Sequence record: PQ631072.1
Length of the DNA stretch: 64,000 bases
Direction: 5' to 3' (one strand)
Source of the DNA: Escherichia phage EC.P2
Within the stretch, counting starts at the first letter, position 1; every line of letters begins with the position of its first letter. Shown here one piece after another: positions 1-64,000 of this stretch. A program made the position numbers and the translations under genes. A model generated the notes under the pieces. The model was not told the DNA's origin and searched no databases. It was given only the letters and a program-made list of their open reading frames with translations.

Positions 1-582
1 TTCATTCAGATGCTTTGCAATAGTCATATATGGCGTTTTACAAGCTCTGTATGCAACTAAAGAATCTTTTAAAGAAAGTGCAAACTCTTTTGAGCGTTTT
101 GCTTCTTCCGTTTTCGTATAATCTGTTCTTTTGTATTTAGGGTTTGCTGCACCAAGAAGCGTTCCCTTCGCTTTTGCTACCTTAAGGCTCTTCTTAACAC
201 GATCAGATATTGCACGAGCCTCTTCTTCTGCCAGAACTGCTAAAATATTTATTATCATATTTTCAGCGGAGGGCATAGTTGCTATCCGCACATTAATCAT
301 CTCTAACAAGGTTGCAACAGAAGCTGTGTTACGTCCAAGACGGTCAACCTTAGCAACAACAAGTGTAGCACCTGTTTCTTTGCAAAGATTAACAGCTTTT
401 ACAAGCTCTCTACGTTGCTTCCAATCGCCTTTACCAGAATAAAACTCTGCAAAGCTACCTACAATAGTATAATTTTCTTGTGAATCCAAGAAGCGTTGGA
501 TATCTGCTTCCTGTGATTCTATACCATACTGGTTGCCTTGTTGTTTCTTCTTAGAAAGTCGATGATACAGTACAAACTTCAT
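1..582 (-). CDS. serine recombinase (resolvase/invertase family); C-terminal end lies beyond window start
   Basis: Minus-strand frame open from ATG at 582 (AGGAGG upstream) to position 1 with no stop; translation MKFVLYHRLSKKKQ...ATLVVAKVDRLGRN has the catalytic Ser and DRLGR motifs. Not in ORF track because no stop lies inside the window. Confidence 0.7.
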   Translation of the reverse strand, partial: MKFVLYHRLSKKKQQGNQYGIESQEADIQRFLDSQENYTIVGSFAEFYSGKGDWKQRRELVKAVNLCKETGATLVVAKVDRLGRNTASVATLLEMINVRIATMPSAENMIINILAVLAEEEARAISDRVKKSLKVAKAKGTLLGAANPKYKRTDYTKTEEAKRSKEFALSLKDSLVAYRACKTPYMTIAKHLNE

Positions 583-639
583 AATACCCTCCTGTTCTGT
601 TGCAGGAAGTATGCACTACCTTAATGTTAAAGTCAACAG

Positions 640-843
640 TTAAGTAGTGGTAATATCATCTTCTTGAATATCAGGGTCAACTTCTGCAAAGATAGCCTCT
701 ACAGGAATTTCTTCACCTGCTATTCTAGAAAGAAGCACTGAACCAATAGCTTTTGCGTGTTCTTCGGATTCCGCATAAACATTAGTTCCTGTGTCTTTTT
801 TCTTAGTTTCGTTAAAATATACCAGATAGTAATTGTATGCCAT
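640..843 (-). CDS. hypothetical protein (67 aa)
   Basis: ORF in the co-directional minus-strand gene array; no recognisable motif. Confidence 0.4.
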   Translation of the reverse strand: MAYNYYLVYFNETKKKDTGTNVYAESEEHAKAIGSVLLSRIAGEEIPVEAIFAEVDPDIQEDDITTT

Positions 844-1094
844 TATTCATCCCAATCGTTGTTGCGAGCACTTTCAAGAACCTTGACAACTTCTGCGTAC
901 TCTACAGCTAAACCAGCACACACTTCAGCTTGTTTTGCAATTGCTTGCTTAAAGAACATAGCGATTGCAACACTCTGTGTTGTGTGAATGTTATCTGCTT
1001 TAGTTGATACATGAAGATCAAAATCTTCTTCATCAAAGGTGAGTTCCATAGTAACAATAAATTTCTCGGTCATAAAAATGCTCCTCTTAAACAA
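843..1094 (-). CDS. hypothetical protein (83 aa)
   Basis: ORF abutting neighbours (start/stop overlap), no motif recognised. Confidence 0.4.
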   Translation of the reverse strand: MFKRSIFMTEKFIVTMELTFDEEDFDLHVSTKADNIHTTQSVAIAMFFKQAIAKQAEVCAGLAVEYAEVVKVLESARNNDWDE

Positions 1095-1596
1095 AATAGA
1101 AAGGTTGAGTTAAACCCAGCCTGTTTTTTGGGTCGTAGACGTACCAAGCATATGCTGTCTTGTCAGTACCACCTGCAACAAAAGATGGTCGTTCAGAAAG
1201 AACAATCAAATTTGTTGGTGGGTTCTGTTTATGGAATTCCCTTCGTTTAATAGACTCTAGGAACCCAAGACGCAACAAGTATATGCAAACGTCTGCTTCT
1301 TTTAAGCTCTTTTGCAAGAACTCAAGTGCAAGTCTGAATGGTGGATTTGTGATTATAATATCCGGCTTAGTATGCCATTCGTGGTTAAAATAATCCTTCC
1401 CTTCTTCTAACTCGCAATATTCTGATCCTTCTGGAAAATGTTGATAAATTGCAGCAGCAGCGCCTTTACACGGTTCTGCAAAAATAAAACCTTCTTCTTT
1501 AAGGTTATTAAAATCTATTACACTAAACAATGCATTTATACATTTTTGTGGAGTAGGATAGTAATCAGTTGGTGGACGATCATACTTATTTGCCAC
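1087..1596 (-). CDS. DNA N6-adenine methyltransferase-like (small phage Dam-type)
   Basis: 169 aa; FAEPCKG AdoMet-like motif followed by IITNPPF (NPPF/DPPY catalytic motif of amino-methyltransferases). Confidence 0.6.
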   Translation of the reverse strand: MANKYDRPPTDYYPTPQKCINALFSVIDFNNLKEEGFIFAEPCKGAAAAIYQHFPEGSEYCELEEGKDYFNHEWHTKPDIIITNPPFRLALEFLQKSLKEADVCIYLLRLGFLESIKRREFHKQNPPTNLIVLSERPSFVAGGTDKTAYAWYVYDPKNRLGLTQPFYFV

Positions 1597-2014
1597 TACT
1601 TAAAATCTCCTCTTTTGTGATTTCAGGGTTTTCTTCAAAAACCATAATATCTCTTAAGAACGTTAATTCTTCCATAGATACTGGTATTGTATCTTCTTCT
1701 GTTTTTCGTTTACATAAGTCGTCAAGAAAGTTTTTAACGCTTTCTGACACATCGTAAAATTTCAACAGTTGATAATCACAGGAGGAGATCCTATCTAGTT
1801 CTAACATTCTTTCTAAGATATTTTCTGTGTTGCCGTACAACACACGAACTTCTCCGAAAGGGTTGACTAAATATTGTGAAGTTCTGAACCATCCCTTTTT
1901 AGATACAGTGTAACGCTGTTCTGCTAAACTTTCAATAAAATTTTTAGCTCTTTTACAGTTTTGTTCTAAAGAGTAATAGGCTTTTTCTACAAAGATTACA
2001 GGTACTGGTAACAT
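1586..2014 (-). CDS. hypothetical protein (142 aa)
   Basis: ORF with RBS-like AGGAGG upstream of the start at 2014. Confidence 0.45.
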   Translation of the reverse strand: MLPVPVIFVEKAYYSLEQNCKRAKNFIESLAEQRYTVSKKGWFRTSQYLVNPFGEVRVLYGNTENILERMLELDRISSCDYQLLKFYDVSESVKNFLDDLCKRKTEEDTIPVSMEELTFLRDIMVFEENPEITKEEILSSGK

Positions 2015-2023
2015 ATCTCCTCC

Positions 2024-2047
2024 TAATAACCCCCGTGAGGGGGTTTA
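2024..2047 (-). terminator. putative stem-loop terminator/attenuator after HslV-like gene
   Basis: CCCCC-GTGA-GGGGG hairpin at 2030-2043 between convergently spaced genes; weak T-run on minus strand. Confidence 0.35.
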
Positions 2048-2054
2048 TGTTAGA

Positions 2055-2708
2055 TTAATTATCAGAGGACACTTTATCAAGTTTTTCAGAGACTGTCAAT
2101 ACTTTTTCTTGTGATTCTTTCATTTCTGCTAAAATACTTTCAGCTTCATCACTATCAGGATCACCAGTCAACAGCATACTAATTAGTTGCTCCTTGCTGA
2201 AGTTCAGAATATCTTCCGCTGTTAGCTCCAGTTGTTCTTCGATCTCTTCAACAAAAGTTTCACCGCCTGAAAAAGCATCTCGTAGTTTTGCAACTTCCAT
2301 CGCTTCTTCTGGGGTTGCCCCAGCGTCTAAAGCTGCTAAAGCAAAATCTGCCCCACTACCAACAGCATAGTAATCTTCAGTTAAAGGATATGCTCGCGTT
2401 GGATTATTACCCTCGTGCATATAAATTTTACCGTCTGGGTGAACAACCAATGCCACAAACTCTTCATCTTCTTTATCAGGATCTGATTGGATCACCAAAC
2501 CTGGGATTGTCTCTTGTGCTGCCTGGCACTGTAAGTTTTGTTCAAACCAAGAAAAGAAAGTCAGGATAGAAGACAGACGTCCTGCACCACCAACAAGGTA
2601 ATCCCCAATTTTACGCACTTTCTTGAAATTTAAAGTGTCTACTCGATTACCTACTGTTACTTTACCGTCAGATAGAATTTTGTTATGTGTTGCAATAATT
2701 GTTGTCAT
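2055..2708 (-). CDS. HslV/ClpQ-like N-terminal-nucleophile threonine peptidase with acidic C-terminal extension
   Basis: MTTIIA... N-terminus (Thr right after Met), GKVTVGN...KKVRK and VGGAG and YAVGSGADFA segments align to E. coli HslV TTIV...GNTVMKGNVKKVRR...GFAGG...IAIGSGGPYA; about 40 aa longer than HslV with a D/E-rich tail. Confidence 0.6.
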   Translation of the reverse strand: MTTIIATHNKILSDGKVTVGNRVDTLNFKKVRKIGDYLVGGAGRLSSILTFFSWFEQNLQCQAAQETIPGLVIQSDPDKEDEEFVALVVHPDGKIYMHEGNNPTRAYPLTEDYYAVGSGADFALAALDAGATPEEAMEVAKLRDAFSGGETFVEEIEEQLELTAEDILNFSKEQLISMLLTGDPDSDEAESILAEMKESQEKVLTVSEKLDKVSSDN

Positions 2709-3199
2709 TGTACTTCCTCCTGTAGTGTTTTAAGGACTGCTTTACCACCGCTTACATACTTACGTAGGTAATCAATAGCTCTTAGTGTTTCTTTATCCAC
2801 AAGAATTTTATTGGTTCTTGTTAGTGGATGATTTAGTAAATCACTGCAATTTCTTACTAACATAGATTTCTTGTGAAAGATACTGCTAAGAAAAAGAAGT
2901 TTAGAATCTTCTTCATCAATCAGGAGTAATTCTGAATTAGATCCGGCTACATTTATTATACACTCAAACAAGCCTTCTTGACTATCAGATAATTCCTGGT
3001 AATATTTAGTTAGCCAATCCTCTCCTTTTAACCAACTAAAAAACATCTGAACTTTTTGTAAAGTTGTCATGTTCTCTAAACGAAGAGATATTTCTTTTTC
3101 AATCTTGTCAATATAAATCTGTCTAAACTCATTCGGCTTAACTAAGCCAGCTTGATAGCATTCATCAATACCATTGCGATCAATCTCAATTAGCGTCAT
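2705..3199 (-). CDS. hypothetical protein (164 aa)
   Basis: ORF translationally coupled to HslV-like gene (ATGA overlap at 2705-2708). Confidence 0.45.
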   Translation of the reverse strand: MTLIEIDRNGIDECYQAGLVKPNEFRQIYIDKIEKEISLRLENMTTLQKVQMFFSWLKGEDWLTKYYQELSDSQEGLFECIINVAGSNSELLLIDEEDSKLLFLSSIFHKKSMLVRNCSDLLNHPLTRTNKILVDKETLRAIDYLRKYVSGGKAVLKTLQEEVQ

Positions 3200-3235
3200 T
3201 TAACCTCCATAACAGGCATCCTTGCCTTGTAATTA

Positions 3236-3988
3236 TTAATATACTTCCGTGATAAACTGAGACAAACGGGAACGTTGGTTATCAGCAGTTGTCATTTCAA
3301 CATAACCAATAAAATCTACAATAGCTTCCCTTTCTCCTTCTTCGTTAATAGGAACAACACGATCTAACAAATCACCTAACCCATTAGCTCTTCGTTTAAT
3401 TGCATATGTTTGATTAACATCGCCCATAATGACAATACGTGTATTAAGACCTGCTCGCTCAAGGAGAAGTTTTACTGTGTTTGGTGACATAAGTTGAACT
3501 TCATCAATAAGAATAATGCTGTTATCCCACGTAGCACCTAGTGCATAGTTTGGAATATTAAGTTCAATTTTGCCACTTGCAATATCGTTTTCCAATTTAT
3601 TTGCAGTCATAAACTGTTGGAAAATTCGTTTAGTTGATTCGTAGTGTGCTGCTAGTTTATCAGTCTTATCTCCAGATAAGAAACCGATTTGGTCATCACC
3701 TACTTCTGTCGGGTTTTTAAGGAAAATCAACTTTCTGAAGTCACCAGCTTTAAGCATTTGTAATGCTTTCCATAGTGCTGTTGTCGTTTTTCCTGTTCCT
3801 GCTGGGGCATTAACAATGGTTAAATCATTCCAAACCATGCTTCTTACAATAGCTTCTTGATTCCCAACAGGGGTAAATTCATCAAGACGGTAATCATCAT
3901 TTCCTACTGCTTTAGCCGCATAACGACTGGCACGTTTGTCATCATTGGCTGCTGATTGACGACGAGCCTTTGCGGTTTTATTTCCCAT
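3236..3988 (-). CDS. phoH: PhoH-like ATPase
   Basis: 250 aa; Walker A VNAPAGTGKTTTAL and overall PhoH-family layout. Confidence 0.75.
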   Translation of the reverse strand: MGNKTAKARRQSAANDDKRASRYAAKAVGNDDYRLDEFTPVGNQEAIVRSMVWNDLTIVNAPAGTGKTTTALWKALQMLKAGDFRKLIFLKNPTEVGDDQIGFLSGDKTDKLAAHYESTKRIFQQFMTANKLENDIASGKIELNIPNYALGATWDNSIILIDEVQLMSPNTVKLLLERAGLNTRIVIMGDVNQTYAIKRRANGLGDLLDRVVPINEEGEREAIVDFIGYVEMTTADNQRSRLSQFITEVY

Positions 3989-3997
3989 GTTTGCACT

Positions 3998-4026
3998 CCT
4001 TATAAAAGGGGCTTTCGCCCCTTTGT
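3998..4026 (-). terminator. rho-independent terminator (palindrome AAAGGGGCTTTCGCCCCTTT)
   Basis: Perfect GC stem AGGGGC/GCCCCT at 4005-4024 flanked by T/A runs, between lysozyme stop and phoH start; the same 19-nt core recurs at 17092-17110. Confidence 0.55.
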
Positions 4027-4527
4027 TTAGTTATAAGCGTCTAATGTTCCAGTTTTAAGCACCTGAATTACACGCTCTGCGCGATTAGGCGTTTGGCGAT
4101 ACCATTTACTTTTACGTAAATTTATAGAGGCTTGAGTATAATATGAATTACTCACTAAAGTCAAGCTATTTTTGAAAGATTCTGCACCTTTCAATCCCAT
4201 TTGAAATACCATATTGATAATAGCCATTTTACGATTAGGACTTACTTTATCGTAAATAGGAGATAATATGGTACTTGAATGGATTTGTTGTATCGCTTTC
4301 TTTACGTCACCCTCAAAGATTTTTCTAGCTTCCGCTTCAGTAATAACCCCATTAGTTTTTCTACCTACTAAGTTATCAAGAATGCGTATAGCTTCTGATT
4401 TATCTTTAAGTTTTGTCAGAAGGTGTCCAATACCAACCGTCCAATACCCTTCGGTATCAGTATATACAGTTAGCTTTAGTCCTTCATCAAAACGTAACAT
4501 ATCAAACACATCAACTACTTTAGCCAT
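4027..4527 (-). CDS. T4 e-type lysozyme (GH24 endolysin)
   Basis: [39 protein letters not shown] closely parallels T4 lysozyme [35 protein letters not shown] (catalytic Glu, Asp, Thr in place). Confidence 0.85.
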   Translation of the reverse strand: [166 protein letters not shown]

Positions 4528-4539
4528 GTTTTCCTTATA

Positions 4540-4683
4540 TTAGTCGCCCTCCCCATGATCTAGCTCTTGAAACAGTAGGTGTTCAGGAGACATTTCACGT
4601 TTAGGCTTCGTCTTTTTAGTTTGGGACTTAAGCTCTGTTGCCAAAGCACGAGAAAAGATCTTACGTTTCTGTTTACCTTTCAT
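4540..4683 (-). CDS. small basic protein (47 aa)
   Basis: Unlisted short ORF MKGKQKRKIFSRALATELKSQTKKTKPKREMSPEHLLFQELDHGEGD with GGAG upstream, filling the gap between glutaredoxin and lysozyme. Confidence 0.35.
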   Translation of the reverse strand: MKGKQKRKIFSRALATELKSQTKKTKPKREMSPEHLLFQELDHGEGD

Positions 4684-4687
4684 ATTG

Positions 4688-4954
4688 TTACTCCGCAATC
4701 TGAGCCATGAATTCACGTAGTTCAGAAAAACCTCCTACGTGGGTTAGATGTTCACCATCTTCCACAAAAATTTGAGGGAAGGTACGTGGCAGAACACCTG
4801 TTTTCTCTAAAACCAGATTCTGAATCTGATCTAAAGAATAGTCTTCATCTAAGGTAAGGTATTTAAAATCCTGTTCACGCTGTTCTAGCAGAATTTTAGC
4901 GTTAGTGCAGAAAGGACAATTTGGTTTACCGTAGATAATAAAATTCATTTTCAC
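4688..4954 (-). CDS. glutaredoxin (likely RNR reductant)
   Basis: 88 aa, CPFC active-site motif near N-terminus (IYGKPNCPFC). Confidence 0.7.
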   Translation of the reverse strand: MKMNFIIYGKPNCPFCTNAKILLEQREQDFKYLTLDEDYSLDQIQNLVLEKTGVLPRTFPQIFVEDGEHLTHVGGFSELREFMAQIAE

Positions 4955-5781
4955 TCCTTGTTTAAAAGTATAGTTAAAGTTCTTACAATACCGCTATCAA
5001 CACTTCGCGGATTTAAAGTAGGATCTGTTTTTAAATAAGATGTTGCTGGTCTGACTGCTTTAGAATTATAGGTTGAAGCAGATACAGGATTAACTGTAAC
5101 AGATAAATCTATAACAAGAAATATCTTTCGTGCAAAATCATACCAAGAAATATAATCTGCACCTGCATAGTGTACAATTTTACTATTTACACCATCTTTT
5201 ACAAGTTTAAAAATTGTTTCTGCCAGATCAGGTGCATAAGTAGGACATGATAAATGATCACATACTACATTAAATTCTTTTTGACCACCGTTGTAGCGTT
5301 CCAACATAGTTTTCAAAAAGTTATGTCCAAACTCACTATAAACAGAAGCTGTTCTGATAATAAGTGCTGTAGGACAAACTGTTTGTACTAAAGTTTCACC
5401 TAATTGTTTACTGTAACCATAGGTGTTCAAGGGGTTTGTTTTACTATCTTCTGTGCCAGCGACATGCCCATCAAAAACATAGTCTGTTGAAATATGTACA
5501 AACTGTATCAGTAAATCATTACATGCTTTGGCAATGTTTGTTGCACCGTATGCATTAACATTTATACAGGTGTTAACATCTTCTTCAGCTTTATCTACTG
5601 CTGTGTAAGCCGCACAATTCACAACAACATCAGGCACGTGCTGTACAAGACTATTCATAACATCTTTAAAGTTGGTAATGTCTATATCACTTGCTTCAAT
5701 CAAAATAACATCTTCTGGCGCAACTTTTGCCAAAGACTGTCCTAATTGACCTTTTGAACCAAAGATTAAAAATTTTGTCAA
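4951..5781 (-). CDS. rmlD: dTDP-4-dehydrorhamnose reductase
   Basis: MTKFLIFGSKGQLGQSL...NCAAYTAVDKAEED...HISTDYVF...YGYSKQLGE parallels E. coli RfbD. Confidence 0.8.
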   Translation of the reverse strand: MTKFLIFGSKGQLGQSLAKVAPEDVILIEASDIDITNFKDVMNSLVQHVPDVVVNCAAYTAVDKAEEDVNTCINVNAYGATNIAKACNDLLIQFVHISTDYVFDGHVAGTEDSKTNPLNTYGYSKQLGETLVQTVCPTALIIRTASVYSEFGHNFLKTMLERYNGGQKEFNVVCDHLSCPTYAPDLAETIFKLVKDGVNSKIVHYAGADYISWYDFARKIFLVIDLSVTVNPVSASTYNSKAVRPATSYLKTDPTLNPRSVDSGIVRTLTILLNKE

Positions 5782-6332
5782 AATATGATCTCCTTTAGTG
5801 TTTTGGCTTGCTGATCTTTTTGTGACAAGATAGGTTTAAAATTAATATCATTAAAGATTAAATCAAAACCCCAATCTATATTGATATCTGGATCATTCCA
5901 CGCAAGACTACACTCTGAAGTCGGATCGTAATATTCTGTGCATTTATATTCAAAATCAGCAATATCGCTAATCACAACAAAACCATGAGCGAAACCAGGA
6001 GGAATCCAAAATTGTGTTTTATTCTTTTCAGATAAGAGAACACCTACCCATTCTCCAAATGTTGGACTACCAACCCTAATATCTACAGCAACATCATAAA
6101 CTTCACCACGAACACAACGTACTAACTTCCCTTGTGGGTTTTTCTTTTGAAAATGAAGCCCACGTAGAACTCCTCGAATAGAACGTGAATGGTTATCTTG
6201 GACAAAGTTTTGTTTACCTATGTATTGATCATATAAAGCCTGATTAAAACTTTCTAAGAAAAAACCACGTTCATCTCCGTAAACGTCAGGTTGAATGATC
6301 AACAAATCTTCGATTTTTGTTGCTTGAATCAT
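5778..6332 (-). CDS. rmlC: dTDP-4-dehydrorhamnose 3,5-epimerase
   Basis: 184 aa cupin; DERGFFLESFN...LRGLHFQ...FWIPPGFAHGF motifs typical of RmlC. Confidence 0.8.
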   Translation of the reverse strand: MIQATKIEDLLIIQPDVYGDERGFFLESFNQALYDQYIGKQNFVQDNHSRSIRGVLRGLHFQKKNPQGKLVRCVRGEVYDVAVDIRVGSPTFGEWVGVLLSEKNKTQFWIPPGFAHGFVVISDIADFEYKCTEYYDPTSECSLAWNDPDINIDWGFDLIFNDINFKPILSQKDQQAKTLKEIIF

Positions 6333-6344
6333 TTAACTCCCCCT

Positions 6345-7214
6345 TTATTTTAATTTAAGTAAATACTTACCGTAGTCTGTTTTACTTAAAACCTCTCCAG
6401 AACTTCTTACAGAGTCTAAAGTAATCCATTCATTTTTAAAAGCAATCTCTTCTAGGCATGCAACCTTCATCCCTTGTTGCTTTTCTATTGCATGAACAAA
6501 TTGAGATGCTTCCATAAGACTTTCATGTGTTCCTGTATCCAGCCAAGTGAAACCCCTTCCTAGTTTACAGACACGTAAAGTCTTTTCTTTCCAGTACATC
6601 TCATTTATATCTGTAATCTCTAACTCCCCTCTAGCAGAAGGTTTAACGCTCTTAGCTTTCTGTATAACAGAATTATCGTAAAAGTACAAGCCTGTGATTG
6701 CATAGTTGCTTTTTGGTGTTTTTGGTTTTTCTTCAATACTCACCACTGTACCTTCAGAATCAAATTCAACAACACCAAATCTTTCAGGATCATTTACGTG
6801 ATACCCAAAAATATTAGCTCCACCATTCTTTTCAATATGTTCTTTAGCAGAATCTAAAATGCTACCAAAACTCTGACCAAAGAATAAATTATCACCTAGC
6901 ACAAGTGCTACAGAATCTTCACCAATAAAGTTCTCACCAATAATAAAGGCTTCTGCTAAACCTTTTGGGCTGTTCTGTACTGCATACTGTAGGGAAATAC
7001 CAAAAGAAGAACCATCACCTAGAAGATTTACAAAATTAACTTGATCTTCTGGTGTTGTAATTATTAGTATTTCCCTAATTCCAGAAAGCATTAGGACAGA
7101 GAGTGGATAATAAATCATAGGCTTATCGTAAATTGGTAATAGTTGTTTACTAACCCCTTTAGTAACTGGGTAAAGTCTTGTTCCACTACCACCTGCTAAG
7201 ATAATACCTTTCAT
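6345..7214 (-). CDS. rmlA: glucose-1-phosphate thymidylyltransferase
   Basis: [39 protein letters not shown] nearly identical in pattern to E. coli RfbA N-terminus. Confidence 0.85.
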
Positions 7215-7222
7215 ACTCCTCC

Positions 7223-8212
7223 TTAAACTTTATTTTCCCACCACTCTTTGTTATCTACATACCAATCAATGGTTGAATAAAGTTTTTCTTCAAATGTGCC
7301 TTTAGCTTTCCACCCTAATTCCTTTTCAATCTTATAAGGATTCACTTCGTATCTTAAATCATGCCCAGGTCTATCTGTAACCATCTCAATGAGGCTACAA
7401 GCATCTGTTTCAGATGGATACACCGCATCCATATAATCACAAATCATATAGATTACATCAATATTAGTTCTAGGGTTTCTGCTTCCAATATTATATGTTT
7501 CTCCAGGTTTGCCTTTAGTTACTACTAGGTGTAATGCTTCTGCGTGATCGTCAACGTATAACCAATCTCTTACTTGAAGACCATTACCATAAACAGGGAT
7601 TGGTTTATGCATCAAGATATTTGTTATCGTTTTAGGTATTAGTTTTTCTGGATGATGATATGCTCCAAAATTATTTGAACAATTTGTTATAACTGTCGGA
7701 ACACCATAAGTACGATGCCACGCTCTTACCAAATGATCGCTTGCTGCCTTAGATGCAGCATATGGACTACTTGGCTTATAAGGATTCTGTTCTGTAAACG
7801 GATAATCCCCTTCTTCCAGATCACCATACACTTCATCTGTTGAAATATGATGGAACATTTTAAGATTTGATTTATCTCCCATTAAACGAACAGCTTCTAG
7901 AAGATTAAATGTCCCAACAATATTTGAATTTATAAAAACACTCGGTGATGCTATTGAATTATCTACGTGACTTTCTGCTGCAAGATGCATTATATAATCT
8001 GGATTAACATCTGCCACAATCTTAGCAGTTAACTGCGCATTTGTCAAGTCAACACGACAAAACTTTACATTAGGTGTTTCTGATAAATTTCTAGGGTCTG
8101 AAGCGTAACCCCATTTATCTATAACGTAAATATCATTCTTAGTATTTTTAGCCAGGAAACGAACTACTGCACTTCCAATAAAGCCTAAACCACCTGTTAC
8201 TAAGTATTTCAT
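7223..8212 (-). CDS. rmlB: dTDP-glucose 4,6-dehydratase
   Basis: [19 protein letters not shown]...[13 protein letters not shown]...[11 protein letters not shown] matches RfbB/RmlB SDR pattern. Confidence 0.85.
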
Positions 8213-8406
8213 TTAGTCTCCTTCCAATTATTTCCTTCAGTAAAAATAATACCTTCATAAAACAACCATCTGGAACCTTTTTCAACAGGAACAGGAATCT
8301 CTTCTTCAGTAAAGTTATAAACCTCTCTAGCATCTTCTAAAAGTGATGCAAATGTTTTTGGACTTACTGTTACGCGAGGAGCATTGATCAGTCGATCTAG
8401 CATCAT
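8209..8406 (-). CDS. hypothetical protein (65 aa; start trimmed to ATG at 8406 with AGGAGG RBS)
   Basis: Track ORF 8209..8499 overlaps upstream gene; internal ATG at 8406 has a strong RBS. Confidence 0.4.
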   Translation of the reverse strand: MMLDRLINAPRVTVSPKTFASLLEDAREVYNFTEEEIPVPVEKGSRWLFYEGIIFTEGNNWKETK

Positions 8407-8419
8407 TCTACTATCCTCC

Positions 8420-8746
8420 TTACCAAACGTGTTGAGAAATAATAGTTTCCGTTTCAATGTTATATTTTTCAAGAAGTTGTACGTAGGCTTCTTTTGCATT
8501 CTTATTTAGTTGCTCAAGATCTACAGCTATACTTCCTTCGCCACCTTCTAAATAAATGCCATATATGCAATAAGATTCATCAGCATCATAGAAAGGAGAG
8601 ATACGACTTAAATCAAGACCTTCTTGTAAGAACCAGTTCAAATCTCCATCAAATTCTTCTTCAATTTTAGGATCTTCTCCTACAGCCTCTTCCCATTTAT
8701 TAAAAGGTGCACCCTGTAACATACGCCATGCAATATCAACTCCCAC
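8420..8746 (-). CDS. hypothetical acidic protein (108 aa)
   Basis: ORF; start ATG overlaps stop of upstream mini-gene. Confidence 0.45.
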   Translation of the reverse strand: MGVDIAWRMLQGAPFNKWEEAVGEDPKIEEEFDGDLNWFLQEGLDLSRISPFYDADESYCIYGIYLEGGEGSIAVDLEQLNKNAKEAYVQLLEKYNIETETIISQHVW

Positions 8747-8882
8747 TATCTTCCTCCTCTTCTTTTTCTTCTGTATGAACGAAACCTAAGCCGTTACAAT
8801 TCCAACAAGGAATAAATTGTTCCATACTAACAATAAAATTCCCAGTACCACCGCAGACAGGACAAATACTTACATCGTCCAT
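8739..8882 (-). CDS. DnaJ-type zinc-finger mini-protein (47 aa)
   Basis: Unlisted ORF MDDVSICPVCGGTGNFIVSMEQFIPCWNCNGLGFVHTEEKEEEEDSGS: CPVCGGTG is the CxxCxGxG repeat of DnaJ zinc fingers, second CxxC follows; GAGGAG RBS. Confidence 0.45.
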
Positions 8883-8884
8883 TA

Positions 8885-9091
8885 TTAAAGCTCCTCAATC
8901 TTTTCTAACATCTGTTTTAACTCATTCTCTGTTAACAGAATTTCTGTGATACCATCATAAGTTTCTACCATCAGAGTAAAACATTTCTCTCCATCTGAAC
9001 ACACAAAAGCGCCACCTTCATCTTCTGTTAAGTCAGAATTAATATCTACATCAACAAAATCAATCATCTTTTTCTCCTTTGATAATTTCAA
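8885..9091 (-). CDS. hypothetical protein (68 aa)
   Basis: ORF in operon array. Confidence 0.4.
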   Translation of the reverse strand: MKLSKEKKMIDFVDVDINSDLTEDEGGAFVCSDGEKCFTLMVETYDGITEILLTENELKQMLEKIEEL

Positions 9092-9278
9092 ACTTGGCTA
9101 CACCATTAACTATAATATGACCGCAAGACATAACTCCTAGCCAATGATCACCATTCTTTTTTAAACGTTTGCCGTAAACATCACAGAAACCATTCTGTAA
9201 TTCGGAAGCCTCATAAGAGGCTCCCTTTTCGAAAACGTCTTTGAAGTCAGAAATTAATCCAACACAAAGTAGTTTCAT
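9060..9278 (-). CDS. hypothetical protein (72 aa)
   Basis: ORF immediately downstream of nrdB. Confidence 0.4.
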   Translation of the reverse strand: MKLLCVGLISDFKDVFEKGASYEASELQNGFCDVYGKRLKKNGDHWLGVMSCGHIIVNGVAKFEIIKGEKDD

Positions 9279-10363
9279 TAGAAGTCTAACTCCTCGTCAT
9301 CACTTACATCTTTATTTGCTGAATTCAGTTTGTAAGCTGTAATTTGGATCTCCTGTGCTGCTGCTTGAATTTGATCTGGATTTAACCAAACATCCATCCA
9401 AGGCAGTGGACTTTTCTTCGGTGCACGGAATTTGTGTTTCATTTTCAGTCTGCGATAGATAGGTGCAGCATTGAAGTAAACCCAAAGTTTGAACAACTCT
9501 GCGTTACCACCAACGATAACCCTTCCTTCACTAAACAAATAGTCACACCAATCTTCCTCTTGTCCAACTACCGTATCAAGAATTTCTGTCAGAACGTCGA
9601 TATTATCTTCGTATACTTTTCTCCAAACAGGATCTTTCAGCAGTGCATCAATAATAGCATAATCCATTTTAACGTGCAATAGTTCATCCAACATAATTTT
9701 TTGAATGAGTTTAGCTGCACCTACAAACAATTGCTGCTCTGCTAAGGCAAATGTTGCAGCAAAAGAGGATATGAATTGAATGCCTTCCAGACCGATAAGT
9801 GCAATCATTCCTTTCAAGATCAGTAGACGAAGGTTATCATCCTTCTCAATCAGACCTAGAGCATATTTATGTCCTGCCTCTGCCAGATCACCCATTATCT
9901 CTTCAACTATACCCATCCTCTGGAAGATTCTTTCATTCTCCATAATCTGATCGATAACTTCATTTGGATTAGGGATACACTGACGAATAATTTCAGAATA
10001 TGTCAAAGCGTGTAAAACTTCCATTTCTGATTGCTTCATCATCATTGCACATGCTTCGTTGTTGCTTAAAAATGGTGCAAACAAAGTGATAATTGATTTA
10101 GCAAGTGAATCATTTTCCCATTGGAAAGATAGGTTTTTGATCATAACATCATAGTTGCTTTTAGAACAAGCTACGAAATCTTTTCGTGTCTGATCTAAGT
10201 CTACTTCGTTTTCATCCCAATCTTGCTGTTTTTGTAGTTTGTACAGACGATGCATTTCTGGGTATGTTACATTAATAGAATCAAAAATACCTAACTGTTC
10301 TCCCAAAAATACAGGATAGAAACCTTCTTTGTAAGTGTCGTTGTATAAATTAATCGCTGCCAT
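9278..10363 (-). CDS. nrdB: ribonucleotide reductase class I beta subunit
   Basis: 361 aa; diiron-carboxylate ferritin-like pattern and size, adjacent to nrdA. Confidence 0.8.
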   Translation of the reverse strand: MAAINLYNDTYKEGFYPVFLGEQLGIFDSINVTYPEMHRLYKLQKQQDWDENEVDLDQTRKDFVACSKSNYDVMIKNLSFQWENDSLAKSIITLFAPFLSNNEACAMMMKQSEMEVLHALTYSEIIRQCIPNPNEVIDQIMENERIFQRMGIVEEIMGDLAEAGHKYALGLIEKDDNLRLLILKGMIALIGLEGIQFISSFAATFALAEQQLFVGAAKLIQKIMLDELLHVKMDYAIIDALLKDPVWRKVYEDNIDVLTEILDTVVGQEEDWCDYLFSEGRVIVGGNAELFKLWVYFNAAPIYRRLKMKHKFRAPKKSPLPWMDVWLNPDQIQAAAQEIQITAYKLNSANKDVSDDEELDF

Positions 10364-10684
10364 TTAAATCCTCCACAATATCACACATTGCTTTTATTGT
10401 ATCAATGTGTTTTCTCTCCATACCATTCTCTATGTAAGCCTTCTCTAATGCGTTCCATACACTCTTTGTGAGTAGTACAGTAACCTCTCCGTCATATCTT
10501 GCCCTGGTTAAAGCATACCAGGTAGCTTCTGGATCATTGGAAGCCCATATTTCAACACTGGAAAATTGAAAACCTGCAATATAATGGCAACACCAATCGA
10601 ATGTAAAATCTTTACTATCTACCAGTGTATAATTTCCCCAACGTCTTTGTGGTGTTGCCCCAGGTAATACAACTAATGTAGGCA
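10350..10684 (-). CDS. hypothetical protein between nrdA and nrdB (111 aa)
   Basis: Track ORF trimmed to ATG at 10684 preceded by AAGGAGG; begins MPTLVVLPGATPQRRW. Confidence 0.45.
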
Positions 10685-10694
10685 TATTCCTCCT

Positions 10695-10720
10695 TAAGAA
10701 AGGGGGACAAAGCCCCCTAG
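10695..10720 (-). terminator. putative stem-loop terminator/attenuator after nrdA
   Basis: GGGGG-ACAAAG-CCCCC hairpin at 10702-10718 followed on minus strand by TTCTT. Confidence 0.45.
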
Positions 10721-10725
10721 TTTCA

Positions 10726-12987
10726 TTACATCTTACAAGCCTCACAACCAGATTCTTCATCTTCTTGAGCGAGTGAGGTTGCCGATTTTGTTCTACTATT
10801 TAGATAGTACAAAGATTTACCACCAAGTTTTGCAAACTGAAGGATATATTGCATTTCTGATTTAATGGATAAACGACCACCTTCCATTTTAGAATAGTCA
10901 ATCCACTTATCACATGATGCACCTTGATCTAAGAATTTAGTCAATAATCCATATGCTTCAGCCATATCTTTATCTGGCGTATCCCAAGCCGATTGGTAAA
11001 TATCTTTTAGTTTATCATAGTCTGGCACAATAAACAGGACATTACCTTTTTGGCTTTGTTTATAAACTATAGTATCACGTACAGGATACACAGAGTTAGT
11101 CGTATTACTTACAAGACTACTGGACTCATTCGGAGCAATAGCTGCTAATACGCTATTTCGGATACCGCCTTGTGCAATGATATCTTGTCGTAAACCTTCC
11201 CAATCCATTTTAAGTTTAAAATTGCCAATATCGTCTACAGCTTTAGCGTAGGTGTCAATAGGCAACCATCCTTCAGGCCATTTGGTTTTATGCATCCATT
11301 CTGCATTACCCTTCTCTTTTGCCAAACGAAGAGAAGCTCTTGCTAACCAGTAATAATGCCTTTCTGCTAATTCGTGAATTAGTTTTTTGCCGTAAGGATC
11401 TGAATAAGTAACAAAATTACTTGCCAGATAATGTGCAAGGTTTGTAATACCTACACCGATAGACCTACGTGCTTTAGCAGTGATTTCGTTATGTTTAAAC
11501 GGATACTGCATTGTTTCAATAACATTATCAATAGTTAGAACTGTATAGTATGCAACATCTTCATATTCTTCTGGTGTAACACGACCAGCTACAATAGAAG
11601 ACAGGAAGCATAATGCCAATTCTTGATCTTCTGTATTCTCACCTGTGAAAAGATCAGTCATATTGTGAAATGCTTTCGTAGGTAAGAAAATTTCTTGACA
11701 CAAGTTTGACTGATAAATAACATCCTTAAACGGAGTATGCCTATTAGCATTATCCGCAAAGAACATATAAATACGTCCTGTCTCTGCTCTTTGTGTAATA
11801 ATTTCTGCCAGAAGATCTCGTGCTTTTACGAACTTTTTCTTAATTCGTTTGCGACTAACTTTTTCATATACTTCTTCAAACTCTTCCTCGCTTTTATAAA
11901 GCGCCTCATAGAGTTCTGGTGCTTCGTCATAACTAACTAGCATCCAATCTTTACCTTTTGCTGCACGGCGCAGGAAAGCATTGTTTACTACGATAGAGTA
12001 ATCAAGTTTATCTACTCGTTTTTCACTAACAGTAGTTGGGTTTTTCAAACGTACCAGATCTTCAAAATCAGGTTCTAATATTGTAAACGTTACTGTTGCA
12101 CTTCCACCACGACTTGCTTGTTTTGATGCTCCAACACTTGTTTCCATCCATTTCAGATATGGTAAAAGACCACCGTGAACGATACGGTTGTTCTTAACAC
12201 CTTGTCCTGTGGCACGGGTTTGGAGGTTAACACCAATACCTGCATTATTCAATGTATATTCATGCGCAAGATAGTTAGCAATTGCTAAAGATTCTGCTGT
12301 ATCATCTGCTCTAAACAGACAACAAGAAGCACTACCTTTAATCTTAGTACGCAAAGTTGTTAAATAAGGTGATGGTAAATTAATCTTAAGATCACTTACG
12401 TAGGTATATAGACGTTTAATGTCTTCTACTCTGCGATCTTTTGGTTGGATTTCCATTACCTTCATTGCTACACCAATGAATAAAAACTGTGGTGATTCAA
12501 AAACAACATCATTGATCGCATCTTTCACAAGATACTTATCAACCATCTGGCGCAGTACGGAATAACCATAAGTTAGGTTTTTATCGTGATTGACAATCTT
12601 ACCAATCTCAATAATTTCTTCTTCTGTATAATCCATTTTTCCCCAATAGCCTTTACTTACAGACATATTGTAGAAATCCAGGAGGGAGGGGATATTGTGA
12701 TATCCCCCATGAGCCTGTTTATAAATCATACCAAGAAGTAACCGACCTGCCATATCACTATATGCCTGATCTTTCTTATCAATACATGCTGCTATCATAG
12801 CTTTATGTAAATCACGAGTAGGCACACCATCGTAACAACGTTTAACAGCTTCAAGTTCAATTTCAGACCAATTTAATTTACCAGCAGCAAACTCTGACCA
12901 TTTACGAAGTTTTTCTGGATTAAATTCTTCTTTCTTGCCGTTTGTTTTTGTTACATAACGGATAGATTTGCTTAGATACTGAGTCAC
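10726..12987 (-). CDS. nrdA: ribonucleotide reductase class I alpha subunit
   Basis: 753 aa; N-terminal ATP-cone-like region and C-terminal tail with paired cysteines (ESGCEACKM), typical NrdA size. Confidence 0.85.
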   Translation of the reverse strand: MTQYLSKSIRYVTKTNGKKEEFNPEKLRKWSEFAAGKLNWSEIELEAVKRCYDGVPTRDLHKAMIAACIDKKDQAYSDMAGRLLLGMIYKQAHGGYHNIPSLLDFYNMSVSKGYWGKMDYTEEEIIEIGKIVNHDKNLTYGYSVLRQMVDKYLVKDAINDVVFESPQFLFIGVAMKVMEIQPKDRRVEDIKRLYTYVSDLKINLPSPYLTTLRTKIKGSASCCLFRADDTAESLAIANYLAHEYTLNNAGIGVNLQTRATGQGVKNNRIVHGGLLPYLKWMETSVGASKQASRGGSATVTFTILEPDFEDLVRLKNPTTVSEKRVDKLDYSIVVNNAFLRRAAKGKDWMLVSYDEAPELYEALYKSEEEFEEVYEKVSRKRIKKKFVKARDLLAEIITQRAETGRIYMFFADNANRHTPFKDVIYQSNLCQEIFLPTKAFHNMTDLFTGENTEDQELALCFLSSIVAGRVTPEEYEDVAYYTVLTIDNVIETMQYPFKHNEITAKARRSIGVGITNLAHYLASNFVTYSDPYGKKLIHELAERHYYWLARASLRLAKEKGNAEWMHKTKWPEGWLPIDTYAKAVDDIGNFKLKMDWEGLRQDIIAQGGIRNSVLAAIAPNESSSLVSNTTNSVYPVRDTIVYKQSQKGNVLFIVPDYDKLKDIYQSAWDTPDKDMAEAYGLLTKFLDQGASCDKWIDYSKMEGGRLSIKSEMQYILQFAKLGGKSLYYLNSRTKSATSLAQEDEESGCEACKM

Positions 12988-12998
12988 TTCCTCTCCTA

Positions 12999-13259
12999 TT
13001 AATTGTGCATGTTTAGAACATCTACATCATAACCGCCACGCATCTCATTATATAAGCCATTTGCGTATAGAAAACCTTCAAAATGATCTATACCTTCAAA
13101 ACCTTTTGCCTTTGCTTTGCGGTCTGCTTCTTGTCTTTTTGGTGATAATCTTTTAGATGTATCAAGGATAACTGTTACATTGCAACCTAATGTTTCATCA
13201 AAATAGACTTCAATTTCACAGCCTTCATATTTATTACTTTCTGTCATTTGGCCTCTCAA
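12999..13259 (-). CDS. hypothetical protein (86 aa)
   Basis: ORF. Confidence 0.4.
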   Translation of the reverse strand: MRGQMTESNKYEGCEIEVYFDETLGCNVTVILDTSKRLSPKRQEADRKAKAKGFEGIDHFEGFLYANGLYNEMRGGYDVDVLNMHN

Positions 13260-13670
13260 TTAGAATTCAGAATCATCATCTCGTGATGGATCATGTTCAT
13301 TTCCGAAGTCTTCCATTTTGATATGAGAGCTACCCCAACCTGTAAAATCTTCTTCTCCAAAGTGCAAAATATCTACACCTTGATAGATTCGCTTATATTT
13401 ATAGTCTTGTCGAACTGGGAAAGTATACAATGTAGTATTTGCAAACACCACACGTCGATTGTTGTTACTACGAATATTAACACCACGTTCTACTGTATAA
13501 TGTCCATCGGTAGACATACCAAGCATTACTAATGCTGCTCGCAATGTGGTGTTATGATACTCGTGAGGAATTTTTCCTCCGTGCTTTTTAGCCATTTCTT
13601 TCCAGATCGGTGTAGCCTTAATGGTAGACATACTTACGGTCGCCCAAATGGTTGTATTAATTAGTGACAT
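13260..13670 (-). CDS. hypothetical protein (136 aa)
   Basis: ORF. Confidence 0.45.
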   Translation of the reverse strand: MSLINTTIWATVSMSTIKATPIWKEMAKKHGGKIPHEYHNTTLRAALVMLGMSTDGHYTVERGVNIRSNNNRRVVFANTTLYTFPVRQDYKYKRIYQGVDILHFGEEDFTGWGSSHIKMEDFGNEHDPSRDDDSEF

Positions 13671-13767
13671 AAATTCTCCTTCTCTCTTTTAAGGAGAGCA
13701 TAGCTCTCCTAACGTTAGCCTATACTACACGAATCTCAATTAAAAGTCAACTATAATTTTAAGTTGA

Positions 13768-14739
13768 TCACCATTTTGTATGGTTCGTCAAAAGTTGACG
13801 ATGTTGAATCCAACCACAGAAGTTTCCACTCCACAAACGATGTTTACGATCCATATGTGTAATACCTTCTTCCCAAGAGGAAGGGAACGGAGGAATATTA
13901 ATACCACCTTTCTGTTGTTTTAATCCTGACAAATCCATTTCTTTCATTGGCGTTGCCTGGTGTTCAAACGGAGATGCATGTACCTTTTGTCCAGACAGCA
14001 AACGAGAATAGATATCCAATGCTTTATCTTTAGTATCATTCAACTTACGATAACTTACCTGAGCGCAACAAGAAGCTGAAATAGCTTTTGCTTCATCTTC
14101 TGTCAACACTTTCTCGTTGGAGAAGGTTTCACCCAAGAAATAACGGATCATACCAGTTTCTGGATCTCGATCACGATTAACGTAAGGTGTATGCCATTCC
14201 CCTGGGAAAAGAAGATATGGTTCAGAAGATTCATACAGTTTTTTAATTTCTTTAGCAAGAGCCTCAATAGTAGGATCTGCATCAGCATCTACGCGCAACC
14301 ACAAGAAGTTTTCTAGCTCTGTAGTGGTTACTACAGTCTTCATACGCTGAAATGGTTCTAGTAGGCGGTTTGCAACCTGTTTATGATAACCAGCAAGGGC
14401 AAACTCTTCTGCAAAACGTGCAGCACTTAGTGCAGCCAAGTCCCACCATTCTTTTGCAGTATAACCTGCATCAATCAGGGCATCGTGATCTGTGCCTTTA
14501 TCTTGCATACCTGGTTGGTTAGCACCAAAACGATAAGGACGTGCTGGAGATTGCCGTACCATTTCAATCAGAGTTTTAACAGGGATAGCTCGACTTGATG
14601 CGGCATTACGAGAAAACAAACGATGCGTCATCAATTCAGAGTGAATGATTCGAGGATATTCAAGTTCAAAGGTAACAATATCCTTACCTTCGGATGTTTG
14701 AGAGTGTGCAATAATTTTTGCTGAAATAGAATTTGTCAT
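13768..14739 (-). CDS. thyX: ThyX-like flavin-dependent thymidylate synthase (divergent)
   Basis: 323 aa; HSELMTHRLFSRNAASSRAIP resembles the ThyX RHRx7S signature but with Thr in place of the first Arg. Confidence 0.6.
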   Translation of the reverse strand: MTNSISAKIIAHSQTSEGKDIVTFELEYPRIIHSELMTHRLFSRNAASSRAIPVKTLIEMVRQSPARPYRFGANQPGMQDKGTDHDALIDAGYTAKEWWDLAALSAARFAEEFALAGYHKQVANRLLEPFQRMKTVVTTTELENFLWLRVDADADPTIEALAKEIKKLYESSEPYLLFPGEWHTPYVNRDRDPETGMIRYFLGETFSNEKVLTEDEAKAISASCCAQVSYRKLNDTKDKALDIYSRLLSGQKVHASPFEHQATPMKEMDLSGLKQQKGGINIPPFPSSWEEGITHMDRKHRLWSGNFCGWIQHRQLLTNHTKW

Positions 14740-14748
14740 TATTTCTCC

Positions 14749-15339
14749 TTAAGGTAGTAAAATACTTTCAATTTCTTCCCACTGATTATCTAAACCAGTG
14801 ATAATTACATTAGGAAGTTTCTTTAACTCTTCCAAATATGGATCTTCGTAAATAGTGTTGAAATATATTTTCAACGTTTCATCTGGAAACAGGACAAGAT
14901 TTTCAGCCCTATCGTCAATAGTTACATCGCAAGGTAATAAGTATTTTTCTTTTGTTGCGAAAAAGCCATTACCAGATGTTCTACTAAAATCCACTTTATC
15001 TAAAGATCGTGTTACGTGTCTATATTTAGAACTAAGGTGTCCACCCTTAGTGTGGCTCGCTATAGATATATTAGCTCCATTTGCAATTATACGATGAACA
15101 ACATCTGTACTATTAGGTACTACTCCCATAGTATCATATAGATGTTGGTTATCCCAAAAAGAGTAAGGATCTACACCAAATTGCTTTTTAAAATCAGGGA
15201 AATATTTCGTAATATCATAGTGCACAGTCTTATGTGTCTTATCAAATTTGATATTAGATCTACTTACCGCATTTAACCAATTTAACCATTCTATATCCGC
15301 TGGAGCTATTACTAAATCCCAATCACATACTAGACGCAT
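14749..15339 (-). CDS. HAD-superfamily phosphatase, probable 5'(3')-deoxyribonucleotidase
   Basis: Start trimmed to ATG at 15339 (AGGAGA RBS); N-terminal MRLVCDWDLVIA fits HAD motif I DxDx(T/V); C-terminal DD motif (VTIDDRAENL). Confidence 0.5.
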   Translation of the reverse strand: MRLVCDWDLVIAPADIEWLNWLNAVSRSNIKFDKTHKTVHYDITKYFPDFKKQFGVDPYSFWDNQHLYDTMGVVPNSTDVVHRIIANGANISIASHTKGGHLSSKYRHVTRSLDKVDFSRTSGNGFFATKEKYLLPCDVTIDDRAENLVLFPDETLKIYFNTIYEDPYLEELKKLPNVIITGLDNQWEEIESILLP

Positions 15340-15886
15340 TATTTCTCCTGTTATAACATTTTCTACACATTGTTTCGTAAATGTCTTCTCCTCCAATAAC
15401 AATCTGTTCTTTAGAGTCGATAAGTCTAGCATTGAAAATAGCTTTTCTTCCACATTTACAAATGCTTTTCAATTCTGTAATTGAATCTGCTATGGCTAAT
15501 AACCGTTCAGAACCTTCAAACAATTCTGTAGCAAAATCTGTTTTAAGTCCATAGCAGAATACAGGAATATCGTAATTGTCTACCACATCTCCAAGAATGT
15601 CAACCATATCTTTAGTTAGGAATTGTGATTCATCCACAAATACTGCATCTACTGGATTCTCTTTAAGTTGTGTATAAATTTCCAGCATATCTTCTTTTGT
15701 TTTAACTGGTTTTGCTTCCTCTTTAATACCTATTCTAGAAGCAATAGCACCACCAGATCTGGTATCTAAAGCTGAAGTTAAAAGAAGAACTTTCATATTT
15801 CTTTCTTTATAGTTCCAAGCTGTTTGTAGAAGATGTGTGCTTTTACCACTGTTCATCGGACTATATCGGAAATAAAGTTTAGCCAT
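15323..15886 (-). CDS. tdk: thymidine kinase
   Basis: MAKLYFRYSPMNSGKSTHLLQ P-loop and C-terminal CxxC zinc ribbon (CRKCYNRR) typical of Tdk. Confidence 0.85.
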   Translation of the reverse strand: MAKLYFRYSPMNSGKSTHLLQTAWNYKERNMKVLLLTSALDTRSGGAIASRIGIKEEAKPVKTKEDMLEIYTQLKENPVDAVFVDESQFLTKDMVDILGDVVDNYDIPVFCYGLKTDFATELFEGSERLLAIADSITELKSICKCGRKAIFNARLIDSKEQIVIGGEDIYETMCRKCYNRRNNASSM

Positions 15887-15931
15887 ATTTTCTCCTCTAA
15901 CGCTCCCGTTTGTGGGAGCGATAATACTTTA

Positions 15932-16507
15932 TTATTTCTCTTCGTCAAGAAGAATTTTTACTATTTGTTTTCTTCGCTTACTTACTGTACTTTCTGGTGA
16001 AATTCCGCGCTTCGTTAGCCAATTTTTATCCTTTTTAGACTGGCATAAAGCTATCGCTTCCTTCTCCGCTTTTGCTTCCCTGAATGTTATATCGTGCTTG
16101 TCAGCATAAGCTAGGATAGCGTTACACTGCTTACAAACTACACGCAGGTCGTCTTCTGTTACATACAATAGGCGTAAAACAAAACTTGGGATATCTTCAT
16201 AACAGGTTAATGTACCTGCTGCATTAATATGGTCTACTTGAAAGTCTTTCATACCTCCTGTATGTCCACACAATTCACATTGACAATTCCAAACCTGTTT
16301 CGGTTTGCCTGTTTTCTTATCTAAAACTACATTGCCATCTTTATCCAACCTATCGGCTTTAAATCGTACAGATTGGATCTTTTTTATCTTATTCGGGTGT
16401 CTCACCCATGCTTTCCTTAAGCAACCTCTTAAATATGTATAAAAGGCTGCTTGAGTTTTCCAAGGTGTTCCATCTCCCCAAATAACTTTAGGTTCTTTAT
16501 TTTCCAA
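15932..16507 (-). CDS. HNH endonuclease
   Basis: CQCELCGHTGG...VDHINAAG...CKQCN matches HNH zinc-finger nuclease motif. Confidence 0.6.
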   Translation of the reverse strand: MENKEPKVIWGDGTPWKTQAAFYTYLRGCLRKAWVRHPNKIKKIQSVRFKADRLDKDGNVVLDKKTGKPKQVWNCQCELCGHTGGMKDFQVDHINAAGTLTCYEDIPSFVLRLLYVTEDDLRVVCKQCNAILAYADKHDITFREAKAEKEAIALCQSKKDKNWLTKRGISPESTVSKRRKQIVKILLDEEK

Positions 16508-16691
16508 TAGTGCTCACCTTTTTAGCTACATAATCTCCAGGTGGAATGTTATATTTAAAGAAAAGCATACGGTCTAAACCAGCCTTACACATGTTTTCTG
16601 GGATTGTGATTGTATATAGGAGTTTATCTCCACGTTTATTGTATATTTTATATACTTCACCCTCTCCGTATTGTTTACCGTGAGAAGCCAT
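16497..16691 (-). CDS. hypothetical protein (64 aa)
   Basis: ORF. Confidence 0.35.
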   Translation of the reverse strand: MASHGKQYGEGEVYKIYNKRGDKLLYTITIPENMCKAGLDRMLFFKYNIPPGDYVAKKVSTIGK

Positions 16692-17076
16692 CTACACTCT
16701 CCTTCAATTGTTCAATAGCATCTGCTGCTTCAATATACTTACCTTTATACATTGCTTTTAAAGCCTTACGAACAAGATCATCGTCTGTGTATAAATCAAT
16801 TAGCTGATTAGCTAACTCAATTTTTACAGGATTTTTTAAGTTAGGGTAGGCTTCATACAACATATTGTAATATTTATCACTCAATTCTTTTTCAATATGA
16901 ATAACGTGAATCGCTTTGTTTAGGTTGATCACACGATCACCTTTGTTTCGACAAGCATACTTAGCTAACTTAGTGAAACAAGGAGTTGCACCAATTAGAT
17001 ATGCAAGTTCCAAAGGTTGCATACGCATACGTTTGTAGTGATCACCATCAATTTGAATATCCAGTGCTGTAGTCAT
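16675..17076 (-). CDS. hypothetical protein (133 aa)
   Basis: ORF. Confidence 0.45.
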   Translation of the reverse strand: MTTALDIQIDGDHYKRMRMQPLELAYLIGATPCFTKLAKYACRNKGDRVINLNKAIHVIHIEKELSDKYYNMLYEAYPNLKNPVKIELANQLIDLYTDDDLVRKALKAMYKGKYIEAADAIEQLKESVDGFSR

Positions 17077-17087
17077 AAATCCTCCAA

Positions 17088-17112
17088 AAATAAAGGGGCT
17101 TTCGCCCCTTTT
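17088..17112 (-). terminator. rho-independent terminator (same palindrome as 4005-4024)
   Basis: AAAGGGGCTTTCGCCCCTTT at 17092-17110 followed on minus strand by TTTATTTTT. Confidence 0.6.
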
Positions 17113-17114
17113 TA

Positions 17115-18077
17115 TTAAATTCCAATAACAGTGTTTACACGCTTCTCTTTGCTACGCAAATTAACACGTCCACGAGACAGGCTATTACATGATGTGCATC
17201 TTAGCACTTGGAATGTACTAACCGCTGTTGTGTAAACCTTACCAGGAACAACTTCAAGGTGCTCTTTACCGCAACGAGGACAACGAAGTTTTTCATCGTC
17301 ATAGAATGCAGATACGTTAGGATGTTGTGGAATCCACGCACGAAGTTTGATGTAAAGATCTCTAAGAGAAACAACATCACCATCGTTGTATGTTTGCATA
17401 CGGAAGAAGGCGTGTCTGTCTCCTTCACAACATGCTTTCCACAAAGGAAAACCTTCATTATCAAGTTTAAAGTTTTCTGTATCAAAATACAAACACATTT
17501 CTTTAAGCGCATTAGAAGGTAGTGCAAACTGCTTCTTAGCTGCCTTGAGTGTATCAATTACAACATAGTGTGATGGTGGCTCCATACCGTGGAAAGCAAA
17601 ACGTTGGTTAATATAAGCCTTATCAAACTTAATACCGTTGTGCGCGATCACAATATCTGCATCGTCAAGCAAGTGCCACAGATCTTGACATAATTCCCAA
17701 TCGTCTGTATGATCTATGTCAAACAGAGGGTAATTGCTAAGGTTCTTACCTTCTACTTCTCCTGTTTCTAAATCAGCAGATGAATAGGAAAGCAAGTAAC
17801 CTCGACGAATAACTTGTTCAGGTGCAATAAAGGCTTTGAAACGTGAGAAGCTATACACAATCTCCGGTGCTGTCTCTACGTCAATAATTTTAATTACTGG
17901 CCCACCTTTATCTTGCGGAGCACCGCGATGTGGTGAATTTACACGAGCTAAGTAATCATTTACTGTGCTCTTCTTAGTAGAACTTCCCAACACCTCTTGT
18001 GCAATCTTACGCGAAGAATAACCTTGTGCTTTCATAGATACAATCAAGGCTTTCTGTTCGTCTGTTAATTTACTCAA
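17115..18077 (-). CDS. DEDD-family 3'-5' exonuclease with N-terminal HTH and C-terminal zinc ribbon
   Basis: IKIIDVETAP and VIAHNGIKFDKAYI exonuclease motifs; CPRCG...CTSCN at C-terminus. Confidence 0.55.
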   Translation of the reverse strand: MSKLTDEQKALIVSMKAQGYSSRKIAQEVLGSSTKKSTVNDYLARVNSPHRGAPQDKGGPVIKIIDVETAPEIVYSFSRFKAFIAPEQVIRRGYLLSYSSADLETGEVEGKNLSNYPLFDIDHTDDWELCQDLWHLLDDADIVIAHNGIKFDKAYINQRFAFHGMEPPSHYVVIDTLKAAKKQFALPSNALKEMCLYFDTENFKLDNEGFPLWKACCEGDRHAFFRMQTYNDGDVVSLRDLYIKLRAWIPQHPNVSAFYDDEKLRCPRCGKEHLEVVPGKVYTTAVSTFQVLRCTSCNSLSRGRVNLRSKEKRVNTVIGI

Positions 18078-19108
18078 TGTTCCTCCTGCTCTGAAATATA
18101 TGCTTGTAGCATACTTTCAAAAGTTGTTTCATCATTCGCCCAACGTTTCATATATACCAACTGAAAAATTGTCTCTATCCATTCGTCAGTTGTCATCTCT
18201 ACTTCTTCACCATCCCAAGAAGTAAATTTAACGCCATCTGGGAACCATTCATAATACTGATCTTTAACTGTCTGAAAAAGTTCAGCCTGTGTTTTACATT
18301 TGGAAATAAGATTAAAGCAAGTAATATCTCCAAACTTAACATCGAAATCTTGGTAAGGTCGAATACTATCTGTCTTATCACCCATTAGCATTTGATAAGC
18401 TAACCAGTAACTACCCCAACCCTTAATTTCTTTTTTCTTACCTTTTTCTACGATCCAGATATCACCAATAGATTCATCAATCAGAATAATACAAGGATTT
18501 TTATAAACACCATCCTCTTTATAAAAGTTAAAGAGTAAACTTGGTGTGTGCAAGCTATCTTTGTCGATAGATGCTACAATATGAGAAAACTTACCAGTTT
18601 CCTTGTAGGCTTTATACCCTGCATATCCATAGATTTCTAAAGCATCATCTGCCTCAATACCAGTAACAACGTCACCGTTATGTTTTTCAACTAGATAATC
18701 TTTAGTATCTGATAAATGGATTGGTCTTAAATCTGATCGTTCTGATTTATATTCTTTTGGCATCTTGAAAGAATGCCGGAAGGTTTTTCCTACCCCGATG
18801 ACACCGCAATACTTTTGAAGTTTTAGGTGATCCATCATCTGGGTTATTTTTGTCTTTGCAGCTTGAAACGTAAAAGAAATATTATCTGGGACTATTTGAA
18901 CGTCTTTTATTTCAAAATCTTCTCTAGAGAACAACTTCTTACCAGCAGCTTCGCGTTGCGCGTTAAGTGCTCCTAACCATCCTCCAATATTTTTTGAAGA
19001 TTTACCCCAAAAATCTGTTCTTGTTTCAAACTCTTTTACATTACCGGAAGCCTTGTGTACAGCGTGGATTTTTCTTTGTTCTAAAGCTGAAGACGCTTGG
19101 AACGCCAC
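18074..19108 (-). CDS. 5'-3' exonuclease / flap endonuclease (T4 RNase H-like)
   Basis: GIEADDALEIYGY (FEN GxEADD motif) and LMGDKTDSIRP (second acidic cluster). Confidence 0.7.
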   Translation of the reverse strand: MAFQASSALEQRKIHAVHKASGNVKEFETRTDFWGKSSKNIGGWLGALNAQREAAGKKLFSREDFEIKDVQIVPDNISFTFQAAKTKITQMMDHLKLQKYCGVIGVGKTFRHSFKMPKEYKSERSDLRPIHLSDTKDYLVEKHNGDVVTGIEADDALEIYGYAGYKAYKETGKFSHIVASIDKDSLHTPSLLFNFYKEDGVYKNPCIILIDESIGDIWIVEKGKKKEIKGWGSYWLAYQMLMGDKTDSIRPYQDFDVKFGDITCFNLISKCKTQAELFQTVKDQYYEWFPDGVKFTSWDGEEVEMTTDEWIETIFQLVYMKRWANDETTFESMLQAYISEQEEH

Positions 19109-19200
19109 TTGATCGTAGTCTATTGCAAGAATTGTGTTCTCGTCAACATATTTGTGCAGGTCTTCCGGTTGGATTAAAATGTAACCGCTAATATTACCTC

Positions 19201-19413
19201 CTATTCATCATCTGAACTCTCTGTTGAGAATGTTCGTGTGTAGGGACACTGACGACTTGCAGAAACCTCTATAACCTTGTCGTACATACCGTTAGAGTAA
19301 AAACAGTATTTTGTACTTCCAGAAACTTGTTCTCCAGAATTAATTAAAGTTATTTGACCAGCATAAGAATAAGAACTGATTACTAGAAGTAAACCGACAA
19401 GAAGTTTTTTCAT
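19201..19413 (-). CDS. small secreted protein (70 aa)
   Basis: N-terminal signal-peptide-like MKKLLVGLLLVISSYSYAG; two Cys; stand-alone gene with own intergenic flanks. Confidence 0.45.
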   Translation of the reverse strand: MKKLLVGLLLVISSYSYAGQITLINSGEQVSGSTKYCFYSNGMYDKVIEVSASRQCPYTRTFSTESSDDE

Positions 19414-19487
19414 GGTGTGTCTCCTTAAAAGCCCACCTAACTAAGTAGGTAGGCATATTAACACATATTAAATTAGTAAGTCAAGTA

Positions 19488-20372
19488 TTATTTTTGAATA
19501 GTTGACTTGATAAGGTCTTGCATAATACCACGGATTTCGTTAAAGCACAGAAGGACAGATGCTTCAAAAGATCCTTCTTCATCATTAAAGTATTTAGGGA
19601 ATTTAATACCACTCAACTTAAATTCTTTATCAACAATAAAGTTAACGAAGCCGTCATATTCCAGGCCAATGGCAACAACGTGCTTACCATCTTCCATAAG
19701 TTCTACTGCACGAGATTCATAAAGGGACTCTTTACTCCATACAACCACACCTTCCGAATCTTCAAGTTTAATATAATTACCCAGGGTCAGTCGTTCAGCT
19801 TCATGTTCTTCTAAGATGGTATCAAAACCTTTAATAATCGCTTCTTCGTGTACACTAAACGGCAGAACTGGGAAAGTACCCAACACCTCACGAAGAAATA
19901 CAGCAATATCTTCACTAATTTTCTTAGTACCATTAAGAACATAGGTAATACTGTTTTCAGTGTCTACAACAACATAGTTATAGAAATCATCTGCCTCTGT
20001 TTCTGGGAGCAAAGAAAACACAATATCAGCCTCAATTGCTTTTTTACTTTCTTTGTCCAAGAAAAACTCTTTGGTAGGATTTGCAGCAATAAACTCTTGT
20101 TCCATTTCCTGGAGCTTTTCATTAAGAATGCGTTTAACTTTCTTCTTGTTAACTTTCTTAACAGACTGCCCTACTTTAATAACCTCTAAACCAGAGAACA
20201 CTTTTACATAGGAACCATCATCTTCAAAACGAACAAGACCAATGGTATGTGCTTGTTGCCCCTGTGCCACAACAAAATCCAGCGGTTTGTCTGTTACTGT
20301 GTTCAGTGCTGAAATAGACAGACCATCACCAGAAATCAGGGTTACGCAAGATTTGAAATTTTTAGCAAACAT
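19488..20372 (-). CDS. rdgC: RdgC-like recombination-associated protein
   Basis: Start trimmed to ATG at 20372 (GAGGAG RBS); MFAKNFK... and DTENSITYVLNGTKKISEDIAVFLREVLGTFPVLPFS parallel E. coli RdgC MLWFKNL... / [37 protein letters not shown]. Confidence 0.6.
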   Translation of the reverse strand: MFAKNFKSCVTLISGDGLSISALNTVTDKPLDFVVAQGQQAHTIGLVRFEDDGSYVKVFSGLEVIKVGQSVKKVNKKKVKRILNEKLQEMEQEFIAANPTKEFFLDKESKKAIEADIVFSLLPETEADDFYNYVVVDTENSITYVLNGTKKISEDIAVFLREVLGTFPVLPFSVHEEAIIKGFDTILEEHEAERLTLGNYIKLEDSEGVVVWSKESLYESRAVELMEDGKHVVAIGLEYDGFVNFIVDKEFKLSGIKFPKYFNDEEGSFEASVLLCFNEIRGIMQDLIKSTIQK

Positions 20373-20382
20373 AGTTTTCTCC

Positions 20383-20661
20383 TCAAATAACAACTACAAA
20401 ATATTTTACACCATCATATTCGACAATATGATCAGGATATTTAAATCCTTTATAAGATTTACCAAACAGACTAACAGCTTCATTAGCTTTGTTTTGCGGA
20501 TTACTCAACCACTGTTCTTCTGTGTAAAACTTAAATTCTGTTCTCTTACCTTCTTTTTCTAAACCAACAATTTCCTGTGTGATATCTTCAATACCTGCAT
20601 TCTTCAAGGATTTGATTACCTGACGCAAACCGTGTTTAAAGATATCTTCTGCTGTTAACAT
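20383..20661 (-). CDS. hypothetical protein (92 aa)
   Basis: ORF. Confidence 0.4.
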   Translation of the reverse strand: MLTAEDIFKHGLRQVIKSLKNAGIEDITQEIVGLEKEGKRTEFKFYTEEQWLSNPQNKANEAVSLFGKSYKGFKYPDHIVEYDGVKYFVVVI

Positions 20662-20697
20662 AATACCTCCAATAAGCCCCCGAAGGGGCTTTATTTC

Positions 20698-21420
20698 TTA
20701 AGCAATGATTGCTGCGATATTAGGTTTAACAAAGGTAGATGGTTTCATAATTTTACCTTTGTCATCAAAGAATACGTATACCTTTTGAACTTCGTTATAT
20801 ACAGCATGTACTCCAGTATAAGAACCTTCTGCACGATCTTTGCTTCGCATCTCGATAGCATCACACTCTTTTTCAAGAGCTTCAACAATATCCTTAGTTT
20901 CCCAAATAGCCAGGAGTTGCTTCTTGGTAGGATACTTGGACTCATTGCTATTCAACACTTCACGCATAACCTTCTTCTCGTTATAAACAGAACGCACCAA
21001 AGTATCTCGTGCCATACGTGTAAGTGTAAGAGACATTAGGGCAAATTGCAAGTCATTTTCTACCATTTTATCAAATTCAATGATAACATCGTAGATGTTT
21101 TCTGCCAGAACATCTCCTGTCGGCATTTCCAGAGCTTTATCAACACCTTCTTTACCAAAGAACATAAACGCCAGGTAGGATGCTACCACAAAAATATCTG
21201 CTGCTGCATCAAGTAATTCAACGTGATCATTTTCCTGTGCTGCTGCTTGGAACTCTTTTAGTTCTTCTCGTACAAAAGAAAGTTGAGCTTCAAACATCTC
21301 TTGAGTAAATTCTGGGGTTACGCCACCACGTGCCTTAGCATTCCAAGCAACAATTTGATCGGCAGCCTTGATAAAGAAGCTATTGTCCACTTTTACTTGT
21401 TTGAAAAAATTCTCGATCAT
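20698..21420 (-). CDS. MazG-like nucleoside triphosphate pyrophosphohydrolase
   Basis: EELKEFQAAAQENDHVELLDAAADIFVV matches all-alpha NTP-PPase EExxE...E...DxxxD metal-binding pattern. Confidence 0.55.
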   Translation of the reverse strand: MIENFFKQVKVDNSFFIKAADQIVAWNAKARGGVTPEFTQEMFEAQLSFVREELKEFQAAAQENDHVELLDAAADIFVVASYLAFMFFGKEGVDKALEMPTGDVLAENIYDVIIEFDKMVENDLQFALMSLTLTRMARDTLVRSVYNEKKVMREVLNSNESKYPTKKQLLAIWETKDIVEALEKECDAIEMRSKDRAEGSYTGVHAVYNEVQKVYVFFDDKGKIMKPSTFVKPNIAAIIA

Positions 21421-21429
21421 TGTTTCTCC

Positions 21430-21609
21430 TTATTTAAAATATTGTTCTAACAAAACACTAATGCGAACTACCGATTCGCCCATATACGCCCCAGCACAGA
21501 GGAAAACAATAAATCTACAAAAATTGCAGTACCATTTGTCCACTGGAAACGAGCCTAACATTATAATTGCAATAGCAATTAACATCATAAGAACTGTTAC
21601 TAATACCAT
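21430..21609 (-). CDS. small membrane protein (59 aa)
   Basis: Unlisted ORF MVLVTVLMMLIAIAIIMLGSFPVDKWYC..., hydrophobic helix, AGAGGT RBS. Confidence 0.35.
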   Translation of the reverse strand: MVLVTVLMMLIAIAIIMLGSFPVDKWYCNFCRFIVFLCAGAYMGESVVRISVLLEQYFK

Positions 21610-21618
21610 ACTTACCTC

Positions 21619-22734
21619 TTACTCTGCTGGCTCCCAAGTACCTGGAATCATCTTACGTAAACGGACACCTGTTGGTTTAGTAGGTATTCCACCATCGGAA
21701 AACTCTTCATACTCAATCTCAACAAATTTACCAATTAACATTTCAGCATTTTCTGCTTTACGATAGTTAATGGTTTCATCTGAATCCTTACGCATCAGGA
21801 ATTCGACTACTTTACCATTTTCCATCTCGCCTGTCAATACCCCGTCACCATTTTTATCACGTTTTGCACTTACCACCTTAACTTCAAGCGTCTGCCGTGG
21901 TTTACGTTTAATAACATCATAAGAACGTTTATCAAACTCGTAAACACCTTGTGCATTACGATAAACAACACCTTCAGCTTTCTCACGCAGAGCTTTTGCA
22001 TAGAACGCATCAAACTGCTCTTGGTTTTCAATGTACTCTGTATGCACTACACAAATAAGTTCATCTAAACCTTTATCTTCAACTACTTCTTTTAGAGCAG
22101 CCAAAACTTCAACCCTCTTCTCAAATGGTACAGATGGTACAGGAACATCATATACATAGTATTTAAGAAGCGGAGTGTTAGCATTATGCTTTTTCCACGC
22201 ACTATTAATTTGTTGAAGGCTAAGGACACCCAAACCAGCAAAAACTTCACCGTCAAGAGGATGACCAACTACTTCTTTAATGAAGGTTGGAATTTCTTTC
22301 CAGTGAGGTGGAAGTTTATATACTTCCCCAGCTTTAGATAAGCATTCACCTTGCATGTTAATCATTGAACGTAGACCATTCAATTTATATTGTGCATAAC
22401 CTGGGAACAAAACACGATCAGCATAATCTTTATAATCCTGACATTTCATGGGTGTGGAAGGAACATGGTTTTCAGCTTCCTCTTTTGTTTTATAATACCC
22501 ATTCTTAAGTTGCTTTGTCCATTTGGCAAGAGCTTCGATTTCAGCTTGTTCTTCTGCTGTTGTTTCATTTGAGCGACCAATATTTTTAGGTTCTGCTGTA
22601 TAAGATTTGCTAGTAATCTTTCCACCTAATTGACCATGAGCAACAGTTACAACACTACCTTCGGTATAGACTGACCACTGTTTAATTTTACCTGTAGAAG
22701 TTTTACCATATAGTGTAGGATTAGTTTGTTTCAT
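21619..22734 (-). CDS. ATP-dependent DNA ligase
   Basis: Start trimmed to ATG at 22734 (GGAGGT RBS); motif I YKLNGLR (KxDGxR-type adenylation lysine). Confidence 0.7.
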   Translation of the reverse strand: MKQTNPTLYGKTSTGKIKQWSVYTEGSVVTVAHGQLGGKITSKSYTAEPKNIGRSNETTAEEQAEIEALAKWTKQLKNGYYKTKEEAENHVPSTPMKCQDYKDYADRVLFPGYAQYKLNGLRSMINMQGECLSKAGEVYKLPPHWKEIPTFIKEVVGHPLDGEVFAGLGVLSLQQINSAWKKHNANTPLLKYYVYDVPVPSVPFEKRVEVLAALKEVVEDKGLDELICVVHTEYIENQEQFDAFYAKALREKAEGVVYRNAQGVYEFDKRSYDVIKRKPRQTLEVKVVSAKRDKNGDGVLTGEMENGKVVEFLMRKDSDETINYRKAENAEMLIGKFVEIEYEEFSDGGIPTKPTGVRLRKMIPGTWEPAE

Positions 22735-22924
22735 CTTTAACCTCCAGTTGCGAAAGAACCCATTTAGCCATTTCAATTTCACCGTGTAGTCTGCCTAGTT
22801 CATAGGCATCATCAATATTACCACCAGTGTAATCATCCACCATAAAGTAAGGATCTTCGCTACTGTTAGGTGCGTTTGCAATTCTCGTTAGTTCTTCGAT
22901 AAATGTCATAGTTACCCTTACCAA
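22721..22924 (-). CDS. hypothetical protein (67 aa)
   Basis: ORF. Confidence 0.35.
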   Translation of the reverse strand: MVRVTMTFIEELTRIANAPNSSEDPYFMVDDYTGGNIDDAYELGRLHGEIEMAKWVLSQLEVKDETN

Positions 22925-23142
22925 TTATACACAAGAGTTTGAATCTCTTCCATCAAGTCTTCAAGATCTGTATCAACGTATTCAGAAGATGTTGCCATAA
23001 AGTATGTAATCATTGTGAACCCTTCCGAAGAAAGGGCATCAAGGATATCATTAAACATATCTTCCATTTCAGTATTCTCACCAAATGAGAATAACATTTG
23101 TTGATCTTCGCTTACACCTTTAACATAGATAGCTGTACTCAT
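22918..23142 (-). CDS. hypothetical acidic protein (74 aa)
   Basis: ORF. Confidence 0.35.
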   Translation of the reverse strand: MSTAIYVKGVSEDQQMLFSFGENTEMEDMFNDILDALSSEGFTMITYFMATSSEYVDTDLEDLMEEIQTLVYNW

Positions 23143-23145
23143 ATA

Positions 23146-23466
23146 TTAATCCTTAAGACGTTCATTTAAATCTGCAATAACATCACCTAAATCTTCACAT
23201 TCCAGTGTTAACTCTGAAACTTGTCCACTCAAATAACAAACTTCTTCATTTAAATCTGAAATAATGTTTTCTAATGAATCTACTTGGTCATCATATGAAC
23301 GTTTTGTTTCTTCAAGTTCTTCCGTAAGATCATTAATCAAACGGAGCAAAGATAAGATATAGCCGTCTCCTGTCTCGTTCCTCCACTCACTTCCATAGCG
23401 ATAAATAATAATTTCACCATTATCTACTACTGTAAAATACTTACCTTCACCAGAATAAATTTCCAT
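23146..23466 (-). CDS. hypothetical coiled-coil protein (106 aa)
   Basis: ORF; heptad-like acidic C-terminal half. Confidence 0.4.
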   Translation of the reverse strand: MEIYSGEGKYFTVVDNGEIIIYRYGSEWRNETGDGYILSLLRLINDLTEELEETKRSYDDQVDSLENIISDLNEEVCYLSGQVSELTLECEDLGDVIADLNERLKD

Positions 23467-23475
23467 ACACTCTCC

Positions 23476-23880
23476 TTATTGTAGCTTAAGTGAACTGCGA
23501 AGACGTTTCTCTTGCTGATCACGAATATGTTGTGGAACCTCATGAATTGAGTCGTTACCGTGCCTATTTTCAACAACTAAGGAGATAACTTGATAACCAA
23601 ACTCTTCAGCAAGAGTAAAATAAGGTTTAAGTTCTTTCTCTGTGGTTGAAGTGTTAGAGACAATAATCTTTTTAATATTAGATGCCATAGCATCACGAAC
23701 AATACTCTGACACCATGCGTGTGCTTTACCTACATTCTCTGGCTTCCAATCGTAAACACCACTATCTGTGTAATGATATTGATCTGCCTCACAGATAGGC
23801 CAATAACCTTCAGAAATAATTTCTGCTACTGTAGATTTACCTGCACCTGAAACACCACGTAAGATGATAAGTTGTTTCAT
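23476..23880 (-). CDS. P-loop kinase, probable polynucleotide 5'-kinase
   Basis: 134 aa; Walker A LRGVSGAGKST; ATG overlaps stop of upstream RNA ligase (TAAATG). Confidence 0.55.
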   Translation of the reverse strand: MKQLIILRGVSGAGKSTVAEIISEGYWPICEADQYHYTDSGVYDWKPENVGKAHAWCQSIVRDAMASNIKKIIVSNTSTTEKELKPYFTLAEEFGYQVISLVVENRHGNDSIHEVPQHIRDQQEKRLRSSLKLQ

Positions 23881-24813
23881 TTAGCCTCCAAAGAAGTTTT
23901 CTATTTCTTTACGTCGCTCTTGTGGATCTAAAGCAGCCCATTGAGTTTTAGTAAAGTTGTTTCGAAGCCATTCTAGCAAAGTATAATATTCTTCGTCAAC
24001 AATTTGTTTAGCATTTTTTGGGTTGTCCCAAATCATATCCCACTTCTTATTGCCACCACGCATAAGGAATTTCTTAGCAAGATAGTATGGTGACTTAATC
24101 TTTAACAGCAAGTTAAACGGATAGTTTGTTTCACGAACAACAAACCCTTCGTGCTTACAATGTTTAGACATTTCAACAACATCTGAAAATTTAATCATCG
24201 GATAAACTTCAGGACGTTTAAATTTTGTAATAGATGCAATCCCATCAAGCACACCTTCAGGTAGCATGAAACTTGTCCCATCAGGATTTTGAATCCTTGC
24301 TCCAATTAAGTATGCGCCTGGTTCTTCTTCAACAATATGTGGATCAGAAGGATCACAGATTTCAAAAAGGAAAGTTGCTTTTGCACTTTCTGTCCACTTA
24401 ATGAAATATTCTATGTCATCACACTCGGAAACAATATGATTCTTGGCAAGAATTGCAAAATCTGACTCTAGGCTCCCTGTTGTTGATACAATAAGTTGCC
24501 CTTTGTACACACCTACAGATGCCATAAAACCGTTTACTTTACGGACAGCATCTACAAGCTGGTCTGCTGGAAGATCTGTACCATTCTCAAAACGATTAAA
24601 GATTTTAGTAAAAGGCCAAATAACAACATTGTCTTCTGAGTCAACAACCAACCCACGACAATCTAGAAGGCGTTTGTCTACGTCCCACAAGTTGTCCCAG
24701 AATACATTGTTTTTGTATTTAAGTACAGCAAGACCAGCATACTCTCCAGATTTAACTTCTTTTTTATGCACTAAACCTTTTGCAATCAGGTCATCACAAT
24801 TGAACTTAGCCAC
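23881..24813 (-). CDS. Rnl1-family ATP-dependent RNA ligase
   Basis: GTG start; LDCRGLVVD...KIFNRFEN...RKVNGFMASVGVYKGQLIVSTTGSLESDFA parallels T4 Rnl1 ECRGIMFE...KFFNLNEN...[30 protein letters not shown] including motif I lysine. Confidence 0.7.
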   Translation of the reverse strand: MAKFNCDDLIAKGLVHKKEVKSGEYAGLAVLKYKNNVFWDNLWDVDKRLLDCRGLVVDSEDNVVIWPFTKIFNRFENGTDLPADQLVDAVRKVNGFMASVGVYKGQLIVSTTGSLESDFAILAKNHIVSECDDIEYFIKWTESAKATFLFEICDPSDPHIVEEEPGAYLIGARIQNPDGTSFMLPEGVLDGIASITKFKRPEVYPMIKFSDVVEMSKHCKHEGFVVRETNYPFNLLLKIKSPYYLAKKFLMRGGNKKWDMIWDNPKNAKQIVDEEYYTLLEWLRNNFTKTQWAALDPQERRKEIENFFGG

Positions 24814-24814
24814 C

Positions 24815-25366
24815 TTAATCTCCTTTGATTATCTTATGATGGTCTACAACAACAATATCACGCTTATCCATAATAGAGATGATTTCGTCAAAATGCAAGA
24901 TTTTTCCGTGTGCGTCCCAACCAACATCCAACATTTTCCCATACAAATGATCAGGGAATGATCCGTGAGAGTGCCCGTGTAGCATGATTGATCCATGCCC
25001 TTGTTTATTCCAGGAAGCCATAGGGTAATGGCTTAAGACGAAGAACAGTTTCTGATATTTCACTTCATCATAATACACCACCTCGCCATATTCTGCAAGC
25101 ACTTCTCGGTGTTTGCTGTAATCATGGTTCCCAACACAGTAAGTGATATCACCTTGGAGACGGGAAGCAATCTTACGGGTATCTTCTTCAGTCCCGAAAC
25201 AGAAGTCCCCAAGATGGTACATCTTTACTCCTGGTGTTGTGGCACATTTATTCCATGCTTCGATCAGTGCTTCTGTCATATGCTCCATATCTTCCCACGG
25301 GCGATATTCAGGAGCAAACTCTCGGATACGTTTGTGCATAAAATGCAAATCACTTGTAATAAACAT
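24815..25366 (-). CDS. calcineurin-like metallophosphoesterase
   Basis: 183 aa; DLHFMH, LGDFCFG and GNHDY metal-binding motifs. Confidence 0.65.
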   Translation of the reverse strand: MFITSDLHFMHKRIREFAPEYRPWEDMEHMTEALIEAWNKCATTPGVKMYHLGDFCFGTEEDTRKIASRLQGDITYCVGNHDYSKHREVLAEYGEVVYYDEVKYQKLFFVLSHYPMASWNKQGHGSIMLHGHSHGSFPDHLYGKMLDVGWDAHGKILHFDEIISIMDKRDIVVVDHHKIIKGD

Positions 25367-25728
25367 TAGTATAATCCCTCGCTGAATAGTTCACTGTCGT
25401 GACCATTTCTTTCGTAGTTAATTTGTTTGGCGTTATCTGCAATGATATAAGCATCTTTGCGACTCCACCAGTTATAATACTGGTCAATAAACCCTTGATT
25501 ATCAGGTAAGCAAAACAGTTTATCAATCAATCCTGCATCTTTTAAAACATTAATTTGTGCAGATAGTACAGGATTCGCATGCCTAACACAAGGAATAATT
25601 AACTCTTCGCCATTGTTGAGAATATACTTATTCGCAGCGCAGACTATAACACGTTGAGCATAGTGATCCTCACCAATCCAAGTAAGAGGTTGGTAACAAA
25701 TATCATGTTGATTAGTAGTGCACATCAA
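25366..25728 (-). CDS. hypothetical protein (120 aa)
   Basis: ORF translationally coupled to phosphoesterase (ATGA overlap). Confidence 0.45.
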   Translation of the reverse strand: MMCTTNQHDICYQPLTWIGEDHYAQRVIVCAANKYILNNGEELIIPCVRHANPVLSAQINVLKDAGLIDKLFCLPDNQGFIDQYYNWWSRKDAYIIADNAKQINYERNGHDSELFSEGLY

Positions 25729-25871
25729 TTTTCTTCATACTCTTCGTCTGTATGTATATCGTAAAAGCAATCTTCAAAAGTTGCAAGTGCTTTTTCTACA
25801 TCGGGCCAATGGTTAGTGTGTTTGTATATATAAAACCCATCCCCTTCATCTACCCAAATAACATAAAGCAT
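25725..25871 (-). CDS. small protein (48 aa)
   Basis: Unlisted ORF MLYVIWVDEGDGFYIYKHTNHWPDVEKALATFEDCFYDIHTDEEYEEN with TAAGGAGG RBS. Confidence 0.35.
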   Translation of the reverse strand: MLYVIWVDEGDGFYIYKHTNHWPDVEKALATFEDCFYDIHTDEEYEEN

Positions 25872-25880
25872 AACACCTCC

Positions 25881-26222
25881 TTAATAGTTAACACGTTTAA
25901 TTTCAACACCATAGGATGAAATAAAATTTTCCTTAGCTAACATATATTTACCAGCAGCAGAAGGGTTTGATGTATGGACATAGATAGTTTTAAGAGCATC
26001 CCATTCACCCGCATACAACATACATTCTACGTCTAAGAATGCATGATATCCTTCCTGATCTTCTCCAAGATCATTATCGAAGTGTATCTCTGAGATATTA
26101 TTGAAATTATCTTCATCTGAAACAAAAGATAACCAATCCTCAAAAGATTTTAACCAAATGGCATCCTCATAACCATAATCTTTAGGATCTCTTAAATCGT
26201 CTAACCAAAGAATTTTAGCCAC
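25881..26222 (-). CDS. receiver-like domain protein (113 aa)
   Basis: GTG start at 26222 with AAGGGGG RBS; N-terminal AKILWLDDLRDP resembles the hydrophobic-strand-plus-acidic-pair start of receiver (REC) folds. Confidence 0.35.
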   Translation of the reverse strand: MAKILWLDDLRDPKDYGYEDAIWLKSFEDWLSFVSDEDNFNNISEIHFDNDLGEDQEGYHAFLDVECMLYAGEWDALKTIYVHTSNPSAAGKYMLAKENFISSYGVEIKRVNY

Positions 26223-26224
26223 TA

Positions 26225-26416
26225 TCAACCCCCTTCTTGTTTCTCTTCTTTCCAAGTTTTACCATTATCTACCAACCTCTTAGAAACAGCAAATCTTTCT
26301 CCATTGATATAAAACAAATAAAGAATAAAGGATTTTCCTATAGTTACAGTATCTACTACTTCTACACGCTTCACACCTTGCATGTATTTGGCTTTACCTG
26401 AATAAATAAGGAACAT
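26225..26416 (-). CDS. hypothetical protein (63 aa)
   Basis: ORF. Confidence 0.35.
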   Translation of the reverse strand: MFLIYSGKAKYMQGVKRVEVVDTVTIGKSFILYLFYINGERFAVSKRLVDNGKTWKEEKQEGG

Positions 26417-26694
26417 TACTTATTCCTTTTGTTGTTGATCACATCTAAAGCTGTGTAAGGTTTGTTTGTACCGCTGTATTCAAGAATAATTGGTACATAT
26501 TCATAGACCAACTCAAAAGTACCATACATAGAATCTGCAACTGAAATAAGCATTTCAGTGCCTTTGTCGTTCTTAATTAATGAAAATCTTGCCCCTGGTT
26601 TATTGAGCACTTCATATTTCTTACCTGCTGTCAGCAAACCTGAATACCATTCATTTTGCACAACAGACAAACACTTCAGATAAGTTTTTCTCAT
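26416..26694 (-). CDS. hypothetical protein (92 aa)
   Basis: ORF. Confidence 0.4.
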   Translation of the reverse strand: MRKTYLKCLSVVQNEWYSGLLTAGKKYEVLNKPGARFSLIKNDKGTEMLISVADSMYGTFELVYEYVPIILEYSGTNKPYTALDVINNKRNK

Positions 26695-27032
26695 TTCTTT
26701 TTGCTCCTTCTTTTAGGCTTCTCGTATAAACCTAACACAGCCGACTCTTTTGCGCAAATAGGAACTGACTTCATTCCTCGTTTTTTAGCTTCTGGTAGAT
26801 TCAAAACCCACCAGCCAAACCAGTACAATTCATCTTCTGTGAAAGGATCTGCCATAGGATCTGCATCACGTGCTTCAAATTTAGCAAGAGCTTCTTCTAT
26901 CTTTTCTATTGGAGTATCAAAGACAAAAGCCTCTGTGTCAAATTTTTGTTTCTTAGGAGCGGCTTTTGCCGCCCCATCTTTAGATGCGCGCTTTGTTACG
27001 GATCGCTTCTTCGGTGTTTTCGCCATCAACAA
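26691..27032 (-). CDS. basic protein with Lys/Ala-rich N-terminus, possible DNA-binding (113 aa)
   Basis: MAKTPKKRSVTKRASKDGAAKAAPKKQK histone-H1-like tail and basic C-terminus KPKRRSKKK. Confidence 0.4.
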   Translation of the reverse strand: MLMAKTPKKRSVTKRASKDGAAKAAPKKQKFDTEAFVFDTPIEKIEEALAKFEARDADPMADPFTEDELYWFGWWVLNLPEAKKRGMKSVPICAKESAVLGLYEKPKRRSKKK

Positions 27033-27219
27033 CCTCCATGCGGTGTAAGAAATCTTGCTGGAATCGCCAATACTGTTGACCAGTCCTTACATCTTCGTAG
27101 ATCACAACAGGATCAAATACTTTAGATACACCCGCTGGTTTAGGAAAGCCAACTACACGATATAAACCGCCTTTGCTAATACAAGAATATGTTACACCAG
27201 TTAAAATTTCTTTTTTCAT
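26980..27219 (-). CDS. hypothetical protein (79 aa)
   Basis: ORF. Confidence 0.35.
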   Translation of the reverse strand: MKKEILTGVTYSCISKGGLYRVVGFPKPAGVSKVFDPVVIYEDVRTGQQYWRFQQDFLHRMEVVDGENTEEAIRNKARI

Positions 27220-27413
27220 TTCTTAATAAACTCCAATACAGGTACGTGATCAGCAGTTAAAGTTACACAATTGTAACTTACCTTTTCAACTTCAGAGAAT
27301 GCTTCAACCCATAGCAAGAAATTCTCTTTAGCTTCTTCATAATTCAATGTTGACTTAACAACATGGAACTCACCAAGGATTACTCTATAGATTGTTTGCA
27401 TAGTTTGATTCAT
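27216..27413 (-). CDS. hypothetical protein (65 aa)
   Basis: ORF. Confidence 0.35.
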   Translation of the reverse strand: MNQTMQTIYRVILGEFHVVKSTLNYEEAKENFLLWVEAFSEVEKVSYNCVTLTADHVPVLEFIKK

Positions 27414-27479
27414 TTATTTTTCCTTTGTTTAAAATGTGTTAAACAATCGCAAATGCTTGTGACGCACTTTGTGATCCCA

Positions 27480-27848
27480 CTAATTAATGTCAGCACTATG
27501 ATTGTTGAGAGTATAGGATACTCCATCGCCCAAGTCAACATGAATCTCAACTCCTAACTGTCTTTCTAATGGTAAACGTTTTGAGAATTGATAATTACAA
27601 AGTTTACAGTCTAAGTCAAGCAACTCATGTTTGCTTAAACCTGCAACGATAACTTTGCTTCCCACTGTCCACTCAATACCTTCAAAGTTATCTCTTCTTT
27701 TCAAAATGTCAAGTAAGAAGATTATTTGTTGCCATTCCGTAGACAAGTCTTCTTCATAGAATGCAGAACAAAAAGTTTTATCATCGTAGAAAGCATACAT
27801 TATGCCTCCATCTATTGTTTCACTTCTAACGTAACGTGTGACCCTCAT
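27480..27848 (-). CDS. hypothetical protein, first gene of minus-strand block (122 aa)
   Basis: Start trimmed to ATG at 27848 with AGGAGGG RBS. Confidence 0.45.
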   Translation of the reverse strand: MRVTRYVRSETIDGGIMYAFYDDKTFCSAFYEEDLSTEWQQIIFLLDILKRRDNFEGIEWTVGSKVIVAGLSKHELLDLDCKLCNYQFSKRLPLERQLGVEIHVDLGDGVSYTLNNHSADIN

Positions 27849-27887
27849 TATTCCCTCCTGTATGGCTCTGTAACGAGCTAATAGCAC

Positions 27888-28257
27888 CTAAGATATGCAA
27901 TCACCTTACCTCACAGTAAAACTCGTTACAATCGTTTTTAGGAGGTTCAGGTTGTACTTAAAAATAATCTAAAAAGGTGTTGACAAACGCAAAAAAGTAT
28001 GCTACCCTAACCCCCGAAAAACGCCGAGCGCAGCGAGGGGGTGTTATCTAATCTTGTGATACATGATCTAACAGACAACTGAGTAGTCTACATATAGCAC
28101 TATGTTATGTCTATAATACTAACATACATGCTCTATACTAACAATAGATTATTTATTAATTTTATTATTAATTAAATAATAAATATCTATTGACTTTAGA
28201 TCTATCTGTATGTAGAGTAGAGAACATAAAGTCCTAACTCAACTAAGGAGATAAAGA
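27888..28257. promoter_or_regulatory. AT-rich divergent control region between minus- and plus-strand gene blocks (candidate promoter cluster / origin)
   Basis: 370 bp non-coding; contains TTGACA at 27980, a GC-rich hairpin CCCCCG...CGAGGGGG (about 28010-28043), direct repeats CTATAATACTAACA / CTATACTAACA (28115-28145), and AT palindrome ATTTATTAATT...AATTAAATAATAAAT (28150-28185). Confidence 0.5.
28190..28218 (+). promoter_or_regulatory. sigma70-type promoter (TTGACT-17-TAGAGT) for prs-like gene
   Basis: -35 TTGACT at 28190-28195, 17-nt spacer, -10 TAGAGT at 28213-28218, about 40 nt upstream of ATG 28258. Confidence 0.55.
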
Positions 28258-44267: not shown

Positions 44268-44755
44268 TGAAATGTGAGATCAAACGTGGCGATGATATGT
44301 CGTTAGATGAATATTTTAGTAAAATGCTGGCTCTGGATAATATAGAAATAGATGCTGGTTTTCTTACTGCTGTTCGCCATCCAGAATCAGATCTCACTAT
44401 CCCTGCAATTGCTGCCATACAACAGTTTGGTAATGAAACAAACAATACTCCTGCACGTCCGTTTTTAACGGATGGTGCAGTCCACGCCAGCAAAGAAATA
44501 CCTAAACATTTTGATGAAGTGTTTAGAAATTATTTACTTCGTGGAAGGGGTTTAGCTGCCTTTGAACCTATTGCAAAAGTTTCACGAGAATCTATTGCTA
44601 AAGCGATTGCTCTGCAACGTTATAGACCACTATCTCCTGTGACTATTAAAATCCGTAGAGATAAAGGTAACTACTCTTCTCATATTCTTATTGATACTGG
44701 ACACTTAATTAACAATATTGAATCAGAAATCAAGAAGGGTCGTTCTAAAAAATAA
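44267..44755 (+). CDS. putative head completion / neck protein
   Basis: 162 aa, ATGA overlap with upstream gene. Confidence 0.4.
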   Translation: MKCEIKRGDDMSLDEYFSKMLALDNIEIDAGFLTAVRHPESDLTIPAIAAIQQFGNETNNTPARPFLTDGAVHASKEIPKHFDEVFRNYLLRGRGLAAFEPIAKVSRESIAKAIALQRYRPLSPVTIKIRRDKGNYSSHILIDTGHLINNIESEIKKGRSKK

Positions 44756-44799
44756 CTTGCAATAAGTCTGTTTTTGATGTATACTAAAAAGGAGATACA

Positions 44800-45216
44800 A
44801 TGCTATTAGACCAATTTACTCTCCTTGATCTTACAACGTATCAGGGTCGTAAAAGAACCTATGTTCAAGATCCTGATTCGCCAATTTCCAATATGGGTAA
44901 TACAGTAGCATACGAAGACTTTACAATAGAGGCTGCAAGTTTGCAACCAATATCAGGTAGAACACTTCAAGCACTGCCAGAAGGATACAGATCTAAGGCA
45001 CAATATAGCTTCTGGACAAAAACAGAAATCAGAGGCATTCAGCAAGGATCAGATCAATTATCTGACCAAATACTAATAGATGGACAATGGTTTTCCATTT
45101 ATTCTTTGAAAGACTGGACAAGAACATCTTTCTTAAGACACACACATTGTGTTGCTATTCTAGATGACCAGAATAACACCTATTCTTATTCTGAGGAGGG
45201 TGGTAATTTTGGCTAA
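44800..45216 (+). CDS. putative tail completion protein
   Basis: 138 aa, AAAGGAG RBS. Confidence 0.4.
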   Translation: MLLDQFTLLDLTTYQGRKRTYVQDPDSPISNMGNTVAYEDFTIEAASLQPISGRTLQALPEGYRSKAQYSFWTKTEIRGIQQGSDQLSDQILIDGQWFSIYSLKDWTRTSFLRHTHCVAILDDQNNTYSYSEEGGNFG

Positions 45217-45865
45217 TATTTACGAACAAATTGAATTGTATGAAAATACGATATTAATAAATATCGCTAAGTTCTTACAAAGACTCGTGGGGCTTCCGGT
45301 TTATGTTATGGATAAGCCATTTGTTAAACCAACAACCCCATATCTGACATTACGTATTGTATCATCTGATGATTCAGGTGGTTGGTCACAAAAATATTCT
45401 TTTAGTGAAGATGCGTTTTCATATCTAATGGACAATAAGTATGAAATAGAACTTATGGCTTTTAGAGGAAGACCAATGACACTTTTAAGTTATGTTCTTG
45501 CGGCACTTCGTGGTGCAGATGAATTAAAATACCAGTATCTTTATTCCAAAGGTATTAGCTTCTTGTCTGCAACAAATGTTGCACAGGCTAACACTGTTCT
45601 GGATGGAGATAAAACTGAACAAAGAGCGAGAATATTTCTTACATTCAATACTACGATGGTTATTGAGGATTTAGTAACTACCGAAATTGAAGCAATTAAT
45701 ATGAACATTCATTCGTTCAGAGATGATTACGATGATCCTACTCCAATAGATCTTCCTTTGGATAAGATTTACATTGTTGCTCACAGAAGTAAAACTTATT
45801 ACTTTACGACGACTGATGATGGATCATTAATTAAGTATATCCCAACGGATAATTCATTGGAATAA
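45207..45865 (+). CDS. putative tail terminator / sheath stabiliser
   Basis: Track ORF 45164..45865 trimmed to TTG 45207 after GAGGAGG; start uncertain. Confidence 0.4.
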
Positions 45866-45885
45866 AGTTTCTAACAGGAGCATAA

Positions 45886-47292
45886 ATGGCAACTTTTCGT
45901 GATAAGGTAGTTTCCGTAACCCTTACCTACGGTGCTACTTCAATTAGTGAAACACAGTTTGATATCCCTCTAATTCTTACAGGGCATAACGTTACTGGCA
46001 ATCTTGTAGATTATTTCACTTCTTCAGACGCACTTCTGCAAGCAGGTTTTGGCACTGCCGATCCAGCTTATAAAATGGCAAAACTACTATTTGACGGTCT
46101 GTTCGCACCAGAACAAGTTATCGTCGGTAAGCGTGATGTTTCTAAAACAACTCTAACTCCAGTAGTTGAAGATAGTGCAACTTACGTTATCACTATTAAA
46201 GCAAATTCAAAAAGCAAGGACTTCAAGTTTGTTGCCGATGATACTGCAACTGCTCAAGAGATTGTTGTTGGTTTAACAGAAATGATCAACGCAGACATGG
46301 TGTATAAAGAATTCTTCACTGTGTCAAACGATGGTAGTGTTATCACTGTAACCCCAGTTGCAGGTAAATACGCTACTATGGATAGTTCAGGATTCACAAC
46401 TAAAGTAGAATATGCAAATGATATCTTAGAAGATATTGCTAAAATTGCAGATTATGAAAACAGTTGGTTCTGGTTACTATCTGATTCTCACGCAGAACAA
46501 GATATTATCGATCTAGCAGGTTATGTAGAAGAGCACGATAAAGTGTATTTCTTCTCTACCTCGCAACCAGGTGTTCTAACTAAACAAGAAGATAACATTC
46601 TAGAACGCTTAGGTGATATGGGCTACAATAACACTTGTATGGCATTGTGGATGACTAACGCTGATACAGTGTTCCCAGAAGCTGCTGTAGTTGGTTCTAT
46701 CTGCTCTGCAACACCAGGTACTACTACCCTGCATGGTAAAACCCTTGTTGGTATCGAGATTGAAAAACTTGGTCAGACAGCAGAAAACTTTATCGTTCAA
46801 CAGAATGGTAATATTTACCGTAAAGAACACGGTGTTCTGTTCTACCGTGATGGTTTCATGGTTAGTGGTTTCTATGTTGACTATGTGGTACACGCTCTGT
46901 GGTTCAAAGCTCGTGTAGAAGAATCTCTGTTCGCTCTATTTAAACAGCAATCTATGCTTGGTAGTGGTGTTAGAGCAACTTCTGCTGGTCTTGCTTTGAT
47001 TCGTCAGGCTGTTACTGCAAACCCAATCCAAGTAGGTATTAACAATGGTTCTATTGCCAATGAGGTAGTAACTTCAGAGGAAACAGGACTTCTGGTAAGC
47101 CTTAAACCTACTATCTATATCCCATCTCGTGCAGATATGACTGATGCTCAAATCAATGCACGTTTGGTTGATGGTATGGTTATTGAATACGTATATGCTG
47201 GATTCTTCCACTATGTTAAAGTGCAGGTAAACGTTCTGACGAACCGCACTGCAAATAGCCAGAATTCCAATAGCTCTACTGTATCTTCATAA
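45886..47292 (+). CDS. tail sheath protein
   Basis: 468 aa, immediately upstream of tube gene, followed by hairpin; size and position typical of contractile sheath. Confidence 0.6.
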   Translation: MATFRDKVVSVTLTYGATSISETQFDIPLILTGHNVTGNLVDYFTSSDALLQAGFGTADPAYKMAKLLFDGLFAPEQVIVGKRDVSKTTLTPVVEDSATYVITIKANSKSKDFKFVADDTATAQEIVVGLTEMINADMVYKEFFTVSNDGSVITVTPVAGKYATMDSSGFTTKVEYANDILEDIAKIADYENSWFWLLSDSHAEQDIIDLAGYVEEHDKVYFFSTSQPGVLTKQEDNILERLGDMGYNNTCMALWMTNADTVFPEAAVVGSICSATPGTTTLHGKTLVGIEIEKLGQTAENFIVQQNGNIYRKEHGVLFYRDGFMVSGFYVDYVVHALWFKARVEESLFALFKQQSMLGSGVRATSAGLALIRQAVTANPIQVGINNGSIANEVVTSEETGLLVSLKPTIYIPSRADMTDAQINARLVDGMVIEYVYAGFFHYVKVQVNVLTNRTANSQNSNSSTVSS

Positions 47293-47300
47293 TTAAAAGC

Positions 47301-47318
47301 AGCGGGGGAAACCCCGCT
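47301..47318 (+). terminator. stem-loop after sheath gene (attenuator-type)
   Basis: AGCGGGG-GAAA-CCCCGCT perfect hairpin, weak T-run. Confidence 0.4.
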
Positions 47319-47350
47319 TATATGAAAAGTAGTATAAAAGGAGATCCACT

Positions 47351-47830
47351 TTGGATAAAATGCTTACTGGCGTAATGGCCTATGATCCTTCTCAAGTAAT
47401 CCTGTCTTTGGGTGGTTGGGAACCTTGGGGTTTCGCCGCAGATACCAAAATTGTTATTAACAAAACTAACGATATCATCAACCCATATTCAGGTACTGAT
47501 GGTGACGTTTCCTTGGCGCTTAGTCGTAACCGTTTAGGTACGCTAACAATGTCACTGCAACGTACTTCCCCAGCAAACGAAGTTCTTGCTGCTTATGCAC
47601 AAACGATGTATTCTACTCGTCAAGTAGCATTTAGCGTATATCTAGAAGACCCTCGCGGATATTATATCAGCACAATTGGTTGGATTCAAAGCCAACCGGA
47701 CGATACTATTGGTGAAACTATTCAAGAAAACCAATGGGTAATTGGTCTTAAAGATGCAAGCCTACTTCGTTCTACTGTAGGTGTTGGTGTTAACGCACTT
47801 AACTCTATTAGTGCTCTAACTATTCAGTAA
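47351..47830 (+). CDS. tail tube protein
   Basis: 159 aa, TTG start after AAAGGAGA, between sheath and chaperone genes. Confidence 0.55.
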   Translation: MDKMLTGVMAYDPSQVILSLGGWEPWGFAADTKIVINKTNDIINPYSGTDGDVSLALSRNRLGTLTMSLQRTSPANEVLAAYAQTMYSTRQVAFSVYLEDPRGYYISTIGWIQSQPDDTIGETIQENQWVIGLKDASLLRSTVGVGVNALNSISALTIQ

Positions 47831-47832
47831 TA

Positions 47833-47862
47833 AAAAGGGCAGAAATGCCCTTTATTTTTAAA
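47833..47862 (+). terminator. rho-independent terminator after tube gene
   Basis: AGGGCA-GAAA-TGCCCT hairpin followed by TTATTTTTAA. Confidence 0.65.
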
Positions 47863-47875
47863 GAGAGAGGAAATA

Positions 47876-48358
47876 ATGGAACAACAAAAAGATAATACTA
47901 TTGCAAAATTTGCTCGTCCAGAAGTAATGGTTGAAATTGATCTGGATGAAGGACGCAGTGTAAAATTTAGAGTTCTCAAGTGGAGTCCAACTAAAGTTTT
48001 TGAAAGGATTCCAGAACTAGGTAGTGTACTAGCTGTTCCTATGACAATGTATAATACTGCTCTTATGTCAGCAGATGAAGATCTAGAAGCTCGTATTGCT
48101 ATGGCGCTGATCCAGTTATTCAGTGGTCTGGAAGAAAAAAACTTAGCCGCATTCTTACGTAAAATTTTAGATGAAGTTTACACAGAAGCAGGACACAGTG
48201 TTTCCGATAATTTTGATGAATTGTTTTTTGCTCACCCAGAATTAGTTGTTGACTTAGCTGCAAAAGTTCTTGAGGTGAACTATGCCCCTTTTTTCAAACG
48301 AGGTTTCGGAAAACTGTTGACCCAATTTCAAGGAATAGAGACTCTAGCGAAGAGTTAA
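47876..48358 (+). CDS. tail assembly chaperone (short form)
   Basis: 160 aa acidic protein directly upstream of tape measure; contains slippery heptamer near 3' end. Confidence 0.6.
   Translation: MEQQKDNTIAKFARPEVMVEIDLDEGRSVKFRVLKWSPTKVFERIPELGSVLAVPMTMYNTALMSADEDLEARIAMALIQLFSGLEEKNLAAFLRKILDEVYTEAGHSVSDNFDELFFAHPELVVDLAAKVLEVNYAPFFKRGFGKLLTQFQGIETLAKS
48289..48295 (+). other. programmed -1 ribosomal frameshift site (T_TTT_TTC)
   Basis: Heptamer TTTTTTC in X_XXY_YYZ register of the chaperone frame; the -1 frame is open from here through ORF 48406..48633. Confidence 0.55.
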
Positions 48359-48405
48359 GTCCGGCAATTAAATCAGCAATTGAAATTGCCTCACAAACCC
48401 TTAGC

Positions 48406-48633
48406 TTGACATGGTATGAAGTAATTCTTTGTAAGGTAATTAAGAATACCTCCGAAACCTTGTCCTCGTTAGATAATTATGGTGTAGATTATCTACTTAA
48501 AATTTATGAATATTTAACATTCGAAGATTATGTACAAGATCTTCACGTTAAAGATGCGGATATTAAACGTGGTCAACAGAGAACAATAAGAGAACTGGAT
48601 ACGGCTATGAAAAAATTAATTCCAGATTCATAA
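48406..48633 (+). CDS. tail assembly chaperone frameshift extension
   Basis: ORF in -1 frame relative to 47876..48358, no independent RBS, ends just before tape measure gene. Confidence 0.5.
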   Translation: MTWYEVILCKVIKNTSETLSSLDNYGVDYLLKIYEYLTFEDYVQDLHVKDADIKRGQQRTIRELDTAMKKLIPDS

Positions 48634-48652
48634 GTAATACGGAGGATTACCC

Positions 48653-50632
48653 TTGTTAGAAATTAACACTTCCAAGATTAAGAATACAGTAACGTTTACT
48701 GTAGATAAAGACAGTTTAAAAAATACTAAAGACGCAATTAAAAACCTTAAAACTTTTACAGAATCTATTGAACCATCTTTAAATATGACTAAAATGCGTC
48801 GTCAGTTTAAAAGTATGGAAGAGTATGCTAAAAGAATAAGGCAGCAAATGTCAGGTCTTGGCGGCGGTAATCCTCCACCAATCCCACCAACCGGAGGTTC
48901 AAGTGGTGGTGGAAAAGGAGGAAGTGGTAGAGGTGGTTCTGGATCTTCTGGAGGACGTAAAACACCAGAAGAAAGAGCCGCAGAAGCCGCCGCTAAACGT
49001 GCAGCACTTGCTAATATGAAGCAAGACGATTTTAGTTTTAAAGCTATGCCTTTTACAAAAGCAGACAGCAGAATTCTAGAAAAATCTAAAAAGATTGTAG
49101 AAGAAACTGTTGAACTTTATCGTAAAGGTGTAATCACTAGCCAACAAATGAATAACACTTTGGCTAGACAGTTAGAAGAACTACGCAGATCTCATAGAGA
49201 GAAGAATGCACAACTTCTTGATGAAGAGAGAGCTAGACGTAGAATTGCCCGTCTGCAAGAAGCAGAAGATAAAAGAAGACAGCGTATCCGAGAAAGAGAA
49301 AGAAAGGATTTCGAACGTCAGCAAAGAAGAGAGAAAGAAGCAAGACAACGAGATAGACAACGTAAACTATCTGGTGTAGGTAATGCTGCTATTGCTCTTA
49401 ACCCTGCTATGTTTGGTGCTGCTCTTTTAGGTGCTGGTTTATATCAAGGTATAAGCAAAATAGCTGAAAATATTACAGCGGCGGCAGAACGTATTAATAT
49501 GGTTAGTAAAGGTGGTCAGAACGTACAGGTAAACCCTAACGCAATTTTAACAATGCGTACTTGGGGTGAAATGAACGGTGTAGACTCTGCCAGCATTATT
49601 AAAGCCATTGACAATATTAAAGACGTTCGTGAACGTTTAGGTAATACTGTACTCCACTCTGAATTTGATGAAAAATCAGGTAAATGGAAAGGTGGAGACA
49701 GTGGTATTAATGAAATCATGAACCAATTTGGTTGGTCGAAAGAAGATGTTGCTAAATTCCAGAACAGACCTCTAGACTTTGTTCAAGCACTTGTTAATGA
49801 AGGTCAAAAAAGAGGAATGAACTCCGCGCAAATTGGTCGTTTGATGGAAAACCTTGGTGATGACTTAATGCACTACCAACGTATGTTTTTGGATAACGGT
49901 AAAGAGTACATGAAAGTCTTGGATATGTTAAAAAATTCAGGAGCAACTCTTAACGATGAAAACATCAAAGCAGCACAAGATTTTGTTAAACTAAGAGCAC
50001 AAATTAGTGCAGCAGGAGAAGGTTTTACCAATAACTTACTTGTAGGGTTTATGGATGGTTTAAAATCTGCACCAGATTTTGCAGAAAATATGAAAACTTT
50101 CCAAGAAGCTGCTCGTGGTCTTGGTGAAATGTCTGGTAGTATTGTAAGTAGCCTTGCAAAAATTGCGAAATATTTCCTTGATTTTTCAAATAAGGTTGGG
50201 CCAAAAAACAATACTAAAGAAGCTGTAAGAGATTATTATAATGGTACGCAGTATGGGTACGATGCACAGGTTGGTGGTAATCCTTGGGCTTATTGGCCTA
50301 TTGGAAGAGATCAATATAAACCTGAAAATCAACCTTTAGGTGACTTTGATAGTAGTTTCTTAACTAGCGCCTTAAATCCAAGTGCTTCTAGTATTGGTTA
50401 CAATAGACCTGATTTAACAGCATCTATGCTAACACCACGCCAAGGTGTTCCAGTACCGTTAAGTCTAGAGAATACGGTTGTTATCCCAGACAACGCATTC
50501 CAGATTAATGTTATTCCAGATGGTTATGGTTTTAGTAATTATCTAGATGCGACAATGAATACCAGTTTTAGTAACTTCTCACAAGGTTTAACTCTTCAGT
50601 TAAGTAGTGGACAATCTTCTACTGGTGGTTAA
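48653..50632 (+). CDS. tail tape measure protein
   Basis: 659 aa, TTG start; Gly-rich linker GGGNPPPIPPTGGSSGGGKGGSGRGGSGSSGG, coiled-coil Arg/Glu-rich region, position after chaperone pair. Confidence 0.7.
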   Translation: MLEINTSKIKNTVTFTVDKDSLKNTKDAIKNLKTFTESIEPSLNMTKMRRQFKSMEEYAKRIRQQMSGLGGGNPPPIPPTGGSSGGGKGGSGRGGSGSSGGRKTPEERAAEAAAKRAALANMKQDDFSFKAMPFTKADSRILEKSKKIVEETVELYRKGVITSQQMNNTLARQLEELRRSHREKNAQLLDEERARRRIARLQEAEDKRRQRIRERERKDFERQQRREKEARQRDRQRKLSGVGNAAIALNPAMFGAALLGAGLYQGISKIAENITAAAERINMVSKGGQNVQVNPNAILTMRTWGEMNGVDSASIIKAIDNIKDVRERLGNTVLHSEFDEKSGKWKGGDSGINEIMNQFGWSKEDVAKFQNRPLDFVQALVNEGQKRGMNSAQIGRLMENLGDDLMHYQRMFLDNGKEYMKVLDMLKNSGATLNDENIKAAQDFVKLRAQISAAGEGFTNNLLVGFMDGLKSAPDFAENMKTFQEAARGLGEMSGSIVSSLAKIAKYFLDFSNKVGPKNNTKEAVRDYYNGTQYGYDAQVGGNPWAYWPIGRDQYKPENQPLGDFDSSFLTSALNPSASSIGYNRPDLTASMLTPRQGVPVPLSLENTVVIPDNAFQINVIPDGYGFSNYLDATMNTSFSNFSQGLTLQLSSGQSSTGG

Positions 50633-50637
50633 TGCAT

Positions 50638-50668
50638 AAAGCCTCGCTTCGGCGGGGCTTTTTATTTG
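50638..50668 (+). terminator. rho-independent terminator after tape measure
   Basis: GCCTCGC-TTCG-GCGGGGC hairpin followed by TTTTTATTT. Confidence 0.7.
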
Positions 50669-50670
50669 TC

Positions 50671-50700
50671 TTGACAAAGAGTTGTTTTTCGTGATAAAAT
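50671..50700 (+). promoter_or_regulatory. sigma70-type promoter (TTGACA-18-TAAAAT)
   Basis: TTGACA 50671-50676, TAAAAT 50695-50700. Confidence 0.55.
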
Positions 50701-50747
50701 GAGTGATAAGGGAGAATGTTTCTTATCACATTAAGAGGTAAAATTAT

Positions 50748-51458
50748 ATGGCAGCAAACACTCCAGAACAACACGTTCAAGCGGTTTATAAAGCGGAACA
50801 AGATATAAACTCTACAAAAAACACAAATAACTCTGCCTCTACTGTGAAAGGGGAGAATGGTTTTTGTATTTTAGCAAGTGTTTACAATAGTGCAAGTGAT
50901 CAATATATTCAAAACTACCAGGCTATAGTTTTTGATGCTGTTCCAAATATCGGTGTAAAACGTCAAGCAGATGTAACTAGTTATCCTGTAGAAAATGGTG
51001 CTAATGTATCGGATCACGTTCAAGTTAAGAATAATACTTTCTCTTTATCAGGAATGATTACAGAGACACCTGTAAGATTAATGCGAGATATGCTATATAG
51101 TGCTGGTGTTAACGGTACTCGTATCAGTCAAGCAATTACTTACTTAGATAAAATATTTGATGAAAGACAGCCTATCATTTTAATAACAGAACATAAGGTG
51201 TATGAGAATGTTATTTTGAAAGGCATATCATATGAATATCAAACAGAATATGCAATGCAATTTGACTTGGAATTTGAACAAGTAAGATTAGTTTCCTACG
51301 GGGAAACAAATGCTATTGCACTTAAGACAAAACCAAATAAGAATACAGGTGTTAAAAACAAGAAAGGTACTAGTCCAGATGCTGATTTGGATGCAAGAAC
51401 AGGGAAAGCAACTGGTACAGAACATCTTAGTGATCACAGTGCAGATGGTAAAAAATAA
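50748..51458 (+). CDS. tail/baseplate protein (236 aa)
   Basis: ORF with AAGAGG RBS downstream of tape measure. Confidence 0.45.
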   Translation: MAANTPEQHVQAVYKAEQDINSTKNTNNSASTVKGENGFCILASVYNSASDQYIQNYQAIVFDAVPNIGVKRQADVTSYPVENGANVSDHVQVKNNTFSLSGMITETPVRLMRDMLYSAGVNGTRISQAITYLDKIFDERQPIILITEHKVYENVILKGISYEYQTEYAMQFDLEFEQVRLVSYGETNAIALKTKPNKNTGVKNKKGTSPDADLDARTGKATGTEHLSDHSADGKK

Positions 51459-51469
51459 GGAGAAAATTT

Positions 51470-51889
51470 TTGGCTATTTCATCTTATTCAAAGATCAGTA
51501 GAAGCACATCTAATAGTGGCTACAATGCAGTATTTATTGATCGAAATTTAGGTTATTATTCTTGGTACTTACCTACAGAACAGTACCCAGACCAAACATA
51601 TACGGTAACTCTCGATGGAGTAGATTATGATATACGTTTGAGATGGAATACAAGAGATCAAGCGTGGCAAATGCAATTAGGATTATCAGGAGACAACCCT
51701 AGTGTAACTTTTAAAGTAACCAATGGTTTAGATCTTCTAGAACCATATAAGTATATAGAATCTGTGCCGGATGGTCAACTCTATTTGGTAGATACTGTTA
51801 AAATAAACGGTAGACCTAATTACTATGACACAGGTGTAGATAAAAGATTTGCTTTGGTTTATATCGACGCTCTTCCATATCAAGCATGA
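51470..51889 (+). CDS. tail/baseplate protein (139 aa)
   Basis: TTG start after AAGGAG. Confidence 0.45.
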   Translation: MAISSYSKISRSTSNSGYNAVFIDRNLGYYSWYLPTEQYPDQTYTVTLDGVDYDIRLRWNTRDQAWQMQLGLSGDNPSVTFKVTNGLDLLEPYKYIESVPDGQLYLVDTVKINGRPNYYDTGVDKRFALVYIDALPYQA

Positions 51890-51905
51890 TAAAAGGAGTT
51901 TTTAA

Positions 51906-52916
51906 ATGGCAGAAGAAAGAAATTATACAAAAGCTCCTGCACCCAATCTAAACAGAGCATACAAACTGTTAATAGGTACAGCTACTAATACTAAAGAAAA
52001 AAGGACAAAAAATTCCTCTTTCAAATCTACAGTAGACTTAGATACTAAACTAGGGGATGCTAAAAAATCAACCCCTAATTTGTATGTTATTACGGAGCAC
52101 CAAATATCTTTCACAATAAGAAAAGATAATAATAAAGATCCTAATCAAGCCGAGATAACTATTTATAACCTAAGTGATGATACTGTTAACTATATTAACA
52201 AGGGTATTCGTAACAACTTGGCTGTTGCTTTAGCGGTAGGTTATGAAGGTCAAGAGTTAATTATGATCTTTAAGGGAACGGTGCAATGGGTGAGTGATAC
52301 CTTTAACAATACAGACAGACGTACAGTGTTACATTGTCTGGATGGTGGTATTAACATCTCCGAAGCAAGGACAAGCAGAAGTTATCCGAAAGGTACAAAA
52401 GTAAGTAAGGTTGTTAAAGATTTAGTTAAAGATTTAGGTACTACAGAAGGTAATATTCACGTAGATACAGAGAAAACTTTATCATCTGCAACAGCTATGT
52501 GTGGGAACACATCACATTACTTAGAAAGTATCTGTAAAGGTATTGATCATAATGTGTCAATACAAGACGGATCTGTTTACGTGACACCAAGATCACAAAT
52601 GTCTAGTGCAAGATGTGCATATATTAGCGCAGAAACAGGTTTAATTGGTAGTCCAGAACCTTTCCACAATGATATTAAACCGACACAAAAAGTAACCAAA
52701 TCTTCTAAGAAAGCTAAAAAGCCTACAGATGGTGTTAAGTTCAGATGTGAAATGAACGGTGCTATCTTACCAGAAAAAACTGTTTGGCTCAAGAGCCATA
52801 ACTACGATGGTGGTTTTAAGGTAGTATCTGTTGTTCATACAGGAGATAGGGAAGGTAAAGACTGGACAACTGAAGTAGAGTCTGTATCTGTATCTGCAAT
52901 TATTAAGAAGGGCTAG
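51906..52916 (+). CDS. putative baseplate hub protein (336 aa)
   Basis: ORF with AAAGGAG RBS; position between tape measure and spike. Confidence 0.4.
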   Translation: MAEERNYTKAPAPNLNRAYKLLIGTATNTKEKRTKNSSFKSTVDLDTKLGDAKKSTPNLYVITEHQISFTIRKDNNKDPNQAEITIYNLSDDTVNYINKGIRNNLAVALAVGYEGQELIMIFKGTVQWVSDTFNNTDRRTVLHCLDGGINISEARTSRSYPKGTKVSKVVKDLVKDLGTTEGNIHVDTEKTLSSATAMCGNTSHYLESICKGIDHNVSIQDGSVYVTPRSQMSSARCAYISAETGLIGSPEPFHNDIKPTQKVTKSSKKAKKPTDGVKFRCEMNGAILPEKTVWLKSHNYDGGFKVVSVVHTGDREGKDWTTEVESVSVSAIIKKG

Positions 52917-52918
52917 AA

Positions 52919-53656
52919 ATGGATGCTTTAAATTTTGTAACAGCAATCCGTGGATTAATCAACGAGCAAGTTGCGGAAGTACATACATCTTTACCTGTAA
53001 GGGTAATTGGTGTAGATTATGGATCTAAGACAGTAACTTTAGAATCTATCGTAAAAAATACCAGATCTACTGAAGATGAAATAGATTACCCAACATTCCA
53101 CGATGTTCCTTTTATGGTAAATGGTGGTGGTACAGGTAGAATTTCATTTCCAATCAAAGCAGGAGATATTGGTGTTGTTGTCTTTTCAGAAAGAGATCCG
53201 TCGAATGCCTTCCAGACAGACGGAGATACAGCCAGTAGCGGAACATTAATTCAACCTTGTGGTTTGTATCCAGCCTGTTTTATTCCTAAGATAGCAACAG
53301 CTACAGATTCTTCTGAAGAAGTAGATTCTGAAAAAGTTGTTATCTCAAATAATAAGCAAACTTACGCTTCGTTTGATCCTAACGGTAACATATCTGTGTA
53401 CAACACACAAGGTATGAAAATAGATATGACACCAAACAGTATCGTTCTTACTGATGCAGGAGGAGGAAAACTTACACTGCAAGGTGGGACTATGACATAT
53501 AAAGGTGGTACTGTAAATTTAAACGGTTTAACAATCACACCTGACGGTCGTATGAAAGATAGTGGTGGCATTGGTTTACACACACATACACACCCTGTAC
53601 GCGGTGTTGAAACTGGTGGTAGCACTGTTACTTCCGACAAACCAAATGGAGGTTAA
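52919..53656 (+). CDS. baseplate central spike protein (gpV/gp5-like)
   Basis: 245 aa; Gly-rich beta-type C-terminal region ending in HTHTHP, resembling the metal-binding His apex of cell-puncturing spikes. Confidence 0.5.
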   Translation: MDALNFVTAIRGLINEQVAEVHTSLPVRVIGVDYGSKTVTLESIVKNTRSTEDEIDYPTFHDVPFMVNGGGTGRISFPIKAGDIGVVVFSERDPSNAFQTDGDTASSGTLIQPCGLYPACFIPKIATATDSSEEVDSEKVVISNNKQTYASFDPNGNISVYNTQGMKIDMTPNSIVLTDAGGGKLTLQGGTMTYKGGTVNLNGLTITPDGRMKDSGGIGLHTHTHPVRGVETGGSTVTSDKPNGG

Positions 53657-53659
53657 CAG

Positions 53660-54295
53660 ATGGGAATACCATTTGATTTAAAACTTGATGGTTCTAACGA
53701 TTTAGTAATGGTGGATGGTGATTTAACACTAACCACAACTAAAAGTGAAATTGCAGCACAGACGCTTGGAATAACACTTAGAACTTTCCGTGGAGAATGG
53801 TTCCTCAATTCTAATTTTGGGGTTCCATATCTGCAAGAGATTATTGGTGTTGCCAAGAAGAAAGAGATTGTTGATCGCATTTTCTTATCAACTATCGCAA
53901 GTAATGTTTATATAGATAATATCAATTCCTATACATCCTCTTATGATAGAGATGATAGGTATTACTCAATGAACGTTACTGTTACAGTTGGTGAACAAGT
54001 TGTTAGTGCACTGTTCAGTACGCAGCCGTCTGAAGAATATATCTATCCAGAAGCTGGTGATGATAATGCAGCAATCACTTGTGAAGCATTTGAAATTGTT
54101 GAATCTGCAAATAGACTCTATCGCTTTATTAACATTGTTGGTCTTCCGAAAGATACTTATTCTACTTGGTGGAATGAGTGGTCTAACGAGGCATTGCTTG
54201 AAAAATACCTTGTTAACGAAGCCAATAAAGGTCTTGCAACCAATTACAACTATGCTATAACAGCAACAATGGGAGCTACAAATAATAATGGCTGA
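53660..54295 (+). CDS. baseplate protein (211 aa)
   Basis: ORF translationally coupled to spike gene. Confidence 0.4.
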   Translation: MGIPFDLKLDGSNDLVMVDGDLTLTTTKSEIAAQTLGITLRTFRGEWFLNSNFGVPYLQEIIGVAKKKEIVDRIFLSTIASNVYIDNINSYTSSYDRDDRYYSMNVTVTVGEQVVSALFSTQPSEEYIYPEAGDDNAAITCEAFEIVESANRLYRFINIVGLPKDTYSTWWNEWSNEALLEKYLVNEANKGLATNYNYAITATMGATNNNG

Positions 54296-54761
54296 TTTAA
54301 CTACAATCAAGGTGTCTGATCTACCTGTAACAACATCTGTTTCAGACACAGATTATTTTGTAACAGATCAATCAGGCATCACTAAGAAAACATCATTACG
54401 TGTTCTTCTTGCGGGTGCTGGTGTTACACGAAATCGTCTTTCTGCAAGGGGTACTGTCACAAATACCCTAGCTTTAGATATTAGCACGGCAGAGTATTTC
54501 TCTGCCACTTTATCTAGTCCAACTTGCAGTATTTCATTTAGTAATGTTCCAGTTACAACTAACATTGTTCAAAACTTTACCCTATCTCTACGTCAAGGTA
54601 GTGGAGCAAATAAAGTAACGTGGCCTCAATCTGTTAAATGGAGTTTTGGTCGCGCTCCTGTTTTGAGTTATAAACAGGGAGCTACAGATATTTTTGAATT
54701 TGTTAGTTATGATAATGGAGCTACCTGGATAGGTAGTTTAGTGATGGCAGGAGTGATTTAA
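54288..54761 (+). CDS. baseplate/tail protein (157 aa)
   Basis: ORF overlapping neighbours by a few nt. Confidence 0.4.
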   Translation: MADLTTIKVSDLPVTTSVSDTDYFVTDQSGITKKTSLRVLLAGAGVTRNRLSARGTVTNTLALDISTAEYFSATLSSPTCSISFSNVPVTTNIVQNFTLSLRQGSGANKVTWPQSVKWSFGRAPVLSYKQGATDIFEFVSYDNGATWIGSLVMAGVI

Positions 54762-57637
54762 TGTCAAGAATTAAGCACAGAATTGACAATGTTTTCCAAC
54801 TGATCGATGGACATATTCAGTTCTTAGATCGTAATACAGGTTTAACTGTAGATCCTACAGTGCAACACTATGTATTAAACCCACAAAACGTTCTAGCTAA
54901 TAACAGACACTTTATAAACTGGACTGCTCAAGAAGGGCAACCAAACGGGGATGCTACAACAGAAGGTCAATCCGTGCTTATTCTTGGTTGCGCTTATGCA
55001 TACCTGGCTTCCGGCGATACAAAGTATTTAGACTCTGCTAAAAAATATTGGCAAGCCTATATAGATTACTTCTTTGGTGGTCAGCCTATTCCAGACCCGC
55101 CAGCAAAATATCGCCCTAACTGGATTATTAACGGTAAAGAACCACGTCTTGCACACTATCCTCTTACAGATGATGGCTACCCTACACACGGAGGTTTTAA
55201 GGGTAGCTTAATGACGTGGACTAACGGTAGAACAGTTATTCCTCATGGTGCTCCTCATTGGGGAGAATACCTTGACAAAGCATGGTTTGCTTTTAATGGT
55301 AATCTAGGATGGAACTCTGTAAACGCTACAGTATATGCTGTTAATGCAGATGGAACAACAGATTGGTCTAAGAATGGAGATCAATGGGACGTTGATTGGA
55401 TCATTGATCGTCTAGGACGTAAAGTTGATTGGGATGGAAATATCTTAGAAGAAGGTTTTCCAACATCTCAATACGGAACAGTTCAACTAAAAAATACTTC
55501 TGTAAACGGTACATATAAATTTAACTACGCGACTTGTAACCCTGTTGAACACGGTGGTTATTTAATGGAGCGTAACACTATGTGGCATAACAGACCAGTT
55601 AACGTTCCGGTAGAAATGGGCTTTCAGGATAATGCGTCAGATGCTGAAACTTGGTGGTGTGATGCTAATTACCTGATGTACCAAATTACAGGAGAAAGAA
55701 AATATTGGCTATGCTGGCAGTCTTCACTGTTAGTGTGTCAAGATTACTCAAACATTGATATGTTTGATAAATTCTTCCGTAAGTCTACATATGCAACTAT
55801 CCCGTTTACAGATGGCATCTCTTACGATTATTCGTATCCATCTACAGCAATACCTAAATATTCAAGAGATACTTTAGGTTATATTGTTATTAGACAAGAT
55901 GTTGCTGCTCAAACAACATTAGAACAGCAAGCCATTTGGTTTAAAGTTGATCAGAACTCTAAGTTACGAGTTCAGTTTCAAGGTGTAGATGACGCAGGAC
56001 ATGGTATTCTTTTCCGTCCAGAGTTGGAACTAAGTAAGACCAAAGATGAAAATAACACAGTAACTTACCGCTGTGGCTTACCACTAGGTACAGCTAATAT
56101 GACAAGCATGGATATTCCACTATCCAGCTTTATGAGAAGTACCCCTCCAAGTGGTGGAACATATATTATCGCAGATCCGCGAATTATTGTTGACTGGGGT
56201 GGCAATACTGTGGTACAATTTAAGTATGTAACAGGTATTGCTGGAACTAATAATGACCAGATTGTTACTGCATCAATGGATACGGATGGTGGCATTACTG
56301 TTGGTTTTTGGTTAACTCCTACATCAAAAGCTAATGTTAAGTCTATTACATATAGAACATATGAAGATGACTTTAACATGACTATCACGGATGCTCAAGG
56401 TTGGAGATGGTGGGCTATGCTTCCTAAAACGCAAGGGGCATGGAGTACGAAGACTTTATCAGCTTCTGATTTTAAGTTAAGTGCTTACCAGCCTAATCAT
56501 CCAGAAACAGATCCTAAACCTTCAGCAATAAATCTTACTGCGGTAGATCAGGTAAATTTAGTTCTCGATACGGCTCCTGTCAATGGTTTAACAGGAACAA
56601 TAGATTTCTATTGTATTAACGATGTACCTGAAAGATATTCGTCATCTTCTGGTGATGATTATACCATGTACTTCCGTATCACTGTACAGGCTTCAAGTCC
56701 TCATACTGCTAAGTTAGGTGATTGTACTATTATTGACTATAAGTTAAATAGTCTTAATTACACACCAGGAATAATTCCATTCTCTAATATCAGTGACCCA
56801 AACACTGCATTGTATGATGGCTGGCGTGGTATTCCATACCCAGGATACCAATACCCTTCCTTATACTGTTTTGCAGGTAGAGATATTGATTGGACACGTT
56901 TAAACAACAGTATTGATTTCTTGTATGATGCTCAAATGTGGTTTTATAACACGTTTGATCCTGTGATGCCTGGGCCTATGGCACAAGCATATGTGTGGGA
57001 TCGTTGGGATGCAAGAAAATACGGTGAACCTAATACGTTTACAATGAAACACTGGAATGAAAAAGCGTGGGATGGTTATGAAGCTCGTGCATTCTACTGT
57101 GCTTGTCATGCTGTATACGAACTTGTACAAAGAGGAGAAACACCTCCTGAAAAACTAGTAACTGTTTGTAAAAATTGGATCAACTACCTTAAATGGTTCC
57201 AAGACAATAATGATGGAAGAACACCAACTATCTTTAATCCAGATGGTACAGTTCTTGCACCTATAGATGACTTTACTAGTCATATGTCTGCACTGTTTAT
57301 GGCGGGTTGTTCAATCATGGGCTTGGCAGGTTATGATTCACAAATTCCAAACATTGGTATTGTAGCAGACAGATGTTTTGATCTGATTCAGCAAAACTAT
57401 ATTGTGCTTTCCCCTAACCATCCGATGAATGGTTGCTGGAGTGTTGCACCGCGTCCAGATTCAGATAACGGAATGTTCTTTGGTTTCCATGCTGGAGAAC
57501 TATTACGTGGTTTTGGTTTATATGCCTTGTATCGTAAACTAAACCCTCAAAACGCTTTACCAATTTTGGATAACAGTAACATACCAACACTAACTGTTCT
57601 AACTATGAATGATATTAGTGTTGATGTAACCAAATAA
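54761..57637 (+). CDS. large tail/baseplate-associated protein, possible receptor-binding or glycan-degrading protein (958 aa)
   Basis: Long ORF rich in Trp/Tyr/Asn/Gly; located with tail fibre genes. Confidence 0.5.
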   Translation: MSRIKHRIDNVFQLIDGHIQFLDRNTGLTVDPTVQHYVLNPQNVLANNRHFINWTAQEGQPNGDATTEGQSVLILGCAYAYLASGDTKYLDSAKKYWQAYIDYFFGGQPIPDPPAKYRPNWIINGKEPRLAHYPLTDDGYPTHGGFKGSLMTWTNGRTVIPHGAPHWGEYLDKAWFAFNGNLGWNSVNATVYAVNADGTTDWSKNGDQWDVDWIIDRLGRKVDWDGNILEEGFPTSQYGTVQLKNTSVNGTYKFNYATCNPVEHGGYLMERNTMWHNRPVNVPVEMGFQDNASDAETWWCDANYLMYQITGERKYWLCWQSSLLVCQDYSNIDMFDKFFRKSTYATIPFTDGISYDYSYPSTAIPKYSRDTLGYIVIRQDVAAQTTLEQQAIWFKVDQNSKLRVQFQGVDDAGHGILFRPELELSKTKDENNTVTYRCGLPLGTANMTSMDIPLSSFMRSTPPSGGTYIIADPRIIVDWGGNTVVQFKYVTGIAGTNNDQIVTASMDTDGGITVGFWLTPTSKANVKSITYRTYEDDFNMTITDAQGWRWWAMLPKTQGAWSTKTLSASDFKLSAYQPNHPETDPKPSAINLTAVDQVNLVLDTAPVNGLTGTIDFYCINDVPERYSSSSGDDYTMYFRITVQASSPHTAKLGDCTIIDYKLNSLNYTPGIIPFSNISDPNTALYDGWRGIPYPGYQYPSLYCFAGRDIDWTRLNNSIDFLYDAQMWFYNTFDPVMPGPMAQAYVWDRWDARKYGEPNTFTMKHWNEKAWDGYEARAFYCACHAVYELVQRGETPPEKLVTVCKNWINYLKWFQDNNDGRTPTIFNPDGTVLAPIDDFTSHMSALFMAGCSIMGLAGYDSQIPNIGIVADRCFDLIQQNYIVLSPNHPMNGCWSVAPRPDSDNGMFFGFHAGELLRGFGLYALYRKLNPQNALPILDNSNIPTLTVLTMNDISVDVTK

Positions 57638-57645
57638 GGAAAATA

Positions 57646-59805
57646 ATGAAACAGGCTATTTTTACTGTAACTCGAAATACGAGAGTAAATGCCAGTTCAT
57701 TCAGCTATAAGACCGTCGATGGAACGGCGGTCGCTGGTAGAGATTATGTAGCTAAACAGGGAACAGTAACGTTCCCTTCTGATGCAGATTCTGCTACTGT
57801 AGTGGTTGATGTATATGAACGTCCGGCAAACTCTTTAGATCTTTATTTTACTCTTGAGATTACTAGCATAAGTCAAAATAACATGATGATCAATGAAGAA
57901 ATTCGTTGTGTTATTACGACTGATCAATCGAATACAACCCCGCTAACTTGGCCTGTTGTGAAGTCTAGAATGTTTGATCCTAAGTTTTGGACAATAGATT
58001 CTCAAGCAACAGAAAGTTGTTCTATTATCTCTAATGGTGATTCTTTCACAGCAAGAATGGTTAATAGGACAGTGGCTGGTCTTGCTGGGATTATTTGGTC
58101 AACTTACGATAAATATGATCACAAAGGATTAGGCTACCAAGAACATTCTGACTTAAGTAAAGAGAAACTTTGGTTTAAAATGGAACTTAGTCAAGGTGTT
58201 CCTGGATTAAAAGAAGAAAAATTAATACCATCCTTAACAGTGACACTGAAGGATGAAACAGTTCATTATGTATCTCTAAACTTTTATGCAGAAGAAGTTT
58301 CAGAAGATGGTAAGACAGCAACAATCAAATTAGATTTCTCAAACTTAAAATCGGGGCCAGAAAATGATATTGTTGTTGACACTACACAAATAGATAATAT
58401 GTTCTTCTCCTTGATCTCAACGAGGTATCAAGAAATTGAAGATATTATTCCTGTAGACAATGAGGATCTTTCCTTTAAGTTTACCATACTGGAGCCTGAT
58501 ACTGGTTACAGTATGATGAATATGGGTAATTTAAATGTTCCAGCACACACCATAAGAATGTGTACATCTTATGATGATATGTATAACCTGACCCCAGAGC
58601 GAGTTATTTCTAACACCTACAGATTAGGTTATAGGGATATGATTAACCACTATAATGGTATGTCACACTATTATCAGTTTAGTTGGGATGCTGGTTCTAA
58701 TAAATGGGCTTTGAATAGAACAGAATATTTAAACCCAGCAACAGAAGCATGGTTTGATAATTTCCACGCTAATGCAAAAGCTATGGGCTACACAGTAATG
58801 AATTCCTTAAGTTTTGAACTTATGAGTACAGTGTGTCCTGTAGAATGGGTACAACATGCTTGGAATGATGATCTTGCTGCTACAGGTTATGAGCCACCAA
58901 GTTATGTTTTATCTCCTTCAATTGATGAAGGGATGAATTATTTACAAGGTGTAATAAATAAGATAGCTTCTATATCCGCTGCTAATGATCTTCCAGTTAT
59001 TATTCAGGTTGGTGAACCGTGGTGGTGGTATAACACAGCTACCAATCTACCGTGTATTTATGATTATACAACCAAAGTTGCATTTAATAATGAAACTGGA
59101 TTGTATGCACAAGATGTTGGTACAGTTAAAAATTATAAAACTGGTACACCATATGATGAATATTATGCCTTCCTATCTAAAACATTAGGACTGCGTGTTG
59201 CTAAATTTGCAACAGATACCAGATTAGCATATCCTGGAGCTAAAGTTACATTGTTACCATTTGTGCCATCCATTTTGGGTAATGGTATGATGGAGTTTGT
59301 TAACTTCCCTAAAGATTATTATATCCCAGAAAACTTTGACTTTTATTGTTCAGAATGTTATGATTGGTTGTTGGAAGGTAAGATGGAAAGATCTTTTGAC
59401 GCTATCACAATACCTAATGAGCAACTAGGTTTTAGTTATGATAAGATACATTATCTTGCAGGGTTTGTTCCAGATGCAACTCTAGCACCATTATATGGCT
59501 TTGATCCTGAATCAAACTATAGAACATATTTGTGGAAAATGATTATAGGCAATATTGTATTGAATGACCAGAAGTTTGTTGGTTTATATCAATACATATG
59601 GGCTTACCCGCAAATAATGCATGATTCAATAACTGTTCTTAATTCAAAATCCCAAGTGTTTTATATGGGTAATGTGCCTTTGAATTGCTACTTGCAAGAT
59701 ATCACTCTTAAACAGGTAAATGTTGAGATTGCCACTATAAGTGGAATTACATTAGCCACTAAATCTGGAGAAGATTTAGTAACAACACAAAAATTTTATA
59801 TATAG
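57646..59805 (+). CDS. tail fibre protein (719 aa)
   Basis: Long ORF in fibre cluster. Confidence 0.5.
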   Translation: MKQAIFTVTRNTRVNASSFSYKTVDGTAVAGRDYVAKQGTVTFPSDADSATVVVDVYERPANSLDLYFTLEITSISQNNMMINEEIRCVITTDQSNTTPLTWPVVKSRMFDPKFWTIDSQATESCSIISNGDSFTARMVNRTVAGLAGIIWSTYDKYDHKGLGYQEHSDLSKEKLWFKMELSQGVPGLKEEKLIPSLTVTLKDETVHYVSLNFYAEEVSEDGKTATIKLDFSNLKSGPENDIVVDTTQIDNMFFSLISTRYQEIEDIIPVDNEDLSFKFTILEPDTGYSMMNMGNLNVPAHTIRMCTSYDDMYNLTPERVISNTYRLGYRDMINHYNGMSHYYQFSWDAGSNKWALNRTEYLNPATEAWFDNFHANAKAMGYTVMNSLSFELMSTVCPVEWVQHAWNDDLAATGYEPPSYVLSPSIDEGMNYLQGVINKIASISAANDLPVIIQVGEPWWWYNTATNLPCIYDYTTKVAFNNETGLYAQDVGTVKNYKTGTPYDEYYAFLSKTLGLRVAKFATDTRLAYPGAKVTLLPFVPSILGNGMMEFVNFPKDYYIPENFDFYCSECYDWLLEGKMERSFDAITIPNEQLGFSYDKIHYLAGFVPDATLAPLYGFDPESNYRTYLWKMIIGNIVLNDQKFVGLYQYIWAYPQIMHDSITVLNSKSQVFYMGNVPLNCYLQDITLKQVNVEIATISGITLATKSGEDLVTTQKFYI

Positions 59806-59813
59806 GAGTAAAA

Positions 59814-61979
59814 ATGTCAACTACAATTACTAATTTACCCGAAACATCAAAAGTTAATGGTTCAGATTACCTGGTTTTAGATCAACCTGATAAAACTGTT
59901 AAAAGCACAGTTTCCAACTTTCTTACTGACACTGGGGTGGTTTTAGCCACCCAGTTGAAAGATACAGATGGAGCAGATTTAATACAATCCTCAAATGGTA
60001 ATACTGTTCAGGAAGAGTTGAATAACAATCTTCTTAATGATCGTGAACAGTGGCGTCGTAGTCTTGCTGAGGCAGGGTTAACCCTTGTCAACGGTAGCTT
60101 TGAAGAAGGGGCTACAGTAAACAATAAGACGGATGCTGTTTGGCATATTGCTGGTGGGCAGTGCTATACGTGGGATGGCGAGTTCCCTAAAACTGTTCCT
60201 GCCGGATCAACCCCAGGAACATCTGGTGGTATTGGTACTGGAGCGTGGTTGAGTGTTGGTGATGCAACATTAAGAACAGAATTGTTATCTGTTAATGGTG
60301 CTGTAATTCAATCTTTTAACAGTGTTTCAGACATGAAATCTTACAATATAACAGCAGGAAGAACATATCATACAAAAGGATATTGGGCAGAAGGTGATGG
60401 TGGTGGTGCTCTATATTATGTCACAACTCCGTCAGGAGACGAACCAAATGGTTATAGCGATCACAAGTCTGAAAATGGTTTATACATTCGTTTGTTGTCA
60501 GAACCTACTGATTTGAATCATGGGGTTAAGATTAGCGATATTTATGACCCTGAAACGGCAAGGTGGAATCGAAACGCGATCCAAACTATGTTGCGTGATA
60601 CCCGCTGGAGCTATACCGAATGTAAAGCACAAGGCGTAATTTATCTTTTGGGTAGTGTAAATGTAGGTAGAGATAATATCACATTCAAAATCAACAAAGG
60701 GTGCTCGCTTAAAGGTAGGTATTCAGATCCTAGTATTTCAACCCCAGATCAAGGTGGACACATGATAGGATTCGCTAAATTTTTCGACCCGGATAATGGT
60801 GATTTTATACCATGGAGAGATGGTGATACACGTATTAACCCTTATATAGAAAATGTACATGTTATTTTAGAAGGTGACGTATCTACTGAATTTAACGACA
60901 GCCATATAAACAAATATAACAATAACTGTATAGGGTTCCTGAAGGCTAAAAATTGCAGTATTCGTGGTACAGGTGGTTCATCATCCAGCGACCATCGAGC
61001 TTTTAACTTTGACGGCATAGACACTAATGCCCCCAATGGCTCTGAAAACAGAGGTGGTAGCATTAATTGTCATATTGATGTTGGTTATTCTTACAATTGT
61101 GTAGACAACCCTTGCATGATTGCTGCTGACCAATTCACCGCAAGTAGTTGCAGCATTAAAATCGGCGATGTGCGTAAAATGGTAGCAGGTGGTTATAACA
61201 GTCCGATTGTTATAAATGTATCCGGCATCTCGCATTTCGATATTAATATAGGTAGATTTTTGGTTGATGGTGGTGTCACACCAGCGTTAGTTGTAGCTCG
61301 TGGCGCTCGTTCAGTTAACGTAACAGGTGGTGTTATACAGGGCTGTACAATGGGTGTGTATTCTGTAGATACCCTGGATATTTCTTTAAACATTAAGGAA
61401 ATGTTTAATGTACCAATAGGTGTTGCTGTTGCAAATAACAGCACTATCGGCCCGAGAAGTATTATTATTCGTGGAATTAACGCAGTTAACTCCAGCTTTT
61501 CCGCTGCTTATGCGCATCAAGCATCTGCATTACCAGCAGCATATGTCGAAATAGCTGATAATAACTTCAGTGCCGCTTCTAGTTCATTTAAGTTTATTGG
61601 TGGTAAAACTTCAGGAAACACTCCTAAAAGACAAAACATTCATGACAATGTTACATCTTCTACGGGAGATGGTGGTCAAGATCTCAACTATTTGCCAGGC
61701 ACTCAGAAAAACATTATAGGAGGTAGTTCAACTACTAGTCTCAGTGTCAACTTTAAAGATGGCAACTGGAATTTCACAAAAGCGACCGTAGTTGCTGGGC
61801 AAGGTGGTGGGCGTGGTATTGCCACCATTGATCTACTTGCTAAAGGCGTTTCCAGCAACAGCATGGTTATAAGGGCTGGTGCTTATGATGTCACTGTAGC
61901 TATGCCTGCCAATGGAAATACGCTGACAGTTAGCGTAGTGTCGCCAAACTTCATTGATTATGTGACGCTTCATAATTAG
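59814..61979 (+). CDS. tail fibre/tailspike with probable parallel beta-helix domain (721 aa)
   Basis: Repetitive Gly/Asn/Val-rich rungs (e.g. NNCIGFLKAKNCSIRGTGGSSS, VNVTGGVIQGCTMG) typical of pectate-lyase-like beta-helix. Confidence 0.5.
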   Translation: MSTTITNLPETSKVNGSDYLVLDQPDKTVKSTVSNFLTDTGVVLATQLKDTDGADLIQSSNGNTVQEELNNNLLNDREQWRRSLAEAGLTLVNGSFEEGATVNNKTDAVWHIAGGQCYTWDGEFPKTVPAGSTPGTSGGIGTGAWLSVGDATLRTELLSVNGAVIQSFNSVSDMKSYNITAGRTYHTKGYWAEGDGGGALYYVTTPSGDEPNGYSDHKSENGLYIRLLSEPTDLNHGVKISDIYDPETARWNRNAIQTMLRDTRWSYTECKAQGVIYLLGSVNVGRDNITFKINKGCSLKGRYSDPSISTPDQGGHMIGFAKFFDPDNGDFIPWRDGDTRINPYIENVHVILEGDVSTEFNDSHINKYNNNCIGFLKAKNCSIRGTGGSSSSDHRAFNFDGIDTNAPNGSENRGGSINCHIDVGYSYNCVDNPCMIAADQFTASSCSIKIGDVRKMVAGGYNSPIVINVSGISHFDINIGRFLVDGGVTPALVVARGARSVNVTGGVIQGCTMGVYSVDTLDISLNIKEMFNVPIGVAVANNSTIGPRSIIIRGINAVNSSFSAAYAHQASALPAAYVEIADNNFSAASSSFKFIGGKTSGNTPKRQNIHDNVTSSTGDGGQDLNYLPGTQKNIIGGSSTTSLSVNFKDGNWNFTKATVVAGQGGGRGIATIDLLAKGVSSNSMVIRAGAYDVTVAMPANGNTLTVSVVSPNFIDYVTLHN

Positions 61980-61985
61980 TAACAT

Positions 61986-62001
61986 CCCCGCTTTGGCGGG
62001 G
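61986..62001 (+). terminator. stem-loop after tailspike gene
   Basis: CCCCGC-TTTG-GCGGGG hairpin, weak T-run. Confidence 0.4.
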
Positions 62002-62061
62002 TTCTATAGACCTCGGAGAATTAGCTGTATATCGTGATTTAAAAAGTAATGAGAACGCACC

Positions 62062-62307
62062 ATGAGAAAATTTTTAATAGGTATGTTTTGTACATATCCT
62101 GATAATAAAGTCAGTTCTACTAAAGTTTGGAATGCTATTGGTATGATTGTTATGTCCAGTATGTTTATTTATTTGGGAATTGATAAAGAAATTCCTGAAT
62201 GGATGGGCTGGGCTTTTGTTTTTATGATCACACCATCCAGACTAATGAAGAATTTAATAGATTTACGTTGGGGCAGATCACCTGCCCCTGATAAGGAGGA
62301 TAACTAA
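62062..62307 (+). CDS. small membrane protein (81 aa)
   Basis: Two hydrophobic segments (IGMIVMSSMFIYLGI, WAFVFMITP). Confidence 0.4.
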   Translation: MRKFLIGMFCTYPDNKVSSTKVWNAIGMIVMSSMFIYLGIDKEIPEWMGWAFVFMITPSRLMKNLIDLRWGRSPAPDKEDN

Positions 62308-63794
62308 TGGCAGATTATGGTTTAACAGATGCTGGTTTTGTCATTCCAACATTTGATGATATTCTAAATAATTATATGACAGCATTGAAAAACACTTTCG
62401 GTGCAGATACAGCTACATCTGAAGATACTGTCTTTGGTCAACTGTTCCGTATTATTGCATACACAGATTACACCCTTTGGGAAGGTATGCAAGGTGTTTA
62501 CAATACCCAAACCTTAGATGGTGCAGAAGGTATTTACCTTGATGAAATCTTCTCTAAAAGAGGTTTTTATCGTAAAGCTGCTTCTGCTGGTAGTGGTTAT
62601 GCTTATGTTAAATCTAACAATAAGGCAGCTTGGACTTATGAACTAAGCACAGATGTTTATTTTAATGCCGATAACGATTTGACATATTATGTCAGTGCAC
62701 CAACAATGTTGAATGCTAAGATTGGAGCATATACCATTTCTAAAGCAAACGCAACAGCTTCTGGTGAAACTTCTATTACTTTCTACATTCAAAGTGCTAT
62801 TGATGGTGGTCTTAACAGTAAAACACTAAGTCCTAGCAATACAAACTTTATTGTAGATCTCACGAATTTCATTAAAGCTAACGTATCAACAACAGATCGT
62901 GCTTTAGTATGGAATGATGCTAGTAATGTTTACATGGGTTATAATCCAGAAGATAATGTTAACCCAATAGGTCTAGTAACACCAGTGAAATTTTATGCAT
63001 CCATTGCAATTGGTACAAAATGGAGTGAAATTCCAGTTACGTGTTCAGACGTTGGTTATAATCCAGTAGGCACAGAAAGTATTACAGGTATTTCTTCAAC
63101 GTTTACAGGCTTTTTAGATACAGGTAACTTCTATCCGTTCTCTCCAGGTACAGATGTTGAAACAGATGCAGAATTCCGTTCTCGTTTCAATGATAATATG
63201 GATGAAGCTAATGCTGCTACTCGTGCTGCTATTGTTAAAGCTCTATTACTGACAGATGGTGTGACAAAGGTTAAGATTTATGATAACCCTACACTACACG
63301 ATCAGGAACATGCTCCAGCTATGACATTCCAAACTATTGTGTACGGTGGTACAGCAGAAGAAGTTGCACAGGTTATTTATAATACTAAGCCTATTAACAC
63401 ATTAACTTATGGTACGACAGCAATTACTATCGTAACAGAAGATGGTGGTCAAGAAGTAATTCGTTTTTCTCCTGGTGATAATGCGGAATACTCACTTAAA
63501 CTGGTGTATCAAACTGGCAATGGTAGTGTGTTAAGTACAACAGAAAGGGAAAATATTGTTTCTGCTCTTGCAAACTTACAGGCTTATTTTGAATTAGGGT
63601 CAACAGTAACTAACGATCAGATAAAAGGTGTAATTTATTCTGCACTTGCGTTCGGACGCTTGACTTCTCTCCGTGTTTATGTTAAACTTAATACTGAGGA
63701 TGACAGTAAATATAATGAGGGAGATATTACTCCAGCGTACAATGTTGTACCATCCTTTGACCTTGATAATATTTCCTACGAGTACGGAGTCTAA
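62307..63794 (+). CDS. putative baseplate J-like protein (495 aa)
   Basis: Size and N-terminal pattern compatible with baseplate J family; ATGA overlap with upstream gene. Confidence 0.4.
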   Translation: MADYGLTDAGFVIPTFDDILNNYMTALKNTFGADTATSEDTVFGQLFRIIAYTDYTLWEGMQGVYNTQTLDGAEGIYLDEIFSKRGFYRKAASAGSGYAYVKSNNKAAWTYELSTDVYFNADNDLTYYVSAPTMLNAKIGAYTISKANATASGETSITFYIQSAIDGGLNSKTLSPSNTNFIVDLTNFIKANVSTTDRALVWNDASNVYMGYNPEDNVNPIGLVTPVKFYASIAIGTKWSEIPVTCSDVGYNPVGTESITGISSTFTGFLDTGNFYPFSPGTDVETDAEFRSRFNDNMDEANAATRAAIVKALLLTDGVTKVKIYDNPTLHDQEHAPAMTFQTIVYGGTAEEVAQVIYNTKPINTLTYGTTAITIVTEDGGQEVIRFSPGDNAEYSLKLVYQTGNGSVLSTTERENIVSALANLQAYFELGSTVTNDQIKGVIYSALAFGRLTSLRVYVKLNTEDDSKYNEGDITPAYNVVPSFDLDNISYEYGV

Positions 63795-63796
63795 AA

Positions 63797-64000
63797 ATGG
63801 CAGTGAGTGTTGACCATGTGACAACGTGGGATAGTATCAATGAAGATGTTAAAGACCTACTGATTGAAGATTTTAAATCTTCTCCGAACATTGTCAAACT
63901 ACTCTATATCATTTCTAGCGAAAAACAAAAGATAGATCAGGCAATGATCTATCTTGCCAAACACCGCTTAATCTCTACTGCAACTGGTAAGTATTTAGAT
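63797..64000 (+). CDS. structural protein, 5' part only (runs off window end)
   Basis: ATG at 63797, frame open to 64000 (MAVSVDHVTTWDSINEDVKDLLIEDFK...). Confidence 0.4.
   Translation, partial: MAVSVDHVTTWDSINEDVKDLLIEDFKSSPNIVKLLYIISSEKQKIDQAMIYLAKHRLISTATGKYLD

Follow-up and report, generated by a model that had tools for sequence, protein, structure and literature searches.

What does a non-coding gap do when it separates two opposed blocks of phage genes? The question is raised by the genome of Escherichia phage EC.P2 (PQ631072.1), a Justusliebigvirus (phi92-like), from which a window of 64,000 nucleotides was analysed. The whole intergenic control region spans 409 bp (27849..28257), between a leftward gp106A-like gene and the rightward gene prs (ATG at 28258). 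A preliminary description had placed the non-coding bounds at 27888-28257, but the annotated ATG of the gp106A-like gene (27848..27846) and its ribosome-binding site AGGAGGG (27859..27853) extend the gap to 27849. The gap does separate two opposed blocks, as that description had stated, namely DNA-metabolism genes read leftward and a prs-nadV-tRNA unit read rightward, the latter closed by a strong terminator (34984-35008); the right block, however, continues from prs, nadV and the tRNAs into structural genes and is not purely early. Nor is the gap the only long non-coding stretch, since non-coding sequence also occupies 30957-31428 (472 bp) and the tRNA cluster. The six sequence features listed in the description were all found in the sequence. 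A literature search found no mapping of transcript starts, RNAs or origins for Stephanstirmvirinae (Justusliebigvirus, Phapecoctavirus), and gene regulation in phi92-like and phAPEC8-like phages, which are widely isolated for therapy and are present in the BASEL collection, is essentially uncharted.

Within the genus, variable sites make up 1.4-2.9% of 27900-28257 (indels in the AT tract excluded) against 5-7% of the flanking coding sequence, the non-coding region being more conserved than the genes at its sides. Statistics taken from the window itself single out the AT palindrome and the cluster of WCTAACA boxes (three on the same strand within 77 bp, the densest cluster of the 64 kb), the other features being weak; promoter-like matches in the 2-kb surroundings amount to 7 vs 7.6 expected, that is, without enrichment. 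The support for the predicted features of the gap is their conservation in relatives, and not window-alone statistics. A search elsewhere in the window for the motifs of the gap found no further copies, all of them being single-copy. Segment 27960-28100 gave no indication of host origin, as 5,426 E. coli genomes contained no match to it at a cut-off as loose as E <= 10, and neither a tRNA nor a tmRNA was found in the gap. The neighbouring proteins have no Pfam match and belong to PHROGs families of unknown function only. A six-codon ORF lies behind AGGAGG at 27940-27973. A coding reading of ATGCTACCCTAA was discarded, as it would yield just M-L-P-stop and has no ribosome-binding site.

Promoters predicted in the gap

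Hexamers resembling TTGACA and TATAAT, 16-18 bp apart and with or without a TGn extension, are found at three positions of the gap, named here P_A, P_L and P_R2. Ten diverged relatives have one architecture in common, made up of P_A, a hairpin core, P_L and P_R2, and we consider it probable that the region carries these three promoters. The proximal rightward promoter of prs-nadV-tRNA would be P_R2 (28190..28218, plus strand), whose TTGACT-17-TAGAGT, already pointed out in the preliminary description, matches the consensus at 9/12 positions. Its predicted start is at ~28225, and the ribosome-binding site AAGGAG follows at 28245-28250. Position and spacing are kept in diverged relatives: nine out of ten have a plus-strand candidate of the form TTGA(C/T)(T/C), 17-nt spacer, TAnnnT, ending 17-27 nt ahead of the ribosome-binding site. 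TAGAGT is moreover, together with TAAGAT and TAGATT, a usual -10 form among the other intergenic promoters of the prs-nadV-tRNA unit.

The leftward promoter P_L, which faces P_A, is predicted at 28116..28144 on the minus strand (TTGTTA-17-TGtTAGTAT). It consists of a -35 element TTGTTA (28144..28139), a 17-nt spacer, the extension TGt (28124..28122) and a -10 element TAGTAT (28121..28116), matches the consensus at 8/12 positions plus TGn, and would start at ~28109. The tandem repeats that had been described here do exist, ATACTAACA being a two-copy 9-mer family at 28116-28124 and 28135-28143, and they turn out to be the reverse complements of the extended -10 of P_L and of a copy overlapping its -35. 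The WCTAACA boxes were considered as iterons and discarded, since on the opposite strand they read TGTTAG(A/T)(T/A), an extended -10 that recurs in the tRNA-region promoters. Between the hairpin and the ribosome-binding site, the P_L position is the top minus-strand candidate in nine of the ten relatives and the second one in the remaining relative, L179; the distance from the end of its -10 to the core is 77-83 nt in the relatives, while the hexamers differ among them. Klebsiella-clade relatives share a conserved ORF of 46-53 amino acids that is read leftward and whose start lies 13 nt from the -35 of P_A, hence the leftward promoter must there be located to the right of P_A, downstream of it. 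An additional or alternative leftward candidate, weaker and back-to-back with P_A, was found at 27903..27931 on the minus strand (TTGTAA-17-TAAGGT). Better matches occupy the analogous position in Citrobacter phage Tr1 (TTGACT-17-TACCAT) and in an IMG/VR relative (TTGACT-17-TATCTT), but a promoter of this type is impossible in the Klebsiella clade because the ORF fills that space.

The -35 elements of P_L and P_R2 enclose an AT-only palindrome (about 28142..28192), whose centre (~28167) is exactly midway between them. Its inverted repeats, noted earlier as near-perfect, exceed chance expectation (DNA fold z = -5.0). An AT-rich tract bracketed by divergent -35 elements is present in all clades, with a length of ~34-57 bp and, within the genus, 11-12-bp indels. 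We read the palindrome as a symmetric, UP-like upstream spacer that the two back-to-back promoters would share.

P_A is a predicted sigma-70-type promoter at 27980..28008 on the plus strand (TTGACA-17-TGcTACCCT). The preliminary description had seen its TTGACA (27980-27985) and a weak -10, which corresponds to TACCCT at 28003-28008 after a 17-nt spacer, and had missed the extension TGc (28000-28002). The -35 matches the consensus at all six positions and is complemented by the TGn; the -10 does so at just 3/6, and both P_A and P_L remain below the scan threshold when scored by consensus alone. The start of P_A is predicted at ~28015-28017. In an alignment of 24 diverged P_A copies TTGAC and TGCTACCCTAA are invariant, the spacer varying in sequence and staying at 17-18 nt in length; the invariant positions include the three bases of the -10 that are least critical for sigma (CCC) and the AA that follows. 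No intrinsic terminator (GC-rich stem plus U tract) was detected on the plus strand within the gap, and a weak 5-pair minus-strand match at 28035..28022 needs an A5 run that relatives lack.

Between the facing promoters lies a 17-bp dyad, AGACAACTGAGTAGTCT (28073..28089), preceded by GATCTAACA (28065-28073). The block GATCTAACAGACnACTGAGTnGTCTA is identical in phage Tr1 save for the two n positions, and the Klebsiella-clade relatives have a dyad or a hairpin at the same place. The dyad is unique within the window and may be an operator or a pause site.

The hairpin module behind P_A

The initial transcribed region predicted for P_A contains a hairpin module (28011..28042, plus strand) whose core, CGAGCGCAGCGAG (28025-28037), is invariant in all copies. 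The core comprises the mini-hairpin GCGCAGC (28028-28034), flanking tandem G.A/A.G positions and a closing pair C28024-G28038, and its architecture in relatives is CGAGCG-N-AGCGAG. The GC-rich stem CCCCC(G)...GGGGG of the preliminary description surrounds it; this CCCCC/GGGGG stem is found in this genus only, the outer stems being imperfect and different from lineage to lineage. A covariance model matches 27976-28047 with 67.9 bits (E = 2e-14), its sole match in the window. The closing pair is C-G in 18 of the 24 copies, A-U in 4 and another combination or unpaired in 2; three of the four modelled pairs never vary and one covaries, with a score reached by 3 of 500 shuffles but among sequences that are related to each other. 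Folding energies are unremarkable for the GC hairpin (z = -1.2 as RNA, -1.4 as DNA), and the 145-nt transcript from P_A is overall not unusually structured (z = -0.24). The small structured RNA that had been suggested is borne out in part, insofar as the stem encloses a core conserved across the subfamily, and left in doubt by the single covarying pair and by the fold of the transcript.

The module is distributed across Stephanstirmvirinae and metagenomic relatives in at least 24 distinct copies, CGAGCG..GCGAG being invariant in them as well. P_A and the core are kept in three lineages in which the surroundings are ~70% identical or unalignable. A complete related genome contains exactly three strong covariance-model matches, and at three sites per genome the module lies at a fixed 8-14 nt past the -10. 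Site A is the module of the gap and is aimed against the leftward operon. The copy at site B heads a co-directional operon and is followed by a second leader hairpin and then by a ribosome-binding site; hence antisense action cannot be the general role of the module. Site C lies between two opposite-strand genes, is directed against the local operon and has no gene downstream. Two further hairpins stand behind it, and the fold of this copy has z = -2.9. It resembles an RNA of ~120 nt and three hairpins, with a T-rich tail and a pair of ACUAAC motifs within a loop. The G cluster is missing from the copies at sites B and C.

Searches against all Rfam families returned sub-threshold matches only, none reaching the gathering threshold; the promoter-leader module is absent from Rfam and corresponds to no RNA family yet described. 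As NAD-salvage genes follow sites A and B, the possibility of an NAD+ riboswitch was examined, but no nadA or pnuC-type match appeared at E <= 10 and natV does not follow site B of phi92. A reading of TGCTACCCTAAC as boxA was rejected because at sites A and C it would be upstream of the predicted start. The bare 16-mer GCCGAGCGNAGCGAGG proved not to be diagnostic as a search key: it matched more than 120 unrelated IMG/VR contigs, approximately the chance expectation, mostly at the apexes of other hairpins. In many copies base pairing joins the early transcribed region to the bases right behind the -10, and this pairing of the discriminator is commoner than in shuffles (mean shuffle p = 0.18, 19 distinct sequences). 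The discriminator bases lie outside an RNA begun at the predicted start, which hints at a structure at the DNA level or at a different start; the copy of the window does not form the small discriminator hairpin.

Readings of the control region

We propose that the gap is a compact transcription hub run by the host sigma-70 RNA polymerase. P_L and P_R2 would stand back-to-back around the symmetric AT-rich spacer, P_L starting the DNA-metabolism block and P_R2 the prs-nadV-tRNA unit. P_A, ~95-100 bp in front of P_L, would fire towards it and produce a transcript that opens with the conserved GA/GNA hairpin. Transcription from P_A could collide with P_L and occlude it, the P_A RNA would be antisense to the leader of the leftward mRNA (~260 nt) over its first ~95 nt, and the leftward block would be held down as long as P_A is active. 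A factor recognising the invariant -10 region or the hairpin could switch the three modules jointly. To this model as a whole, with interference or antisense action and joint switching included, we assign a probability of roughly one half; taken by itself, an interference or antisense role for P_A is a tentative suggestion. The transcription switch region of the preliminary description stands as a control region with conserved promoters between opposed blocks, and is refined by the leftward promoter P_L, which had not been identified there.

The module might moreover be an undescribed regulatory device of Stephanstirmvirinae and their uncultured relatives, with a phage factor that recognises its three copies together and sets the time of the early-to-middle switch, a proposal that we regard as doubtful. 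The parts assigned to such a device are TTGACT or TTTTAC, a 17-nt spacer, TGCTACCCTAA, 8-14 nt and CGAGCG-N2-3-GCGAG. Two of its three copies are aimed against operons, and the one at site A is fixed in its distance to the facing promoter. Recognition would proceed through the invariant -10/discriminator or through the GA/GNA hairpin, as RNA or as extruded DNA.

Several other explanations have to be weighed against the hub model. P_A and P_R2 have the same direction and no plus-strand terminator between them, so P_A may be no more than an additional tandem promoter upstream, reading through into prs, for the rightward early unit, which closes in the strong terminator mentioned above. The hairpin would then be a cis-acting leader element that modifies RNA polymerase or the prs-nadV-tRNA mRNA, either by antitermination of the nut/put type, as a 5'-end stabiliser or as a site for a regulatory protein. 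Its fixed place past the -10 at three sites recalls nut/put sites, the operon behind the site B copy does run in its direction and has a second leader hairpin, and several copies have a stem that begins at or near the predicted 5' end. This explanation, however, does not account for the distance between P_A and the facing promoter, fixed in ten relatives, and is opposed by the copy at site C, which runs against the local operon without a gene downstream. Protection of the 5' end fits poorly with the 7-8 unpaired nucleotides that precede the hairpin of the window, and antitermination with the fact that no N-like or Q-like protein was identified and that an RNA begun after the -10 contains no boxA. 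All in all, we find it unlikely. Somewhat more unlikely still is that the conserved element acts as DNA, extruding from the non-template strand at initiation or, together with TGCTACCCTAA, serving as an operator for a phage protein that would switch off the three promoters jointly. The loop variants GAA, GCA, GAAA and GATA do follow the DNA rule GCGN(N)AGC and not the RNA rule GNRA, and both the invariance of the CCC and AA at the -10 and the pairing of discriminator bases outside the RNA point the same way. Nevertheless, the site B copy of Tr1, GCGAATGC, breaks the mini-hairpin rule, the apex fits an RNA hairpin equally well (compare the sub-threshold Rfam match to GA-cis), the small discriminator hairpin is wanting in the window's own copy, and no candidate binding protein was found, the neighbouring proteins having no known function.

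A free-standing small RNA, driven by P_A and acting in trans through two ACUAAC motifs, is the least probable reading, with a very slim chance of being correct. It is suggested by the three-hairpin appearance of site C, with its two ACUAAC motifs and T-rich tail, and by AUACUAAC, present at +102 and +121 of the P_A transcript of the window. The possible targets would be the prs translation start and the site B leader, both with the complementary GUUAGUAU; AGTTAGTATTCT, complementary to AUACUAAC, occurs in prs codons 3-6 (28263-28274) and in the site B leader of phi92. Yet this complementarity is an 8-mer, approximately at chance level for a 550-bp AT-rich stretch; it is lost in Tr1, and one Klebsiella-clade relative has a synonymous change that disrupts it, with nothing to compensate. 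On the other strand the -10 and -35 of P_L already account for the ACTAAC motifs, and P_A at site A has neither a terminator nor an unusually structured transcript. Very improbable, too, is the replication origin that the preliminary description had contemplated, which would be of the T4 oriF/oriG or T7 type, with an R-loop formed by the G-rich transcript of P_A and unwinding at the AT palindrome. The cumulative GC skew does have its minimum at the gap, and a 49-bp tract of 100% AT, with slippage-type indels, lies ~130 bp after the promoter; the non-template strand past P_A is purine- and G-rich, folds into a stable hairpin and might favour R-loops. But in a complete related genome the sign of the skew is that of the dominant gene strand in all 49 bins of 3 kb and flips at each of the four strand switches, the convergent ones included, so the skew contains no independent origin signal; in a related phage group, the rV5 genome paper attributed skew changes to the direction of transcription (PMC3606486). 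DnaA boxes are not enriched (90 vs 102 expected; the gap has a single site with 1 mismatch), the AT tract of the Klebsiella clade is ~34 bp long and less AT-pure, sites B and C have no G cluster, and there are no iterons beyond the three short WCTAACA boxes, better explained as promoter elements.

With this analysis, an anonymous gap becomes a testable map of three promoters with predicted starts, a convergent pair and a common upstream spacer. Should the coordinated switch or the antisense system be true, it would offer a way into the early-to-middle transition of these phages, and a natural example of a GCGNAGC hairpin at a defined regulatory position. If P_A is merely a tandem promoter, the region would be an ordinary, though neatly organised, early control region.

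Relation to known systems

The nut sites of phage lambda and the put sites of HK022 are conserved hairpin elements placed just downstream of early promoters, with few copies per genome. The module differs from them in that its RNA has no boxA, its hairpin sequence and loop type are unrelated and one copy has no downstream operon; we know of no N-like protein in the phages that carry it. The best Rfam match is RF02987 (GA-cis), whose full model aligns over 27937-28052 on the plus strand. In both, a hairpin whose 3' side is G-rich follows the scheme C-GA-GC-(GNRA/GNA)-GC-GA-G, but the match scores 21.1 bits vs a gathering score of 34.7 and needs a 61-nt insertion that holds the promoter, and the phi92 site B copy gave no match to GA-cis at E <= 10. 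The element is not a member of GA-cis. At the level of the apex, GCGNAGC and GCGNNAGC are extraordinarily stable mini-hairpins of single-strand DNA that follow the rule GCGN(N)AGC (PMC13037366). The rule is obeyed in 23 of the 24 aligned copies, including GCGCAGC of the window, site B of Tr1 being the exception. That motif is nevertheless physico-chemical and not a genetic element, whereas here it is embedded in the longer invariant CGAGCG..GCGAG at a fixed place after a promoter.

The origins oriF and oriG of T4 and the primary origin of T7 consist of a promoter plus an AT-rich unwinding element, and the gap resembles them in the succession of a promoter and an AT-rich tract. In the gap, however, the tract is located between divergent -35 elements, its length is unconserved and the skew is explained by gene orientation. 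As to antisense control, OOP of lambda and sar of P22 are phage cis-antisense RNAs, short transcripts directed against an operon, overlapping its leader or a gene end, and ended by defined terminators. The copies at sites A and C also point against an operon. They differ from OOP and sar in that P_A at site A is not followed by any terminator that could be found and no homology was detected, and the copy at site B is not antisense.

A parallel in geometry is offered by temperate coliphages. In phage 186, transcriptional interference between facing promoters through collision and occlusion is established (PMC6593788, PMC7498355). The predicted arrangement of the gap is similar to pR/pL of 186 and Pe/Pc of P2, with facing promoters, an overlap of ~95-100 bp and possible protein sites in between; the facing promoters and their overlapping transcripts are in silico predictions here, the separation of P_A and P_L being conserved in ten relatives and the arrangement being favoured by the ORF constraint of the Klebsiella clade. 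The systems of 186 and P2 are lysis-lysogeny switches with known repressors, whereas the promoters predicted here belong to a large virulent myovirus, and a third promoter would stand back-to-back with one of the facing pair.

Setting and conserved islands of the control region

Searches with the region gave 55 matching phage records, 95-99.8% identical; Justusliebigvirus (phi92-like, subfamily Stephanstirmvirinae) accounts for nearly all of them, and PHB05 and the window are collinear down to the coordinates. Four records (MG065639, MG065645, MG065656 and MG065689) carry the label 'Campylobacter phage' and the host C. jejuni; about 98% identical here to E. coli Justusliebigvirus, they have probably been mislabelled or stem from contamination. 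To the left of the gap, the non-coding control region between a leftward gp106A-like gene and the rightward prs, lies a minus-strand block of about 36 kb with ligases, exonucleases, ribonucleotide reductase, thymidylate synthase and many small ORFs. To its right come prs, nadV and 16 tRNA genes, followed by terminase, portal, capsid and tail genes. The gap extends from 27849 to 28257; the left limit at 27888 in the preliminary description marks where a mechanical GTG ORF ends; in the annotation the gene starts at ATG 27848..27846, behind AGGAGGG. Nor is the gap the sole long non-coding stretch, since 30957-31428 and the tRNA cluster are likewise non-coding. Within the prs-nadV-tRNA unit, near-consensus promoters recur over 29162-33526, ahead of nadV and among the tRNA genes (29162, 30949, 31370, 32037, 32177 and 33497), and many of them have TGn; the unit is closed after the last tRNA by a strong bidirectional-looking terminator (34984-35008).

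All the features described earlier are present in the window sequence, and the observation is real. On the window alone most are unremarkable, since promoter-like matches are at chance level (7 versus 7.6), the GC stem folds no more stably than shuffles (z = -1.2 and -1.4) and the 9-mer repeat has two copies only. The AT palindrome is exceptional (z = -5.0), and three WCTAACA boxes on the same strand form the densest such cluster in the 64 kb.

Comparison was made with four groups of relatives that keep the gene neighbourhood and have diverged in the intergenic sequence: Citrobacter phage Tr1, a Klebsiella-phage clade (phi1_175008, KP13-26, KP2025), one IMG/VR contig and six metagenomic contigs. 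In the intergenic alignment conservation stands out as islands. The first, formed by TTGAC(A/T), a 17-18-nt spacer of variable sequence, an invariant TGCTACCCTAA, 8-14 nt and CGAGCG-N2-3-GCGAG, corresponds to the reported TTGACA with a weak -10 (27980-27985 for the -35) together with the inside of the GC stem. Hexamers and spacer length are fixed while the spacer sequence is free; this is the pattern of a promoter, here the predicted rightward P_A, with TGc as extended -10. The TTGACT-17-TAGAGT promoter noticed beforehand is also conserved: this predicted rightward P_R2 (28190-28218) has plus-strand counterparts in nine of ten relatives, built as TTGA(C/T)(T/C), 17 nt, TAnnnT and ending 17-27 nt before the ribosome-binding site. 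Variation within the genus was measured on eight distinct members: variable sites amount to 1.4% in the module (P_A-type promoter plus hairpin core), 2.1% in the stretch with the dyad and the leftward promoter P_L and 2.9% in P_R2 and its leader, versus 5.3% and 7.5% in the flanking coding sequence. Judged by such variation, nearly all of 27900-28257 is constrained.

Upstream of P_A, 27940-27973 (+) holds AGGAGG, 6 nt and a TTG-initiated six-codon ORF (M-Y-L-K-I-I-stop); the stretch is well conserved, 27900-27975 having two variable sites within the genus. A 20-nt inverted repeat (16/20 complementary, 27933-27952 / 28004-28023) brackets the P_A -35 and spacer, and is not conserved in the Klebsiella clade. 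In the leftward RNA one of its arms contains CCUCCU (anti-Shine-Dalgarno-like), placed about 80 nt ahead of the gp106A ribosome-binding site.

The predicted leftward promoter and the AT-rich tract

The minus strand from the hairpin to the ribosome-binding site was scanned with a simple score combining hexamer matches, spacer length and TG extension. The best candidate is equally placed in nine of ten relatives, its -10 ending 77-83 nt from the hairpin core; L179, the tenth, also has a candidate there, as its second-best. The window's version, the predicted P_L, has -35 TTGTTA (28144..28139), 17 nt, TGt and -10 TAGTAT (28121..28116). Across relatives the hexamers differ (TTGTTA/TAGTAT, TTGTAA/TAGTAT, TTGATT/TATAGT, TTGACT/TACATT, TTGACG/TACATT, TTGACT/TACAGT, TTGTAT/TACATT), and TGn is present in most candidates. 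Given this position, the two ATACTAACA copies, previously listed as tandem repeats, do exist and can be read on the other strand: one has the extended -10 (TGTTAGTAT) as its reverse complement, the other the stretch that overlaps the -35 (TTGTTAGTAT). The TGTTAGA(G/T)T form is also the extended -10 of plus-strand promoters in the tRNA region.

An independent argument comes from the Klebsiella clade, where a leftward ORF of 46-53 aa (MKINLDQ...VVYHP.KEN), whose frame and two termini are conserved, begins just 13 nt to the left of the P_A -35; a leftward promoter is therefore expected right of P_A. The ORF is the first leftward gene there (L007 831-971 (-); L006, L152, L161, L162, L166, L179, L180) and encodes a basic protein, MKINLDQ..DLTPK..GG...VVYHP.KEN.., annotated in some records only, absent from the window's genus and without a PHROG or Pfam match. 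P_L being so placed, P_A and P_L would point at each other, and their predicted starts are separated by about 93 bp in the window and by about 100 bp in relatives. A weaker leftward candidate lies back-to-back with P_A (27931..27903, minus strand), with better versions in Tr1 and the IMG/VR relative, and both predicted leftward promoters may be used.

The centre of the AT palindrome (about 28167) is the midpoint of the P_L -35 (28139-28144) and the P_R2 -35 (28190-28195), and its arms extend into both hexamers (CAATAGAT / ATCTATTG). Every clade has an AT-rich tract between the divergent -35 elements, with lengths between about 34 bp (Klebsiella clade) and 45 bp (window). The simplest reading is a symmetric spacer common to two back-to-back promoters, which would act in the manner of an UP element. 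Some genus members carry two different 11-12-bp duplications in the tract, AATTAAATAATA and ATTATTTATTA (window 28149-28170; L003, L130, L129), annotated in one such record as repeat_region. The phage ALITA record (PP359570.1) ends at a match to window 28143 and restarts 93 nt before prs (about 28165); it is thus cut inside the palindrome, with some 21 bp seemingly missing. The break is probably an assembly or re-orientation artefact of a low-complexity tract and not a physical end; in phi92, direct terminal repeats of 343 bp lie at another place in the genome.

A promoter-hairpin module in three genomic copies

BLAST with a second copy from an IMG/VR contig found two or more places in almost every Justusliebigvirus record, and showed the module in Phapecoctavirus as well; when IMG/VR, metagenomes and genome collections were scanned for the pattern, about 50 module instances (33 distinct) emerged. 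A covariance model trained on 24 copies has exactly three strong matches in the complete PD211 genome (87, 68 and 64 bits) and one in the window (27976-28047, 67.9 bits; next best 11.8). Site A is the gap copy. At site B the module sits within a co-directional block and ahead of a small membrane protein; a second hairpin and a ribosome-binding site come after it. Site C has a GTTTTAC -35, stands between two genes that are both on the opposite strand (by coordinate conversion, the gp023/gp024 gap of phi92) and continues into two more hairpins and a T-rich tail (fold z = -2.9). The -10 region and hairpin are invariant at all three sites, so one factor could control all three modules. No literature mention of the module was found; this three-copy arrangement is the part deserving follow-up.

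The core reads C-GA-GC-(GNA or GNNA)-GC-GA-G and is modelled as a stem of two pairs capped by a GNA or GNNA loop, flanked on either side by two possible sheared G.A pairs and closed by Watson-Crick pairs. Of 24 copies, 23 have an apex that follows the GCGNAGC/GCGNNAGC rule, which describes DNA mini-hairpins of exceptional stability (PMC13037366). The outermost modelled pair alone varies (C-G in 18 copies, A-U in 4, unpaired in 2); stems beyond it are imperfect and lineage-specific, the CCCCC/GGGGG stem seen initially being the window's version. Bases directly after the -10 pair with about +4 to +8 in many copies (mean shuffle p 0.18, 19 distinct sequences), the window copy being an exception. 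They would lie outside an RNA begun at the predicted start, so the element may act at the DNA level.

The 16-mer apex GCCGAGCGNAGCGAGG also tips longer hairpins in many unrelated viral contigs (L009-L128, IMG/VR), among them cattccggg...cccggaatg repeats, giant-virus bins and one contig of 403 kb with several copies. Such a spread points to an apex in wide reuse, which alone is not diagnostic of the module. Four short GC-richer IMG/VR contigs (L133, L135, L137, L138) have CTACCCT and then the same apex in an apparently multi-hairpin non-coding region without an Rfam match. In an unrelated Ardenticatenaceae MAG of 53% GC (L150, L178, L190), TGCTACCCTAAC, the same 11-mer as in the module, directly precedes a cattcCGAGCGAAGCGAGgaatc hairpin, without a TTGAC -35 and with an inverted second copy at a distance of about 110 nt; its occurrence together with a REP/MITE-like element is probably fortuitous. 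Copies with a TTGACT -35 in contigs binned as bacteria (L187, Scandinavium sp. MAG, 505 kb; L188, 243 kb) could be prophage-like relatives, jumbo phages or chimeric assemblies. At 2101..2020 (-) the window has a promoter-like TATTGACA-17-TAAAGT, then TCTAACATA and a CCCCCTCACGGGGG hairpin directly before a ribosome-binding site; the upstream half of the module model is common to it (11.8 bits), without the GA hairpin.

Proposed function of the control region

A transcription-control region, as proposed in the preliminary description, is right in outline but incomplete in detail, comparison having added the predicted leftward promoter and the module family. The replication origin also suggested is unsupported. 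The cumulative skew minimum does fall at the gap, but skew follows gene strand: in one complete related genome its sign is that of the dominant gene strand in 49/49 3-kb bins, changing at each of the four strand switches, of which two are divergent and two convergent. For a related phage group, the rV5 genome paper (PMC3606486) came to this conclusion on skew and transcription direction as well. DnaA boxes are not enriched, and AT-tract length is not conserved across relatives.

The favoured model, which we infer from the observed conservation and geometry, is a divergent pair, P_L and P_R2, that would launch the two gene blocks, with P_A interfering with P_L. P_A, a strong-looking early promoter, would transcribe into P_L, and its RNA would be antisense to the first ~95 nt of the leftward mRNA leader (~260 nt). 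The conserved 17-bp dyad (28073-28089) between the P_A and P_L starts is a candidate protein site. The main rival takes P_A as merely a tandem promoter for prs and the hairpin as a leader element; site B fits this, whereas site C and the fixed P_A-P_L distance fit less well. AGTTAGTATTCT is common to prs codons 3-6 (28263-28274) and the phi92 site B leader directly after the hairpin (L139 2559-2570), and is complementary to AUACUAAC, present twice in the predicted P_A transcript; this could be chance, the match being 8 nt long and the DNA AT-rich, or could hint at pairing between RNAs. The predicted site C RNA has two ACUAAC motifs in one loop.

The module matches no Rfam family at threshold. 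The nearest, GA-cis (21.1 bits versus a threshold of 34.7), has the same hairpin type; the site B copy does not match it. For the favoured interference by P_A the analogue is phage 186, whose promoters also stand face to face; by that analogy, P_L would be depressed while P_A is active.
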